NCBI GenBank assembly: GCA_964484105.1
Contig: CAZAEN010000007.1
Coordinates: 99,599-163,598 of the forward strand
Source: an uncultured Methylophilaceae bacterium
GTDB taxonomy: Bacteria > Pseudomonadota > Gammaproteobacteria > Burkholderiales > Methylophilaceae
DNA: 64,000 bases
Direction: 5' to 3'
Shown: in pieces, positions 1 to 64,000 of the stretch
How the letters are laid out: each line of letters begins with the position of its first letter
Position numbering within the stretch: position 1 is the first letter of the stretch
The notes under the pieces: model-generated
The model's input: only the letters and a program-made list of their open reading frames with translations
What the model was told of the DNA's origin: nothing
Databases searched by the model: none
Program-made: the position numbers and the translations under genes

Positions 1-2
1 TG

Positions 3-479
3 ATTGGTGGCGGTAACTCAGGTGTAGAGGCTGCGATTGACTTAGCAGGGGTAGTTGGTCACGTGACATTGTTGCAGTTTGACCCAGAGCTTAAAGCCGA
101 TGCGGTGTTGCAGAAGAAATTACGCTCACTGCAAAATGTCACTATTTTGGTGAGTGCACAAACCACTGAAATTACTGGTGACGGCACGCGCGTAAACGGC
201 TTAACTTACACTGATCGCGTGAGTGGCGAAAGCAAACATGTAGCGTTAGATGGTGTGTTTATTCAAATCGGCTTGGTGCCAAATAGTGACTGGTTAAAAG
301 GCACGCTTAATTTAAGTAAATACGGTGAAGTTGAAATCAACAGCCATAACGCCACCTCATTACCAGGGGTATTTGCGGCAGGGGATGTGACGACGATACC
401 CTACAAGCAAATTATCATCGCCATGGGTGAGGGGTCAAATGCGGCCTTGGGTGCGTTTGATTACTTGATTCGCCAATAA
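3..479 (+). CDS. ahpF: Alkyl hydroperoxide reductase subunit F, C-terminal part (gene starts before the window)
   Basis: Frame is open from position 3: [16 protein letters not shown] (NADH-binding motif), [35 protein letters not shown], ending AFDYLIR as in AhpF. Confidence 0.92.
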
Positions 480-495
480 TTTGCACTTGGGAGTT

Positions 496-526
496 AAGCG
501 GTTATCGAGAGATAGCCGCTTTTTTT
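496..526 (+). terminator. Rho-independent terminator after ahpF
   Basis: aagcggttatc-gaga-gatagccgctt stem followed by a T-tract. Confidence 0.8.
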
Positions 527-564
527 ATATACTGGCAATACTCTTAAAATTTAAGTGACTGACA

Positions 565-3171
565 ATGAAAACTGACTCAAGCAAAATGCCGCAAACGATT
601 TTCCTAAAAGACTATACGCCAGCACCATTTTTGGCGGAGAGAATTTCTTTAAGTTTTCAGATTTTTGAAGAAAAAACCGTGGTTACATCAGTGGTCGATT
701 ATCGCAAAAATCCAATTGGCATGAGCGCAGACTTGGTGCTGAACGGTCAAGATCAAACGGTTACAGCGGTGTTGCTGAATGGCGAAGCTTTTGCTGGCTA
801 TGAGATTGAAGATGGCAAAATGACGATTGCCAATGCCACAAGTCAGTTCAGTTTAAACATCATTTCAGAAATTGACCCAGCCGCCAACACCGCACTTGAA
901 GGATTATATCAATCGCAAGGTAATTACTTTACCCAATGCGAGGCTGAGGGCTTTAGGCGGATTACTTTTTTTCAAGATCGTCCCGACGTGTTAAGTGTGT
1001 TTAGGGTGCGTATCGAAGCCGCTAAACACACACATCCTGTGCTGCTGTCTAACGGCAATTTAATGGCTGAAGGTGATTTGGAAAATGGTCGCCATTTTAC
1101 CGAATGGCACGACCCTTTTCCCAAGCCGTGCTATTTATTTGCCTTGGTGGCGGGTCAGTTAGTGCATATCGCCGATACTTTTATAACGATGTCAGGCCGC
1201 AAGGTGGATTTACGCATTTATGTGCGCCCGGGGGATGAAGCCCAATGCGCTCACGCCATGGAATCACTCAAAAAGTCGATGCGTTGGGACGAAGAAACCT
1301 ATGGGCGCGAGTATGAGCTAGACCGATTTAATATCGTCGCTGTGAGTGACTTTAATATGGGCGCGATGGAAAATACTTCGCTCAATATTTTTAACACCGC
1401 CTTGGTGTTAGCACAACAAGAAACCGCTACCGATGCGGATTTTATGAGTGTGGAAGGCGTGGTTGCGCATGAATACTTTCATAACTGGACGGGCAATCGT
1501 GTGACCTGTCGCGATTGGTTTCAACTCTCGCTCAAAGAAGGCCTCACCGTATTTAGAGACCAAGAATTTAGCGCCGATATGAACTCGCGCGCGGTGCAAC
1601 GCATAGACGATGTGAACACCTTGCGCCGCATGCAATTTTCAGAAGACGCCAGCCCCTTAGCGCACCAAGTGCAGCCCGATAGCTTTATCGAAATCAGTAA
1701 TTTTTACACCACCACCGTGTATGAAAAAGGGTCAGAGCTGATTCGTATGCAACACACCTTGCTCGGTGCAGAAAATTATCGCAAAGCGACCGATTTATAT
1801 TTTGCGCGCTTTGACGGCCAAGCGGTGACTTGTAATGACTTTGTGCAATGCATGGCAGATGCCTCAGGCCGCGACATGACGCAATTCTTTTTATGGTACA
1901 AACAAGCGGGCACGCCCACACTGCAAGTGAGCAGTCACTACGATGCCATACAGCAACGCTACGCACTCACATTTAAACAATCACAGCCTGACACTGCAGG
2001 TCAGACTGATAAAAAACCATTGCATATTCCAATCGCTGTTGGCTTGTTAAACGCACAAGGCAAAGAAATTCAAGCGACAAAAATTTTAGAAATGACCGCA
2101 CGCGAACAAAGCTTTAGCTTTGATGGCATCACTGCGCGCCCTGTGCCCTCTATTTTGCGTGACTTTTCTGCGCCCGTGAAATTGGTCACCGATTTAAGTG
2201 ATGAAGATTTGCGCCTCTTGCAGATTGACGACACCGATGGCTTTAACAAATGGGAGGCAGGGCAAACACTGGCCTTGCGTAACATCGAGCGCATCATGGC
2301 AAATCCGCAAGCTGACATCACGACTTTTATTGAAGATTTTGGTAATTTAATCGCGCAAGGTTTTAATGAAGCAACGGACAAAGCCCTGCTCGCCCGTGCC
2401 TTAAGCCTGCCAGAAATCTCAGTGATTGCGCAAAACCAAGCCGTCATCGACCCCGCCGCCATCGACCAAGCGCGTACTTATTTGCTCACGCAAATCAAAC
2501 GTGCGCATAAAGATGCGCTCGCCAAACTGTATTATGCAAACACCGAGTCAGGCGCATTTGCCATCACACCCGAAGCGATGGGCAAGCGTGCTTTGCGTAA
2601 TGTGTTGCTAGAGCTACTCACCGCCACCAAAGGTACAGGTTGCGCCGCCCGCGCTAAAGCGCACTATTTTAACGCCAACAATATGACAGATAGAGTGGCC
2701 GCGCTCGCCAGCCTCGCCGACAGCAACCAACCAGAACGCGAAGAAGTGTTTGAGCACTTTTACCAATCCTATAAACAATATCCGCTAGTGGTGGATAAAT
2801 GGTTCAAACTACAAGCCATGGGCAACCGCGACAGCAGTTTTGCAGACTTTGCCAAACTGCGCCAACACCCTGAGTTCAATATAAAAAACCCAAACCGCGT
2901 GCGCTCGCTCTACACGGCGTTCTCACTCTACAACCCAGTCAAATTCCACGACCCCAGTGGCAAAGGCTACGCGCTTCAACGCGATGTGATTATTGAACTC
3001 AACGCAATCAACCCACAAATCGCCGCGCGTCAGGTTAACCCGTTTAGAGAGTGGAAACGCTACACGCCACAACTGCAAACGCACATGCAAGCCGCTTTGC
3101 AAGGGATTTTAGATACAGCGAATTTATCCAATGATGTATTTGAGGTTGTGAGTAAGAGTTTGAAGGGGTAA
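565..3171 (+). CDS. pepN: Aminopeptidase N (M1 family)
   Basis: GAMEN motif, HEYFHNWTGNRVTCRDWFQLSLKEG zinc motif, FYTTTVYEKG, C-terminal NPNRVRSL; 868 aa. Confidence 0.97.
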   Translation: MKTDSSKMPQTIFLKDYTPAPFLAERISLSFQIFEEKTVVTSVVDYRKNPIGMSADLVLNGQDQTVTAVLLNGEAFAGYEIEDGKMTIANATSQFSLNIISEIDPAANTALEGLYQSQGNYFTQCEAEGFRRITFFQDRPDVLSVFRVRIEAAKHTHPVLLSNGNLMAEGDLENGRHFTEWHDPFPKPCYLFALVAGQLVHIADTFITMSGRKVDLRIYVRPGDEAQCAHAMESLKKSMRWDEETYGREYELDRFNIVAVSDFNMGAMENTSLNIFNTALVLAQQETATDADFMSVEGVVAHEYFHNWTGNRVTCRDWFQLSLKEGLTVFRDQEFSADMNSRAVQRIDDVNTLRRMQFSEDASPLAHQVQPDSFIEISNFYTTTVYEKGSELIRMQHTLLGAENYRKATDLYFARFDGQAVTCNDFVQCMADASGRDMTQFFLWYKQAGTPTLQVSSHYDAIQQRYALTFKQSQPDTAGQTDKKPLHIPIAVGLLNAQGKEIQATKILEMTAREQSFSFDGITARPVPSILRDFSAPVKLVTDLSDEDLRLLQIDDTDGFNKWEAGQTLALRNIERIMANPQADITTFIEDFGNLIAQGFNEATDKALLARALSLPEISVIAQNQAVIDPAAIDQARTYLLTQIKRAHKDALAKLYYANTESGAFAITPEAMGKRALRNVLLELLTATKGTGCAARAKAHYFNANNMTDRVAALASLADSNQPEREEVFEHFYQSYKQYPLVVDKWFKLQAMGNRDSSFADFAKLRQHPEFNIKNPNRVRSLYTAFSLYNPVKFHDPSGKGYALQRDVIIELNAINPQIAARQVNPFREWKRYTPQLQTHMQAALQGILDTANLSNDVFEVVSKSLKG

Positions 3172-3187
3172 CAATTTAATACGGCCC

Positions 3188-3251
3188 GTCATTCCCGCGC
3201 AAGCGGGAATCCATTTTTTGTTACATGGATCCCCGCTTGCGCGAGGATGAC
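3188..3251. repeat. dRS3/REP-like palindromic doublet, copy 1
   Basis: gtcattcccgcgcaagcgggaatcc (ATTCCC-N8-GGGAAT), 14-nt spacer, then inverted arm ggatccccgcttgcgcgaggatgac. Confidence 0.85.
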
Positions 3252-3268
3252 AGCTGGCGGATAGCTGA

Positions 3269-3303
3269 TTGACACTCACACCCAACTGGACTAAACTTAG
3301 TCC
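3269..3303 (+). promoter_or_regulatory. Sigma70 promoter of the TA operon with overlapping operator palindrome
   Basis: TTGACA (3269-3274), 17 nt, TAAACT (3292-3297); inverted repeat ggactaa-ac-ttagtcc (3288-3303) covers the -10. Confidence 0.75.
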
Positions 3304-3330
3304 GGTTGAATTTTATAAAAGGAGTATTTC

Positions 3331-3564
3331 ATGCAAACCGTTAATATGCACGATGCAAAAACCCAGTTTTCACGCTATGTTGAGCAAGCCGCAACGGGCA
3401 ATGAAATTATTATTGCGCGTGCAGGCAAGCCTGTTGCTCGCCTTGTGCCACTTGCCGCCAAGCCAACGCGTCAACTTGGCTTAGGTAAAGGCAAATTCGC
3501 CATGCCTGAACACTTTGATACTATGCACCAAGCAGAAATCCAACAAATGTTTGAAGGCAGCTAA
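3331..3564 (+). CDS. Phd/YefM family antitoxin
   Basis: MQTVNMHDAKTQFSRYVEQAATGNEIIIARAGKPVARLVP is the typical Phd N-terminus; aggag RBS upstream. Confidence 0.9.
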   Translation: MQTVNMHDAKTQFSRYVEQAATGNEIIIARAGKPVARLVPLAAKPTRQLGLGKGKFAMPEHFDTMHQAEIQQMFEGS

Positions 3565-3566
3565 AA

Positions 3567-3971
3567 GTGGCACAACGCACTTTATTGCTCGATACCAATA
3601 TTTTGCTATGCGCCGTCATTTCGCCAGAGAAGTTAAGTGCAGAACTACAAGCACAACTCACCAATAGCGAAAACGATATCTATTTTAGCGCCGCGAGTAT
3701 TTGGGAAATCGCCATTAAAGCCAGCCTCAACAAAGCAGACTTTAATTTTTCACCAGAAGATATACAAGCCCTTGCCCTGCAAACAGGCTTTACTGAATTG
3801 CCCATGCAATCCGCACATACATTTGCCGTTGCTGCTTTGCCTTGGCATCACCACGACCCATTCGATAGATTATTGATAGCCCAAGCCCTCGCGCTCCCAG
3901 CTTATTTAGTTACCAGTGATGTACAACTAAAGACTTATTCTGAACTTGTGCAAGTGGTCAGTTTAAAATGA
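3567..3971 (+). CDS. vapC: VapC family PIN-domain toxin
   Basis: LLLDTNILL, YFSAASIWEIAIK, HHDPFDRLLIAQA, LVTSD acidic PIN motifs; directly follows the antitoxin. Confidence 0.9.
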   Translation: MAQRTLLLDTNILLCAVISPEKLSAELQAQLTNSENDIYFSAASIWEIAIKASLNKADFNFSPEDIQALALQTGFTELPMQSAHTFAVAALPWHHHDPFDRLLIAQALALPAYLVTSDVQLKTYSELVQVVSLK

Positions 3972-4204
3972 GAAAACTCAGCATTCGATTACCCGATTCC
4001 TTGCACCAAGTCGTCAAAACCGCTGCGGGTGAAGACTCCAGTTCAATCAACCAGTTTATCGCCTCAGCCGTGGCAGAAAAAGTGTCAGCACTCACCACAG
4101 AAAAGTACATACAAGAGCGCGCCAACCGCGCCTCAAAAGCTAAGTTTGAAGCAACGCTGGCAAATGTGCCAGGTGTTGAAGCGGAAGCGTTTGATAAGCA
4201 ATAG
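3968..4204 (+). CDS. Ribbon-helix-helix protein, HicB-like antitoxin family
   Basis: LSIRLPDSLHQVVKTAA..SSINQFIASAVAEK RHH pattern; ATGA overlap with the vapC stop. Confidence 0.75.
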   Translation: MRKLSIRLPDSLHQVVKTAAGEDSSSINQFIASAVAEKVSALTTEKYIQERANRASKAKFEATLANVPGVEAEAFDKQ

Positions 4205-4255
4205 CGAAGCGTATTGCCTTTCAGTTATTGTCGCCAACCGGGCTAAAAACAGCAT

Positions 4256-4669
4256 CTATGAGACCAAAAAACCGCCACTACCCTCACCATTTCGACCTAA
4301 AACAAAGAGAGCCTCTTTTAATTCTGCCTTAAAGGCAGAATTGTTGGGATGGTTTCCCTCAAAATAAACACCATGTTGATCCAAACCTCTTACACTTAAC
4401 TCATAAAAGGTGCCAATAAAATAAAAGTAATAATTAGTTTGAATAGTTTCCGCTCTCACAAACCCAGGCTTAATTACTAAGTAGTTGCCATTTTCTGAAT
4501 TCACTGCCCAAGTGCCACCAACTCCGCGCCGATATTATGAAACTAATCGTTCAATATAGGGCTTAACACAAACCACATTCGGCTTATCAAAAGAAGCTTC
4601 CCACGTTCTTAAATCTTCACAGACCTTACTTAAATCATTTTCTGATAACTGCATTAATTCATACGCCAT
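4256..4669 (-). pseudogene. AT-rich hypothetical gene interrupted by one in-frame TAA
   Basis: ATG at 4669 with aggag RBS reads 44 codons, TAA at 4537-4535, then 10 codons in frame into the listed 82-aa ORF (4504-4256). Confidence 0.6.
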
Positions 4670-4816
4670 TTCTCTTCTCCTTTAAGTAGCGGATAGGGTT
4701 GGGCTGTAGCACCACGCGTAGAGATAAATCTCCACCCTAAAGGGTGTCTGAATTTTGTGTAGTTGATACAATTTTGGGTTGACGTTTTGCCAACTCTATT
4801 GCTTTTAGAAACAAGG

Positions 4817-6451
4817 TTATTTTTTCACTAAACTTAAGCTCACCGCTTCCGCAACTTTAATCCCGTCCACGCCCGCCGATAAAATCCCGCCCGCGTAGCC
4901 TGCGCCTTCACCACAGGGGTAAAGGCCTTTGGTGTTGATGCTCTCTAAAGTCTCGTCGTCACGTTTGATGCGGATGGGCGAGGATGTGCGGGTTTCAACG
5001 CCTGTCAGCACGCCATCAGCAAGGTCAAAGCCTTGCACTTGTTTGGCAAAGGCGGGGATTGCCTCGCGCATGGCGGTGATGGCGAATTCTGGCAAGGCGG
5101 TATCTAAATTGGTGAGGGTGACGCCTGGGGTATAAGACGGCATGACTTCGCCGAACTTTGTGGATGGTTTGTTAGCTAAAAAGTCGCCGATGAGTTGCCC
5201 AGGGGCGTTGTAGTTGCTGCCACCTAGCACAAAGGCGTGGCTTTCTAATTTGCGTTGAAACTCCATGCCTGCTAATGGATGGTCTGGGTAATCAACTTCG
5301 GGCGTAATGCCGACCACGATGCCTGCGTTGGCGTTGCGCTCGTTGCGTGAATATTGGCTCATGCCGTTGGTGACGACGCGGTTAGGCTCTGACGCCGCCG
5401 CAACCACCGTGCCACCGGGGCACATGCAAAAGCTATATACACTGCGCCCGTTTTTGGCGTGATGCACCAAGCGATAATCCGCCGCGCCTAGTTTGTTTAA
5501 AATATCTTCAGAGTAACTTTTGCCGTAACGCGCGCGGTCTATCAAGCCTTGCGGATGCTCGATACGAAAGCCAATGGAAAACGGTTTGGCTTCGACATAA
5601 ATGCCTTTTTTGTGAATCATCTCAAAGGTATCACGTGCGCTGTGACCTACGGCTAAAATGAGATGATTGGTGGCGATAAACTCGCCTGTTTGCAAGGTTA
5701 TGCCTTGCACCTGATTGTTTTCAATATGAATATCATCGACACGGCTTTCAAAACGGATTTCACCGCCTAGCGATTTGATGGTGTTGCGCATTTCTTCCAC
5801 CATGCCGACCAACCTAAAAGTACCAATATGCGGATGGCTGACGTATTGAATCTCTGATGGTGCGCCCGCTTTCACAAACTCTTGAATGACCTTGCGCCCG
5901 TAATGTTTGGGGTCTTTGATTTGGCTGTAGAGTTTACCGTCCGAAAATGTGCCTGCACCGCCTTCACCAAACTGCACGTTAGATTCTGGGTTAAGCGTAT
6001 TTTTTCGCCACAAACCCCAAGTGTCTTTGGTGCGCTTGCGCACTTCTTTGCCGCGCTCTAACACGATGGGGTTAAAGCCTGATTGCGCCAGAATGAGGGT
6101 GGCGAATATGCCAGCGGGGCCAAATCCAACAACGATGGGGCGGAGTTTAGGCGCATGTTGAGCTTTTGCCACAAAATGATAACTGGTGTCTGGCGCTGGT
6201 TTAATGTGCGGGTCTTTTTTAAACTTGTCTAAAATCTTCGCCTCGTTTTTCACCTCGACATCTAAGTTATACACATACAAAATCGCATGCGATTTACGTG
6301 CATCGACACCGCGTTTAAAAATGCTAAAGCGGATTAAATCGCTTTCGGGAATTTCAAGACGCTTCAGCAAGGCCACTTTGATTTGATCATCTTGGTGGAT
6401 GAGCGTATCGGCAAGTTCGATGGGGAGTTTGAGTTCGTTGATTCTTAACAT
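4817..6451 (-). CDS. FAD/NAD(P)-dependent oxidoreductase (uncharacterised FAD-dependent dehydrogenase family)
   Basis: VVGFGPAGIFA dinucleotide motif, FGEGGAGTFSDGKL, YSFCMCPGG, GEGAGYAGGILSAGVDG. Confidence 0.88.
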   Translation of the reverse strand: MLRINELKLPIELADTLIHQDDQIKVALLKRLEIPESDLIRFSIFKRGVDARKSHAILYVYNLDVEVKNEAKILDKFKKDPHIKPAPDTSYHFVAKAQHAPKLRPIVVGFGPAGIFATLILAQSGFNPIVLERGKEVRKRTKDTWGLWRKNTLNPESNVQFGEGGAGTFSDGKLYSQIKDPKHYGRKVIQEFVKAGAPSEIQYVSHPHIGTFRLVGMVEEMRNTIKSLGGEIRFESRVDDIHIENNQVQGITLQTGEFIATNHLILAVGHSARDTFEMIHKKGIYVEAKPFSIGFRIEHPQGLIDRARYGKSYSEDILNKLGAADYRLVHHAKNGRSVYSFCMCPGGTVVAAASEPNRVVTNGMSQYSRNERNANAGIVVGITPEVDYPDHPLAGMEFQRKLESHAFVLGGSNYNAPGQLIGDFLANKPSTKFGEVMPSYTPGVTLTNLDTALPEFAITAMREAIPAFAKQVQGFDLADGVLTGVETRTSSPIRIKRDDETLESINTKGLYPCGEGAGYAGGILSAGVDGIKVAEAVSLSLVKK

Positions 6452-6572
6452 GGTGTCCTCGGATAGTAGTTATCTATCAAAAAGAGTTTTAAAAAGGTGA
6501 TTTTGGATAATAGGCGATGATTTTACACGAGGGTTAAACGAATGCATGTTTAGACTAAAGCCTCCCTCGTTC

Positions 6573-6641
6573 GTCATTCCCGCGAAGGCGGGAATCCATT
6601 TTTATTACAGTTAATTGGATCCCCGCTTGCGCGAGGATGAC
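6573..6641. repeat. dRS3/REP-like palindromic doublet, copy 2
   Basis: gtcattcccgcgaaggcgggaatcc, spacer, ggatccccgcttgcgcgaggatgac; right arm identical to copy 1. Confidence 0.85.
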
Positions 6642-6682
6642 AACACTAAGGAAATTGAGTATTTACTTGCTCTGCGCAAAGA

Positions 6683-7288
6683 TTAAATCCCTAAATCCAG
6701 CTGCAATAATTTTTTCAGCATCGGTACGGTGACAGGTTTTTTTGTCACCAGTGACCACTCATCTAACGCATCCAACACCGCCATCAGCGTGGGTAGATCA
6801 CGCCGTAAATAACGCAAGCAGTAAGCAATCACTTCGGCTGGCAGCTTCATGCCGCGCTCATGCGCGTGGGTTTGCAAGGCTGCCGCTTTTTCTTCATCAG
6901 TGAGCGGGTGCAATTGATACACCAAGCCCCAAGCGAGGCGGGTGGCAAGGTCATCACGCAAGCCCATTTGCGTGGGGGCGTGCAAACCGGCAGTAATTAA
7001 GCATCCACTCGCTTCCTTAATTTGATTGTATTTGTTGAATAAATCAATCTGTGCGTCTTCACTCAGCAAATGCACATCATCTGCAACTGTTGCGCCCAAG
7101 CTTTTTGCCACATTGAGCAAATGGCTCTTGCCAGAACCTGCGCCCCCCCACAGATAAATGAGGCGGGTTTCACCCGTGCCATCAATGGCGTGTCGAATGC
7201 TATTTAAAGCTTCTAAGTTTTGGCCGGGCAAAAAATTATCCAAGCTAGGCGTGGTGCTGGGCTTAATATCAAGCAGAAGTTGTTGCAT
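6683..7288 (-). CDS. hda: DnaA regulatory inactivator Hda
   Basis: N-terminal QQLLLDI clamp-binding motif, LDNFLPGQN, GGAGSGKSHLL Walker A, DLATRLAWG; hda-AI-2E-purM synteny. Confidence 0.9.
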   Translation of the reverse strand: MQQLLLDIKPSTTPSLDNFLPGQNLEALNSIRHAIDGTGETRLIYLWGGAGSGKSHLLNVAKSLGATVADDVHLLSEDAQIDLFNKYNQIKEASGCLITAGLHAPTQMGLRDDLATRLAWGLVYQLHPLTDEEKAAALQTHAHERGMKLPAEVIAYCLRYLRRDLPTLMAVLDALDEWSLVTKKPVTVPMLKKLLQLDLGI

Positions 7289-7302
7289 GAAGTTGCGAGG
7301 AG

Positions 7303-8412
7303 TTAGTAATTATAAGTTTTGCTTTTGAGATAATGCTGTTTACTGTGGCGCAAGCCAACTGCAATGGCAGCACTGACAGGGAGGGCCAATAAAATCCCAA
7401 TAAATCCAAACAGTTGCCCGCCTGCTAACAGGGCAAAAATCACAATTACGGGGTGTAAGCCAATGCGGTCGCCCACTAATTTAGGCGTTAAAAACATGCC
7501 TTCCACCACTTGCCCTAAGCCAAATACCAGCAGCACAGGGATGACTTGTTGAAGGCTGGTAAATTGTAGTGCTGCGACCAGCATGGCAAGGCCCAAGCCG
7601 GTGGCGATGCCCAAATACGGTACAAACCCTAATAACCCTGTGATTAAGCCAATCGGCAAGGCCATGTCGAGCCCGGCAATCCATAACCCAACCGTGTAAA
7701 AAACGCTCATGGCGGCCATGACAGAAAATTGCCCGCGTACAAATTCACTCAGCACATCGTCAATTTCTTTGGTGATGGTTTCAATTTTTTCATACCAATC
7801 GCGCGGGATCAACTCACCAATTGCGGCAACAAAGTCATCCCAATCGCGTAATAAATAAAAAAGCACCACGGGCAATAGCAAAATATTCGCAAGTATGCCA
7901 ATAAGCGCTAGGCCTTGCCCGCCAACACTTTTAAGCACATCACCCAAAATACCGCCCGCAGTTTTCCAGTTTTTGGTCAATAGCTCTTGCGCCATGGCAC
8001 CGTCAATATCTAAGTTGATGCCAAATTGTGCTTGTAGCCAAGGCTCAAGTTGGTCATGAATTTTATTCACTAAAGTTGGTAGGCGTTCAACAATGAGTAA
8101 AGACTCTTTTTGCAACAAAGGCACTAAAATCAAAAACAAGGCGGAAATCGCGCCGACAATGCCAACCATCACTAGCAATGTGGCGTTGGTGCGCCCCAAG
8201 GTGTATTTTTTTAAGCCTGCTGCACTTAAGCGATCCACCAACGGATCACACATATAGGCAATAATCGCTGCGATAAAAAATGGCATTAGCACTGGGGTGA
8301 GCAAGTAAAACGCAACGGCCACCACGATGGCTAAAATTAGCCAACGGTTTTGGTGAATAAAATTGCTTGGTACGCTTGGTTGAGTCATGTGCTTTTTTGG
8401 ATGATTTGCCAT
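7303..8412 (-). CDS. AI-2E family (PerM-like) transporter
   Basis: Multi-TM; PFFIAAIIAYMCDPLVD, VPYLG, LTPKLVGDRIGLHP, GILLALP motifs. Confidence 0.9.
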   Translation of the reverse strand: MANHPKKHMTQPSVPSNFIHQNRWLILAIVVAVAFYLLTPVLMPFFIAAIIAYMCDPLVDRLSAAGLKKYTLGRTNATLLVMVGIVGAISALFLILVPLLQKESLLIVERLPTLVNKIHDQLEPWLQAQFGINLDIDGAMAQELLTKNWKTAGGILGDVLKSVGGQGLALIGILANILLLPVVLFYLLRDWDDFVAAIGELIPRDWYEKIETITKEIDDVLSEFVRGQFSVMAAMSVFYTVGLWIAGLDMALPIGLITGLLGFVPYLGIATGLGLAMLVAALQFTSLQQVIPVLLVFGLGQVVEGMFLTPKLVGDRIGLHPVIVIFALLAGGQLFGFIGILLALPVSAAIAVGLRHSKQHYLKSKTYNY

Positions 8413-8460
8413 ACTGGGTTAAAATGCGGCCTAACGGAATTATAACTCTCATTAACGCAA

Positions 8461-9525
8461 TTGATTGAATCGAGACAGAATTTGAGTACCTCTGACAAAA
8501 CCTCTATTACTTACCGTGACGCTGGTGTGGACATTGAAGCAGGTGACGCGCTGGTTGAGCAAATCAAACCGTTTGCCAAACGCACCATGCGCCCTGAAGT
8601 GCTTGGCGGCATTGGCGGGTTTGGCTCGTTATTTGCTGTGCCTAAAAAATTTAAAGAGCCGATTTTAGTCTCCGGCACCGATGGCGTTGGCACTAAATTA
8701 AAACTCGCATTTCAACTCAATAAACATGACACGGTCGGCATTGATTTAGTCGCCATGAGTGTGAACGACATTTTGGTGCAAGGCGCTGAGCCTTTATTTT
8801 TCTTAGATTATTTTGCGTGCGGTAAGTTGGAAGTTGGCACGGCCGCCGCAGTGATTAAAGGCATTGCGCACGGCTGTGAAGAATCTGGCTGCGCCTTGGT
8901 GGGCGGTGAAACCGCAGAAATGCCTGGCATGTACCCAGCGGGCGAGTACGACTTAGCAGGTTTTGCCGTGGGTTGCGTGGATAAAGAAAAAATTATTGAT
9001 GGCTCCACCATTGCCGCGGGCGATGTGGTGCTAGGCTTGGCCTCAAGCGGCGCGCATTCCAATGGATATTCGCTGATTCGTAAATTGATTGAAAAGTCTG
9101 GCATTGATATGGAATCAGACTTTCACGGCAAAAAATTTAAAGATGTTGTTATGGCACCAACTAAACTTTATGTGAAATCTATTCTTAAATTGTTAGATGC
9201 AATGCCAGTGAAAGGCATGGCGCATATTACTGGCGGCGGCATTACTGAGAATATTCCACGCGTGTTGCCAGAAGGCTTAACGGCTGAAATTCAAAAATCC
9301 AGCTGGACATTGCCGCCACTTTTCCAATGGTTGCAAGCGCAAGGCAATATTGAGCCGCTTGAAATGTACCGCACATTTAATTGCGGCATTGGCATGGCGG
9401 TGGTGGTTGCCAAAGAAAATGCGGCCGCTGCGCATGCCTTACTTAAAGAAGCTGGCGAAACGGTTTACGAAATTGGTGTCATCCGCGCCCAACAAGCGGG
9501 CGAAGCACCAACGGTGGTTGTTTGA
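8461..9525 (+). CDS. purM: Phosphoribosylformylglycinamidine cyclo-ligase (AIR synthase); start may be 8482
   Basis: [62 protein letters not shown]. Confidence 0.97.
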
Positions 9526-9545
9526 AAAACTTTTCCAATTAAAAA

Positions 9546-9573
9546 AAGAGGCTTTTGTCAGCAAAAGCCTCTT
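9546..9573. terminator. Strong hairpin between purM and the DUF3108 pair (terminator or transcript-processing stem)
   Basis: aagaggcttttg-tcag-caaaagcctctt perfect 12-bp stem; A-tract on the 5' side, no T-tract on the + side. Confidence 0.5.
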
Positions 9574-9614
9574 GCCAAACGTTAAGCAGCTTCTGAATTT
9601 TTTAAGGAAAATGT

Positions 9615-10343
9615 GTGCAACGTTTTATCTCCGTTATTACCAAACTTCTATTTTTATTTTTTACGCTTAGTTTTTTAAATTTCAGCGTTAGTTTTGCCGC
9701 GGAAACCTACCCTAAAAATCTTCAACTGACTTACGCTGTCACCAAAAATGGCCAGCCGTTTGCCACCGTGCATGAAAGTTTCACGGTCAGCGGCAACAGC
9801 TACACGATTGAAAGCGCGACCAAAGGCATTGGTGTCTATGCGCTGTTTGGCGTGCGCCAATTAAAGAGCGAAGGTGAAGTGACCCCAGCTGGATTAAAGC
9901 CGCTCAAATTTGAATTACACCAAGGCAACGATGAGAAAAGAGCGTTGTTGACGACGTTTGACTGGCAAAATAATCAACTGAAAATGTTGGTGAAAGGCAA
10001 AGAAAAAACGGCACAATTAATTGCTGGCACGCAGGATTTAGCCAGCTTTGCCTACCAATTTATGTTTAACCCAGCGATGCTAAAAGAAGCGATTGTTATT
10101 GATTTAACCACTGGCAAAAAGTTAAACCATTACCAATATGAAGTGGCGCAAGAGCCATTGGACGTGATGGAAAAATCCATACAAACTTACCATTTAACGC
10201 CCGCTAAAAATGACCAACTCTCGAGCGAGACTAAAGAGCTTTGGCTTTCGCCAGCGCATTATTATGTGCCTGTAAAAATTTTGATTGTGGATGAATACGG
10301 CCAAAAACTTGAGCAAACCTTAACAGAGATACATGCAAACTAA
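9615..10343 (+). CDS. DUF3108 domain protein, secreted
   Basis: Signal-peptide-like N-terminus ending SFA-AE; GLKPLKFE, QDLASFAYQF, ELWLSPAHYYVPVKI motifs. Confidence 0.75.
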   Translation: MQRFISVITKLLFLFFTLSFLNFSVSFAAETYPKNLQLTYAVTKNGQPFATVHESFTVSGNSYTIESATKGIGVYALFGVRQLKSEGEVTPAGLKPLKFELHQGNDEKRALLTTFDWQNNQLKMLVKGKEKTAQLIAGTQDLASFAYQFMFNPAMLKEAIVIDLTTGKKLNHYQYEVAQEPLDVMEKSIQTYHLTPAKNDQLSSETKELWLSPAHYYVPVKILIVDEYGQKLEQTLTEIHAN

Positions 10344-11475
10344 TGGCGCGCAACATGCGCCTTGGTGGCGCGAATTTTTTCAAAAAAAATTAATCATCGG
10401 GTTGATTTTTTCTATTGCTTTGCACGCTTATTTGGCGGTGCAATTGTGGCAATATTTGCATCGCCCGAACCAAGTTCAATTTAGCACCATTGAGGCAACC
10501 TTGGTGAAAAACGAGCCGCCAAAAAAAATAGTGCCAGAAAAAATACTTGAGAAGTCGCCACCAGCGAAACCAAAGCCAGAAAAAAAACCTGAAAAAGTTG
10601 CTGAGAAACCAGCAGAAAAACCGCAAGAAAAATTGCCAGAGCCTGCCCCCGAGCCTGTGCCACCACCAAGTGCTGAGATGGCTTCTCCAGCAACAGAAGC
10701 GTCCACCGTGATTGAAGAAGAGGTGGCAGAAACACAAGCTGTCGAAGCGCCGATTGCAGCGGGTGATGACGAAGAAAAAACGCCTGCTTACCAATATGTA
10801 GAAACCCGTTTTGATGTTTACACCGATATTGAAGCAAAAAAAAATCGGACTGTGGCTGGCTCGGCGGAGATGGTTTACCAAACGCAAGAAAACGGCACGC
10901 GCTACCAAATTACCAATAAAGTTTCGCCCAAAGGCTTGGCGGCAATTTTTATCCCAGATTTATTGCAAACCAGCGAAGGCGCAATCGACGCGCAAGGCTT
11001 GCAGCCGATTGATTATTTATACAAATTTGGCGATAAAAAAAATAAAATCTATGCCGCACATTTTGATTGGCAAGAAAAAACCGTTACGCTGCAAAATGCC
11101 AAAGGCTCACAAACTAAAGACTTGACAGAAGGCACGCAAGATTTGCTCAGCTTTATGTACCAATTTATGTTTGTCGCACCCTTAAACAGCATGCATTTAT
11201 CGTTGACCAACGGCAAAAAACTTAGCGTGTATGACTACACGTTTGAAGGCGAAGAAGTGTTAGAAACTAAGCTTGGTAACATTCACACCGTGCATATTGC
11301 GCACGACGCGCTAGAGAAGGACGAAAAAACTGAACTCTGGTTAGCCAAGGAATATCGCTATCTTCCTGTTAAAATACGCAAAACTGAAAAAGACAAAGTG
11401 TATGAAATGCTGGCCAACAGCATCAAAACCGATGTTGGCGTGCTAAACGCCCAGCCTCAAAACGCATCCAATTAA
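10333..11475 (+). CDS. DUF3108 domain protein with N-terminal TM anchor and Pro/Lys/Glu-rich linker
   Basis: TM LIIGLIFSIALHAYLAV, PEK/PEP-rich linker, then QDLLSFMYQF and ELWLAKEYRYLPVKIR. Confidence 0.75.
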   Translation: MQTNGAQHAPWWREFFQKKLIIGLIFSIALHAYLAVQLWQYLHRPNQVQFSTIEATLVKNEPPKKIVPEKILEKSPPAKPKPEKKPEKVAEKPAEKPQEKLPEPAPEPVPPPSAEMASPATEASTVIEEEVAETQAVEAPIAAGDDEEKTPAYQYVETRFDVYTDIEAKKNRTVAGSAEMVYQTQENGTRYQITNKVSPKGLAAIFIPDLLQTSEGAIDAQGLQPIDYLYKFGDKKNKIYAAHFDWQEKTVTLQNAKGSQTKDLTEGTQDLLSFMYQFMFVAPLNSMHLSLTNGKKLSVYDYTFEGEEVLETKLGNIHTVHIAHDALEKDEKTELWLAKEYRYLPVKIRKTEKDKVYEMLANSIKTDVGVLNAQPQNASN

Positions 11476-11484
11476 GAGAACCCT

Positions 11485-12759
11485 ATGACCCCCAATTTAC
11501 TCCGCCAAGCCGCGATGGTGTTGACTAACCTACTCGAATTTAACAGCCCGGCCGATGCGAAACTCAGCGATTTTTTCCGCAACAACCGTGATTTAGGCAC
11601 CAAAGAACGCGCCTTTGTGGCTGAAACCGTGTATGGCGTGCTGCGCCGTTTGCGTTTTTTAACCGCCCTGACGACAGAAAATGACAACGAAGAACCTGAT
11701 GCACGGCAGCTGATTTTAGCGTGGCTTTTACGTGTGCAAGGCATGAGCATTCAAAAGTTAGAGGGGATGCTTAACGAGCAACAAAAAGAATGGGCGCTTA
11801 AAATTAAAGCAAAATCCACAGATAATTTGCCCTTAGCTGTGCAAGCCGACGTGCGCGACTGGCTATGGGAAAAATTAGTCAACCAATATGGTGAAGAAGA
11901 AGCGCTGAAAATCGCCCGTAGCATGCACGAATCAGCCACTTTAGATTTACGCGTGAACACCATTAAAGGTACGCGCGACGAAGTGTTTGATAAATTTTTA
12001 GCTGAAAACACCTCAGGCGAAAAAAATATCAGCAAAACGCCTTATTCGCCCACCGGCATCCGCATGCCGCTACGCCTTAACATTAGCCGCCACGTATTAT
12101 TTACCGATGGCAAAATTGAAGTGCAAGACGAAGGCAGCCAAATTTTAGCTTACCTTGTTGCGCCAAAACGCGGGCAAATGGTGGCCGATGTGTGTGCGGG
12201 TGCGGGTGGCAAAACCCTCGCACTTGGTGCGATTATGCGTAACACTGGCAGGCTTTATGCGTTTGATATTTCAGAAAAGCGTTTAAATAGCTTAGGCCAA
12301 CGGCTAAAACGTTCTGGCTTAAGCAATTTAACCGCACAAAAAATCACCAATGAAAATGACCTCAAATTAAAACGCTTAGCAGGCAAATTTGACCGCGTGT
12401 TGGTCGACGCGCCATGCTCCGGCATGGGGACGATTCGCCGCAACCCGGATTTAAAATGGCGCCAAACCGCAGAAGATGTGGCAGAACTCAACGTGCTGCA
12501 AGCCAGTATTTTGGCGCGTGCCGCCAAATTGGTAAAAACCGGCGGGCGCTTGGTTTACGCCACTTGCAGCTTGTTAAAAGAAGAAAATGAAGCAATCGCC
12601 GAGCAATTTTTGGCAAACCATCCAGAATTTAAGTTACTCAATGCCGCTGAAGTTTTGCTGCAACAGCAAATCAATTTAGATACTGGTGAATATTTAAAAC
12701 TACTCCCGCATTTACACCAAACCGATGGCTTTTTTGCGGCGGTGTTTGAGAAAGTTTAG
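11485..12759 (+). CDS. RsmB/NOP (Fmu/Sun) family SAM-dependent RNA m5C methyltransferase
   Basis: IEVQDEGSQ, DVCAGAGGKT, VLVDAPCSGMG, LVYATCS motifs. Confidence 0.92.
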   Translation: MTPNLLRQAAMVLTNLLEFNSPADAKLSDFFRNNRDLGTKERAFVAETVYGVLRRLRFLTALTTENDNEEPDARQLILAWLLRVQGMSIQKLEGMLNEQQKEWALKIKAKSTDNLPLAVQADVRDWLWEKLVNQYGEEEALKIARSMHESATLDLRVNTIKGTRDEVFDKFLAENTSGEKNISKTPYSPTGIRMPLRLNISRHVLFTDGKIEVQDEGSQILAYLVAPKRGQMVADVCAGAGGKTLALGAIMRNTGRLYAFDISEKRLNSLGQRLKRSGLSNLTAQKITNENDLKLKRLAGKFDRVLVDAPCSGMGTIRRNPDLKWRQTAEDVAELNVLQASILARAAKLVKTGGRLVYATCSLLKEENEAIAEQFLANHPEFKLLNAAEVLLQQQINLDTGEYLKLLPHLHQTDGFFAAVFEKV

Positions 12760-12846
12760 CAAAGGATTTTTCATAGGGCGTACTCGCCGCATTACTCAGA
12801 GTAGATAAAGTGTTTTGCATGCATTGGCACCGCAAGTGGTTGCGTA

Positions 12847-13347
12847 CTAGGCTGTCTTTTCAACAAACATGCGCTTTGAGGGTAACAGCAAGATTGTAAT
12901 GGCAGTTATCGATGATATTGCAATCAATATTACACCTAGATAAAAGAGAATCCCCAATGAGAAATTTGATATTAAGATTTCAGATGGTTTGCTGGGGTTT
13001 ACAAATGCATCTACTGACTTCCCGTTTTTAAATTTTGCTATGGTTTTTTGAACTGATGCTTTAATCAAACTGCAAGGCCCATCTTCTATTTCAAGTTTAG
13101 AACTTAAAGTCTGTTCGCCAAAAACATACTTTACGTTTATGACTGGACAAAATGTTATACCCTTGCGTCTGTGTTCCTGAGAAATGGACGATGAAATAAC
13201 CGTGGCCGTTACTACTGTCCAAGTTTTGAGATTGTCAACTTTTTTATAGCTAGGGTGTGCAAGCAATACACCAATCAATCCATTGAAAATAAAAACGGAA
13301 GCTAAAATAAATCTGGCAAGCAGCTTTCTTAGTGCGTACATTCCCAT
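12847..13347 (-). CDS. DUF3592-like membrane protein (AT-rich orphan)
   Basis: TM, W..VTATVISS, YVF, GKSVDAFVNPSKP, TM architecture. Confidence 0.6.
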   Translation of the reverse strand: MGMYALRKLLARFILASVFIFNGLIGVLLAHPSYKKVDNLKTWTVVTATVISSSISQEHRRKGITFCPVINVKYVFGEQTLSSKLEIEDGPCSLIKASVQKTIAKFKNGKSVDAFVNPSKPSEILISNFSLGILFYLGVILIAISSITAITILLLPSKRMFVEKTA

Positions 13348-13566
13348 TCCTTCAAATTAAACAATTCACCTAATTCGACTTTATAGGCTTTCACAAACAA
13401 TTCAATCGGTTATTGCCTGAAGTATCGAAAAATTTGAAAAAATTAATTACTAATTTTTAATTTAATTGGCGCACTACAAAGGGTTTTTACATAAAAATCA
13501 GATGGATTTGATGGGTATAAATAATGATAGGATGCATATATTTACAACTCTACTCGGAATATTAGC

Positions 13567-14781
13567 ATGACTAAGCTCAGCCTAAACAGCCAAATCCTTA
13601 TCGCCGCCATTCTTGGCGTTGCTCTTGGTTGGGCGGCGCATGGTGGTGAACATACCCCCGCGCTTTATATTGCTAATATTGTTGGTACTTTATTTATTGA
13701 TTTACTCAAAATGATTTTGGTGCCGCTGGTGTTTTGCAGCATTGTGGTGGGCATTGCTAATTTGCGTCAGCACCAGCAGATTCACCGTGTGTGGGTGCTT
13801 ACTTTGTGTTTTTTTGTTTCCAGCATGGCGGTGGCGATGTTGATTGGCATGTCAGCGAGCCAATATTTCAAACCGGGCAGTGGCTTGGGCGTGGCGATGT
13901 TTGAAGGCGCGATGCAAAATTTTGAAGCCAAGCAAATGCCGCTGCCAGAATTTATCAGCCACTTTTTGCATGGGCTATTTGTGAACCCGTTTAAAGCGTT
14001 AGCCGAAGGCAATGTGCTGGCGGTGGTGATTTTTGCGCTGTTTTTAGGCATTGCCTTGGTAGTCGGTGGCGAACGTTACAAACACGTGTTAGGCCTGATG
14101 CAAGAAGGGTTGGACATCACTATGCAAATTGTCGGCTGGGTGATGAAGCTTGCGCCATTTGGCATTGCAGCGTTACTGTTTAAGCTCACGGCCACGCAAG
14201 ATGTTGCGATGCTTTCCACCTTAATAAAATTTGTCGCGGTGATTGTTGGCACACTATTGCTGCATGGCGTGGTGGTGTTGCCACTTGCGATGTTTTTATT
14301 CACTGGAAAAACTCCATTGTGGTTATGGCAAGGCGCTAAGCAAGCGTTGATTACAGCGTTTGCCACGAGTTCAAGTTCAGCCACTTTGCCGGTGACGATT
14401 CGTTGTGTCACGCAACAGTTAAAAGTGAAGCCAGAGATTGCTGGCTTTGTGTTGCCGCTAGGCGCCACGGTGAATATGGATGGCACCGCGCTTTATGAGG
14501 GAGCCGCGGCGTTATTTATCGCTAATTTAGTGGGGGTAGAGCTAAACGGCGTGCATCAAATCATCGTATTTTTTACTGCCATGCTCGCTGCCATTGGCGC
14601 GCCGGGCATCCCCAGTGCGGGCATGGTAACGATGGTGATGGTGTTGCAAAGCGTGGGTTTACCTGCGGAAGCGATTGCGATTTTATTACCGGTTGACCGT
14701 TTGCTTGATACCTTGCGCACCACTGTGAATGTGGAAGGCGATATTGTCGCGAGCGTGGTAGTGCAAAAATATACAAGTTAA
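13567..14781 (+). CDS. Dicarboxylate/amino acid:cation symporter (DAACS)
   Basis: FATSSSSATLP, VLPLGATVNMDGTALYE, DRLLDTLRTTVNVEGD. Confidence 0.93.
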   Translation: MTKLSLNSQILIAAILGVALGWAAHGGEHTPALYIANIVGTLFIDLLKMILVPLVFCSIVVGIANLRQHQQIHRVWVLTLCFFVSSMAVAMLIGMSASQYFKPGSGLGVAMFEGAMQNFEAKQMPLPEFISHFLHGLFVNPFKALAEGNVLAVVIFALFLGIALVVGGERYKHVLGLMQEGLDITMQIVGWVMKLAPFGIAALLFKLTATQDVAMLSTLIKFVAVIVGTLLLHGVVVLPLAMFLFTGKTPLWLWQGAKQALITAFATSSSSATLPVTIRCVTQQLKVKPEIAGFVLPLGATVNMDGTALYEGAAALFIANLVGVELNGVHQIIVFFTAMLAAIGAPGIPSAGMVTMVMVLQSVGLPAEAIAILLPVDRLLDTLRTTVNVEGDIVASVVVQKYTS

Positions 14782-14800
14782 TTTAGTAAGAAAACGTTTT

Positions 14801-15334
14801 ATGTTGCATTTTTATAAAGCTGAATTGGTCGATGCCGATGCTATCGCCAAGCTCGTGAACTCGGCCTACCGTGGTGATGCCAGCCGCAAAGGCTGGACCA
14901 CCGAAGCCGATTTATTGGATGGCTTGCGCACCACCACACAGGATGTGGCAACCATCATCAAGCGTCATGATGCCTTTGTGCTAATCGGCGTACTAAAAGA
15001 TGAAATTGTGGCTTGCATGGCTTGTGAATGGCAAAATCTTGTAGGGAAAAACGCGGCACATTTTGGCATGATCGCCGTAAAACCCGCTTTGCAAAATAAA
15101 GGTTACGGCAAATTATTGTTGAAAGCCGCCGAAGCCATGACGCTGCGTGAATGGCGCGTGGTGGGGTTTTACCTCACTGTGATTTCTATTCGGCATGAAC
15201 TGATTGAGTTTTACGAACGGCTAGGCTTTAAAAAAACGGGCGAATTTAAAGACTTCCCCAACAACCCTGAGATGTGGCAGCCAAAAGTGGACAATTTAAA
15301 TTTGCTTTATATGGCCAAGTTAGTTGGCGGCTAA
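14801..15334 (+). CDS. GNAT family N-acetyltransferase
   Basis: AVKPALQNKGYGKLLL acetyl-CoA motif A; FYERLGF. Confidence 0.88.
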   Translation: MLHFYKAELVDADAIAKLVNSAYRGDASRKGWTTEADLLDGLRTTTQDVATIIKRHDAFVLIGVLKDEIVACMACEWQNLVGKNAAHFGMIAVKPALQNKGYGKLLLKAAEAMTLREWRVVGFYLTVISIRHELIEFYERLGFKKTGEFKDFPNNPEMWQPKVDNLNLLYMAKLVGG

Positions 15335-18300
15335 GCTTTAAATTTTTCTAATTTACTCATCACCAACGAATACGCGGCCGGGACCACCACTAAGGTGAGT
15401 AATGTTGAAGAAATCATCCCACCGATAATCGCGATAGAAAGCGGTTTATTCGTTTCACTGCCTGCGCCTAGGCCAATGGCGGCAGGCAACAGTGCCAAAA
15501 TAATGGTGAGAGACGTCATCAATACTGGGCGTAAACGCACAGGGCAAGCTTCGCTTAAGGCTTCGTGTACGCTTAAGCCTTTTTCACGTAATTGGTTGGT
15601 TAAGTCGACCAATAAAATGGAGTTTTTAGCGACCAAACCAATTAGCAACACGAGGCCGATCATTGAGTAAATGTTGAGCGTGTTACCGGTGAGCAAGAGC
15701 GCAATGAGGCCGCCGGTAATGGCGAGCGGCTGTGCCAGCATGATGATGACCGGCTGCAGAAACGAGTTGAATTGGCTGGCGAGTACCATGTAAAGCAAAA
15801 CAAAACCGAGAAGGAAAACAAAGCTTACGTTTTTCATGGTTTTGCCGAGTTCTTCAGCTTGGCCGATGTATTTTAGCTTGTAACCAGAGGGCAAAATTTT
15901 GGTAGCGGTTTCGTCAACTAAACGCACGGCCTCACCTAGTGGTACGTTCGGGTTAGCAAAAAAATTCACTGCGTATTGCAAGTCGTAACGGGCGATCACA
16001 GCCGCGCCTAACACTGGTTTAAACTGCGCTACGGCATCCAGCCGCACCAGCGTGCCGCTGGCGCTGCGCAAATAAATTTTACTTAAGTCTGGAATCTGTT
16101 GTAACTCACCTTCTGTGGTTTTTAGGCGAATGTCATAACGCTGGCCATCGCTGGTTTGGTCATTGTATTTCGCCACGTTAATGCCACCGACATATAAGCT
16201 GATCGCAGAGGCGACTTCATTGGCATTTAGCCCTAAATTCGCGGCGCGTACGCGGTCAATTTTAATATCGATTTGCGGTAAATCGAGCTGTACGTCCATG
16301 TCTACCTTGCCAAGATCACCGCTGGCATTGAGCGCATTTTGCAGATTTTTTGAGATGGTGCCGATTTCTTGTAAATTATTGCCAGTGACATTAAATTGCA
16401 ATTTTTCTGAGCGTTGTCCGCGCACAATCGAGGTAGATGAAGGAATCGCACGTACGCCGGCGATCGCGTCGAGTTCTTTTTTGAGTTCTTTTATCAGCTG
16501 CTGTTGGCTTTTTTTGCGAAGTTTTTTGGGTTTTAAGCGCACGTTTACATTACCTTGATTCACTTGCCCGCGCGAACCTAAACCGATAGTGGCAAAATAG
16601 CTGTCAATCTCAGCTTTGTGCCTGTTAATCACGGCTTCAATCAATTTCATGCGCGAGTCGGTGTAGTCCAAACTTGCACCCAGTGGCGTTTTAAACATTA
16701 TGCTAAAACTGCCTTCGTCCGTTTCTGGCACAAAGTCTTTTTGCACGTTTTTGAGCGTATAAAAACCAGTCAGGCCGATAAACAACGCTGTGAAAATGAG
16801 CACCCATCCGCGGTGGTTGAGTGACGCTGCGAGTAATTTACGGTATTGCCTATCTAAGCTATCTAGCATGCGCCCAAAAAAGCGATACACGGCATTTTCT
16901 TTGTGGGTTACCGACAAATAGCGGGAGCAAAGCATGGGCGTGAGCGTGAGCGAAACAAACAAAGAAACCAGCACGCCAAAGGTCACGACAACGGCGAATG
17001 ATTTAAAAAACATGCCCATGACGCCATCCATAAAAATCACCGGCGCAAAAATACACACCAATGAAAGTGAAGAGGCCATCACAGCGAACACCACTTCTTG
17101 GCTACCGATAATCGTTGTTTTAACACGATAAGCAGCAACGGCGAGCTTGTCTTTGAGGTTTAAGTTTTTTAATCCGTGATCAACTTCGCCTGACATATGT
17201 CGCAAAATACTTTCACGTACCACAATCGCGTCATCCACCACCACGCCGATGAGTAGTAGTAAGGCGAGTAGCGTCATGCTGTTAAAGGTGTAGCCGGAAA
17301 AATACATGATGGCGATGGCACCAAGCAGTGAAACTGGAATTTCCAAACAAATCATGATGGTGGAGCTTAACGAGCGCATAAAAATCAGCACGATTAGCGC
17401 AGCAAATAAAGTGCCTTCGACCAAATGTTCTTTGAGTGAAGCCACCATTTGGTTGATAAAAATAGAATCATTGGTTGAAATTTCTAATGAAAGCCCAGGT
17501 GGCAAATTAGGGCGAATTTCATTCTCTAATTTTTCAACTACGTCATGAATAATGTCAACGGTATTGGCGTTGGCAATTTTTACCATGCCAAGTCCCACTG
17601 TGGGTTTACCGTTGTAACGCGCTACTTGGCGGTTATCGCTAATACCATCTTCAATATTGGCGACGTCTTTTAAAAAAATAGGTACACCATTTTTTGAAGC
17701 AATGACAAGGTTGGCAAGCTCTTGAGTGGAGTGAAATTCTAAATCGAGCTTTAATAGTTGCTCGGCTTGCTGACTGACTAAAAATCCACCCGGCAACTGC
17801 ACGTGTTCGCGGTTAAACGCGTTGACTAAATCCGTCGCGGTGAGTTTATAAGCAGCCATACGTTCTGGTAATACATTGACGCGAATCACGCGATCACGTT
17901 TACCTCCGAGCCTTACTTCACCCACGCCGTTAATGGTTTCAAATTTCTTTTTTAATACGTTATTGGCGTATAAATTGAGTTGTTGGATCGTTCTGTCGCC
18001 AGTCAGTGCCAGCCAAATAATGGGTGAAGCCGTGGTATCAACTTTATAAATGGTTGGTGGGTCAGTATCTTGCGGGAGTTGCCGGATGATTTGATTTAAT
18101 TTGGCCTGCACTTCCGAATAGGCGACATCGATATCTTTATCAATTGCAAACGTAATGCTAATGCTAGAAACACCGGGTGAAGAAGCGGATTGGATATGTT
18201 CAATCCCCGGTGTGGTATTAATGGTGGATTCAATGACGCTGGTGATGGAGGTGTCGATGACATCCGGATCTGCACCCCGCAACGTGGTGTTAATATTGAT

Positions 18301-18432
18301 GACTGGAAATTCAATAGATGGAACGCGATCAATGCCGATGCGCTGATAGGCGATTAGGCCAAATAAAATAATCACGCCAGAGAGCATCCATGCGAGGACG
18401 TGGCGTTTAATCGAGAGTTCAGGAAGGTTCAT
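15331..18432 (-). CDS. RND efflux transporter permease subunit
   Basis: 1033 aa; GVVVDDAIVV, LTPMLCSR, GLVAKNSILLVD, RLRPVLMTS motifs. Confidence 0.95.
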   Translation of the reverse strand: MNLPELSIKRHVLAWMLSGVIILFGLIAYQRIGIDRVPSIEFPVININTTLRGADPDVIDTSITSVIESTINTTPGIEHIQSASSPGVSSISITFAIDKDIDVAYSEVQAKLNQIIRQLPQDTDPPTIYKVDTTASPIIWLALTGDRTIQQLNLYANNVLKKKFETINGVGEVRLGGKRDRVIRVNVLPERMAAYKLTATDLVNAFNREHVQLPGGFLVSQQAEQLLKLDLEFHSTQELANLVIASKNGVPIFLKDVANIEDGISDNRQVARYNGKPTVGLGMVKIANANTVDIIHDVVEKLENEIRPNLPPGLSLEISTNDSIFINQMVASLKEHLVEGTLFAALIVLIFMRSLSSTIMICLEIPVSLLGAIAIMYFSGYTFNSMTLLALLLLIGVVVDDAIVVRESILRHMSGEVDHGLKNLNLKDKLAVAAYRVKTTIIGSQEVVFAVMASSLSLVCIFAPVIFMDGVMGMFFKSFAVVVTFGVLVSLFVSLTLTPMLCSRYLSVTHKENAVYRFFGRMLDSLDRQYRKLLAASLNHRGWVLIFTALFIGLTGFYTLKNVQKDFVPETDEGSFSIMFKTPLGASLDYTDSRMKLIEAVINRHKAEIDSYFATIGLGSRGQVNQGNVNVRLKPKKLRKKSQQQLIKELKKELDAIAGVRAIPSSTSIVRGQRSEKLQFNVTGNNLQEIGTISKNLQNALNASGDLGKVDMDVQLDLPQIDIKIDRVRAANLGLNANEVASAISLYVGGINVAKYNDQTSDGQRYDIRLKTTEGELQQIPDLSKIYLRSASGTLVRLDAVAQFKPVLGAAVIARYDLQYAVNFFANPNVPLGEAVRLVDETATKILPSGYKLKYIGQAEELGKTMKNVSFVFLLGFVLLYMVLASQFNSFLQPVIIMLAQPLAITGGLIALLLTGNTLNIYSMIGLVLLIGLVAKNSILLVDLTNQLREKGLSVHEALSEACPVRLRPVLMTSLTIILALLPAAIGLGAGSETNKPLSIAIIGGMISSTLLTLVVVPAAYSLVMSKLEKFKA

Positions 18433-18488
18433 TTAAAAAACTCAAATTTCGTCATCTTGTTGGGTGTAGCGTAAAAATTTTATTCATT

Positions 18489-18600
18489 CGTCTTCCAGCG
18501 CAGGCGGAAATCCAGTCTAGTCGGGCACTTAGCTTTGCTCATTTAATTCACTACGTTACCCTTTAACTTTGTCAGGATTCTGGCCTTCGCAAGAATGACG
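18489..18600. repeat. Degenerate dRS3/REP-like doublet, copy 3
   Basis: cgtcttccagcgcaggcggaaatccag (18489-18515) and inverted arm ggattctggccttcgcaagaatgacg (18575-18600). Confidence 0.6.
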
Positions 18601-18614
18601 GCTTATGGCGTGTG

Positions 18615-19688
18615 TCACGGACTTACTTTCACTGGCGTGTTGTCTGTTAAAAACCCAGCACCATCGACGACAATAATGTCATTTGCATTCAGTCCAGATT
18701 GGATTTCGACCAAGCCTTGTTGGCGCAAACCAGTATTTACGATAGCTTGATAAGCGATATTGTTGCGTACCACATACACCACTTCTCCGGCGGGGCGCAT
18801 CACCACACTTTGTTCCGGCACCATCAGCGCACTTTTTTCTTCACCTAAAATCACGGTGCCATTCACTGTGGCACCCGGTTGCCAATCTGTGGCGTTTTGA
18901 ATGTCGGCAATTACATCGATGGTGCGGCTATCCTCAGCAATTAGAGGTTTAAGTTCATGAATCACGGTTTCAACCACTTTCTTGCTGGTTGGTGTACTTA
19001 AACGCACTTTTAAGCCAGCTTTGAGTTTTGCGCCAATATGCTCAGGAAAAGGCAAGTGCGCGCGTAATTTTTGGTTAGAAATGATTTGTACAAGCGGATC
19101 GCCCACTTTAACGTAATCGCCTTTATCGACTATTTTGGTTTGAATTACGCCGCTCACGGGCGCATAAATTTTGGTTTTGCCTGAGGTATGACTAATGCTG
19201 TTGACCCGTGCTTGCGCACCTTTGAGTTGCTCGTTTAGCACATCGAGCTGCGCAATATCGTTGTCAGCCGCAGTTTGTGAAATGAAATTTTTTTCAATTA
19301 ACGTTTGGTCACGCGCAACAATTTTTTTCTGATTCTCAACCTGTGCCTGAATGCGCAATACTTCAGTTTGCGCTTCATTGCGTTGCAAACCAAAGTCTGT
19401 CGCATCTAAAGTGGCGATAAGTTGTCCTTGTGTGACACGTTGCCCAACATTGACATGAATATTCACAACGCGCGCTGCAACTTCAGCGGCTAAGGTCGGG
19501 TCAGTCAAGCTTTCTAAAGAGCCGATAGCACTTTCTGAAATTTCAAGCGGACTATTCTTAAGCTGCGTTACTGTCACTAACGTGCTTTTGGTTTCATTTT
19601 TTTTAGGATCTTTGGCGGCCTCTGGCGATTTGCTGCAACTGGAGAGGCAAAGCATCAGACACAAAAAGGGGAGTAATTTATTCTTCAT
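18615..19688 (-). CDS. RND efflux periplasmic adaptor (membrane fusion) lipoprotein
   Basis: Lipobox-like LSSC; GQRVTQGQLIA, IYAPVSGVI, VPEQSV, GL..ND.IVVDG. Confidence 0.92.
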   Translation of the reverse strand: MKNKLLPFLCLMLCLSSCSKSPEAAKDPKKNETKSTLVTVTQLKNSPLEISESAIGSLESLTDPTLAAEVAARVVNIHVNVGQRVTQGQLIATLDATDFGLQRNEAQTEVLRIQAQVENQKKIVARDQTLIEKNFISQTAADNDIAQLDVLNEQLKGAQARVNSISHTSGKTKIYAPVSGVIQTKIVDKGDYVKVGDPLVQIISNQKLRAHLPFPEHIGAKLKAGLKVRLSTPTSKKVVETVIHELKPLIAEDSRTIDVIADIQNATDWQPGATVNGTVILGEEKSALMVPEQSVVMRPAGEVVYVVRNNIAYQAIVNTGLRQQGLVEIQSGLNANDIIVVDGAGFLTDNTPVKVSP

Positions 19689-19698
19689 TGTTAAGTTC

Positions 19699-20247
19699 TT
19701 AAGTCAGTTGCGTTTTCGTGGTAATTTTTGCCCATTCAAAAAAAGGCCCAGGGTCGGTTTTTCGATTTGGCGCTATGTCTGAATGGCCTGTAATTGCTTG
19801 AATCGGGTATGTTTTTTTCAAGCTGTCAATTAACGTATTTAGCGTTAAATATTGCGCTTCCTCAAATGCTTCAACATCCGACCCTTCTAATTCGATCCCA
19901 ATTGAAAAATCATTGCAACGCTCGCGGCCTTGCCAGTTGGAAAGACCGGCATGCCAAGCTCGAAGTAGACAAGAAACGAACTGAATGAGTTCGCCATCGC
20001 GTCGAATTAAAAAATGTGCTGACACCTTTTGCGTGTAGATTTGTGCATAGTAAGGATGTTCATCAGGGTTTAGGCAATTGGTAAAAAGCGAAATGATGCC
20101 ATTGCCGCCAAATTGGTAGGGCGGCAAGCTGATGTTATGGATCACAATCAAGCTGATTTCTGGATTGGGGCGGGCATCAACATTAGGTGAGGGAATTTGT
20201 TTTGCTTGATCAACAAAACCTAGAGAGTCTAAAAAAAAGATGGGCAT
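19699..20247 (-). CDS. ampD: 1,6-anhydro-N-acetylmuramyl-L-alanine amidase
   Basis: IHNISLPP, VSAHFLIRRDG, RAWHAG, CNDFSIGIELEG, GHSDIAPNRKTDPG. Confidence 0.95.
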   Translation of the reverse strand: MPIFFLDSLGFVDQAKQIPSPNVDARPNPEISLIVIHNISLPPYQFGGNGIISLFTNCLNPDEHPYYAQIYTQKVSAHFLIRRDGELIQFVSCLLRAWHAGLSNWQGRERCNDFSIGIELEGSDVEAFEEAQYLTLNTLIDSLKKTYPIQAITGHSDIAPNRKTDPGPFFEWAKITTKTQLT

Positions 20248-20349
20248 GTAAGAGGATTTTGATCAAGCGGTGAGTTTAGTGGAATAATCCTATAAAATAA
20301 CATTCTTCAGGTGGATTGCTTTTACGCATCCCATTCCAAGGAAATTTTT

Positions 20350-21351
20350 ATGGTCTTCTTACAACTTTTTTTCATGTTGATTGTTATTCTAATTGCCGCC
20401 GAGGTTTTTACCAATGCCTTGGAGCATCTTGGTGAAAAGATAGGTATTTCCGAAGGGGTGACTGGCTCTTTATTTGCAGCAGTCGGCACGGCGTTACCAG
20501 AAACTTCAGTGCCATTGTTAGCATTGCTGGCAGGTACGCAAAATATAGCGACCAATCATGAAATTGGGGTAGGAGCAATTTTAGGTGCACCGCTGATGCT
20601 AGCGACACTGTCACTCTCATTGATGGCGATTTCCGTGTGGAAACGTCGCGGATCAGAAGGCCATTTGCGCCCAGAGCGCACTGGTTTGATTCGTGATTTA
20701 AACTTTTTTATCTTTGCCTTCACTTTTGCCACTGTCGCGATGTTCGTACCACATACCATGCCGGCAGTGCGTTATGCCATCGGTTTTTGCATGGTCATGA
20801 TTTACTTTGTGTATGTCATGATGACTTTACGTGCATCCAAAGCGTTGGTGGAAGACGGCCATGCGACCGAGGCCGATAGTGATATGTTTTTATGCAAAAT
20901 CGGTTTGCCAAATAAGATGCCGGTCATTGTTGCGCAACTTTTATTGGGCTTAGGATTGCTCATCGCTGGTGCGAAAGGCTTTATCAACGGTGTAGAGGAA
21001 GCGGCCCAAATTTTAGGCATCTCTACGCTGTTGCTTTCGTTGTTGATTATCCCGATCGCCACCGAGCTGCCAGAAAAGGTGAACAGTATCTTGTGGATTC
21101 GTAAAGGCAAAGACACGCTCGCGTTTGGCAATATCACGGGCGCGATGGTGTTTCAGGGGACATTGCTTCCAGCCATCGGTATTATGCTCACCCCATGGGA
21201 GCCGCGTAAGGAAGTATTGTTCGGTTTGGTGATCACCATGATTGCCGCTGTATGGATGCGCTTTTTAGCCGGAAAACAAGGCTTACGTGTATGGCATTTA
21301 GGTGTGAATGGTTTGCTCTACGTGACTTATTTGGCGATTGTGCTTAACTAA
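20350..21351 (+). CDS. Sodium:calcium antiporter family protein
   Basis: Two alpha-repeats, AVGTALPE and PIATELPEK; start taken at ATG 20350. Confidence 0.85.
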   Translation: MVFLQLFFMLIVILIAAEVFTNALEHLGEKIGISEGVTGSLFAAVGTALPETSVPLLALLAGTQNIATNHEIGVGAILGAPLMLATLSLSLMAISVWKRRGSEGHLRPERTGLIRDLNFFIFAFTFATVAMFVPHTMPAVRYAIGFCMVMIYFVYVMMTLRASKALVEDGHATEADSDMFLCKIGLPNKMPVIVAQLLLGLGLLIAGAKGFINGVEEAAQILGISTLLLSLLIIPIATELPEKVNSILWIRKGKDTLAFGNITGAMVFQGTLLPAIGIMLTPWEPRKEVLFGLVITMIAAVWMRFLAGKQGLRVWHLGVNGLLYVTYLAIVLN

Positions 21352-22730
21352 CCTTCATCAAAATCCTCGTCTTTGGAAAGACCAAGCTTGGCCAAACGAT
21401 AGCGTAGCGTTCTAAAGCTCACGCCTAAGAGTTTTGCTGCAGCTGTTTTGTTTTGCTTGGTTTTTTCTAATGCGTCCAAAATTGCGCGTTTTTCAATATC
21501 TTCCAAAAGATCGGGCAATGAAATATCTTGCCCAGCAGTTGCGCGATACTCAGGCGTTTTTTCAAGTGCTTGTATCGGCGCTGCTTGGCTTTCAAGAATC
21601 AAATCTTCCACGGTAATGGTTTGGCCGTCACACAAAGCCAACGCGCGTTCTAACAAATTTTCTAATTCTCTCACGTTGCCGGGGAAGGCATATAGCTGCA
21701 TTTGCTGCATGGTTGCGGCATCAATGGTTGGCATATCCATTTGCATATTTCCACACAACTTTTTTAAGAGGCTTTGTGCGAGTTGTGGAATATCGCCGGT
21801 GCGTTCTTTGAGCGCAGGCATTTTGAGCTGAATCACATTCAACCGATAATACAAATCTTGCCGAAAAAGACCTGCATCCATCAGGTCAGACAAATTTTTA
21901 TGTGTTGCGCTGATGATACGTACATCAATCGCTTCTTCAGTCGTGCCGCCGACCATGCGTACTTTTTTCTCTTGTATCGCACGCAGTAATTTCACCTGCA
22001 TAGGGAGAGGCAAATCAGCAACTTCATCCAAAAATAAGGTGCCACGATTAGCCGCTTGAAAGAGGCCGATTTTATCTTGTGCGGCGCCGGTAAATGCCCC
22101 TTTTTTATAGCCAAAAAATTCGCTTTCCATCAAATTTTCCGGTATCGCACCGCAGTTCACTGCAATAAATGGTCCTTCGGCGCGACTACTATTTTGGTGG
22201 ATCAGTTTGGCCGCTAACTCTTTGCCACTGCCGGATTCGCCACTGATGTATACCGGCGCTTGGCTACGTGCCAATTTTTGAATCATATTGCGCACGGATT
22301 GAATCGCCTCAGAATCACCAATCATTTCCAGCGTATTGCCCGTTTGTGGCGCGGGTGTGCTGAGCTTGAGTGCGAATTCGATCACTGGCCGCAATTGTTT
22401 TAAAGAAAGCGGTTTGGATAAATAATCAAATGCACCAGCTTTTAAAGCAGAAACGGCATTATCAGCACTGGCGTGTGCTGTGATGACGGCCACTGGCAAG
22501 CCAGCGTGGTGTTCGTTAATGTGCTGTACCAAATCCAACCCTGTGCCGTCTGGCATTTGCATATCAGTGAGGCACAGTGAAAATTTTTGCTGACTGAGCA
22601 AATTTTTGGCCTCTTCCACATTCGCCGCGCTAAAGGTTGCCACATCCATGCGGTCGAGCGTCATGGTGAGGAGTTCACGAATGTCGGTTTCGTCGTCCAC
22701 AATCAGGCAGCTTGGTTTTTCTTGGGTCAT
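21348..22730 (-). CDS. pilR: Sigma-54-dependent response regulator, PilR-like
   Basis: Receiver, AAA+ (GESGSGKE, GAFTGA, LFLDEVAD), Fis-type HTH; paired with a PilS-like kinase. Confidence 0.82.
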   Translation of the reverse strand: MTQEKPSCLIVDDETDIRELLTMTLDRMDVATFSAANVEEAKNLLSQQKFSLCLTDMQMPDGTGLDLVQHINEHHAGLPVAVITAHASADNAVSALKAGAFDYLSKPLSLKQLRPVIEFALKLSTPAPQTGNTLEMIGDSEAIQSVRNMIQKLARSQAPVYISGESGSGKELAAKLIHQNSSRAEGPFIAVNCGAIPENLMESEFFGYKKGAFTGAAQDKIGLFQAANRGTLFLDEVADLPLPMQVKLLRAIQEKKVRMVGGTTEEAIDVRIISATHKNLSDLMDAGLFRQDLYYRLNVIQLKMPALKERTGDIPQLAQSLLKKLCGNMQMDMPTIDAATMQQMQLYAFPGNVRELENLLERALALCDGQTITVEDLILESQAAPIQALEKTPEYRATAGQDISLPDLLEDIEKRAILDALEKTKQNKTAAAKLLGVSFRTLRYRLAKLGLSKDEDFDEG

Positions 22731-22752
22731 GATGCGAGTAGCAGTCTGTTTT

Positions 22753-24345
22753 TTACGAAAGTGGAATGATTAAGCTAAATGCACAGCCTGAGGGTGACGG
22801 CTGATGCAATAACTGGGCGCCGTTAGCTTCGGCTAGCTCACGCGAAATATAAAGCCCAAGCCCGCTACCGGTGGTTTTTGTCGTGTAAAACGGTTCAAAT
22901 AATTTTCCTTGTTGCGCCTCTGTCACGCCCGCACCATCATCGCTCACTTCAATATGTAGACGGTGTGGCTGCTTTTGGGAAAGTTGAATTGACAAGCTGC
23001 CCGATTGTTTTTGGCCATGCTCCCAGCCGTTTTTGCATAAATTCCATAAAATTTGCGTTAGGTGGCGTTGGTCAAACAAAATGGTGGCATGGGTTTGCAT
23101 TAAATTGATGTTAAAAAATTTAGGGGTAATTTTTTCTACAGCGCAAAATTGGGTGTAAAAATCGAGCATAAATTTATTGAGCTCAATCGGCTCTTGGTGC
23201 GTACGGTCACGACGGTTTAACTCCAAAACATCTTTAATAATTTTGTCGATGCGATGAATATTGTCCTCAATAATTTGCAAAATCCGACTAAATCCTGAAA
23301 GCGCAGGTTCTTCTTGCAATAACTGATTCGCATGACTGATTGCGCTCAATGGGTTTCTCACTTCATGGGCAATATTGGCGGTAAGTCGCCCAAGCGCAGC
23401 CAGCTTGGCCTGTTGCGCTTTTGATTGAAGTTGACTCCAATCTTGAATCAAGATCACTGCGCCTAGGTGACGTGACGAGGGTGCCTGACTTATCGGGATC
23501 AACCTTATTCTAAGTTCTTGTCCGTGAATTGTTAGATTGAAGTGGCTGTGTTTTTCAGCGTTGTTTAGCCAATTGTGATAAAGCGTTGCGATGTCAGGCA
23601 AATGCACATTTAAGTTCAGCAGTTCAACTTTTGCCAAAAACAATAAATTTTCTGCCTGTGCGTTAAAGTGGCGTATTTGAAAAGCCTCATCGATTACTAG
23701 TACGCCGTCTTGAATTTCTTCGGTAATGCGTGCATTAATTTGCGCCATGTTTTCAAGGTCAATGCTGCGTGCGCTGGCAAGTGCCTCACTTTTCTGCATT
23801 CGCAAACCAAGGCTGTGTGCAAGCCAAGCCGTGGCAAAGCAACTTAAGCCTAGCATCACTGGTTGTGTGTAAGCGCTGGTTTCGAGATTAAAAAATAGAA
23901 TGTCGAAAGTATGTTCCAGCAGCAAACCGATGGTGGCGATGGAGGCATAAAACAGCGCGAGCCTACCTTGGCTAATTAAGCTGGCGGTCACGATGACGAT
24001 AATCAATAAAATACCCAAGCCACTACCGATACCACCCGCCACGTGCATCAACAAAATAATAAACACAATGTCGGCAATAATTTGAATCGGAAAGCCAAAC
24101 CGGCTTTCGGCTAGATTGAGCGCGTTCATTACCACGGCGATCGTGCTGAAAATAAAATAACTAATTGAAAGTTTAAAAAACAGTAGTTGATTTTCGTGTG
24201 TGAGCCAGTTTTTTTCATCAATATATAAAATAGCCAAGACAAAAAATAAGCTTATAAGAAAGCGGAACGCACTTAGTAAAAGCGTGGTGCGCTTTTGTAA
24301 CGGCTGCTCACGGTGCCACTGGAAGGTGTTGGCCGCGGAACTCAT
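22753..24345 (-). CDS. pilS: Sensor histidine kinase, PilS-like
   Basis: Six-TM N-terminus, PAS-like region, ANIAHEVRNPL H-box, GLGLYISRELAEANG. Confidence 0.8.
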   Translation of the reverse strand: MSSAANTFQWHREQPLQKRTTLLLSAFRFLISLFFVLAILYIDEKNWLTHENQLLFFKLSISYFIFSTIAVVMNALNLAESRFGFPIQIIADIVFIILLMHVAGGIGSGLGILLIIVIVTASLISQGRLALFYASIATIGLLLEHTFDILFFNLETSAYTQPVMLGLSCFATAWLAHSLGLRMQKSEALASARSIDLENMAQINARITEEIQDGVLVIDEAFQIRHFNAQAENLLFLAKVELLNLNVHLPDIATLYHNWLNNAEKHSHFNLTIHGQELRIRLIPISQAPSSRHLGAVILIQDWSQLQSKAQQAKLAALGRLTANIAHEVRNPLSAISHANQLLQEEPALSGFSRILQIIEDNIHRIDKIIKDVLELNRRDRTHQEPIELNKFMLDFYTQFCAVEKITPKFFNINLMQTHATILFDQRHLTQILWNLCKNGWEHGQKQSGSLSIQLSQKQPHRLHIEVSDDGAGVTEAQQGKLFEPFYTTKTTGSGLGLYISRELAEANGAQLLHQPSPSGCAFSLIIPLS

Positions 24346-24572
24346 GATTGTGGTGGTTTGTGCGCTTCACTACAATAAAATTGGTCATGTACTGTAATGG
24401 CTTCTGAAATTGGCACATGGACGCCGCAGTGGGCGCACTTTACTATTTTTTCATTGGCGGGTGGCGTTTCAGATGTTTTTTGCTGCGGCGATTGCCATTT
24501 GCGTTTAAGCAAATAAATCACTAAAAAAATAAGAATACTTAGAATGAAAAAACGTGACATGGTAATACTCAA
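24342..24572 (-). CDS. PP0621 family small membrane protein
   Basis: TM, then VKCAHCGVHVP..EA....FYCSEAH; usual position upstream of pilS. Confidence 0.8.
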   Translation of the reverse strand: MSITMSRFFILSILIFLVIYLLKRKWQSPQQKTSETPPANEKIVKCAHCGVHVPISEAITVHDQFYCSEAHKPPQS

Positions 24573-24749
24573 GTGAACGCATCAAGGTAAATTGTAACCA
24601 AAGCCTTGGAAGAGTACAAAATATACCTGTTATACTGGCACATATCGCCAATTGAAGAAAATAAAAAACGGAGCAAAGCGAGCGTCACGTGGTGAATACC
24701 GAGTAGTTTTGTGGATTCATCATGGTAATTTCTACTATTATTTCCAATT

Positions 24750-25340
24750 ATGGCAACCAGTAAAGAGCTATCCGATTTTCTAGCCTCGGTAGAGCGCCGC
24801 GCGTTTAGGCAAACTGCCTATGCGGTGCAAGACGACCACGCAGCGCTCGACATTGTGCAAGACGCGATGATGAAATTGGCAGAAAAATATCCTCACCAGC
24901 CGGTTGAAGAGTATCCGATGTTGTTTCAGCGGATATTGCAAAACACGACGCGTGATTATTGGCGCAGGCAAAAAGTGCGTAACCTTTGGACGACTTTGCT
25001 TTCAGCATTTGGTGGTACTGGGGATGATGGTGAAGAGCGTGACCCTTTAGAGACGATAGACGTAGAAGATAACAGCGACGAGCCCTCACACCAGCTTGAG
25101 CGGCAACAGTTGATTCAGCTGATTGGCCAGGCGATAGAAAAGTTGCCAACGCGTCAACGAGAAGCCTTTTTGCTGCGTTACCTAGAGGAGATGGACGTGG
25201 CCGAAACGGCCAAAGTGATGGGTTGCTCCGATGGTAGCGTGAAAACTCACTGTTCACGTGCAAACCATGCGCTGGCGCAAGAGTTACGCCAGCATGGTTT
25301 CGGTCAATCAGGATTATCAGATTATTTCGATGGAAAGTAA
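24750..25340 (+). CDS. ECF RNA polymerase sigma factor
   Basis: ALDIVQDAMMKL (region 2), LPTRQREAFLLRY and GSVKTHCSRA (region 4). Confidence 0.9.
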   Translation: MATSKELSDFLASVERRAFRQTAYAVQDDHAALDIVQDAMMKLAEKYPHQPVEEYPMLFQRILQNTTRDYWRRQKVRNLWTTLLSAFGGTGDDGEERDPLETIDVEDNSDEPSHQLERQQLIQLIGQAIEKLPTRQREAFLLRYLEEMDVAETAKVMGCSDGSVKTHCSRANHALAQELRQHGFGQSGLSDYFDGK

Positions 25341-25351
25341 GGCCCGTAAGA

Positions 25352-25771
25352 TTGGAGGGCAATATGAAGGCAACTGACAAAAATTTAAATCAAACTTCAG
25401 ACGAAGTACTGGCATCGCAAGCGATGGCACTAGTAAAATCTGACGATACGTTAAACGATGAGATCAAACATCGTTTGGCCGAGTCACGCCAACTTGCGGT
25501 GAATCGCTTGGTTGCTATCCAAACAGCACAACCTGCAATGGCAGGCGGACTTTTTTCATGGTTTGATCACACGCTTCATCGGCAATGGCTGCAATACCGC
25601 ACATTAGCAGCAGCGTTTTCAGTGATGTTAGTGACATTTTTCGCTGTGCAACATTTTGGGTTAAGCGATGATTTAGAAAATAGTGATGCTTTCTTGTTGG
25701 CAGCTGAGCTACCACCAGAAGCATTTGCAGATAAGGGTTTTGATACATGGATAGTCGCTGCGCGCAATTAA
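25352..25771 (+). CDS. DUF3619 family single-pass membrane protein (candidate anti-sigma factor)
   Basis: RLAESRQLAV, TM, DAFLLAAELPPEAFADKGFDTW C-terminus. Confidence 0.75.
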   Translation: MEGNMKATDKNLNQTSDEVLASQAMALVKSDDTLNDEIKHRLAESRQLAVNRLVAIQTAQPAMAGGLFSWFDHTLHRQWLQYRTLAAAFSVMLVTFFAVQHFGLSDDLENSDAFLLAAELPPEAFADKGFDTWIVAARN

Positions 25772-26205
25772 AAAAGAGGGTTTCTTGCTTCGTGCTGAGT
25801 GTGTTGTTGATTGGCACGCAAGGCCTCGTGCACGCGGATGAAAAAGAGCTTTCTTGGGCAGAGCTTAATGATGGGCAAAAAAAGGTACTGCAGCCGTTGG
25901 CTTCAGAATGGGATACTTTGCGCCCTTGGCAAAAAGAAAAAATGTTGGACATTGCCAAAGATTATCCAAAAATGCCGAGCGATAAACAATCTCTCGTGCA
26001 AAAGCGCTTGAGTAACTGGAGCCGTATGACGCCTTACGAGCGTGAAAATGCGCGTAAAAAGCATCAGCAATTTAATGCGTTGCCACCAGAGAAAAAAGCA
26101 GCGCTACGTAAAAAATGGTCTGAGTATGAAAGTCTACCTGAATCTGAACGGGCAAGAATTCGTGCGGAATCGCCAGATGTTTACAATGATGCTGAACTCA
26201 ATTAA
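25747..26205 (+). CDS. DUF3106 family periplasmic helical-repeat protein
   Basis: Signal peptide ending VHA-D; six 18-aa repeats beginning WAEL, WDTL, YPKM, WSRM, FNAL, YESL. Confidence 0.8.
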   Translation: MDSRCAQLKKRVSCFVLSVLLIGTQGLVHADEKELSWAELNDGQKKVLQPLASEWDTLRPWQKEKMLDIAKDYPKMPSDKQSLVQKRLSNWSRMTPYERENARKKHQQFNALPPEKKAALRKKWSEYESLPESERARIRAESPDVYNDAELN

Positions 26206-26247
26206 CAAGCTAAAGGATTTGATATAAAAAACGGCCTAACTTCTAGT

Positions 26248-26682
26248 TTGTCGGTAGCATCCCAAGCCCCTAGTTTGATCAAGCTGGGGGCAAGTCTTTT
26301 TTACGAGCTGCTTGTACTGATCGCGCTGGCATTTTTTAGCGTGGGAATTTTTTATCTTGTGCTTGGGGACGCAACCCACGGGGTGAAGCGCTTTTTACTT
26401 CAATTTTTTGTTTGGCTGTTGATTGGTGCTTATTTTGTGCGAAGCTGGGCGGTACGTGGGCAAACGTTGGCGATGCGAAGTTGGAAACTGCGATTGGTTG
26501 ACGCGCAATTGGCAAATGCTTCGCCACAACCGCTCACATGGCGCAAAGCAGTATTGCGCTATGTGCTTAGTAGTTTGAATCTGGCTTTGTTTGGGCTGGG
26601 TTTTTTTTATTGTTTGTTTGATACAGAAAGGCGATTTTTGCAGGATAAATTGCTTGGGATCAAAATTATCAAAGCGATTTAA
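26248..26682 (+). CDS. RDD family membrane protein
   Basis: ASLFYELL, GQTLAMRSWKLRLV, LQDKLLG. Confidence 0.85.
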   Translation: MSVASQAPSLIKLGASLFYELLVLIALAFFSVGIFYLVLGDATHGVKRFLLQFFVWLLIGAYFVRSWAVRGQTLAMRSWKLRLVDAQLANASPQPLTWRKAVLRYVLSSLNLALFGLGFFYCLFDTERRFLQDKLLGIKIIKAI

Positions 26683-26685
26683 AAT

Positions 26686-27756
26686 CTAGTTTCTTTGCAC
26701 TGAAAGGAGCATCCCAATCCCTACGATCAAAAACAATATCGTTGGTGTAATCGCGCTGAAGAGTGGCGGCCAATCGTTGAGTAATCCTAAGTGTACAAAT
26801 ACGCGATTGAGAATTTGGTAAGTGACGCCCAGCATCATGCCAAAAAAGATTTTGGTGCTGATGCCGGTATCGCGCTGTTGCATAAAACTAAATGGAAGCG
26901 CCAATATCACCATCACCAAGCAGGCCAGCGGATAGACCATTTTTGCCCAAATGGCAATTTCATAACGCGTGGTTTTTTGTTTGTTAATGGTTAAATGTTG
27001 GATGTAAGAATATAAATTCCACGCAGACATTTTTTCCGGCAATACCAGCAAAATATTTAATAGTTCCGGGCGAATCAGTGAATGCCAAGTGGCGTTAGGT
27101 AACTCCTGTACACGAACTTTCTCATCACTAAAAAAAGTTTTGGTCACTTCTTTTAATTGCCAATCGTCGTCTTCAAAGCGCGCACTTTTTGCATTGCTGG
27201 TTTGTACTAAGCGGCTTTTTTCATCAAATTCATAAATGTGAATATTTAGCAATGTGGAATCTGGCAATACGCTTTCAACATTGACAAAATTTCGCCCGTC
27301 CTTTACCCAAAGCCCTGAGCGAAAATCTTGCGCAACAACGGAGTCGGTTTCTTTAATGCGCATGCGTTGCGCCATTTTTTCGCTGATGGGAGTAATGAGC
27401 TCACCCACCAAAAAAGTAAGTAACGTAAAAAGTAGCCCAACGCGCAGCAGCAGTATGGTCATTTTAGCAATCGAAATGCCGGAGACGCGGAAAATCACCA
27501 GCTCAGAATGTCGTGCAAGTTGACCCAAGCACAGCATGCAGCCGACCAGTACGGCGACCGGCATTACGTCGTATACATGGCCTGGCATGCTGAGCACGAC
27601 GAACAAAATAATTTTGCCAAAGGTGTAAGTACCTTTGCCCAAATTATCCAACTCTTGCAGTAAATCAAAAAACGACAACATGGCGATCAAGGCCACCATG
27701 ATGAGAATGACGTTTACTGTGACTTCTTTGAGAAGGTAGTTGGACAGAATCTTCAT
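26686..27756 (-). CDS. lptG: LPS export ABC transporter permease LptG
   Basis: LARHSELVIFRVSGIS, GLWVKDG; follows lptF. Confidence 0.9.
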   Translation of the reverse strand: MKILSNYLLKEVTVNVILIMVALIAMLSFFDLLQELDNLGKGTYTFGKIILFVVLSMPGHVYDVMPVAVLVGCMLCLGQLARHSELVIFRVSGISIAKMTILLLRVGLLFTLLTFLVGELITPISEKMAQRMRIKETDSVVAQDFRSGLWVKDGRNFVNVESVLPDSTLLNIHIYEFDEKSRLVQTSNAKSARFEDDDWQLKEVTKTFFSDEKVRVQELPNATWHSLIRPELLNILLVLPEKMSAWNLYSYIQHLTINKQKTTRYEIAIWAKMVYPLACLVMVILALPFSFMQQRDTGISTKIFFGMMLGVTYQILNRVFVHLGLLNDWPPLFSAITPTILFLIVGIGMLLSVQRN

Positions 27757-28901
27757 TATTTTTGCTTATTTACAGGCACAGTGCTGGCGACTTTTTTTGG
27801 TTTGATTTTTTGGCTGAAGCTAGCAAAAACATCGGGGAACAGCGGTAATTGGCGGTTAACCCGATTAAACATATAAACAGCGAGTGCAAAAAATAATAGA
27901 TGCACCGGCCATAAACCGATCAGCGGGCTGATTCTTTCCTGTGCGACCCATGCCTGCAAGATGCTAATCAAGTTGCTGTAAATCACGTAAAGAATAATGG
28001 CCAAAATAAAGTTAGCAGATTTGCCTGCGCGTGGATCCAGCGTACTGAGTGGAATCGCCAAAAACGCGAGAATCATTGCGGAAATTGGCATGGCGATACG
28101 CCACTGTAACTCTGCCATGTGGGTACTATTATTTTCTTTGAGTAATTCTAAACTGGATTTAGATTGTGCTGAGGGTGGTTTGGCAATCACTTCGTTTGGT
28201 TCAATGCGGATAGCATAACGCTCAAATTCTGTGATCGAGTATTCTGTGCTGCCGGGCATGCCTTGGTAACGTCGCCCATGATGCATGACCAAAAAGTTGT
28301 CGCTATTTTTCGCTTTATAACGACTCCCCTCTGCTGCGACAATGACGCCGACCTTTTGGTGCTGTAGCGCTTGCACAAAAATATTCTTCACGACATTGCC
28401 TAGCTCGTCAAAACTTTCAATAAAAAATACGCGTTCCGCGTGAGATGCCTCTTTAAATACGCCGGGGCTAATCGCAGCCAGTTCATCGCGACTTTCCAGC
28501 TGAATGCGGTAGGCATCAATTTTTTGGTTGGCCCAAGGCGTCACCCACAAACTTAAAATTAAAATTACCACTAAAATAGGCCCGCAGAAGGCAAAAATCG
28601 GTCGGACAAAATTCTTCAAACTTAAGCCTGAGCTCAGCCAAATAATCATTTCAGAGTCGCGATACCAGCGTGAGAGTGTCATTAAAATGGACAGAAAAAT
28701 ACTGACCGAAAGTAACATCGGCAAAAAGCGAATCATTGTGAAGCCCAAAATGACTGCAATCGCATCGTTTGGCAATGCGCCTTTAGCAGCAAGCTTAATG
28801 AGATAGCCCGTGCGCTGCGCGATCACGATGCCGAACAGGATCAAAAAAGCGCCAGTTGCAGTTGCGATGAGTTCTTGAGAAAGAGAGCGCCTAAAGAGCA
28901 T
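27756..28901 (-). CDS. lptF: LPS export ABC transporter permease LptF
   Basis: RWYRDSEMIIWLSSG, ISPGVF, AELQWRIAMP; divergent from pepA. Confidence 0.92.
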   Translation of the reverse strand: MLFRRSLSQELIATATGAFLILFGIVIAQRTGYLIKLAAKGALPNDAIAVILGFTMIRFLPMLLSVSIFLSILMTLSRWYRDSEMIIWLSSGLSLKNFVRPIFAFCGPILVVILILSLWVTPWANQKIDAYRIQLESRDELAAISPGVFKEASHAERVFFIESFDELGNVVKNIFVQALQHQKVGVIVAAEGSRYKAKNSDNFLVMHHGRRYQGMPGSTEYSITEFERYAIRIEPNEVIAKPPSAQSKSSLELLKENNSTHMAELQWRIAMPISAMILAFLAIPLSTLDPRAGKSANFILAIILYVIYSNLISILQAWVAQERISPLIGLWPVHLLFFALAVYMFNRVNRQLPLFPDVFASFSQKIKPKKVASTVPVNKQK

Positions 28902-28991
28902 AAAGGGGTGTGAATACTAAATAATTACGGCTTTGCATTAGCGTTAAAACACGCGATAATCGAAAAAATTGATAGAAAGGATATTTAAAGC

Positions 28992-30491
28992 ATGGAATTT
29001 AGCATAAAAACCGTAAATCTGGAAAAAGACCATAGTGATTGCTTGGTGGTGGGGGTTTATGAAGGTGGCGCACTTTCTGAAGCGGCCAAGCAATTGGATG
29101 CAGCAAGCCATGGCTTTATCGCGCAAATTGTCACGCGTGGTGATATGGAAGGGAAAATTGCTTCCAGTTTGATGTTGCACAGCATCCCAGAACTTGCTTC
29201 ACCGCGTGTATTGCTGGTTGGTTTGGGTAAAGAAGATGAGTTGGACGCTAAAAAGTTTGTGCAAGCTGTACGCGCAAAAACAAAAGCACTGTCTGGTTTG
29301 CCGATCAAAGAGGTCGTGACAACGTTGGCCGATGTGCCAGTTAAAAATATTGATAAGCGCCGTCAAGTAGCATTGTTGGCGGAAGCTACGTTGGACGCTA
29401 GCTACCAGTTTGATGCGCCGAAACAGAAAAAAGAAGATAAAAAAGACAAGCCTAAAAAAGCACTGAAAAAATTGATTGTGCATGTGGCGCAACTGGACGT
29501 TGCAGAATCAAAACAAGGATTAACAGCTGGGGAGGCGCTCGCAAAAGGGGTGGAGCTTGCAAAAGATTTAGGCAACTTGCCACCCAATGTTTGTACGCCG
29601 AGTTATCTTGCGGAGCAGGCGCAAAAAATGGGCAAACAGCATGATTTTAAAGTCAAAGTGTTAGATGCTGATGACATCAAAAAATTAGGCATGGGTTCGT
29701 TTATGGGTGTGACGCAAGGCAGTCAAGAGCCGCCGAAATTTATTGTAATGGAATACAACAAAGGCAAGAAAAATCAAAAGCCAGTCGTGTTGGTTGGTAA
29801 AGGTATTACATTTGATACTGGTGGTATTTCGCTCAAACCTGGTGCGGAAATGGACGAAATGAAATACGACATGTGCGGCGCAGCCAGTGTGTTTGGTACA
29901 TTTAAAGCGGTGGCTGAGATGGACTTAGCCATCAATGTGGTTGGCTTAATCCCCACTTGTGAAAATATGCCGGATGGCCGTGCAACGCGTCCGGGCGATG
30001 TGTTGACCAGTATGTCTGGTTTGACAATTGAGGTGTTGAACACTGATGCTGAAGGCCGATTAATTTTATGTGATGCGCTGACTTATGCTGAACGCTATGA
30101 ACCGGAAGCTGTGATTGATGTTGCGACATTGACCGGTGCTTGTGTGATTGCGTTGGGGCATCATGCTACTGGCTTATTTGCAAACCAAGATGCGCTGGCG
30201 GAAGCCTTATTGCAAGCAGGTGAGCAAGCGTTGGATCGTGCTTGGCGTATGCCATTGTGGGAAGATTATCAACCACAGTTAGACAGTAATTTTGCAGATA
30301 TGGCCAATATTGGTGGTCGTGCAGCGGGCAGTATTACCGCGGCTTGTTTTCTTTCTAGATTCGCCAAAAAGTATGATTGGGCGCACTTGGACATTGCGGG
30401 TACCGCATGGAAATCTGGTAAAGAAAAGGGAGGCACTGGCCGCCCTGTGCCACTTCTCGCCAATTTTTTAATGAACAAAGTTGCGGAATAA
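28992..30491 (+). CDS. pepA: Leucyl aminopeptidase
   Basis: VGKGITFDTGGISLKP, MKYDMCGAA, NTDAEGRLILCD, WAHLDIAG. Confidence 0.97.
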   Translation: MEFSIKTVNLEKDHSDCLVVGVYEGGALSEAAKQLDAASHGFIAQIVTRGDMEGKIASSLMLHSIPELASPRVLLVGLGKEDELDAKKFVQAVRAKTKALSGLPIKEVVTTLADVPVKNIDKRRQVALLAEATLDASYQFDAPKQKKEDKKDKPKKALKKLIVHVAQLDVAESKQGLTAGEALAKGVELAKDLGNLPPNVCTPSYLAEQAQKMGKQHDFKVKVLDADDIKKLGMGSFMGVTQGSQEPPKFIVMEYNKGKKNQKPVVLVGKGITFDTGGISLKPGAEMDEMKYDMCGAASVFGTFKAVAEMDLAINVVGLIPTCENMPDGRATRPGDVLTSMSGLTIEVLNTDAEGRLILCDALTYAERYEPEAVIDVATLTGACVIALGHHATGLFANQDALAEALLQAGEQALDRAWRMPLWEDYQPQLDSNFADMANIGGRAAGSITAACFLSRFAKKYDWAHLDIAGTAWKSGKEKGGTGRPVPLLANFLMNKVAE

Positions 30492-30509
30492 CGCTATCCA
30501 CGTTAACGG

Positions 30510-30974
30510 ATGACACGCGTTGAGTTTATTTTTAATGTAGAAGATAAGTTGGCGAAAGCGGCTGATTTATGTGAGAAAACCGTGGCCAAAGGTCGGCAGC
30601 TAACATTTGCGGCGGCCGATTCTACCCTTTACCCTCTGTTACAAGATGCACTTTGGCAATCGTCGCCGAGTAGTTTTATGCCGTTGTTCGCTTTGCACGA
30701 TACGCAGCAAAGAGCGGCAAGGGAGGATTGCCCAGTGCATTTTTTTCTACACGGCGCTGAAGGCAGTGACATCAAGTTGATGCAAGACGATGTGTTGATT
30801 CACTTTTTGCAAGAAACGCCCAATTATTTCAGCCGCTTTCGCTATTTGGTTGAATTGGTTGGGAGCGAAGAGCAGGATAAAGTGTTAGCACGAACCCGTT
30901 TTAAGTTTTATCGTGAACGTGGCTATGAGATTAAAACCACCGATATGGCTAAAAATCATCATAATTTACTTTAA
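30510..30974 (+). CDS. holC: DNA polymerase III subunit chi
   Basis: MTRVEF, LW...PSSFMP, ARTRFKFYRERGY; follows pepA. Confidence 0.9.
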   Translation: MTRVEFIFNVEDKLAKAADLCEKTVAKGRQLTFAAADSTLYPLLQDALWQSSPSSFMPLFALHDTQQRAAREDCPVHFFLHGAEGSDIKLMQDDVLIHFLQETPNYFSRFRYLVELVGSEEQDKVLARTRFKFYRERGYEIKTTDMAKNHHNLL

Positions 30975-31080
30975 ATATATAGGTTAAGGTTATAAATTTA
31001 ATACATTATCCTTGCATAAATGTTGTTGAAAACGTTATGATTTGTCATCTTAAAGCTCCCGAATAAAAATTCGGCAAAGG

Positions 31081-32292
31081 ATGTATATGCAAGACATCGA
31101 TATTCCCGTACTAACCGATGCTGTGAGTTTGGGTCAGGTGCCCCCTGGTCAATCACTTCCCGTATCCCAAGAGCTGATTTCACAATTGGCCGCAAAATTA
31201 AAACCCCAGTTAATTGCTGAGGTTGAACTAGCCGTCACCCCCAAATTGCGCGAAAAATTGCACGATACGTTGCTTGGTGAGTCAGCTAATATTCAAAAAG
31301 CGAATCAGGCTTACATTGCCAGTTCTTTAAACCAGCAATATGAGCAAAAATCTCTGCTGATTGAGCAAAAGCTTTCCGCTATTCAAGAGTCACTTTCGAA
31401 TAATCTTAAAACATTGTTTGATACCGAAGCGGCTAGTACACGAGAAAGTACACAAGCAGCGATTTTTTCGCAATTAAATGCAGATATTGAAAATATCCGT
31501 AATGAATTGCATGAAAAAATTGACGTCCACTTAGACGGGAAAATTCAAGCGTCAGTTGCCAATGCGCGCGATGAAGTGTTAAGTAGAACGGCAGATTTTG
31601 TGGATAAAGTTCGTGCCGATTTGGCGACTGATGTGCCGGGAATGCTGCATTCAAGTGCAGAAATCATTCAAGCGGATATTGCAAAATCTTTCGAGAATAT
31701 GCAGCAACGCAGCGTTGAAGCGCTGCAAGAAAAACTTGCAGATGCGCTGCCAAATTTAGAAAATGCGATGGCAGAGCGTTTGCGGTTGAGTTTGGAAAAT
31801 ATTGAGACGCATACGATTCAAAGTGTTTCTCAATCCTTGAGCGATAAAATGCGAGAGGTGCAAACCGGTATTTTTGAAGAGTATCAAAGCAAAATCAAAA
31901 CTGAGCTTTCTAATGTATATTTAGATTTAACGCAGCAATCACAAGCCAATTTATCCGCCTATGTACAGCAGTTGCAGCAAAGTTCAGAAAGCGCGTTGCA
32001 ACAAAAATTGGGTGACACTTTTCCAAGTTTGTATGAAGGACTTTCAAATAATTTGCTGAGTAATTTGGAACAAGATTTTATTTCGACCGCGCAAAAAGTC
32101 AGTGATGATTTTAAACTGCAAATTAGCGCAGAGCTGCCGGTGATTGAGCAACTGATTAGCAACCGTGTGCAGCAGATTTTGGAAGAAGCACTTCCACGCA
32201 TTGAACAGGTGCTGTCTGTTAATGTTCGCCGTGATGTTGAAAACGTAATTGACTCAGTGCGACTGGTTTTTGTGGATAATGTGGGACGATGA
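31081..32292 (+). CDS. Hypothetical all-helical protein with N-terminal IPVLTD motif (DUF2486-like start, apolipoprotein-like body)
   Basis: 403-aa open frame; Gln/Glu/Leu/Ser-rich, no TM, helices punctuated by Pro. Confidence 0.7.
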   Translation: MYMQDIDIPVLTDAVSLGQVPPGQSLPVSQELISQLAAKLKPQLIAEVELAVTPKLREKLHDTLLGESANIQKANQAYIASSLNQQYEQKSLLIEQKLSAIQESLSNNLKTLFDTEAASTRESTQAAIFSQLNADIENIRNELHEKIDVHLDGKIQASVANARDEVLSRTADFVDKVRADLATDVPGMLHSSAEIIQADIAKSFENMQQRSVEALQEKLADALPNLENAMAERLRLSLENIETHTIQSVSQSLSDKMREVQTGIFEEYQSKIKTELSNVYLDLTQQSQANLSAYVQQLQQSSESALQQKLGDTFPSLYEGLSNNLLSNLEQDFISTAQKVSDDFKLQISAELPVIEQLISNRVQQILEEALPRIEQVLSVNVRRDVENVIDSVRLVFVDNVGR

Positions 32293-32293
32293 A

Positions 32294-32674
32294 CTATTCG
32301 CTAATCAGGGTTTTGTAGGCTTCAGCGTTGAGTAAATTTGCTTCCAGATTTTTTTGTGCCGGTTTGAATTTAAAAATCCAAGCATCGTAAGGCTTGTCGT
32401 TCACGTCTTCCGGTGCCTTCAGCAGAGCTTCATTAATCTCTGTGACTACTCCATCCACCAAAGCGTGTAAATCTGAGCCGGTTTTGACTGACTCGATTAG
32501 ACCACAAGGCTGCCCAGCGGCTAGTTGCGTACCAACTTTCGGCGGTTCGATAAACACCACATCACCGAGTAAATCCTGTGCGTAATCTGTAATGCCGGCA
32601 AGCCAGTTTTCATCGCTTTCAGGTGTTGTCCAAAGGTGTTCTTTGCTGTAGAGAAGTGAAGGTGGAATACGCAT
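32294..32674 (-). CDS. gcvH: Glycine cleavage system H protein (lipoyl carrier)
   Basis: YSKEHLW, GITDYAQDLLGDVVF, IESVKTGSDL with the lipoyl Lys. Confidence 0.92.
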   Translation of the reverse strand: MRIPPSLLYSKEHLWTTPESDENWLAGITDYAQDLLGDVVFIEPPKVGTQLAAGQPCGLIESVKTGSDLHALVDGVVTEINEALLKAPEDVNDKPYDAWIFKFKPAQKNLEANLLNAEAYKTLISE

Positions 32675-32822
32675 TTGATTCTTAATATGGTGAGATGACA
32701 GTATTTATATAATACCGCTGAATGTGATGATTCACTAGATAATCTGTAAATTTTTGTTAATTGCAATATTAATGTTTTGATATAATATTCAAAAATAACT
32801 TAATGATAAATAAGTGTTTTGT

Positions 32823-33908
32823 ATGAAAAAAATAGCATTACTATTTATGGCGTTAATGTTGTCTATTTCTCCTGTCGGTGTTTATTCGGCAGATAAAAAG
32901 ACGCATAAAACTTCAGCCATTAAACACAAAGTAGTGAAGTCACCGTCCAAACGTGTGAAAGCTGTGCGCGCTGTCAAACAAAAATCTGCAAAAAAATTAA
33001 ACGTTTCCATTCGTAAAACAAAAGTGCGTGTTGGTAAAAACGCGAGCTATTTTCAACGTGCCAAGCAAAATTATTTTGATGCATATGATGGCAGTGGGCC
33101 GCTGGAGCTTTCCTCAAGCAAAGCGTTGGTGATTAATCAACTGACAGGCGAAACCATTTACGCCAAAAACACCAATGTGGTGACGCCAATCGCCTCGGTG
33201 ACCAAGTTGATGACGGCAATGGTGACTTTAGACGCACACATGCCTATGGATGATATTTTATTTATCGGTGAAGACGATGTGGATTATCTTAAAGGGACGA
33301 GTTCTCGTCTCTCTGTTGGCTCTGCGTTGACGCGCGCCGAATTGCTACAGCTTGCGTTAATGTCCTCTGAAAATCGTGCAGCGGCAGCGCTTGGTCGAAA
33401 TTATCCGGGCGGTATTCAGGCATTTGTCACCGCCATGAATTTAAAAGCAGCGATGCTGGGCATGAAAGATACGCATTTTGTCGATTCCTCTGGCTTAGAC
33501 AGTGGCAATATTTCTACTGCGGATGATCTGGTCAGAATGGTCAATGCCGCGCATCAATACCCAGAAATTCGCCAAATTACTACCACTGCTTCGCAGGAAG
33601 TGCAGATTTACGGACATCGTTTCCCGACCAATTTTGTCAATACCAATGCTTTGGTGCGCGCAGATAATAACTGGGTAATAGGACTGTCTAAAACGGGATT
33701 TATTAACGAAGCTGGGCGTTGTTTGGTGATGCAGGCAGAAATTACTGGGCAGCCTTTGATCATTGTCTTGCTTGATTCTGTCGGGAAATTTACGCGAATC
33801 GGCGATGCGAATCGTATTCGTAAGTGGTTGGAGCATCGTCAAGCAACTTCGGTGAATACTTTTACAGGTACGCACGAGCCTGAGCCACATGAGCATGTGA
33901 ATGGCTAA
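32823..33908 (+). CDS. pbpG: D-alanyl-D-alanine endopeptidase (PBP7 family)
   Basis: PIASVTKLMT (SxxK), SSEN (SxN), LSKTG; Lys-rich N-terminal region. Confidence 0.88.
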   Translation: MKKIALLFMALMLSISPVGVYSADKKTHKTSAIKHKVVKSPSKRVKAVRAVKQKSAKKLNVSIRKTKVRVGKNASYFQRAKQNYFDAYDGSGPLELSSSKALVINQLTGETIYAKNTNVVTPIASVTKLMTAMVTLDAHMPMDDILFIGEDDVDYLKGTSSRLSVGSALTRAELLQLALMSSENRAAAALGRNYPGGIQAFVTAMNLKAAMLGMKDTHFVDSSGLDSGNISTADDLVRMVNAAHQYPEIRQITTTASQEVQIYGHRFPTNFVNTNALVRADNNWVIGLSKTGFINEAGRCLVMQAEITGQPLIIVLLDSVGKFTRIGDANRIRKWLEHRQATSVNTFTGTHEPEPHEHVNG

Positions 33909-33928
33909 CAGGAAAATTAGATGTAAAT

Positions 33929-33956
33929 AAAAAAGAGGCGATAAGCCTCTTTTTTT
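33929..33956. terminator. Bidirectional terminator between pbpG and topA
   Basis: aaaaaagaggc-gataa-gcctctttttt. Confidence 0.85.
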
Positions 33957-33978
33957 ATTTACATTAACCAATAAGCAC

Positions 33979-36501
33979 TTAGGCTTTTGGTTTTTTTGCG
34001 GCAGACTTTTTAGCAGCTGGTTTCTTTGCTTTAGCCGTTGATTTTTTGGTAGGTGTATCCTTGGCTGCTTTCGCGCTTAACAAACCAAGCGCTTCTTCTA
34101 GCGTGAGGGATTCTGGCTCAATGATTTTTGGCAAGGTCGCGCGGATTTTCCCATGTTGCACATAGGGTCCAAAGCGACCTGCAAACACTTCAATGGCGCC
34201 GCCTTCCGTTGGATGTTCGCCCAAAGAATTAAGCGGCGCGGGACCAGATTTTTCTTGTGCGAGTAATTCAACCGCTTCTTCGCTAGTAATCGTGAAGACA
34301 CTTAAAGTTTTAGGGATCGATTTGAATTTTCCATCGTGATTGACATAAGGGCCAAAGCGGCCAATATTCGCGACTATTTTTTTATTCGTCACTGGATGCG
34401 CGCCTAAATCGCGTGGCAGTGAAAGCAGCATATTCGCCGTTTCTAAATTCATTTCGGCCAGTGAAATTTCTTTCGGAACGCTGACACGTTTGGGTTTTTT
34501 CTTTTCCCCCTCCACGGCAACGCCAACTTGTAAATACGGGCCGTACGGGCCGTTCATCAGTAAAATATCTTTACCACTTTCTTGGTCAGCACCAATGACA
34601 ACAGGCTCACTGCTCGGCGCATTTGCACCATCAAGGCTGCGTTTGTAATCACATTTTGGCGTCGCGTTGTAGCCGGTACAGCCAATAAATGTGCCGTAGC
34701 GACTCAATTGTTTTTGTAGTTGCTTGCCGCATTTTGGACAATATTCATCAATCAGCTCGTTACCTGGGCGTTCCACATCAGCCTTGCTACTCAGCTGTTG
34801 ATAAAAGCCCTGCCAAAATTCGTCCATCACAGGCACCCAGTCGCGGCCGCCTTCGGCAATTTCATCTAGTTCATTTTCTAGGTTTGCCGTAAAGTCATAA
34901 TCTACATAGCGCGTGAAATGCTCGGTCAAAAATTTATTCACAATGCGGCCTACATCGGTCGGCACAAAGCGTTTTTTATCCAGCACCACATATTCACGGT
35001 CTTGCAAGGTGCTGATAATGGTGGCATAGGTGGAAGGGCGGCCGATGCCGTATTCTTCTAAAATTTTCACCAAGCTGGCTTCACCGTAACGTGGTGGTGG
35101 TTCAGTAAAATGTTGTTCGCCGTAAATTTTTTCTACCTTTAGAATTTCGCCAGTTTCTAAATGCGGCAATTTGGCTTCGGCATCCTCGTCCTCATTATCA
35201 TCGCGGCCTTCCATATACACTGCAATAAAGCCTGGGAACACCAAGGTTTGGCCTGATGCGCGAAATAAATTCGCCTCAGAGCCAATGCTCAAATCGACAC
35301 TCACTGCATCAAATTTAGCGGGTGCCATTTGGCAAGCTAGCGTGCGCTTCCAAATCATTTCATAGAGCTTAAATTGCTCGTCGTTTAAATATTGGCGCAC
35401 ACTTGCTGGCGTGCGGCTAATATCGGTTGGGCGAATCGCCTCATGCGCCTCTTGCGCACTTTTCGATTTTGTTTTGTAAACAATCGGGGATTTTGGCAAA
35501 TACTCTGCGTCAAAATTTTTCTTCACATAGTCGCGAATCTGCATCACAGCTTCTGTTGCCAAGCTAAAAGAATCGGTACGCATATACGTGATTAAACCCA
35601 CCGTGCCCGCGCCAACATCCACGCCTTCGTAGAGCTGTTGCGCAATACGCATGGCGCGCGAAGTAGTAAAGCCTAATTTACGTACGGCTTCTTGTTGCAA
35701 TGTAGAAGTGGTAAACGGCGCGGCTGGGCTGCGGTTACGTTGTTTTTTCTCAACGCGGGTAACTGTCGTTTTACCCGCTGAAGCAATCAATAATTTACCG
35801 ATAATATCGGCTTGCTGGTCATGGTTGATGACCGTGAATTGCTCAACTTTTTCGCTATTGAGCTGAATCAGTTTTGCAGTAAAACCGTGTTGATGCTTAA
35901 ATGCATCCAAATGAATTGACCAATACTCTTGCGATTTAAACCCTTCAATTTCCAACTCACGCTCGACAATCAAGCGTAGCGCAGGGCTTTGCACACGGCC
36001 TGCGGAAAGACCGCGGCGAATTTTTTTCCACAACAGCGGCGATAAATTAAAGCCGACTAAATAATCTAGCGCACGACGTGCTTGTTGTGCGTTGACCATC
36101 TCCATCGAAATGTCACGTGGTTCGGCAATGGCATGTTCTACCGCATTTTTGGTGATTTCATGAAACACCACGCGTTTTAATAGCTTGTTTTTTAATAAAT
36201 TTTTGGCGCTTAAAATTTCGGCAATATGCCAAGAAATCGCTTCGCCTTCGCGGTCCGGGTCAGTTGCGAGATAAATGCTGTCAGCACTTTTCACGGCCTT
36301 AGCAATCGCATCCACATGTTTGCTATTGCGCTCGATCAGCTCATATTTCATGGCAAAGTGATTGTTCGGGTCTACTGCGCCGTTTTTAGGAATCAGGTCA
36401 CGTACGTGACCATAAGACGCCAATACCTCGTAATCATTACCGAGATATTTTTTAAGCGTTTTGGCTTTTGAGGGTGACTCTACAATCAGCAGCTTTGTCA
36501 T
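33979..36501 (-). CDS. topA: DNA topoisomerase I
   Basis: LLIVESPSKAK, ATDPDREGEAI, SAGRVQS, LITYMRTDS catalytic Tyr, GIGRPSTYA; start taken at ATG 36501. Confidence 0.97.
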   Translation of the reverse strand: MTKLLIVESPSKAKTLKKYLGNDYEVLASYGHVRDLIPKNGAVDPNNHFAMKYELIERNSKHVDAIAKAVKSADSIYLATDPDREGEAISWHIAEILSAKNLLKNKLLKRVVFHEITKNAVEHAIAEPRDISMEMVNAQQARRALDYLVGFNLSPLLWKKIRRGLSAGRVQSPALRLIVERELEIEGFKSQEYWSIHLDAFKHQHGFTAKLIQLNSEKVEQFTVINHDQQADIIGKLLIASAGKTTVTRVEKKQRNRSPAAPFTTSTLQQEAVRKLGFTTSRAMRIAQQLYEGVDVGAGTVGLITYMRTDSFSLATEAVMQIRDYVKKNFDAEYLPKSPIVYKTKSKSAQEAHEAIRPTDISRTPASVRQYLNDEQFKLYEMIWKRTLACQMAPAKFDAVSVDLSIGSEANLFRASGQTLVFPGFIAVYMEGRDDNEDEDAEAKLPHLETGEILKVEKIYGEQHFTEPPPRYGEASLVKILEEYGIGRPSTYATIISTLQDREYVVLDKKRFVPTDVGRIVNKFLTEHFTRYVDYDFTANLENELDEIAEGGRDWVPVMDEFWQGFYQQLSSKADVERPGNELIDEYCPKCGKQLQKQLSRYGTFIGCTGYNATPKCDYKRSLDGANAPSSEPVVIGADQESGKDILLMNGPYGPYLQVGVAVEGEKKKPKRVSVPKEISLAEMNLETANMLLSLPRDLGAHPVTNKKIVANIGRFGPYVNHDGKFKSIPKTLSVFTITSEEAVELLAQEKSGPAPLNSLGEHPTEGGAIEVFAGRFGPYVQHGKIRATLPKIIEPESLTLEEALGLLSAKAAKDTPTKKSTAKAKKPAAKKSAAKKPKA

Positions 36502-36642
36502 TCTAGGAAAGTTGTTGTCCAAAATTTAAAGGGTTTTGTACCACTTCGTCTTAAGATAAGCTATCAAATAATAGCAAGGGTTTTTAAATCCATACAATTG
36601 AATAATGCCGGAAGTGTACTTCTAATTTGAATTTATCGGATA

Positions 36643-37581
36643 TTAACTGTTAGACGAAACTTTGCGCATAAATTCAATGCGCGTTTCACTTTGTGTGGCA
36701 ATCGTCAGCGCGGCATCTTGCCCTGCAGATTTTTCAAGTTCAAATTTCTCGTGGTCAAACATCGGGTCTTCATCATCCGCTTTGGCTTGGCTTAAGTTTT
36801 TAAAATCGTATAAATCAAAATCTCCCAAATGCGAAGGCTCCACATTGCCAATCGCGCGGAAAATATTATTCGTGCGGCCCGGCTGCTCGCGCTCCCAAGT
36901 GTTCAGCATGTCTTTAATTTTTTGACGCTGTAAATTCTCTTGGCTGCCACATAAGTCGCACGGAATAATGGGGAACTGCATGCCACGCGCATACGCGGCA
37001 ATGTCTTTTTCCGCGCAATAGGCCAGCGGACGAATCACCATAAATTCGCCACGATTCGTCGCCAATTTCGGCGGCATGGCTTTCATTTTTGCGCCATAAA
37101 ACATGTTTAAAAACAAAGTTTGCACAATGTCATCACGGTGATGCCCAAGCGCAATTTTGTTTGCGCCCAATTGTTGCGCGGTGGTATAAATAATCCCGCG
37201 GCGTAAGCGGCTGCACAAACTACACGTGGTTTTCCCTTCCGGGATTTTTTCTTTCACAATCGAGTAAGTGTCTGCCTCGACAATACGGTATTCCAAGCCC
37301 AATTTTTCAAAATAGGCTGGCAAAATATCAGCGGGGAAGCCCGGCTGTTTTTGGTCAAGATTCATGGCGATGAGTTTAAAATTCACCGGCGCACGTTCTT
37401 GCAAGGCCAACAAAATCATTAACATGGCGTGGCTATCTTTGCCGCCGCTCATGCAGACTAAAATCGTATCGCCATCTTCAATCATGTTGTAATCGCCAAT
37501 GGCCTTACCGGTGGCGCTAATCAACTGATTGCGTAACTTTAAAAAATTTTGGCTCACGCCATCGGGGTAGTGTTTAATCAT
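36643..37581 (-). CDS. ttcA: tRNA 2-thiocytidine(32) synthetase
   Basis: SGGKDS PP-loop, [29 protein letters not shown]. Confidence 0.96.
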
Positions 37582-37659
37582 GGCGCGCTATTATAGCGGA
37601 AAGTCAAAAAATAATTTGCTAAGTGTTTGATTATTTTGAGGCTATAGTGATTTTAAAAT

Positions 37660-37986
37660 TTAATCGCTCAACAATGTCGCGTCTGAGTCGCAATATTTGT
37701 CGGCAGAAATCCAGCGTTTGAATAATTTGCTGGCGAATTTATCGGCAGATTGAGGTAGCCAAATGAGATATTTTGAAGGGTTTAAAACCATCCCACAAAA
37801 ATATCTTTTTTCTGATTCGCTCCAAATTAAAGCTTTACAGGGCGTTAGGTGTGGCCAAAGTAGCGTCAAACTCACAGGGCATGGCTCCGCCGCACAACAT
37901 ACGCCACAGCCGTTGCATGGTTCGCCTAGTGCTGGTTTTGCTGGTGCGCGTGCGTGAATGGCAATGATTTGGGTTTTTGTTGTCAC
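37660..37986 (-). CDS. Cys-rich hypothetical protein (CxxCxxCC, possible Fe-S or Zn binding)
   Basis: PCNGCGVCCAAEPCP plus further Cys; starts 2 nt after the folM stop. Confidence 0.7.
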   Translation of the reverse strand: MTTKTQIIAIHARAPAKPALGEPCNGCGVCCAAEPCPVSLTLLWPHLTPCKALIWSESEKRYFCGMVLNPSKYLIWLPQSADKFASKLFKRWISADKYCDSDATLLSD

Positions 37987-37988
37987 AA

Positions 37989-38753
37989 TTAAAGATTAAG
38001 TGAGCGCCCACCATCCACTGCCAGCACATGCCCTGTAATAAACGGCGCACTCATGACTAAAAACTTCACGGCATTGGCCACGTCTTCTGGTTCGCCAATG
38101 CGTTTTAGCAAGGTTTGGTTGATGACTTTTTTGCGATAGGTTTCGTCAAATTGCGGGTTGTTTTCTGGCCAAAGCACAGGCCCTGGTGCCACGGCATTGA
38201 CACGGACATCGGGGCTGAGTTCTTGCGCGAGCGATTTTGTTAGCGTCACCAAGCCCGCTTTGGCCACGCTATAAATCACGTAGCCTTTTTTTGGGCGTTC
38301 CACGTGCATGTCGGTGATGTTGATGATGACGCCTTTATGTTTACGTAACTCAGCTGCGGCGGCCTGCGATAAAAACATGGGTGCTTTTAAATTACTGCCA
38401 ATTAAATCTTGCCAATTTTCCTCGTTAATCGCGCCAACCTCAGTTGGGTAATAAGCGGAGGCATTATTAATTAGCACATCGAGCCTGCCAAAATGGTCGA
38501 TGGTTTTTTGCACTAAATTTGGTAAATGGTCAGTTTTGAGTAAATCTGCTTGAAAAATCGCGGCAGAATTTGCCCGAATGACATTAAGTTCTTTTTGCAG
38601 CGCTTTGGCCTCGTTGGCCGAATTGCGGTAATGCAGTGCAATGTTAAAGCCTTCTGCGTGCAACATTTTGCAAATAGTCGCACCTACTCGCTTGGCACCA
38701 CCGGTGATCAGTACTACTTTTCCAGCATTATTTTCTACGGAAGTTGAAGTCAC
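37989..38753 (-). CDS. folM: Pteridine reductase / dihydromonapterin reductase (SDR)
   Basis: ITGGAKRVG, LINNASAYYP, IINITD, YSVAKAGL; start taken at GTG 38753 (the longer ORF overlaps the opposite gene). Confidence 0.85.
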   Translation of the reverse strand: MTSTSVENNAGKVVLITGGAKRVGATICKMLHAEGFNIALHYRNSANEAKALQKELNVIRANSAAIFQADLLKTDHLPNLVQKTIDHFGRLDVLINNASAYYPTEVGAINEENWQDLIGSNLKAPMFLSQAAAAELRKHKGVIINITDMHVERPKKGYVIYSVAKAGLVTLTKSLAQELSPDVRVNAVAPGPVLWPENNPQFDETYRKKVINQTLLKRIGEPEDVANAVKFLVMSAPFITGHVLAVDGGRSLNL

Positions 38754-38808
38754 AATTTGTCCTATCGCGTTTTCATCATTATAGTTCAAGACGATATAAT
38801 CTAGCCCT

Positions 38809-40011
38809 ATGACACCACTACCTTCCCCTTCGTTCGAGGCGCAAGCACATAGTGCGCAACTCGTCGCAAAAATTAAGCAGGCAATTGGGCAAAACAATGG
38901 CTGGATAAGCATTGCCGATTTCATGCAGATGGCGCTTTACACACCAGAATTTGGGTATTACGCAGGCGGGTTGGATAAATTTGGCGAAGGCGGAGATTTT
39001 GTCACCGCACCAGAAATTTCTGCATTATTTGGGCAAGCGTTGGCGAATCAAATGGCTGAAATTTTGCCGCAAATGGGCTGCAATATGTTGGAATTAGGCG
39101 CAGGCTCAGGAAAACTTGCGCAAGATATTTTATTGCGATTAGCCGAGTTGTCGCTATACCCCAACTATTCTATATTGGAAGTAAGTAGCCACTTACGTGC
39201 GGTGCAGCAGGAAAAATTAAAGCAACATTTACCCGCCGAAATTTTTAATCGCGTGGTTTGGTTGGATACACTGCCTGAAAATTTTTCTGGAGTGATTTTG
39301 GCAAATGAGGTGTTGGACGCTTTACCTGTGCATATTGTGCGTCAAGAAGAACATCGTATTTTTGAACGAGGCATTGCCGAAAAAAAAGGCGAACTCATTT
39401 GGCAAGAAAAGACGTTAGCCTCGTTGAATCCTTCTCGAGATTTTGTCGAAGCACCAGATTTGACAGCGCTAGAAAAACAACTGCTCGCACAAGTGCAGCA
39501 ACAACCGTTACCCATCGGCATGGTGACAGAATTTTGCCCAGCCGCGACAGGGTTGATGCAAAGCTTGTCGCAAAGCCTGCAACAAGGGGCGGTATTGTTG
39601 ATTGATTATGGCTTTTCAGCGCGCGAATATTACCACCCACAGCGTGGCCAAGGCACGCTGATGTGCCATTACAGGCATTACGCACACGATGATCCGTTGA
39701 AATTTATCGGTTTGCAAGACATCACCGCGCATGTCAATTTTACGCAAATTGCAGAGGCGAGCGTGGCGAGTGGGCTCACTTTTGCAGGCTTTACCACGCA
39801 AGCACAATTTTTGTTGAATTGTGGCATGCTGGATTTAATGCAGACAATTTCCCCCGACAATGTACGTGAATACGCGCCGATGGCAGCGGCAGTGCAAAAG
39901 TTACTCTCTCCCGCTGAAATGGGCGATCTTTTCAAAGTGATTGGGTTTACTAAAAATTTAGATGCAACTTTAATTGGCTTTGCGCGTGGCGATAAGGCGC
40001 ATACTTTATAA
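38809..40011 (+). CDS. SAM-dependent methyltransferase, MidA/NDUFAF7 family
   Basis: GDFVTAPEISALFG, ELGAGSG, ANEVLDALP, IDYG, QDITAHVNF, EMGDLFKV. Confidence 0.9.
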   Translation: MTPLPSPSFEAQAHSAQLVAKIKQAIGQNNGWISIADFMQMALYTPEFGYYAGGLDKFGEGGDFVTAPEISALFGQALANQMAEILPQMGCNMLELGAGSGKLAQDILLRLAELSLYPNYSILEVSSHLRAVQQEKLKQHLPAEIFNRVVWLDTLPENFSGVILANEVLDALPVHIVRQEEHRIFERGIAEKKGELIWQEKTLASLNPSRDFVEAPDLTALEKQLLAQVQQQPLPIGMVTEFCPAATGLMQSLSQSLQQGAVLLIDYGFSAREYYHPQRGQGTLMCHYRHYAHDDPLKFIGLQDITAHVNFTQIAEASVASGLTFAGFTTQAQFLLNCGMLDLMQTISPDNVREYAPMAAAVQKLLSPAEMGDLFKVIGFTKNLDATLIGFARGDKAHTL

Positions 40012-40041
40012 TCCAGCCTTTATTTTTAAAAAAGATTACGC

Positions 40042-40773
40042 ATGACTGAGTTAGATAAAAAACCTGCACAAGTTGAGGGTGCAGAAGATGTTGATGAATT
40101 AAGAAAACGCAAAATCCGCAGCTTTGTGTTGCGCCAAGGCCGCATGACCAAAGCTCAGGAGCGTGCTTTGGAAGATGGCTTCCCTAAATTTGGCATACCT
40201 TATATGCCAAATTTACTCAATTTAACGCAAGTGTTTGGGCGCGAAAGCGCGCCTAAAATTTTAGAAATCGGCTTTGGCATGGGCGACGCGACAGCAAAAA
40301 TTGCTCATACTTTGCCAGATTCAGATTTTTTAGCGGTAGAAGTCCACACGCCTGGCGTGGGCAGTTTATATAAATGGATGGAAGAGCTCGCGCTCACCAA
40401 TATTCGGATTATTCAGCACGACGCTGTCGAAGTGCTGCAAAACATGATTGCGGATGGTAGCTTGGATGGTGTGCATATTTTCTTCCCCGACCCGTGGCAT
40501 AAAAAACGCCACCACAAACGCCGCTTGATTCAAGCAGAGTTTGTAAAGCTGCTTTGCCAAAAATTGAAAGTAGGCGCTTACATTCATGTGGCAACGGATT
40601 GGCAAGAATACGCCGAATGGGTGTTGGAAGTGTTAAATGCTGAGCCGCAACTTAAAAATACCGCTGAAGATTATGCGGAAAAACCGTATTACCGACCGCT
40701 GACAAAATTTGAAAATCGAGGCCTAAAATTAGGGCATGGGGTTTGGGATTTGGTGTTTACACAGACTCTGTGA
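40042..40773 (+). CDS. trmB: tRNA (guanine-N7)-methyltransferase
   Basis: [41 protein letters not shown]. Confidence 0.96.
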
Positions 40774-40812
40774 AAATTGAAATTAGTTTGTAGAGAGAAC
40801 TAAATTTACATT

Positions 40813-41328
40813 ATGAAAAATGTTATGAACAAATTTGCATGGTGTTTCGTAATCGTTATGAGCTTTCAACAGATAGGCTGTGCGTATTTTAGTCAGTATA
40901 GAAAGTTACCCATTTCCGAAGTAGTTGATATTTCTAAACAGTCAAAAAAAGAAATTTTCTTTAGTGTTAGTTCCGCTGAAAACTATGCGTTCAGTCTTAG
41001 ATTTAAAAATAATATTGATGAGCGTGAAAAATTATATAAACTTTTGGTTGGCAAAGACGCTTACGGTCGTGAAACGAATGGAGAGAAAACGCCAATTGGA
41101 ATTGATGTATATAAATTGGAAAATGGTGAGCGACTGCTTAAATCTATTGGTGGTGGAGACTCATTCCCCAAATACGCTACTGGAGGCGGATATTGGGAGA
41201 AATTGATCTATACAGATTACTTGTTTGCTGGTAATTATGTCGCTGTTGTTGAGTCAAAAATTGGCAATCCAAAATTTAAAGATTTCGAAGTTGAGCTACA
41301 TATAGGACGAGCTCACAGGCCTAAGTAA
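40813..41328 (+). CDS. AT-rich hypothetical lipoprotein, DUF5625-like
   Basis: Signal peptide with IG-C lipobox-like site; NYAFSLRF and GNYVAVVES..NPKF pattern resembles DUF5625 (recognised from memory). Confidence 0.55.
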   Translation: MKNVMNKFAWCFVIVMSFQQIGCAYFSQYRKLPISEVVDISKQSKKEIFFSVSSAENYAFSLRFKNNIDEREKLYKLLVGKDAYGRETNGEKTPIGIDVYKLENGERLLKSIGGGDSFPKYATGGGYWEKLIYTDYLFAGNYVAVVESKIGNPKFKDFEVELHIGRAHRPK

Positions 41329-41357
41329 AAAAATTATGAAAACAAGATAATCTTATT

Positions 41358-41954
41358 TTAGAGGTACAACCACTTCCCAATCGCCGTTTCCGCTTCTTCC
41401 ACCCCTAATTTTTTTAAGCTCGAAAATAATTGCGCGGTGATATTTTCACCCCAGCCTTCATTGAGTTCTTTGCGCACTTTATTAAGTGTGAGTGTGGACT
41501 CGCTACGCGAGAGTTTGTCTGATTTGGTCAACAGCACATGCACAGGCTTGCCGCTGGGGCAGAACCAATCGAGCATTTGTCTATCCAATTGCGTGAGCGG
41601 GTGGCGGCTATCCATCACCAGCACTAATCCGCCCAAGCTTGTGCGCTCACTTAAATAGCGTGAAAGCACGTTTTGCCAGTGCGCGCGCATGGCTTCCGGC
41701 ACTTTAGCGTAGCCATAACCGGGTAAATCGACCAAAAATTTGTCATCGCCCAAGCTGAAAAAGTTGATTAGCTGCGTACGGCCGGGTTGTTTTGAAACAA
41801 AGGCCAAACGGTTGTGGTTGGCGAGCGTGTTGAGCGCACTGGATTTGCCAGCATTCGAGCGGCCAGCAAAGGCGATTTCAACGCCAGTTGCCGGCGGTAA
41901 ATCGCGCAAGTGGTGGGCGGATATATAAAAAGCGGCGTTTTGAAAAAGCGGCAT
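41358..41954 (-). CDS. engB: Ribosome biogenesis GTPase YihA/EngB
   Basis: [32 protein letters not shown]; start taken at ATG 41954. Confidence 0.95.
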
Positions 41955-42203
41955 GTAGGGGCGTTCTCGGCTGTTTGTTAGGGTAAATGTGGATGAATGC
42001 GCGTTATTTAGCTGTTTTATCAAGGTTTAGCGAGAGTGTTCACATGCTATAGTTTCTTGATATAGGTTAAAGACGCGATGAAAAATGCTATCACGAATAG
42101 GGCTTTTTAGCTAAAATAGCGCGAAAATCAAGACGGTAACGTTAGAATTTAATCAATCATCGCAATCGATCGAACAAAATTTCAAATCATTCTGGGAGCG
42201 GCA

Positions 42204-42860
42204 ATGCAACTCAACCAATTAACAACATCTGTGGCGCACAAAGTTTCAGCCCCTTGGCTCGTGCTAGGCTTGGCGATGGCAGTTTTTTCTGGTCAAGCGT
42301 TTTCAGCTGATGAAGCGGCAGCGACAGAGAAAAGAACGGCAGACCAAATTGTGAACACCGTTTGTGCGGCTTGTCACGGGGTAGATGGCAATAGCGCCAT
42401 TTCATTAAACCCAAAATTAGCCGGTCAACATCCTGAATATTTGGAAAAACAATTAACAGAATTTAAATCCGGCAAACGTGCAAACGCCGTGATGTCTGGC
42501 ATGGCGGCGATGTTAAGTGATGAAGAAATGAAAACTGTGGCTGCTTATTTTTCAGCTAAAGCACCAACATTGGGCGCTGCGAAAGAAAATGGCAAAGGTT
42601 CCTTGGGCGAAAAAATTTATCGTGGCGGTATTGCGAAAACTAACGTGCCAGCGTGTGCATCTTGTCACGGCCCAAACGGCGCAGGTTTGCCAAAACAATT
42701 TCCACGTTTAGCTGGCCAGCATGCTGATTATACCTTGGCGCAGATGAAAACTTTCCGCACAGGTGAGCGTGCCAATGCGCCGATGATGATGGCGATTGCA
42801 ACTAAAATGACCGATGCTGAAATGGCGGCAGTATCTGATTACATTCAAGGCTTACGTTAA
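42204..42860 (+). CDS. Diheme cytochrome c4
   Basis: Signal peptide, two CxxCH motifs (CAACH, CASCH), PKLAGQH and PRLAGQH. Confidence 0.93.
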   Translation: MQLNQLTTSVAHKVSAPWLVLGLAMAVFSGQAFSADEAAATEKRTADQIVNTVCAACHGVDGNSAISLNPKLAGQHPEYLEKQLTEFKSGKRANAVMSGMAAMLSDEEMKTVAAYFSAKAPTLGAAKENGKGSLGEKIYRGGIAKTNVPACASCHGPNGAGLPKQFPRLAGQHADYTLAQMKTFRTGERANAPMMMAIATKMTDAEMAAVSDYIQGLR

Positions 42861-42882
42861 TTTTTAGGTGATTAGTTTCATG

Positions 42883-42912
42883 AAAAAGGGTGGCTTTGTG
42901 CTGCCCTTTTTT
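42883..42912 (+). terminator. Rho-independent terminator after cytochrome c4
   Basis: aaaaagggtggc-tttgt-gctgccctttttt. Confidence 0.75.
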
Positions 42913-43028
42913 ATTGCTAAATTGCGCGTTGAATGTTCATTTTGTGCGTTATTTGTTTGACAAAAATTAAAAACTGAACTTGATCAAAACATTTATAATC
43001 TCACGGTTTATTTTCTAGTCTGATTATC

Positions 43029-44993
43029 TTGAATCCTAAAAAATCATTTGCAGCGAATTTTCTCGACTTATTAAGCTCCATGCGCTTTGCCGTGAGCTTA
43101 CTGAGCGTCATCGGTATTGCCAGCATCATTGGCACGGTGCTCAAACAAAACGAGCCGTATGCCAATTACATCATTAAATTTGGCCAATTTTGGTTTGGTT
43201 TTTTTGAAATGATTGGGCTTTACGATGTGTATCACAGCAGCTGGTTTTTGCTGATTTTGTTGTTTTTGGTGATTTCAACCAGCTTGTGCGTGTACCGCAA
43301 TAGTCCTGTGATGATCAAAGAATGGCGCGCATTTAAAGAGCATGCGTCAGAAAAATCATTACGTTTGTTTAGTCACCACGCAGAATTTACATCGAACGCT
43401 GACGCGCAAGTCAGGAAAGAAAAACTACTGCAATTTTTAAACGAGCGTAAATTTCAATACAAAATCATTCCGCAGATTGATGGCGCAGAGTTGATTGCTG
43501 CCAAGCACGGTACGCATCAACGCTTGGGCTATATTTTGACGCATACGGCGATTGTGATTATTTGTTTTGGCGGCCTGTTAGATGGTAATTTAATTTTCAA
43601 AGTCCAAGAATTGTTGGCCTACAAAAAAGTGGAAACCTTGGATATTCCAGCTTCAAAAGTGCCTGAAATCAGCCGCTTAAGTATTTTTAACCCGTCTTTT
43701 CGTGCCAACATGACGCTACCGGAAGGCACGAGCGATCATGTGGCATTTGTGCGCATTCGCGATGGGTATTTGGTACAGGAATTGCCGTTTACCGTCGGTT
43801 TAAAAGATTTTCGCATTGAGCATTATGCAACAGGTCAGCCAAAATCGTTTGAGAGCGATATTGTGATTCAAGACCCTGAATTAAAGGCGCCGATTGAAAA
43901 AACAATTACCGTCAATCACCCGTTTATTTACAAGGGTGTTGCTATTTATCAATCGGATTTTCAGGACGGCGGAACAAAACTCCATTTTAATTTGTGGAAC
44001 TTTTTTAGCAAAAACGTGGCATCGCAAGCTGTTGATGGTGTGGTTTTCCAAAAGGGTGCGCTGGGCGAAGGCGACCAAGCGCTGAAAGTCGAGTTTGACG
44101 GCTTTAGAAAATTCAACATTATTAATTTGTCGCCAGATGGCAAAGGCAAACCACAAAACGTTGGGCCGAATGTCACTTATAAGCTGCGCAACACGCAAGG
44201 CCAAGCGGTGGAATATGTAACTTATATGAATCCTTTGCGTATTGAAGGTCGTCATTATTTTATTTCTGGGATGCGCGAAACGGTGCAAGAAGATTTCCGC
44301 TATTTGCGCATTCCGGTAGATGCTGACGCTGGCATGGAAGGTTTTATGGCTTTTCGTGCTGTGATGTTGGATGAAAATCAATATGAAGAAATTGCACACC
44401 GTTTGGCGAAATATGCGATTGAACAAAATAGCGATGTAAACGTGCAACAAGCGTTCATTTTGAGCGTCAAACAGTTGATGAAAAATTTTGCTACGGGCGG
44501 TTACACCAAAGTGGCGGAAATCATAGAGCAAAAAGTGCCAGAAAATCAGCGAGAAATGGCCGCGCAAACCTATATTAAAATGATTAATCTAGCGGCATTT
44601 GAAGCTTATAATCTGGGACAGGAAAAAAACAAACAGACGAGACTAGAAAAAAACACAGAAAGCGAAATATTGATTAAAGAAAATTTGAATGCGTTTAGCG
44701 ATATGTTTTTTTACGGCTCGCCCTATTATTTTCAGCTGAAAAATTATGACTTAAAAGAGGCGAGTGGGTTACAGTTAACACGTTCTCCCGGGCAAAAATG
44801 GGTGTATTTAGGTTCGTGTTTGTTGGTGTTAGGCATTTTTGCCATGATGTATATTCGCGAAAGACGGTTGTGGTTGTTAGTTAAGTCCACGCAAAATACG
44901 GTATTGTTTGCAATGTCGTCTAACCGCAAAGATTTAGACTTCGATAAAGAGTTTCAGCAATATCGTGAAGCTTTGCACAGCACATTGCAGTAA
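43029..44993 (+). CDS. resB: Cytochrome c biogenesis protein ResB/Ccs1 (system II)
   Basis: LSSMRFAVSLL, GYILTH, ITVNHP, SGLQLTRSPG. Confidence 0.92.
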   Translation: MNPKKSFAANFLDLLSSMRFAVSLLSVIGIASIIGTVLKQNEPYANYIIKFGQFWFGFFEMIGLYDVYHSSWFLLILLFLVISTSLCVYRNSPVMIKEWRAFKEHASEKSLRLFSHHAEFTSNADAQVRKEKLLQFLNERKFQYKIIPQIDGAELIAAKHGTHQRLGYILTHTAIVIICFGGLLDGNLIFKVQELLAYKKVETLDIPASKVPEISRLSIFNPSFRANMTLPEGTSDHVAFVRIRDGYLVQELPFTVGLKDFRIEHYATGQPKSFESDIVIQDPELKAPIEKTITVNHPFIYKGVAIYQSDFQDGGTKLHFNLWNFFSKNVASQAVDGVVFQKGALGEGDQALKVEFDGFRKFNIINLSPDGKGKPQNVGPNVTYKLRNTQGQAVEYVTYMNPLRIEGRHYFISGMRETVQEDFRYLRIPVDADAGMEGFMAFRAVMLDENQYEEIAHRLAKYAIEQNSDVNVQQAFILSVKQLMKNFATGGYTKVAEIIEQKVPENQREMAAQTYIKMINLAAFEAYNLGQEKNKQTRLEKNTESEILIKENLNAFSDMFFYGSPYYFQLKNYDLKEASGLQLTRSPGQKWVYLGSCLLVLGIFAMMYIRERRLWLLVKSTQNTVLFAMSSNRKDLDFDKEFQQYREALHSTLQ

Positions 44994-45005
44994 AGGAACA
45001 AGAGG

Positions 45006-46151
45006 ATGAAAGCAGATCATTATTTCGGCCAACCCCAAAATTTTTGGCAGCGTTTGACTTGGCAAGATGTTGGCTATGGCTTGATTTTATTAGTCGGCAG
45101 CGTATTTGCCTTACAAAAATATAGCCAGTTTATGGATGCTTATGAGGTGTTCTTTTTATTTGGCGCGGTGGCATTGTTTAGTTATTTGGGCTGGCAGTGG
45201 TCTGCGCTGGCAAAGTTGGTACTAGGTGTTGGGGTGCTGAGCTTATTTGCCGTGAATTTATATCAGGGTGATTTAGCGCGTGGCGGGCAAAATTTCTTAC
45301 TCAAGTTTTTAATTGCCAGCCAATCTGCAGTGATGTGGATGAACGTGTTATTCGTGCTGGCGATGCTGGCCTACTGGCTCGCATTCTTTAAACATTCCGC
45401 ATTTGTTGGCAAAGTTGCGACTGCGCTGACTTGGGCAGCGACTTTGTTTGGCTTTGTTGGCCTCATGGTGCGTTGGTACGAGTCTTATTTAATTTCGCCA
45501 GATGTCGGCCATATTCCGGTCAGTAATTTGTACGAAGTATTTATTTTGTTTTGCTTGATTACGGCGTTACTTTATTTACATTACGAAAAAATATTTAAAA
45601 CCAAGCAGTTAGGTGGTTTTGTTCTATTGGTGATTAACGCTGCGGTGGGTTTTATCTTGTGGTACACCTTTGATCGCCAAGCGCATCAAATTCAACCTTT
45701 GGTGCCGGCCTTGCAAAGCTATTGGATGAAAATTCATGTGCCGGCAAATTTTGTAGGCTATGGCGCGTTTTCATTGGCAGCGATGGTGGCGAGTGCTTAC
45801 TTACTCGCGAATAAAGGTATTTTTGCAAAAAACTTACCTGCATTAGCGGTGTTAGACGATGTGATGTACAAATCCATCGCTGTTGGGTTTGCCTTTTTCA
45901 CCATCGCCACAATTTTGGGCGCGATGTGGGCGGCAGAAGCCTGGGGTGGTTACTGGAGTTGGGACCCTAAGGAAACTTGGGCGCTGATCGTATGGCTTAA
46001 TTATGCCGCTTGGTTGCATTTGCGCTTGGTGAAAGGTTTACGCGGGCCGATATTGGCATGGTGGGCGCTGATTGGTTTATTAGTCACAACGTTCGCCTTT
46101 TTGGGTGTGAATATGTTTTTAAGCGGTTTACATTCTTATGGTGAGTTGTAG
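45006..46151 (+). CDS. resC: Cytochrome c biogenesis protein ResC/CcsA (system II)
   Basis: WAAEAWGGYWSWDPKETW (WWD domain), LQSYWMKIHV, GLHSYG. Confidence 0.95.
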   Translation: MKADHYFGQPQNFWQRLTWQDVGYGLILLVGSVFALQKYSQFMDAYEVFFLFGAVALFSYLGWQWSALAKLVLGVGVLSLFAVNLYQGDLARGGQNFLLKFLIASQSAVMWMNVLFVLAMLAYWLAFFKHSAFVGKVATALTWAATLFGFVGLMVRWYESYLISPDVGHIPVSNLYEVFILFCLITALLYLHYEKIFKTKQLGGFVLLVINAAVGFILWYTFDRQAHQIQPLVPALQSYWMKIHVPANFVGYGAFSLAAMVASAYLLANKGIFAKNLPALAVLDDVMYKSIAVGFAFFTIATILGAMWAAEAWGGYWSWDPKETWALIVWLNYAAWLHLRLVKGLRGPILAWWALIGLLVTTFAFLGVNMFLSGLHSYGEL

Positions 46152-46168
46152 AAGGTGACATAATTGAT

Positions 46169-46198
46169 AAAGGGAGTTCAATTTTGAACTCCCTTTTT
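46169..46198. terminator. Bidirectional terminator between resC and the histidine kinase
   Basis: aaagggagttcaa-tt-ttgaactcccttttt. Confidence 0.85.
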
Positions 46199-46200
46199 AT

Positions 46201-47934
46201 TTAGTCAGAAAATGTGTCGTTCACGATTTCCAACCTAAACGTCACACGACCTTGTTGATTTTTCTCAAGGCTGAGTCGATAACCAGATTGCTCTGCCTGC
46301 TGCGCAGCATGATAAAGGCCAACTCCTAAGCCGGTGGCAGAATTAATATGCGCTTTAAACAATCGGTCTGCAATTTCTTTTGGAATGCTGGAGCCGGTAT
46401 CGGTGACATCCAAGCAGAAATGCTCCATCGCGTGTAATTTGACGTGAATATTTAAGCTAGGCTCACGCTTAGCCTTTTCTAAAGCGTTTTGCAGCAAGTT
46501 ATCCACCACGCTTTCGACTACTTCAAGCTCAAGGCTGGAATTCGGGAATTTGGTGGGGGACTCAAAATGCACTTGAGGATGCACATTCAGCTGTTTATAA
46601 CTTTTCCACCAGTTTGTCACTTTTGCCTGCGTTTTTTTCTCAACACTGGGCCGCTCTAGCTTGCTTAAAGTGACCGCTAGACGTTGGTTTAAGCGCGGAA
46701 GCTGTTGTTTAACCAAGGTTAATAATCTTGCATCATCGCTTTCGTCAACGACTTGCTGGCTTGCTGCGGTAAGTGTACCGAGCGACTGCAAGATATTTTT
46801 AATGTCGTGTGTAAGCCGCGAGCCAGTTTCATAAAACGTTTGCATATAAGTGGTTTGCGAAATGGTTTCTTCGCGACGTTTGGCTTCGTAAAACTCACCC
46901 AAAATTTGCGTGAGCAATTGCACGTGTAAATACATCGAAGGGCTGAATTGCCAACGCGAATAAACCGTGAGGTGAAGCTCGGCAAAGGTAAATGTAGAAA
47001 TATGCGGAGAAGTTTCGTTCAATTTGTGGGCTTGATTTTTCACTTGCCAAGTAAGGCCTTTGACCCAATTGAGTGCTGCTAGCTCGCGCATGGCTGCCTC
47101 TAAAAATTGGTCAGCATTACCTGTGTGTTCAGCGTGGTGCGCGATTTGGCGTATCCATTGTTCAAAAGGTAAACCCAAGCTCAGGAGGTAACGTGACATG
47201 AGTAACTCAAGGCCAGAAAAAGTTGCGCTGGGATTCCAAAGCCAACTCAAGGCGACCAGTGTGGCGGCTACACCAAGCACGGCAAAAATTAATAGTTCAA
47301 TATAATGGACGCGCCAGATGACGCCAATGGCGTAACTGCCTAGAATCACGATAATGGTGATTAAGAAAATGAGTAAGGTATAGAAAAAATCAATATTGGC
47401 GCTAGAGGCATCGGATTGCGCACTGACTGAAATGAATAAAATAATCAGCGGTAAAATTGGCAAAAAGTAGAGCAACAAAAATTCAGCCGCGGCTAAATCG
47501 TCAGTGGCGTGCAGCAATTTAGGAACTACCCACAGCAGCAAAATGGCCAACAAGTAAGTGGCGGCTAAAATGTTGGGTAGGCGGGAGCGTGTATTTTCGT
47601 TAGATAAAATGCGCCCGCCGATCAAGGCAAATAAGCTGGCAATCCAAAAAGCGACTACCCACCAGCTCATGAAAAACCAGATAAATATAAGGCCTAATGC
47701 TGCACCAAAAACAATCAAGGTGGCGGTTTGCCAGCTTAATTTAAACCATTGTGCGGAGGTTCTTAGTACCGGTTGCCATAGTAAAAATAATGCGTAATGG
47801 ATTAAAAAAAGTGCCACATTGACGCCAGTGACGTTTCCCCAAATTAGCAAGGCGTGAAGAGATAGAATCATCAAGGCCATGAGCCGGTCAGAAACATCAA
47901 TAAAATGATGGTAAATTTTTATAAAATTAGACAT
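46201..47934 (-). CDS. Multi-TM sensor histidine kinase (orphan)
   Basis: Hydrophobic N-terminal half; THDIKN H-box, DNLLQNA N-box, DTG and GLGVGL G-boxes; start taken at ATG 47934. Confidence 0.8.
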   Translation of the reverse strand: MSNFIKIYHHFIDVSDRLMALMILSLHALLIWGNVTGVNVALFLIHYALFLLWQPVLRTSAQWFKLSWQTATLIVFGAALGLIFIWFFMSWWVVAFWIASLFALIGGRILSNENTRSRLPNILAATYLLAILLLWVVPKLLHATDDLAAAEFLLLYFLPILPLIILFISVSAQSDASSANIDFFYTLLIFLITIIVILGSYAIGVIWRVHYIELLIFAVLGVAATLVALSWLWNPSATFSGLELLMSRYLLSLGLPFEQWIRQIAHHAEHTGNADQFLEAAMRELAALNWVKGLTWQVKNQAHKLNETSPHISTFTFAELHLTVYSRWQFSPSMYLHVQLLTQILGEFYEAKRREETISQTTYMQTFYETGSRLTHDIKNILQSLGTLTAASQQVVDESDDARLLTLVKQQLPRLNQRLAVTLSKLERPSVEKKTQAKVTNWWKSYKQLNVHPQVHFESPTKFPNSSLELEVVESVVDNLLQNALEKAKREPSLNIHVKLHAMEHFCLDVTDTGSSIPKEIADRLFKAHINSATGLGVGLYHAAQQAEQSGYRLSLEKNQQGRVTFRLEIVNDTFSD

Positions 47935-48146
47935 GAAAGTTAATCTGGCAACAGTGTATTGACTATGACGGCTCACCTCGTTAATGTATTATTAGCTTGC
48001 AGTTACCGCAATTACTTTATGTAGTACTTGATATTGTGATGCGTTATAAGTTTTGATGCAGTGTAAACGCTTTTATCTGCATAATAAATGAGTCAGCACG
48101 AATCAAACTCGCATTAGCGAAAACAATAAATCACTCGGGGGTTGAA

Positions 48147-48806
48147 ATGAGAAAGCAACAGCAGGGTTTTACTTTGATTGAGTTGGCTATTGTGCTGGTC
48201 ATCATCGGTCTGTTGTTGGGTGGCGTCTTAAAGGGGCAGGATTTAATCACCGGCGCAAAAGCCAAAAATATGATTGCCGATTTTAAAAATGCCCAAATTT
48301 TTATTTATGCCTACCAAGACCGCTACCGTGCACTGCCAGGCGATGATCCAGGCGTGGTAGCGCATGTGCAAGGGGCGACTTTAGCTACCACACCTGCAAG
48401 CTCTCAGGGTAATGGACGGATTGAAGGACAGTGGGATTCAACCACGGTTAGTGATGAATCGGCCTTGTTTTGGCAGCATGTTCGTTTGGCTGGATTGGCA
48501 TCTGGGCCTACAGCCACAGGAAGTGTAGATTTTTTTCCTAAAAATGCTGAGTCAGGACGTATTGGTGTGCAGTCTGCCGGTGCTGGGTTTGATGAAATTA
48601 CCGGAATGACTGGCACTTACGCAGTTTGTTCTGCGAATATTTCAGGAAAAATTGCCAAGCAAATTGATATTAGCTTGGATGATGGTGATACGAGCGCTGG
48701 TAGCGTGAGGGCAATAGGTACAGGAACCGCAGGCGCTAGTACAACCGCTATTACTACTGCTACGATCATCGACGCTTCTCCTTACACTGTGTGCATGACC
48801 TTCTAA
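48147..48806 (+). CDS. Prepilin-type N-terminal cleavage/methylation protein (type IV pilin or pseudopilin)
   Basis: MRKQQQG-FTLIELAIVLVIIGLLLGG class III signal with Glu5; two Cys in the C-terminal region. Confidence 0.88.
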   Translation: MRKQQQGFTLIELAIVLVIIGLLLGGVLKGQDLITGAKAKNMIADFKNAQIFIYAYQDRYRALPGDDPGVVAHVQGATLATTPASSQGNGRIEGQWDSTTVSDESALFWQHVRLAGLASGPTATGSVDFFPKNAESGRIGVQSAGAGFDEITGMTGTYAVCSANISGKIAKQIDISLDDGDTSAGSVRAIGTGTAGASTTAITTATIIDASPYTVCMTF

Positions 48807-48942
48807 ATCGACTGGTAAACGCCGTTTTACCGCTTTATCCATTTGTGTTTATTGACTAAATGAAGTCTGCGCAAAGATTGTTACTTGCTTAGCACGCAAT
48901 TTGTTTTAAAATACGCTGCTCAAAACATTATCCCAATCCACT

Positions 48943-49746
48943 ATGCAGGCAAATATTGTTGAAATAAATCACCTTTCCTTCGGTTACCGAGGGCGCACTC
49001 TGCATAAAAATATCAATATGGCGTTCCCACGCGGGAAAGTGGTGGCGATTATGGGCGGCAGTGGCAGTGGTAAAACCACGTTGTTGCGGTTGATTGGTGG
49101 TCAAATTAAACCAACGGCGGGCAAAGTGTTGGTGGATGGTCACGTCGTGCACGAACAAGATCGTGATGGTGTTTATCAGCTGCGCCGCAAAATGGGCATG
49201 CTGTTCCAACATGGTGCTTTGTTTACTGATTTAAGCGTATTTGAAAATGTCGCTTTCCCTATTCGCGAACATACCAACTTGCCTGAGAGTATGATTCATG
49301 ATCTTGTTTTGATGAAACTGAATGCAGTGGGTTTACGTGGCGCGCATCAACTAATGCCAGCGGAACTCTCGGGTGGGATGGCCCGCCGTGTGGCTTTGGC
49401 TCGTGCAATTGCACTTGACCCAAGTATCATTATGTATGATGAACCATTTGCAGGGTTGGATCCAATTTCCATGGCGGTGATCTGTGATTTGATACGCAGC
49501 CTAAACGATGCATTAGGTGCTACCTCTATTGTTGTGACGCACGACGTAGAAGAAACCTTCCGCTTTGCTGATTATGTATATTTTGTCGCGGATGGCACAG
49601 TAGCTGCCGAAGGCACGCCAGATGATTTGCGTAAATCCGAACTGCCTTTTGTTCACCAGTTTATTTACGCTGAAAAAGACGGTCCGGTACCATTCCATTA
49701 TGCCGCGCCAGATTACCGTCAAGCTTTGTTAGGAAGGGCTCCATAG
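48943..49746 (+). CDS. mlaF: Mla phospholipid ABC transporter ATP-binding subunit
   Basis: GGSGSGKT, LSGGMARRVALARAIALDP, DEPFAGLDP. Confidence 0.92.
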   Translation: MQANIVEINHLSFGYRGRTLHKNINMAFPRGKVVAIMGGSGSGKTTLLRLIGGQIKPTAGKVLVDGHVVHEQDRDGVYQLRRKMGMLFQHGALFTDLSVFENVAFPIREHTNLPESMIHDLVLMKLNAVGLRGAHQLMPAELSGGMARRVALARAIALDPSIIMYDEPFAGLDPISMAVICDLIRSLNDALGATSIVVTHDVEETFRFADYVYFVADGTVAAEGTPDDLRKSELPFVHQFIYAEKDGPVPFHYAAPDYRQALLGRAP

Positions 49747-50543
49747 TGCCTACACGTATTTTTTCAAAAACAGTGCGTAACCTGCGCAAGATGGGTAGCT
49801 GGTTTGTGAACTCTATCTGGCTGCTTGGTACAGAGGCGCGCTTGTTTTGGTTGACGTTGATTTCCAGTGGCGAGTGCATTCGTCGACCAAGTTTGGTGAT
49901 TCGTCAGATGTACTACACTGGCGTGTTGTCGCTCATCATTATTTTAGTTTCTTCGTTTTTTGTTGGCATGGTGTTGGCGCTGCAAGGTTATAACACATTG
50001 CAGCGTTACGGTTCCTCTGAGGCGATTGGTGTTTTAGTGGCGTTGGCGCTGGTGCGAGAATTAGGGCCAGTGGTGACAGCATTATTATTTGCCGGTCGTG
50101 CTGGGACTGCGATTACTGCAGAAATCGGCTTAATGAAAACCACAGAGCAGCTTTCAGCAATGGAAATGATGGCAGTTAGCCCGATTTCTCGGATCATCGC
50201 GCCGCGTTTTTGGGCGGGTGTTTTTAGTATGCCGATTTTGGCTTGCTTGTTCTCAATGGTGGGTATTTTAGGCGGACATTTGCTGGCTGTGCCAGTGATT
50301 GGCGTGGATAGCGGCGCGTTTTGGTCGCAAATGCAGGCTAATGTGGATTGGCAAACCGATGTGATGAACGTTTTGGTAAAAAGCTTTGTGTTTGGCGTGG
50401 TCTGCACCATGATTGCCTTATTTGAAGGGTATGACGCGCCACCGACAGCTGAAGGTGTCAGCCATGCTACCACGAGAACCGTGGTCATATCGGCGCTTGC
50501 AATTTTGGGGATAGACTTTGTGCTAACCTCTTTCATGATTTAA
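49746..50543 (+). CDS. mlaE: Mla ABC transporter permease
   Basis: RELGPVVTALLFAGRAG, EQLSAMEMM, ATTRTVV. Confidence 0.93.
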   Translation: MPTRIFSKTVRNLRKMGSWFVNSIWLLGTEARLFWLTLISSGECIRRPSLVIRQMYYTGVLSLIIILVSSFFVGMVLALQGYNTLQRYGSSEAIGVLVALALVRELGPVVTALLFAGRAGTAITAEIGLMKTTEQLSAMEMMAVSPISRIIAPRFWAGVFSMPILACLFSMVGILGGHLLAVPVIGVDSGAFWSQMQANVDWQTDVMNVLVKSFVFGVVCTMIALFEGYDAPPTAEGVSHATTRTVVISALAILGIDFVLTSFMI

Positions 50544-50557
50544 CTGGGTGGATCACT

Positions 50558-51103
50558 ATGGAAAGAACAACAATTGATTTGTGGGTGGGAATTTTTGTCG
50601 CAATGGGCGTTGCCGCGTTACTTGGGCTGGCCATGAAAGTTGGCAATTTAACGACCAGTAATATAGGTGAAACTTACGTGGTGAACGCCAATTTTGAAAA
50701 TATCGGCGGTTTAAAACCGCGAGCACCAGTGAAAAGTGCTGGGGTTGTGGTGGGTCGCGTGGGTGAAATTGGCTTTGATGAGAAAACTTATCAGGCTGTT
50801 GTACGTCTTAATATTGATAAACGTTACAGCTTTCCTAAGGATACTTTTGCCAATATTTATACTGCGGGGTTGTTGGGTGAGCAATATGTTGGTTTGGAAG
50901 CGGGTGGCGATGAAGTGAATTTGAAAGAAGGAGACAAAATTGCTAAAACACAAGATGCCGTGGTGTTGGAGAAATTAATCAGCCAATTCTTATATAGCAA
51001 AGCTTCAGAAGATGAAGATGATAAACCATCAACAAAAGAAGAAGCTAAACCAGCTAAGTCCGACGCAGCGAAGTCAACTGAATTAGGTGATCCGCCGTTT
51101 TAG
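50558..51103 (+). CDS. mlaD: Outer membrane lipid asymmetry protein MlaD (MCE)
   Basis: TM, FENIGGLKPRAPVKSAGVVVGRV, TAGLLGEQYV; charged C-terminal tail. Confidence 0.93.
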   Translation: MERTTIDLWVGIFVAMGVAALLGLAMKVGNLTTSNIGETYVVNANFENIGGLKPRAPVKSAGVVVGRVGEIGFDEKTYQAVVRLNIDKRYSFPKDTFANIYTAGLLGEQYVGLEAGGDEVNLKEGDKIAKTQDAVVLEKLISQFLYSKASEDEDDKPSTKEEAKPAKSDAAKSTELGDPPF

Positions 51104-51162
51104 TGACGCGCGCTCGCAGGTTTGCAAACAATCAAACATTGATAACCTTTAAAGGGATCACA

Positions 51163-51783
51163 ATGAAGTCAATTTTTAAATTTTTATTAACCTTGTGTTT
51201 TTTGGCGACAGCTACATGGACTCAGTCTGTGTATGCAGAAGTTACGCCAGATGCTTTGGTGAAACAAACTGCGGAAGATGTCCTAAGTGTCATTAAAAAT
51301 GACAAAGAAATTCAAGCGGGCAATAAGCAAAAAATTTATGCGCTGGCAGAGGAAAAAATCTTGCCAAACTTTGATTTTGATCGTGTGTGCCGCTTAGTGT
51401 TGGGCAAAAACTGGAGAACGGCAACACCAGAACAGCAAGCAACCTTCCAAAAAGAGTTTCGTAGTTTGTTGCTACGCACTTATTCAACTGCGTTGGGCAA
51501 ATATCGTAATCAAACCATTAATTACAAGCCAACCGTAATGGATAACGAATCGGGCGTTGCTACGGTCAAAACTGAAATCATTCAACCAAGCGGCCCACCG
51601 ATTGCCGTAGACTACAGCCTTTCCAAAAATAGCGCAGATTGGAAAGTGTTTGATATTGTGATTGAGAGCGTGAGTCTAGTGACCAACTATCGTAGCCAAT
51701 TTGGCGCAGAAATTCGCCAAAACGGCATTGATAGCTTAAACAAAAAATTGGCCGACAAAAATCGCGCTGCAGGTGTTAATTAA
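51163..51783 (+). CDS. mlaC: Periplasmic phospholipid-binding protein MlaC
   Basis: LVLGKNWR, LLLRTY, WKVFDIVIESVSLVTNYRSQF; start taken at ATG 51163. Confidence 0.92.
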   Translation: MKSIFKFLLTLCFLATATWTQSVYAEVTPDALVKQTAEDVLSVIKNDKEIQAGNKQKIYALAEEKILPNFDFDRVCRLVLGKNWRTATPEQQATFQKEFRSLLLRTYSTALGKYRNQTINYKPTVMDNESGVATVKTEIIQPSGPPIAVDYSLSKNSADWKVFDIVIESVSLVTNYRSQFGAEIRQNGIDSLNKKLADKNRAAGVN

Positions 51784-51798
51784 TCAAGCGTAACGATC

Positions 51799-52086
51799 AT
51801 GGCATATATTGAAGAGCAGGCGCAGCAGTGGTTTTTGTCTGGTGATCTACTAATGGGAAACGCTGACGTAGTGTTGGCAGAAAGTGAGGGGTTGTCGATA
51901 GGCGAGTCTCTCATGATTAATTTCTCAAAGGTAAGGCATGTGGATACCGCTGCGCTGGGGTTAATGACGGCATGGTTGCGCCGTGGACAGCGCGAGTCTT
52001 GTGATGTGACGTTTACGCATGTCTCAGAGAATTTAAAAAGCTTGGCTACCCTGTATGGCGTGATCGAATTTTTAGAAATAAACTGA
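51799..52086 (+). CDS. mlaB: STAS domain protein MlaB
   Basis: VRHVDTAALGLM, LKSLATLYGV. Confidence 0.85.
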   Translation: MAYIEEQAQQWFLSGDLLMGNADVVLAESEGLSIGESLMINFSKVRHVDTAALGLMTAWLRRGQRESCDVTFTHVSENLKSLATLYGVIEFLEIN

Positions 52087-52170
52087 ATACGTCATCTCAT
52101 ATATCTAATTTATATTTGAGGCGGTCGAGAAATTACCGCCTTGTGTGCCGATCATCGGACAATTTCATTC

Positions 52171-53070
52171 ATGCTTCCAGCTATTCAAATTCGTGACATT
52201 CACAAAAGCTTTGGTCAATTACACGCCTTAAAAGGCGTGAATTTGACCATTGAGCAAGGCGAGTTTTTTGCTTTGCTTGGGCCGAATGGCGCAGGAAAGT
52301 CGACGTTGATTAATATTCTCGCTGGACTTACGCGACCTAGTAGCGGGCGTATTGAAGTGCTCGGACATGATGTGGTGACGCAGTACCAGAACGCGCGACG
52401 ATTATTGGGGATCGTGCCGCAGGAACTGGTGTTTGATCCTTTTTTTAATGTGCGTGAAATGTTGCGTTTTCAGGCTGGGTATTTTGGTCGTGGGCGCGAA
52501 AATGATGCATGGATTGACGAAATCTTAGAAGGCCTAGGGCTTGCCGATAAAGCGCATACCAATATGCGTCGACTCTCAGGTGGCATGAAGCGGCGCGCGC
52601 TCATCGCGCAAGCGCTTGCACATAAACCGCCGGTGATCGTGCTGGACGAGCCAACGGCCGGTGTGGATGTTGAGTTGCGCCAACTGATGTGGAATTTTAT
52701 TCGCAAGTTGAATCAAGATGGTCATACGATCATTCTCACCACGCACTATCTAGAAGAGGCTGAAATGTTATGCAATCGCGTGGCGATGTTGAAACAAGGT
52801 GAAATTATTGCCTTGGATAGCACGGCGAATTTGTTGAGCCGCTTTGCCGGTAAAATGCTGCAGTTGAAGTTGGGTAATGTCAATTTGCCTGATTCTTTGC
52901 GTGCAATGCTTAAAAGCCAAGATCAAGGCGTGTTCACTTTTCACTTGAAAGACTTGTTACAAATTGAAATGATATTGTCCACGTTGCGCACACAGCAAAT
53001 TCATGTGGAAGATATGCAGGTCAACGAGGCAGATTTGGAAGATGTATTTTTAACGCTGGTTGGTCAATAA
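52171..53070 (+). CDS. ABC transporter ATP-binding protein (YadG-like)
   Basis: GPNGAGKST, LSGGMKRR, LDEPTAGVD, TTHYLEEA. Confidence 0.9.
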   Translation: MLPAIQIRDIHKSFGQLHALKGVNLTIEQGEFFALLGPNGAGKSTLINILAGLTRPSSGRIEVLGHDVVTQYQNARRLLGIVPQELVFDPFFNVREMLRFQAGYFGRGRENDAWIDEILEGLGLADKAHTNMRRLSGGMKRRALIAQALAHKPPVIVLDEPTAGVDVELRQLMWNFIRKLNQDGHTIILTTHYLEEAEMLCNRVAMLKQGEIIALDSTANLLSRFAGKMLQLKLGNVNLPDSLRAMLKSQDQGVFTFHLKDLLQIEMILSTLRTQQIHVEDMQVNEADLEDVFLTLVGQ

Positions 53071-53072
53071 AA

Positions 53073-53864
53073 ATGCTGAATATTTTTCAATTGTTCAAAC
53101 AGCCCTCTTTTATTGGTATGTGGACGCTACTCAAAAAAGAGTTGCTGCGTTTTTGGCGCGTAGCATTTCAAACGATTGCCGCACCTGTTATCACGGCTTT
53201 GCTTTATTTAATGATTTTTTCGCACGTGTTGTCATCACATGTGAAAGTGTATGAGCACGTTGAATACACTGCCTTTTTGATTCCCGGCCTGATGATGATG
53301 TCAATGTTGCAAAATGCGTTTGCCAACAGTTCATCCAGCTTAATTCAATCCAAAGTCATGGGTAGTATTGTGTTTATTCTGCTGACGCCAATCACGCATT
53401 CGCAGTTTTTTATCGCGTTCCTGATCGCTGCGATTGTCCGCGGTTTGGTGGTTGGCGCTTGCATCTACTTGGTTGCCCTCTGGTTTGTCGATATTCCGTT
53501 AGCAAATCCTTGGTGGATAATTGCTTTTGCCTTATTGGGTAGCGCGTTGCTCGGGACGTTGGGCATTATTGCGGGTATTTGGGCAGAAAAATTTGATCAA
53601 ATGGCCGCCTTTCAAAATTTTATTATCATGCCTTTATCTTTTTTATCGGGCGTGTTTTATTCGATTCATTCATTGCCAGCATTTTGGCAAAAAGTGTCGC
53701 ATTTGAACCCGTTTTTTTACATGATTGATGGTTTTCGTTACGGTTTTTTTGGGCAAGGGGATATTTCGCCTTGGATAAGTTTGTTGATCGTCACGGCGGC
53801 GTTCGTGCTGTTAGCATGGCTGACCCTAAAAATGTTAAAATCCGGCTATAAATTAAGAGCATAG
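53073..53864 (+). CDS. ABC-2 type permease (YadH-like)
   Basis: KELLRFWRV, AFANSSSS, FLSGVFYSI, NPFFYMIDGFRY. Confidence 0.9.
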   Translation: MLNIFQLFKQPSFIGMWTLLKKELLRFWRVAFQTIAAPVITALLYLMIFSHVLSSHVKVYEHVEYTAFLIPGLMMMSMLQNAFANSSSSLIQSKVMGSIVFILLTPITHSQFFIAFLIAAIVRGLVVGACIYLVALWFVDIPLANPWWIIAFALLGSALLGTLGIIAGIWAEKFDQMAAFQNFIIMPLSFLSGVFYSIHSLPAFWQKVSHLNPFFYMIDGFRYGFFGQGDISPWISLLIVTAAFVLLAWLTLKMLKSGYKLRA

Positions 53865-53883
53865 CCATGTTAGGAAGTCAGCC

Positions 53884-54126
53884 GTGTTGAGCGCAAAAGC
53901 AATTGAAGACTACATTACGCAACATTTACCTTGTGAACATATTGAAGTGCAAGGTGATGATGGTACGCATTTTCAGGCGGTAATTGTCAGCGCTGAGTTT
54001 GAAGGAAAATCCATGGTGCAGCAGCATCAGCGCGTATATGCCGCGTTAGGCGACAGAATGCGTAGTGAGATCCATGCGCTTTCGATGAAGACTATGACGC
54101 CCACGCAGTGGCAAGCAAATCAATAA
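53884..54126 (+). CDS. ibaG: BolA family protein (IbaG-like)
   Basis: HFQAVIVS, HQRVYAALG, IHALSM; upstream of murA. Confidence 0.85.
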   Translation: MLSAKAIEDYITQHLPCEHIEVQGDDGTHFQAVIVSAEFEGKSMVQQHQRVYAALGDRMRSEIHALSMKTMTPTQWQANQ

Positions 54127-54147
54127 ATTTTTATAAGAGGTTTTTAA

Positions 54148-54453
54148 ATGGACGTACAAGCAAAAATTAAGGAAACTGTTACAGGCAATAAAGTGGTGCT
54201 GTATATGAAAGGCACGCCGAAATTTCCGCAATGTGGCTTCTCAAATTTGGCGACACAAATTTTAGACGCATGTAGCGCGCAATATTTAGCGGTTGATGTG
54301 CTGGCGGATCAATCGATTCGTGAAGGAATTAAAACGTACGCCAATTGGCCGACTATTCCGCAACTTTACATCAATGGGGAATTTGTCGGCGGTGCGGACA
54401 TTATGCGAGCCATGTACGAGAATGGTGAATTGCAAAAAATGTTGGCTGACTAG
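54148..54453 (+). CDS. grxD: Monothiol glutaredoxin Grx4
   Basis: KGTPKFPQCGFS, WPTIPQLY, GEFVGGADI. Confidence 0.95.
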   Translation: MDVQAKIKETVTGNKVVLYMKGTPKFPQCGFSNLATQILDACSAQYLAVDVLADQSIREGIKTYANWPTIPQLYINGEFVGGADIMRAMYENGELQKMLAD

Positions 54454-54486
54454 TCAACCATAAAATAACAATAAAAGGTCGATGCG

Positions 54487-55752
54487 TTGGATAAATTAAT
54501 CATTCAAGGCGGCAGGAAGCTTAATGGTGAAGTCACCATTTCTGGCGCAAAAAATGCAGCTTTGCCTATATTGTGTGCAGCGTTGTTGGCGGAAACGCCG
54601 CTCAATTTAAGTAGCGTTGCGGCACTCAAAGATATTGATACGACTCTCAAGCTACTTGATATGATGGGCGTGAAAATTATGCGTGATCATGACAAAGTCA
54701 GCTTGGATGCGAGTGATGTCACCTCTTTTGAAGCAACTTACGAAATGGTGAAAACCATGCGTGCTTCTATTTTGGTGCTAGGTCCTTTATTGGCGCGCTT
54801 TGGCACCGCACGCGTTTCGTTGCCCGGTGGCTGCGCCATTGGTTCGCGTCCGGTAGATTTACACATTAAAGGCTTGCAGGCCATGGGTGCGGCCATTCAC
54901 ATTACCCACGGCTATATTCAAGCCAGCACTTTGCATTTGCCTAATCGACGCTTACAAGGCGCGCGTTATTACATGGATTTGGTGACGGTGACCGGCACGG
55001 AGAATCTGATGATGGCTGCGAGCTTGGCGCAAGGCACCACGATTTTGGAAAATGCTGCCAAAGAACCAGAAGTGGTCGATTTGGCCGAGTGCCTAATTAA
55101 AATGGGCGCAAAAATCAGTGGCGCAGGCACGGATGTGATTACCATTGAAGGTGTGGAAAAGTTAAACGGTGCCGATCACGCGATTGTGTGTGATCGCATT
55201 GAAGCCGGTACTTACATGGTGGCAGCCGCGATGACCGGTGGTAAAGTGACATTACAAAACGCCCGTGCGGATTTATTGGATGCGGTGATTGAAAAATTGC
55301 GTGAAGCTGGTGTCACGGTCAATCATGATGCGCAAAGTATTACCGTAGAAGCAGGCGCAAAATTAAAAGCAGTCAATATTCGCACTGCGCCGCACCCCGC
55401 TTTCCCGACCGACATGCAAGCGCAATTTATGGCACTCAATACCGTGGCAGAAGGCGTGGCGAAAGTCACTGAAACGATTTTTGAAAATCGCTTTATGCAT
55501 GTGCAAGAAATGCAGCGCCTAGGCGCAGATATTAGTATTGATGGCAACACTGCATTGGTTAAAGGTGTCGAATTTTTAGATGGCGCAACTGTGATGGCAA
55601 CGGATTTGCGTGCTTCAGCCAGCTTAGTGTTGGCCGCCTTAGTTGCAAGGGGTGAAACGACGATTGAACGCATTTACCACTTGGACCGCGGTTACGAACA
55701 TTTGGAAGCAAAATTAAATCAGCTGGGCGCAGATGTGCGCAGAATAAACTAA
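54487..55752 (+). CDS. murA: UDP-N-acetylglucosamine 1-carboxyvinyltransferase
   Basis: [45 protein letters not shown]. Confidence 0.97.
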
Positions 55753-55776
55753 GTACGAAATTAAAATGACATCACT

Positions 55777-56418
55777 ATGATTACCATCGCACTTTCGAAG
55801 GGCAGGATTTTTGAAGAAACGTTGCCTTTGCTCAAAGCCGCAGGCATTGAACCAGCGGAAAATCCTGAAAGTTCGCGCAAGCTAATTATTGGTACCAATC
55901 GTGAGGACGTACGTCTGATTATCGTGCGTGCAACTGATGTGCCAACTTACGTGCAATATGGCGCGGCGGATTTAGGTATTGCTGGTAAAGACGTGTTGGA
56001 CGAACATGGTGGCGAAGGCTTGTACCAGCCGATTGACCTCAATATTGCCAAATGCAAAATGATGGTGGCGGTGCGGGAAGATTTTGATTATTTTGCGTCT
56101 ATTCGTAGCGGTGCGCGCTTGAAGGTCGTCACTAAATATGTAAAAACTGCGCGTGAACATTTTGCTGCAAAAGGCATGCATGTCGATTTAATCAAGTTAT
56201 ATGGCTCGATGGAGTTGGGGCCGTTGGTTGGTCTTGCCGATGTCATTGTGGATTTGGTCAGCACTGGCGGCACTTTGCGCGCCAATAATTTAAAAGCAGT
56301 GGAAGAAGTGGGTGATGTTAGCTCGCGACTTATTGTGAACCAAGCTTCTTACAAATTAAATCGCGCTCAATTGCAGCCGATCATGAACGCTTTTGCGGGT
56401 GCTGTGACTAAAGAATAA
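55777..56418 (+). CDS. hisG: ATP phosphoribosyltransferase, short form
   Basis: [36 protein letters not shown]; 213 aa. Confidence 0.95.
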
Positions 56419-56420
56419 TT

Positions 56421-57743
56421 GTGTGTATGGATACAACCATGTCTGTCAATATCAGAAAACTTTCAACCCTCGATACTGGTTTTAATGACCAATTGCATGC
56501 CTTGCTCGCGTTTGAAACCGCGCAAGACGACAATATCGATACTGTTGTGGCGAATATTTTAAAAGATGTTAAAACACGTGGCGATGCCGCAGTGTTGGAA
56601 TATACCAATCGTTTTGATAAAACGGGTGCAATGTCAATTGCCGCGTTGGAAATCAGTCAGCAAGAACTTGCAGCGGCATTAAATGGATTGCCAGTTGCAC
56701 AACGTGAAGCACTTGAAGCTGCTGCAGCACGCGTCAAAAATTACCATGAAAAACAATTGATGCAATCTTGGCAATACACAGAGGCCGATGGTACGGTGCT
56801 GGGCCAACAAGTCACTTCGTTAGACCGCGTTGGTTTATACGTGCCAGGCGGTAAAGCGGCTTACCCTTCATCTGTGTTGATGAATGCAATTCCGGCAAAA
56901 GTGGCCGGTGTGCGAGAACTCATCATGGTGGTGCCAACGCCAAACGGCGAAAAAAATCCCTTGGTATTAGCTGCCTCAGCCGTATGTGGCGTTGACCGTG
57001 TATTTTGCATTGGTGGCGCACAAGCTGTTGGTGCCTTGGCATACGGCACTGCGACGATTCCGCAAGTCGATAAAATTGTTGGCCCCGGAAATGCCTATGT
57101 GGCAGCAGCCAAGCGTCGTGTGTTCGGGGTGGTCGGCATTGATATGGTGGCGGGCCCTTCAGAAATTTTGGTAATTTGTGACGGGCAAACTAACCCTGAT
57201 TGGGTGGCGATGGATTTATTCAGCCAAGCGGAACATGACGAATTAGCGCAAGCAATTTTGCTTTCGCCGGATGCGGAATTCTTGCGTGCGGTTGAAGAAA
57301 GCATTCAAAAGTTGCTTGTTGAAATGCCACGCAAAGAAATTATTTCTACCTCACTGACCAATCGCGGTGCGCTGGTTTTAGTAAAAGATTTGGATGAGGC
57401 TGCGGAAATTTGCAATTTTATTGCGCCGGAACATTTGGAGCTTTCGGTGGCTGATCCGGTCAGTTTATCTAAAAAAATCAAACACGCTGGCGCGATTTTT
57501 ATGGGGCGTGATACCTGCGAAGCTTTAGGCGATTACTGCGCTGGGCCGAATCACGTATTGCCAACTTCACGCACAGCGAGATTTTCCTCGCCACTAGGTG
57601 TGTACGATTTCCAAAAACGCTCAAGCCTCATTATGGTTTCCAGTGCAGGTGCGCAAACTTTAGGCAAGATCGCATCCACTCTTGCACATGGCGAAGGCCT
57701 GCAGGCGCATGCGAGAAGTGCTGAATTTAGGCTCAAAAAATAA
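56421..57743 (+). CDS. hisD: Histidinol dehydrogenase
   Basis: [40 protein letters not shown]. Confidence 0.97.
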
Positions 57744-57758
57744 AGTAGTAGGTTACCC

Positions 57759-58823
57759 ATGAGTAAATACTGGAGTGATGTTGTCCATACATTAACCCCC
57801 TATGTGCCGGGGGAGCAGCCGAAATTGGAGAATCTCGTTAAATTAAATACCAACGAGAATCCTTATGGTCCTAGCCCAAAAGTGTTGGAAGCGCTAAAAA
57901 ATGAAGCTGCTGACAGCTTAAGACTTTATCCTGATCCAAATTCCGATGCATTGAAAAAAACAATTGCACAAACTTTTGGCTTAACCTCAGCGCAAGTGTT
58001 CGTCGGCAATGGCTCTGACGAAGTGTTGGCGCATGTTTTCCATGCACTGTTAAAACATGATGAACCTTTGCTTTTCCCTGACATTACCTACAGCTTTTAT
58101 CCTGTCTATTGCACTCTGTATGGCATTGATTTTCAAACGATTCCCCTAGATGAAAATTTTTGCATTCGAGTGGAAGACTATTGCAAGCCAAACGGTGGCA
58201 TTATCTTTCCAAATCCTAACGCACCAACGGCTATTCCGATGTCACTTGTTGACATTGAAAAGTTATTGCAAAAAAATACAGCATCAGTCGTGGTCATTGA
58301 TGAGGCCTATGTTGATTTTGGTGCCGAGTCCGCGGTTGGTTTAATCAATACTTATCCTAATTTGTTGGTTACGCAAACGTTATCAAAATCCCGCTCGCTC
58401 GCTGGCTTGCGCGTAGGTTATGCGCTGGGCAATCCAGTACTGATTGAGGCGTTGACTCGTGTGAAAGATAGCTTTAACTCTTATCCCATTGATCGTTTTG
58501 CGTCCGCGGGCGCAATAGCAGCGTTGCAAGACCAAGAATATTTTGAACGTACTCGCCTGCATGTGATTTCAACGCGGGAAAATTTGATCAAAGATATGGA
58601 AGCACTAGGGTTTGCAGTGTTGCCGTCTGGCGCAAATTTTGTATTTGCAAAACATAAAGAAATGGATGGTGTACTGCTGACGCAAAAGTTGAGAGAGCGT
58701 AGCATCATCGTTCGGCACTTTAAATCACCCGCCAGAATTGCCTCATATTTGCGAATTACGATTGGTACGGAAGCGCAATCCACGCTGTTGGTGAAAGCTT
58801 TAAAAGAAATCGTTGTGGAATAA
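57759..58823 (+). CDS. hisC: Histidinol-phosphate aminotransferase
   Basis: [39 protein letters not shown] (PLP Lys). Confidence 0.95.
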
Positions 58824-58896
58824 CTGAGTTTTAATACTAAAATTGCAAAAAACGACGAAATAATCATGCAATTTTGAATATTTTTTAACGAAAAAA

Positions 58897-58926
58897 TTGA
58901 ACTTATCTATTAAGTGCGGTTATCAT
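58897..58926 (+). promoter_or_regulatory. Candidate sigma70 promoter of hxlA
   Basis: TTGAAC, 18 nt, TATCAT in an AT-rich intergenic region; GGAGG RBS at 58996-59000. Confidence 0.45.
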
Positions 58927-59007
58927 GTCGATTATGCGCAGATGTGCGCAATGGATTAATCAGACGTTAAAAATCAATATAATTTCTTTTAAGTTGGAGG
59001 ATGTATC

Positions 59008-59895
59008 GTGGCACAAACCCAAATGGCTTTAGACTCACTTGATTTCGACGGAACCGTCGCTTTGGCAACTAAAGTTGCTTCACATGTTGATATCTTAGAA
59101 ATCGGTACTCCTTGTATCAAACACAACGGTATCAAATTGTTAGAAACTTTACGTGCTAAATTCCCTAACAACAAAATCTTAGTTGACTTAAAAACAATGG
59201 ACGCTGGCTACTACGAAGCAGAGCCATTTTACAAAGCTGGTGCTGATATTTGCACAGTATTAGGTACTGCAGATATTGGTACGATTAAAGGTGTAATTGA
59301 TGTTGCTAACAAATACGGCAAAATGGCTCAAGTTGACTTAATCAACGTTACAGACAAAAAAGCCCGTACATTAGAAGTGGCTAAATTGGGCGCACACATC
59401 ATCGGTGTGCACACTGGTTTAGATCAACAAGCAGCTGGTCAAACACCGTTTGTTGATTTGGCAATGGTTACTGGTTTAAATACTGGCGCTAAAGTTTCTG
59501 TAGCAGGCGGTGTTAAAGCTGCAACAGTACGTCAAGTAGTAGATGCGGGTGCTGACATTGTTGTTGCGGGTGCTGCTATTTATGGCGCAGCTGACCCAGC
59601 AGCGGCAGCGAAAGAAATTACATCATTGGCGCATACAGCACCAGCAGCAGCCGGTGGTAATAAATGGTTGCCATGGGTATTGGCAATTGTCGCAGCAGTG
59701 ATTGTGATCTCTTTGTTTGGCGGTAAAAAAGAAGAGGCACCTGTGGAAGCTGCACCTGCGGCAGTAGAAGAAGCCGCTCCTGCGGCTGAAGCTGCGCCAG
59801 CAGCTGAGGCAGCTCCTGCTGAAGAGGCGGCAGCAGAAGCTGCTGGTGATTTGGTTGAGGCTGCAAAAGAAGCTGCTCCAACGCCAGCGCAGTAG
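59008..59895 (+). CDS. hxlA: 3-hexulose-6-phosphate synthase with C-terminal TM anchor and Ala/Glu/Pro tail
   Basis: QMALD, ILEIGTP, LVDLKTMDAG, GVHTGLDQQ, SVAGG, VAGAAI HPS motifs in residues 1-about 208; hydrophobic W220-F237; EAAPAA-repeat tail. Confidence 0.93.
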   Translation: MAQTQMALDSLDFDGTVALATKVASHVDILEIGTPCIKHNGIKLLETLRAKFPNNKILVDLKTMDAGYYEAEPFYKAGADICTVLGTADIGTIKGVIDVANKYGKMAQVDLINVTDKKARTLEVAKLGAHIIGVHTGLDQQAAGQTPFVDLAMVTGLNTGAKVSVAGGVKAATVRQVVDAGADIVVAGAAIYGAADPAAAAKEITSLAHTAPAAAGGNKWLPWVLAIVAAVIVISLFGGKKEEAPVEAAPAAVEEAAPAAEAAPAAEAAPAEEAAAEAAGDLVEAAKEAAPTPAQ

Positions 59896-59912
59896 TAATA
59901 TTCGTTGTTTTT

Positions 59913-59942
59913 AAAAAAGCCGGCACTAAGTCGGCTTTTTTT
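59913..59942 (+). terminator. Rho-independent terminator after hxlA
   Basis: aaaaaagccggc-actaa-gtcggcttttttt. Confidence 0.85.
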
Positions 59943-60016
59943 ATTGCTTTTTTGCTTATCATCAGTAGTTTGGGTTAGAATGCGCTGGTTATTGACATAC
60001 ATCTAAATAAAATCCA

Positions 60017-60604
60017 ATGCGCTCAGCAGAAGTTACACGTAACACCCTAGAAACTCAAATTTCCGTGAATCTAAATTTAGATGGTACAGGTACATCACAG
60101 CTAAATACTGGCCTTGGTTTTTTGGATCATATGTTGGATCAAGTTGCACGTCATGGCATGATGGACATTGCTATTGAAGCAATAGGTGATTTACATATTG
60201 ACGGACATCATACTGTAGAAGATATTGGCATAACCTTAGGGCAGGCATTTACCAGAGCGATTGGGGATAAAAAGGGTATTTTTCGCTATGGGCATGCTTA
60301 TGTGCCGCTTGATGAAGCTTTATCACGCGTGGTACTAGATATTTCCGGTCGTCCTGGTTTGGAATTCTCGTGCGAATTTACGCGTGCGGTAATTGGCGAG
60401 TTTGATGTGGATTTGTTCCACGAATTCTTTCAAGGCTTTGTGAATCACGCCAATCTAACCCTGCACATTGATAACTTAAAAGGTCATAACTCGCACCATC
60501 AGGCCGAAACTATTTTTAAAGCTTTTGGGCGGGCACTTCGTATGGCAGTGTCGTATGACACTCGCATGACGGGCATCATGCCTTCAACAAAAGGAAGCCT
60601 GTAA
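60017..60604 (+). CDS. hisB: Imidazoleglycerol-phosphate dehydratase
   Basis: [29 protein letters not shown]. Confidence 0.97.
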
Positions 60605-60626
60605 GCGCATCCACATCCGATTTTTT

Positions 60627-61292
60627 GTGATGAGTAAAATTGATATAGCAGTCGTCGATTACGGCATGGGCAATTTGCGCTCAGTCTCTAAAGCACTAGA
60701 ACACGTTGCTGAAGGGCAGACTGTTGCCGTGACGAGCGACCCCTATGTGGTCGGTCAAGCAGCACGTGTTGTATTCCCCGGTCAAGGCGCTATGCCGGAC
60801 TGCATTCGAGAGCTTGATGCCAAGGGCTTGCGTGCCTCTGTCGTTGAGGCGGCGCACAGTAAACCTTTTCTCGGTATTTGCATAGGCTTGCAGATGTTGT
60901 TCGAACATTCTGAAGAGGGTGATGTGGCTGGTCTAGGTATTCTAAAAGGCAATGTCCGACGCTTTTCACCGGCAGAAATGCACGATAGTGAGGGCAATAA
61001 ACTTAAAGTGCCGCATATGGGATGGAATCAGGTGTATCAACACGCCTCAAGACCGCATCCTTTGTGGCAAGGTATTGAAGATGGTGCGCGTTTTTATTAT
61101 GTGCATAGCTACTATGTTGAGCCGCAAGACGCATCATTGGAATCTGGTTATAGCGAATATCCAAAGCACTTCACTAGCGCTATTGCCCATAACAACCTCT
61201 TTGCAGTACAGTTTCATCCTGAAAAAAGTGCTGATGCAGGCTTACAGCTATTGCGTAATTTTGTTCACTGGAATCCAGTAATCAAAAAATAA
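60627..61292 (+). CDS. hisH: Imidazole glycerol phosphate synthase, glutamine amidotransferase subunit
   Basis: DYGMGNL, GICIG, VPHMGWN, YYVHSY, QFHPEKS. Confidence 0.96.
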   Translation: MMSKIDIAVVDYGMGNLRSVSKALEHVAEGQTVAVTSDPYVVGQAARVVFPGQGAMPDCIRELDAKGLRASVVEAAHSKPFLGICIGLQMLFEHSEEGDVAGLGILKGNVRRFSPAEMHDSEGNKLKVPHMGWNQVYQHASRPHPLWQGIEDGARFYYVHSYYVEPQDASLESGYSEYPKHFTSAIAHNNLFAVQFHPEKSADAGLQLLRNFVHWNPVIKK

Positions 61293-61365
61293 TTTTATTG
61301 CATTCATTTTTTCATTAATCCGCCGTTTATTGGGTACGTCAATTTTCTATTTTTTTGTTTAGCGT

Positions 61366-62109
61366 ATGTTACTTATTCCTGCAATTGATTTAAAAGATGG
61401 CCATTGTGTTAGGCTAAAACAGGGGTTGATGGAAGAATCAACCGTATTTTCAGAGGACCCAGCCGCAATGGCGAAACATTGGGTTGATGCGGGCGGGCGA
61501 CGTCTGCATTTAGTAGATTTAAATGGTGCATTTGCTGGTAAACCGGTGAATGAAGCCGCTATTAAATCTATCGTGAAGACGGTGGGTGGCGATATTCCAA
61601 TTCAGCTTGGCGGCGGCATTCGTGATTTGGATACCATTGAGCGTTATTTGGATGACGGCATTAGCTACGTGATTATCGGTACAGCAGCCGTGAAAAATCC
61701 CGGTTTTTTGCACGAGGCTTGTTACGCGTTTCCAGGGCAGATTATCGTTGGGCTGGATGCAAAAGATGGCAAAGTGGCAGTAGATGGTTGGTCAAAATTA
61801 ACTGGACACGACGTGATAGATCTTGCCAAAAAATTTGAAGATTATGGTGTGAACTCCATTGTTTATACGGATATTGGTCGTGATGGCATGCTTAGTGGTG
61901 TGAATATTGAGGCAACTGTGGCATTGGCACAGGCGCTGACCATTCCGGTCATTGCCTCTGGAGGCCTCACGAATTTGGAGGACGTACGAAAACTTTGTGC
62001 GGTGGAATCCGAGGGTGTGATCGGCGCGATTACTGGCCGTGCAATTTATGAGGGCACGTTGGATTTTGCTGATGCGCAAGATTTGGCCGATGAGTTAAGC
62101 CAAGCATGA
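61366..62109 (+). CDS. hisA: ProFAR isomerase
   Basis: [36 protein letters not shown]. Confidence 0.96.
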
Positions 62110-62873
62110 GTTTAGCGAAAAGGATTATCCCTTGTTTAGATGTGACCAATGGACGTGTGGTCAAAGGGGTGAATTTTCTGGAGTTACGTGATGCCGGTGA
62201 TCCGGTGGAAATTGCCAAACGCTACGATGATCAAGGCGCGGATGAGCTGACTTTTTTGGATATCACCGCGAGTTCAGATGATCGTGACTTGATTTTGCAC
62301 ATTATTGAAGAAGTTGCATCACAAGTCTTTATTCCATTAACAGTGGGTGGCGGTGTGCGGCAAGTAGAGGATGTTAGGCGTTTATTGAATGCGGGCGCGG
62401 ATAAAGTTAGCATTAATACAACAGCAGTCCTTAATCCACAAATGGTGGCAGATGCAGCAGCAAGATTTGGCTCGCAGTGTATTGTGGTCGCTATTGATGC
62501 GAAAAAAGTAGAGAATCAGCCATTTGAATGGGAAGTGTTTACCCATGGCGGACGTAAACCTACCGGATTAGACGCAGTGGTGTGGGCAAAGAAAATGGTG
62601 AGTCTAGGTGCAGGTGAGTTGCTGGTCACTAGTATGGATCGCGATGGCACAAAAATTGGCTTTAACAATCCCCTTAATCGCGCGATTTCCGATGCTGTTG
62701 AGGTGCCATTGATAGCCTCAGGTGGCGTTGGTAATTTACAGCACTTAGTAGATGGCATTAAAGAAGGTGGCGCAGATGCGGTGCTGGCGGCTAGTATTTT
62801 CCACTACGGCGAGTACACGGTAAAACAGGCCAAAGATTATATGGCGCAACACGGGATAGAAGTGCGACAATGA
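62106..62873 (+). CDS. hisF: Imidazole glycerol phosphate synthase cyclase subunit
   Basis: [37 protein letters not shown]. Confidence 0.97.
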
Positions 62874-63259
62874 ATTGGCTCAATGAGGTTAAGTTTGATG
62901 ATCTCGGCCTGGTGCCCGTGATTGCGCAAGCTTTTGATAGCCAAACCATTTTGATGTTTGCTTGGATGAATCAAGAGGCGCTCAAACTTACCGTGGAAAC
63001 TGGGCAAGCCGTCTATTGGTCTCGCTCGCGCAATAAGTTGTGGCGCAAGGGTGAGGAATCTGGCCATACGCAAATTGTGCACGAAATTCGTTTAGATTGT
63101 GACGCTGACGTGGTGCTGTTAAAAATTGAGCAAGTCGGAGGCATCGCATGCCATACTGGACGCGAAAGCTGCTTTTTCCGCAAGCTAGACAATAAATCTG
63201 AGTGGAAAATTGACCAAGCGGTGATTAAAAACCCGAATGAAATTTACCAAAAAAAATAG
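62870..63259 (+). CDS. hisI: Phosphoribosyl-AMP cyclohydrolase
   Basis: [31 protein letters not shown]. Confidence 0.96.
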
Positions 63260-63270
63260 GTGCGAATGAG

Positions 63271-63588
63271 ATGCAAGATGTGTTGAATCGTTTGGCGGAA
63301 TTGTTGGAGGCGCGTAAAGCTGCCGATCCAACTTCGTCTTACGTGGCTAAATTGTATAGCAAGGGCATCGATAGTATCCTTAAAAAAGTGGGTGAAGAAG
63401 CGGCTGAAACTATCATTGCCGCGAAAAATGGTAACAAAGAAGAAATTATTTATGAAACCGCTGACTTATGGTTTCACACGTTAATTATGTTGGCGAATGC
63501 TGGATTAAAACCTGAAGACGTGCTGAATGAATTAGCGAGACGTGAAGGCTTATCTGGCTTAGCTGAAAAGGCTAACAGAGAAAAGTAA
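63271..63588 (+). CDS. hisE: Phosphoribosyl-ATP pyrophosphatase
   Basis: [24 protein letters not shown]. Confidence 0.96.
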
Positions 63589-63602
63589 TTAGGCAAAATA
63601 AA

Positions 63603-63941
63603 ATGAGTACAGACTGTATTTTTTGCAAAATTGTCAAAGGTGATATTTCTTCCAAAAAAGTATATGAGGATGATGACGTGATTGCTTTTCATGATATTCA
63701 TCCCATTGCGCCGGTACACTTTTTGATTGTGCCAAAACTGCATGTGGAAAGCTTGGCGAGTTGCGAGGCCACTCATCAAACATTACTGGGAAAAATGCTC
63801 TTGCTCGCGCCGAAATTGGCGAAAGAGCAAGGATTAAATGGCTTTCGTACCATGATTAATACTGGGCGTGAAGGCGGCCAAGAGGTTTTTCATATTCATA
63901 TGCACGTGTTTGGTGGTGGTTCGCATTTACCTAAAACTTAA
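63603..63941 (+). CDS. HIT family nucleotide-binding protein
   Basis: DCIFCKI, QEVFHIHMHV histidine triad. Confidence 0.93.
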   Translation: MSTDCIFCKIVKGDISSKKVYEDDDVIAFHDIHPIAPVHFLIVPKLHVESLASCEATHQTLLGKMLLLAPKLAKEQGLNGFRTMINTGREGGQEVFHIHMHVFGGGSHLPKT

Positions 63942-63972
63942 GTTTTAATGAAGATTTTCGCGGAGAGATAAT

Positions 63973-64000
63973 ATGGGTTCGTTCAGTATTTGGCATTGGT
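63973..64000 (+). CDS. tatA: Twin-arginine translocase TatA, 5' end only
   Basis: MGSFSIWHW after a ggag RBS; usual position after his-HIT. Confidence 0.8.

What the first reader, a model, noticed from the sequence alone, without database searches (positions are those of the whole stretch)
59008..59895. Membrane-anchored hexulose-6-phosphate synthase with an acidic EAAPAA tail
Canonical HPS is a soluble enzyme of about 210 aa. Here the intact domain continues in frame into a linker (HTAPAAAGGNK), a clear TM helix (WLPWVLAIVAAVIVISLF, 59665-59718) and a 56-aa tail (KKEEAPVEAAPAAVEEAAPAAEAAPAAEAAPAEEAAAEAAG...). The repeats use different synonymous codons, pointing to protein-level selection rather than slippage. 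With a cytoplasmic catalytic domain the tail would be periplasmic. In these bacteria methanol is oxidised to formaldehyde in the periplasm, and HPS fixes it in the cytoplasm. Inference: HPS is tethered at the inner membrane to capture incoming formaldehyde, and the extended tail may contact periplasmic dehydrogenases, forming a trans-membrane C1 metabolon.
Basis: partly seen in the sequence, partly recalled or inferred. Interest (0 to 1): 0.82.

Follow-up and report, generated by a model that had tools for sequence, protein, structure and literature searches.

The report
Membrane-anchored hexulose-phosphate synthase isozyme
One of this methanol-eating bacterium's two formaldehyde-fixing enzymes carries a membrane-spanning helix and an acidic floppy tail, and every relative's copy at the same genomic site also has a membrane-targeting end, so one enzyme pool is most likely held at the inner membrane.

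Summary
ORF 59008-59895 (+) encodes a 295-aa protein. It has an intact 3-hexulose-6-phosphate synthase (HPS) barrel (residues 1-209), a 10-residue linker, one hydrophobic helix (220-237/239) and a 56-residue A/P/E-rich tail with net charge -10.

It is not an artefact. The 120 best database homologues, all from Methylophilaceae, are 260-417 aa and carry the same extension.

In 80 genome loci the pattern is absolute:
- All 65 HPS copies inside the histidine operon have a C-terminal membrane device.
- 52 of them have a TM helix plus acidic tail. The other 13 have an 11-residue amphipathic end, GLFGWLK[GK]LFS, that resembles the E. coli MinD membrane-targeting sequence KGFLKRLFGG.
- All 15 copies outside the his operon are plain 209-211-aa proteins; the one whose neighbours I scanned sits between transaldolase and a SIS-domain (PHI-type) gene.

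Flank charges and one natural variant with an OmpA peptidoglycan-binding domain on the tail support an N-in/C-out topology.

So membrane tethering of one HPS isozyme is well supported. The proposed contact with periplasmic methanol dehydrogenase is untested, and the tail's variability argues against it. The tail evolves by in-frame tandem duplication, contrary to the "not slippage" claim.

I found no paper describing this. I rate it a new variant of a known enzyme, of moderate interest.

The parts
58897..58926 (+). Promoter-like site TTGAAC-N18-TATCAT for the HPS gene, which forms its own transcription unit inside the his cluster
   Evidence: Consensus scan. The TTGAA...CGGTTAT(G/C)ATG block is conserved upstream of the his-linked HPS in 7 of the 8 relatives aligned. 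This is a consensus match only; function is not shown.
58996..59001 (+). Ribosome-binding site GGAGGA, 6 nt before the GTG start
   Evidence: Read directly from the sequence. GGAGGA is nearly invariant in the alignment of relatives.
59008..59634 (+). 3-hexulose-6-phosphate synthase catalytic (beta/alpha)8 barrel, residues 1-209
   Evidence: TIGR03128 244.9 bits against cut-off 200. PF00215 4.8e-39. PDB 3ajx 8.6e-48, with the DILEIGTP, DLKTMDAG and VHTGLDQQ blocks aligned. AF2 block-mean pLDDT is mostly above 90.
59635..59664 (+). Flexible Ala/Gly linker TAPAAAGGNK (residues 210-219), ending in the conserved GG-x-K
   Evidence: AF2 pLDDT is about 64 for this block. G217 is invariant and G216 nearly invariant in 47 sequences.
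59665..59724 (+). Single transmembrane helix WLPWVLAIVAAVIVISLFGG (residues 220-239) with the conserved K-[WFYL]-LPW start
   Evidence: Kyte-Doolittle 19-residue maximum of 2.41. AF2 helix 220-237. P222 is invariant and L221 and W223 are at least 90% conserved. The uncharged span is 18-24 residues in 53 of 53 long forms.
59725..59892 (+). Acidic A/P/E-rich, intrinsically disordered tail (residues 240-295, net charge -10), predicted to be periplasmic
   Evidence: Composition. pLDDT below 50. Relatives' tails are 34-112 aa with net charge -4 to -26. Flank charge bias. OmpA-bearing variant L081.
59749..59819 (+). Degenerate in-frame tandem repeat inside the tail (36 nt x 2 at 77%; 18 nt x 3.3 at 61%)
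   Evidence: TRF. Among relatives, 44 of the 45 tails with a detected repeat have a period that is a multiple of three, and some repeats are 98-100% perfect.
59848..59871 (+). Conserved C-terminal peptide DLVEAAKE (residues 281-288), a variant of [DE]GLVGAAK[DE]A
   Evidence: The motif [LFM]V[GDE][AQK]AK[DEA] occurs in 37 of 120 homologues, starting 13-14 residues from the end in 33 of the 37. AF2 gives a short helix at 281-287, at low confidence.
59913..59941 (+). Intrinsic-terminator-like hairpin plus T-run between HPS and hisB
   Evidence: Scan: 12-pair stem with 5 GC pairs. Similar hairpins follow the gene in the relatives I read.
55777..58823 (+). Upstream his genes hisG, hisD and hisC (context that marks the anchored paralogue)
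   Evidence: Pfam HisG. hisD and hisC ORFs. The same order, with Pfam-labelled genes, appears in L082 and L083.
60017..62873 (+). Downstream his genes hisB, hisH, hisA and hisF
   Evidence: ORFs. Pfam His_biosynth for 62106-62870. Synteny in L082 and L083.

Best explanation
The gene encodes the his-operon paralogue of HPS as a bitopic inner-membrane protein. The catalytic barrel has no signal peptide and folds in the cytoplasm. A 10-residue flexible linker leads to one TM helix, and the 56-residue polyanionic disordered tail lies in the periplasm (N-in/C-out). The result is a pool of HPS held within a few nanometres of the cytoplasmic face of the inner membrane, while the second, plain 210-aa paralogue stays free in the cytosol. 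Membrane location is the selected trait. Across Methylophilaceae the his-linked copy reaches it by one of two devices: a MinD-like C-terminal amphipathic helix (Methylobacillus, Methylovorus, Ca. Methylopumilus) or the TM helix plus tail (Methylophilus, Methylotenera and this window). Both devices begin in register at GG-x-x-x-[WF]-L. The tail is best read as a translocation-competent periplasmic segment that fixes the topology and drifts in length by in-frame repeat gain and loss. Only its acidity and, in about a third of sequences, a terminal [DE]GLVGAAK[DE]A peptide are kept. The physiological purpose is inferred, not shown: a first-line formaldehyde sink at the membrane through which formaldehyde made by periplasmic dehydrogenases enters. 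Shown here: the domain identities, the conservation, the paralogue-specific pattern and the charge bias. Inferred: actual membrane insertion, the topology and the purpose. My confidence is about 0.8 for anchored N-in/C-out, about 0.4 for formaldehyde interception as the reason, and 0.68 overall.
For: The HPS domain is intact. The TM helix is strongly hydrophobic and conserved. All 120 top homologues are extended. In 80 genome loci, 52 long and 13 short forms are all his-linked, and all 15 plain 209-211-aa copies lack a his flank. One plain copy (L071) sits as tal-hps-SIS(PHI) with H4MPT-type genes, in the same MAG as the long form L001. This agrees with the two conserved HPS locations reported in PMC4109929. 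The short tails GLFGWLK[GK]LFS resemble the MinD MTS KGFLKRLFGG (PMC5471200), with hydrophobic moments of 0.35-0.50 against 0.45 for MinD. The short form occurs in Methylobacillus flagellatus KT in the same his context. The N-flank has net charge +1.7 and the C-flank -1.9, with the N-flank more positive in 52 of 53. Variant L081 carries OmpA (PF00691, 6.5e-18) after the tail, between hisC and hisB. The tail frame is kept: 44 of the 45 tails with a detected repeat have a period that is a multiple of 3, and Ala codon usage in the tail equals that of the barrel. Out-of-frame reading would give KLHLL-type sequence, as seen after the N-run in L051, and no complete locus shows that composition.
Against: There is no experimental localisation, and I had no dedicated TM or topology predictor. 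Hydropathy, charge bias and AF2 are indirect. One or two Lys residues also follow the helix, so the positive-inside signal taken alone is ambiguous. The OmpA variant is a single 2.2-kb contig from one sequencing run. Translocating a 34-112-aa C-terminal tail behind a folded 210-aa domain needs YidC or Sec, and that was not shown. Purpose: by my own order-of-magnitude estimate, formaldehyde crosses a 0.5-um cell in tens of microseconds, while capture by even 0.1-1 mM HPS takes about a millisecond or longer. Position alone should therefore give little kinetic gain unless there is direct channelling. From memory only, HPS purified from Methylophilus was soluble, and that could have been either paralogue.
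Confidence: 0.68

Rival explanations
1. Trans-membrane C1 metabolon. The periplasmic acidic tail docks methanol dehydrogenase (MxaFI or XoxF) and/or its cytochrome, so formaldehyde is produced directly above the anchored HPS and handed across the membrane.
For: The tail is always acidic, with net charge -4 to -26. A terminal peptide is conserved in 37 of 120 homologues, starting 13-14 residues from the end in 33 of them, which looks like a short linear motif. From memory, MDH-cytochrome cL docking is electrostatic, between lysines on MDH and carboxylates on the cytochrome. HPS is among the most highly expressed methylotrophy genes (PMC3728764).
Against: The tail is low-complexity, poorly conserved in sequence and 3-fold variable in length. 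It changes by recent slippage. It is absent in Methylobacillus, Methylovorus and Ca. Methylopumilus, which use only an amphipathic end. The terminal motif is missing in about two thirds of sequences. One variant puts a peptidoglycan-binding domain there instead. Formaldehyde crosses membranes freely, so no hand-over device is needed. No partner was tested.
Confidence: 0.1
2. The protein is anchored as described, but for a reason other than formaldehyde interception. Options include storing or regulating one enzyme pool, relieving cytosolic crowding by a very abundant enzyme, or assembling with another membrane-bound partner.
For: The evidence for membrane targeting is the same as for the best explanation. 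My reaction-diffusion estimate makes a pure proximity benefit doubtful. The gene has its own promoter-like site and terminator inside the his cluster, so it can be regulated separately from the tal-hps-phi copy.
Against: No candidate partner or regulator is visible in the window; the neighbours are his genes, murA, Mla and ABC transporter genes. There is no evidence for or against differential expression of the two copies in the papers I could read.
Confidence: 0.22
3. The extension is a functionless relic. It arose by read-through or fusion into low-complexity DNA or the 5' part of an OmpA-type gene, is tolerated, and the protein is effectively soluble or the extension is clipped off.
For: Stop codons are rare in all frames of GCN/GAA-rich DNA; the opposite strand has 114- and 140-aa ORFs across the tail. 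So an open frame alone is weak evidence. 5 of 120 homologues have an LxGC lipobox-like end of the helix, and 69 of 120 have an in-frame Met just before it, which looks like a former signal peptide. The motif GGxGK[FW]LPW plus a TM helix also precedes an OmpA domain in the unrelated protein P0271.
Against: The correct frame, the acidic composition, the LPW motif and the charge asymmetry are kept in every complete long form across 75-96% identity. No homologue stops right after the barrel at this locus. Sister lineages keep a different membrane-targeting end at the same position. Codon usage matches the barrel.
Confidence: 0.07
4. There are two products from one gene. Internal initiation at the Met before the helix yields a separate small signal-anchored acidic periplasmic protein, and the HPS fusion is incidental.
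For: 69 of 120 homologues have M-(G)-K immediately before xLPW, a signal-peptide-like start.
Against: The window protein has GGNKWLPW, with no in-frame ATG or GTG there. The Methylophilus-type sequences likewise have GGNKLLPW. No RBS-like element is evident, and the reading frame is continuous with HPS everywhere.
Confidence: 0.04

Closest known systems
Canonical soluble 3-hexulose-6-phosphate synthase (HxlA/RmpA; TIGR03128; PDB 3ajx, 3f4w)
   Same: The catalytic barrel is the same. The score exceeds the curated cut-off. The E31, D60-x-K62-x-x-D65 and H135 blocks align with solved HPS. The domain is about 84-93% identical to the plain 210-aa paralogues of relatives.
   Different: It carries 86 extra C-terminal residues: a linker, a TM helix and an acidic tail. 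It lies in the his operon rather than next to phi and tal.
Two-HPS arrangement of Methylophilaceae (his-cluster copy and H4MPT/HPI/transaldolase copy; PMC4109929)
   Same: The window gene is the his-cluster copy, and the synteny is identical to Methylobacillus and Methylotenera.
   Different: The paper treats the two copies as near-equivalent (about 90% identical) and does not mention a membrane anchor. Here the his-linked copy always has a membrane device and the other copy never does.
MinD/FtsA-type C-terminal amphipathic membrane-targeting sequence (E. coli MinD KGFLKRLFGG; PMC5471200)
   Same: The short his-linked HPS forms end in GLFGWLK[GK]LFS. The pattern G-aromatic-L-K-x-L-F, the length, the terminal position and the hydrophobic moment are all similar.
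   Different: The window protein uses a full TM helix instead. The short-form MTS is inferred from sequence only. MinD binding is ATP- and dimer-dependent, and nothing like that is known for HPS.
Bacterial tail-anchored inner-membrane proteins (ElaB/YqjD, DjlC, Flk; recalled from memory)
   Same: A cytoplasmic N-terminal domain without a signal peptide, with a single C-terminal TM helix.
   Different: True tail-anchored proteins have only a few residues after the helix. Here 56 residues (34-112 in relatives) must cross the membrane.
TM-linker-OmpA periplasmic anchoring modules (MotB-, Pal- and OmpA-family proteins)
   Same: The helix plus an Ala/Pro/Glu-rich linker resembles the spacer that carries OmpA-like domains to the peptidoglycan. 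The natural variant L081 has that domain. P0271 shares GGxGKFLPW plus a TM helix plus OmpA.
   Different: The window protein has no OmpA domain, and only one of the 120 listed long homologues does.
Known HPS fusion proteins (HPS-PHI HxlAB NF041755; Fae-HPS NF009833; HPS-RraA-like NF005442) and the membrane-bound HPS activity of Methylococcus capsulatus (Ferenci et al. 1974; membrane association recalled from memory)
   Same: HPS is often extended by fusion. A membrane-associated HPS activity has a precedent in a gammaproteobacterial methanotroph.
   Different: The fusion models match only the HPS part here and fall far below their cut-offs. The extension is not an enzyme domain. No M. capsulatus-type sequence in the 150 representatives has a C-terminal TM helix.

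Membership tests
3-hexulose-6-phosphate synthase (TIGR03128 RuMP_HxlA) | Whole-protein score above NCBIfam's curated cut-off | tested here: met
   244.9 bits against a cut-off of 200, covering residues 5-206 on profile positions 2-203 of 205.
3-hexulose-6-phosphate synthase (TIGR03128 RuMP_HxlA) | OMPDC-suprafamily active-site blocks (Glu after strand 1, D-x-K-x-x-D, His in VHTG); residue roles recalled from the KGPDC/HPS literature | tested here: met
   DILEIGTP, VDLKTMDAG and GVHTGLDQQ align with the solved HPS 3ajx. E31, D60, K62, D65 and H135 are invariant in 47 sequences.
3-hexulose-6-phosphate synthase (TIGR03128 RuMP_HxlA) | Catalyses formaldehyde + Ru5P -> hexulose-6-P | not testable with these tools
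   This needs an enzyme assay of the full-length and truncated protein.
Bitopic N-in/C-out inner-membrane protein | One hydrophobic span long enough to cross the bilayer | tested here: met
   20 uncharged residues with a KD19 of 2.41. AF2 helix at 220-237. The span is 18-24 residues in 53 of 53 relatives.
Bitopic N-in/C-out inner-membrane protein | Charge difference across the helix, with the more positive side in the cytoplasm | tested here: met
   N-flank net +1.7, C-flank net -1.9, with the N-flank more positive in 52 of 53. In the window the values are +1 and -2.
Bitopic N-in/C-out inner-membrane protein | Experimentally determined membrane insertion and topology | not testable with these tools
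   Only indirect support exists, from the OmpA-bearing variant L081.
Tail-anchored membrane proteins | TM helix within roughly 30 residues of the C-terminus, so insertion is post-translational | tested here: not met
   56 residues follow the helix here, and 34-112 in relatives.
MinD/FtsA-type amphipathic membrane-targeting sequence | Short C-terminal amphipathic helix, not a TM span | tested here: not met
   The window helix has muH 0.07 and <H> 0.86, which is TM-like. The short-form relatives do meet the feature, with muH 0.35-0.50 against 0.45 for MinD.
OmpA-family periplasmic peptidoglycan-binding proteins | OmpA_C-like domain (PF00691) | tested here: not met
   There is no Pfam hit beyond residue 206 in the window protein. 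The domain is present only in variant P0008/L081.
Bifunctional HPS fusions (HxlAB NF041755, Fae-HPS NF009833, HPS-RraA NF005442) | Full-length match above the curated cut-off, including the second domain | tested here: not met
   290 bits against cut-off 500, 117 against 274, and 169 against 593. The matches cover only the HPS part.

The most novel reading that the evidence does not exclude
Methylophilaceae keep a dedicated membrane-resident HPS isozyme. In the long form, its polyanionic periplasmic tail, through the conserved terminal [DE]GLVGAAK[DE]A peptide, engages a periplasmic partner such as a PQQ methanol dehydrogenase, its cytochrome or the cell wall. This would give a trans-envelope assembly that couples periplasmic formaldehyde production to cytoplasmic fixation.
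Probability: 0.12. Interest if true: 0.85.

Novelty: new variant of a known kind. Interest (0 to 1): 0.58.

Why it matters
HPS is the entry enzyme of the ribulose-monophosphate cycle and a standard part in synthetic methylotrophy. How Gram-negative methylotrophs cope with toxic formaldehyde made in the periplasm and consumed in the cytoplasm is still described only as free diffusion. A paralogue-specific, family-wide membrane-targeting rule, met by two different devices, would mean that formaldehyde fixation is spatially organised. It would also explain why these bacteria keep two nearly identical HPS genes.

The idea can be tested directly in cultured strains. Methylobacillus flagellatus KT has the short form, and Methylotenera versatilis and other Methylotenera strains have the long form. 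It also suggests a simple engineering handle: adding an MTS or TM tail to HPS in synthetic methylotrophs.

If localisation turns out to have no phenotype, the finding reduces to an annotation note. These proteins are currently labelled simply as 3-hexulose-6-phosphate synthase.

Tried and rejected
- **Second HPS copy in the window.** None was found: tblastn found only the gene itself.
- **NJ tree of the HPS barrel, to infer whether the short or long form is ancestral.** Soluble and short copies interleave by taxon, probably through gene conversion, so I did not use it.
- **hisC+hisB tree.** It places short forms in the Methylovorus and Methylopumilus groups and long forms in two large clades. 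L067 and L068 (short) are nested among long forms, and the tree is only midpoint-rooted, so the direction is unresolved.
- **Remnants of a tail downstream of short-form stop codons.** None were found; there are only terminators.
- **Survey of 150 representatives of all HPS at 50% clustering.** The C-terminal TM helix plus acid tail is confined to the Methylophilaceae cluster.
- **Origin of the extension from an OmpA-type gene.** The result is suggestive (shared GGxGK[FW]LPW-TM motif, 5 LxGC variants) but not demonstrated.
- **Rfam scan of 58600-60200.** All matches fall below the gathering scores.
- **Signal-peptidase cleavage after the helix.** I rejected this by eye: the -3/-1 positions are F/G or K/G, not small/small.
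- **Literature searches.** No paper mentions an anchored HPS. Two papers I wanted (the M. flagellatus genome paper and Ferenci 1974) are not held. The membrane-bound M. capsulatus HPS therefore rests on my memory.
Full report
**Observation**

The ORF at 59008-59895 on the + strand is real. It has a GTG start 6 nt after a GGAGGA ribosome-binding site and encodes 295 residues.

Residues 4-206 are a bona fide 3-hexulose-6-phosphate synthase:
- NCBIfam TIGR03128 scores 244.9 bits against a curated cut-off of 200.
- Pfam OMPdecase scores 4.8e-39.
- The solved HPS structures 3ajx and 3f4w match at 8.6e-48 and 5.2e-45, with the DILEIGTP, DLKTMDAG and VHTGLDQQ blocks aligned.

Models of the known bifunctional HPS fusions match only the HPS part and fall far below their cut-offs.

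- a linker, TAPAAAGGNK (residues 210-219);
- a hydrophobic stretch, WLPWVLAIVAAVIVISLFGG (220-239, nt 59665-59724), whose best 19-residue Kyte-Doolittle window scores 2.41;
- a 56-residue tail with 26 Ala, 12 Glu and 7 Pro and net charge -10.

AlphaFold2 was run with a 47-sequence alignment. It gives a confident barrel, a helix at 220-237 with pLDDT about 80-86, residues 241-291 below 50, and a short low-confidence helix at 281-287.

**It is neither an artefact nor a singleton**

The 120 best hits among about 5.8 billion proteins are 75-96% identical and come from Methylophilus, Methylotenera and other Methylophilaceae. They are 260-417 aa long. Every one continues past the barrel into GG-x-K-[WFYL]-LPW, a hydrophobic helix, one or two Lys, and an A/P/E/D-rich tail.

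In 49 complete long forms taken from genomes, the tail is 34-112 aa, its net charge is -4 to -26, and 59-91% of it is A+P+D+E.

Ala codon usage in the window's tail (GCT > GCA > GCG > GCC) equals that of the barrel.

The sequence after an N-run in L051 shows what the wrong frame looks like (KLHLLKLHLL). No complete locus has that composition.

**The key comparative result**

A scan of one genome per species returned 80 Methylophilaceae loci. I re-read each from DNA. They fall into three classes with no exception:
- 52 long forms (TM helix plus tail) and 13 short forms of 225-227 aa, all flanked by his genes (hisD-hisC-HPS-hisB);
- 15 plain proteins of 209-211 aa with no his flank.

One plain copy, L071, lies between transaldolase and a SIS-domain (PHI) gene beside H4MPT-type genes. 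It comes from the same MAG as the long form L001. This matches the published statement that all Methylophilaceae have two HPS genes, one in the his cluster and one in the H4MPT cluster with HPI and transaldolase (PMC4109929). That paper does not mention any anchor.

The short forms end in GGLFGWLK[GK]LFS:
- 45 of the 92 newly listed proteins from a second search end this way. They include Methylobacillus flagellatus KT and M. arboreus.
- The KT protein lies in the same murA-hisGDC-HPS-hisBHAFIE context.
- This 11-mer closely resembles the E. coli MinD membrane-targeting sequence KGFLKRLFGG (PMC5471200).
- Its helical hydrophobic moment is similar, 0.35-0.50 against 0.45.

The his-linked paralogue therefore always carries a C-terminal membrane device, either peripheral or transmembrane, and the other paralogue never does. 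The two devices start in register (GG-L-F-G-W-L against GG-M-G-K-W-L), which suggests one arose from the other.

**Topology**

The barrel has no signal peptide, and its substrate ribulose-5-phosphate is cytoplasmic.

Across 53 long forms, the 15 residues before the helix have net charge +1.7 with almost no acidic residues. The 15 residues after it have net charge -1.9. The N-side is the more positive in 52 of 53.

One natural variant, P0008 on contig L081, has the same barrel, helix and A/P/E linker, followed by an OmpA-family peptidoglycan-binding domain (PF00691, 6.5e-18). It still lies between hisC and hisB. Such a domain works only in the periplasm.

This supports N-in/C-out, with two caveats: the variant is a single 2.2-kb contig, and no topology experiment exists.

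Relatives of that OmpA module are lipoprotein or signal-anchored OmpA-family proteins. One of them, P0271, has GGIGKFLPW plus a TM helix before its OmpA domain. Five of 120 HPS tails have an LxGC lipobox-like end of the helix, and 69 of 120 have an in-frame Met just before it. An origin by capture of a signal-anchor and linker module is therefore plausible but not shown.

**The tail**

The window's DNA repeats are degenerate: 36 nt x 2 at 77%, and 18 nt x 3.3 at 61%.

Relatives have near-perfect in-frame tandem repeats: L006 has 15 nt x 5.9 at 98%, and L013 has 15 nt x 5.1 at 100%. Of the 45 relatives' tails in which TRF found a repeat, 44 have a period that is a multiple of three.

The tail therefore grows and shrinks by slippage or recombination, and selection acts on frame and acidic composition rather than on sequence.

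The one conserved element is a terminal peptide, [DE]GLVGAAK[DE]A (window: DLVEAAKE, residues 281-288). It is present in 37 of 120 homologues and starts 13-14 residues from the end in 33 of them. Its role is unknown.

**Gene context**

The gene sits in murA-hisG-hisD-hisC-HPS-hisB-hisH-hisA-hisF. It appears to be its own transcription unit. A TTGAAC-N18-TATCAT site (58897-58926) is conserved upstream in seven of the eight relatives aligned, and a 12-bp hairpin with a T-run (59913-59941) follows the stop codon.

No Rfam family reaches its threshold in the region.

The long opposite-strand ORFs across the tail are a by-product of GCN-rich low complexity.

**Mechanism and its limits**

I conclude that this is a bitopic inner-membrane HPS isozyme. 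Membrane location is the selected trait, and the tail is a periplasmic, disordered, polyanionic segment.

The purpose, a formaldehyde sink at the membrane through which periplasmically made formaldehyde enters, is an inference. By my own rough estimate, a small molecule crosses a cell of this size in tens of microseconds, while capture by 0.1-1 mM HPS takes about a millisecond or more. Placement alone may therefore not help, and a regulatory, crowding or assembly reason remains open.

In its favour are the constant acidity and the terminal motif. It has no direct support, and several things argue against it: the variability of the tail, its absence from the short-form genera, and the OmpA variant.

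**Novelty**

Among 150 representatives of all HPS clustered at 50% identity, a C-terminal TM helix plus acid tail occurs only in the Methylophilaceae cluster.

Seven literature searches found nothing on an anchored HPS. Sources annotate these proteins simply as 3-hexulose-6-phosphate synthase.

A membrane-bound HPS activity in Methylococcus capsulatus (Ferenci et al. 1974) is a precedent that I recall from memory but could not read.

I classify the finding as a new variant of a known enzyme, with interest 0.58.

Noticed in passing
L081:601-1854 (Logan SRR14329764 contig, 2193 bp): A 417-aa his-linked HPS carries, after the TM helix and A/P/E linker, a complete OmpA-family peptidoglycan-binding domain. 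It lies between hisC and hisB. It is the only such case among the 120 listed long homologues.
   Followed up: partly
P0132 (364 aa) and P0255 (231 aa): Two distant HPS representatives (49% and 37% identical) have N-terminal hydrophobic helices. P0132 has a CxxC zinc-ribbon-like start, a TM helix and a coiled coil before the barrel. P0255 has a strong N-terminal TM helix (KD 3.09). These may be independent membrane-anchored HPS variants in other lineages, or gene-calling artefacts.
   Followed up: no
L067:3679-4110 and L068:3679-4148: These two short-form loci are nested among long-form genomes in the hisC+hisB tree. They have an unusually long gap of 430-470 nt between HPS and hisB, with GC-rich palindromic segments and no ORF. 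It could be a repeat element or an RNA.
   Followed up: no
window 58930-58960 and the aligned region in relatives (alignment A2): Just downstream of the conserved -10-like box, the HPS leader has a conserved pair of TGCGCA / TGTGCA-type half-sites (window: TTATGCGCAGATGTGCGCAATGG). This could be an operator for a regulator of this HPS copy.
   Followed up: no
window 59580-60002 (-) and 59618-59962 (-): Opposite-strand ORFs of 140 and 114 aa span the tail-coding region. They are composition artefacts of the GCN/GAA-rich repeat and have no support as genes.
   Followed up: partly
P0123 (246 aa) and P0121 (263 aa): These representatives have the first 120-185 residues of a Methylophilaceae HPS joined to unrelated sequence, in one case transaldolase-like. 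They are probably frameshifted or chimeric metagenome gene calls, not new fusions.
   Followed up: no
window 43029-46151, 48943-51783 and 52141-53864: The neighbourhood upstream of the his cluster is ordinary housekeeping: ResB/CcsA-type cytochrome c biogenesis genes, an MlaFEDC-type lipid transport system and an ABC-2 transporter. No methanol dehydrogenase or other C1 genes turned up among the larger ORFs I scanned; about 20 of 57 ORFs of at least 150 aa were scanned.
   Followed up: partly
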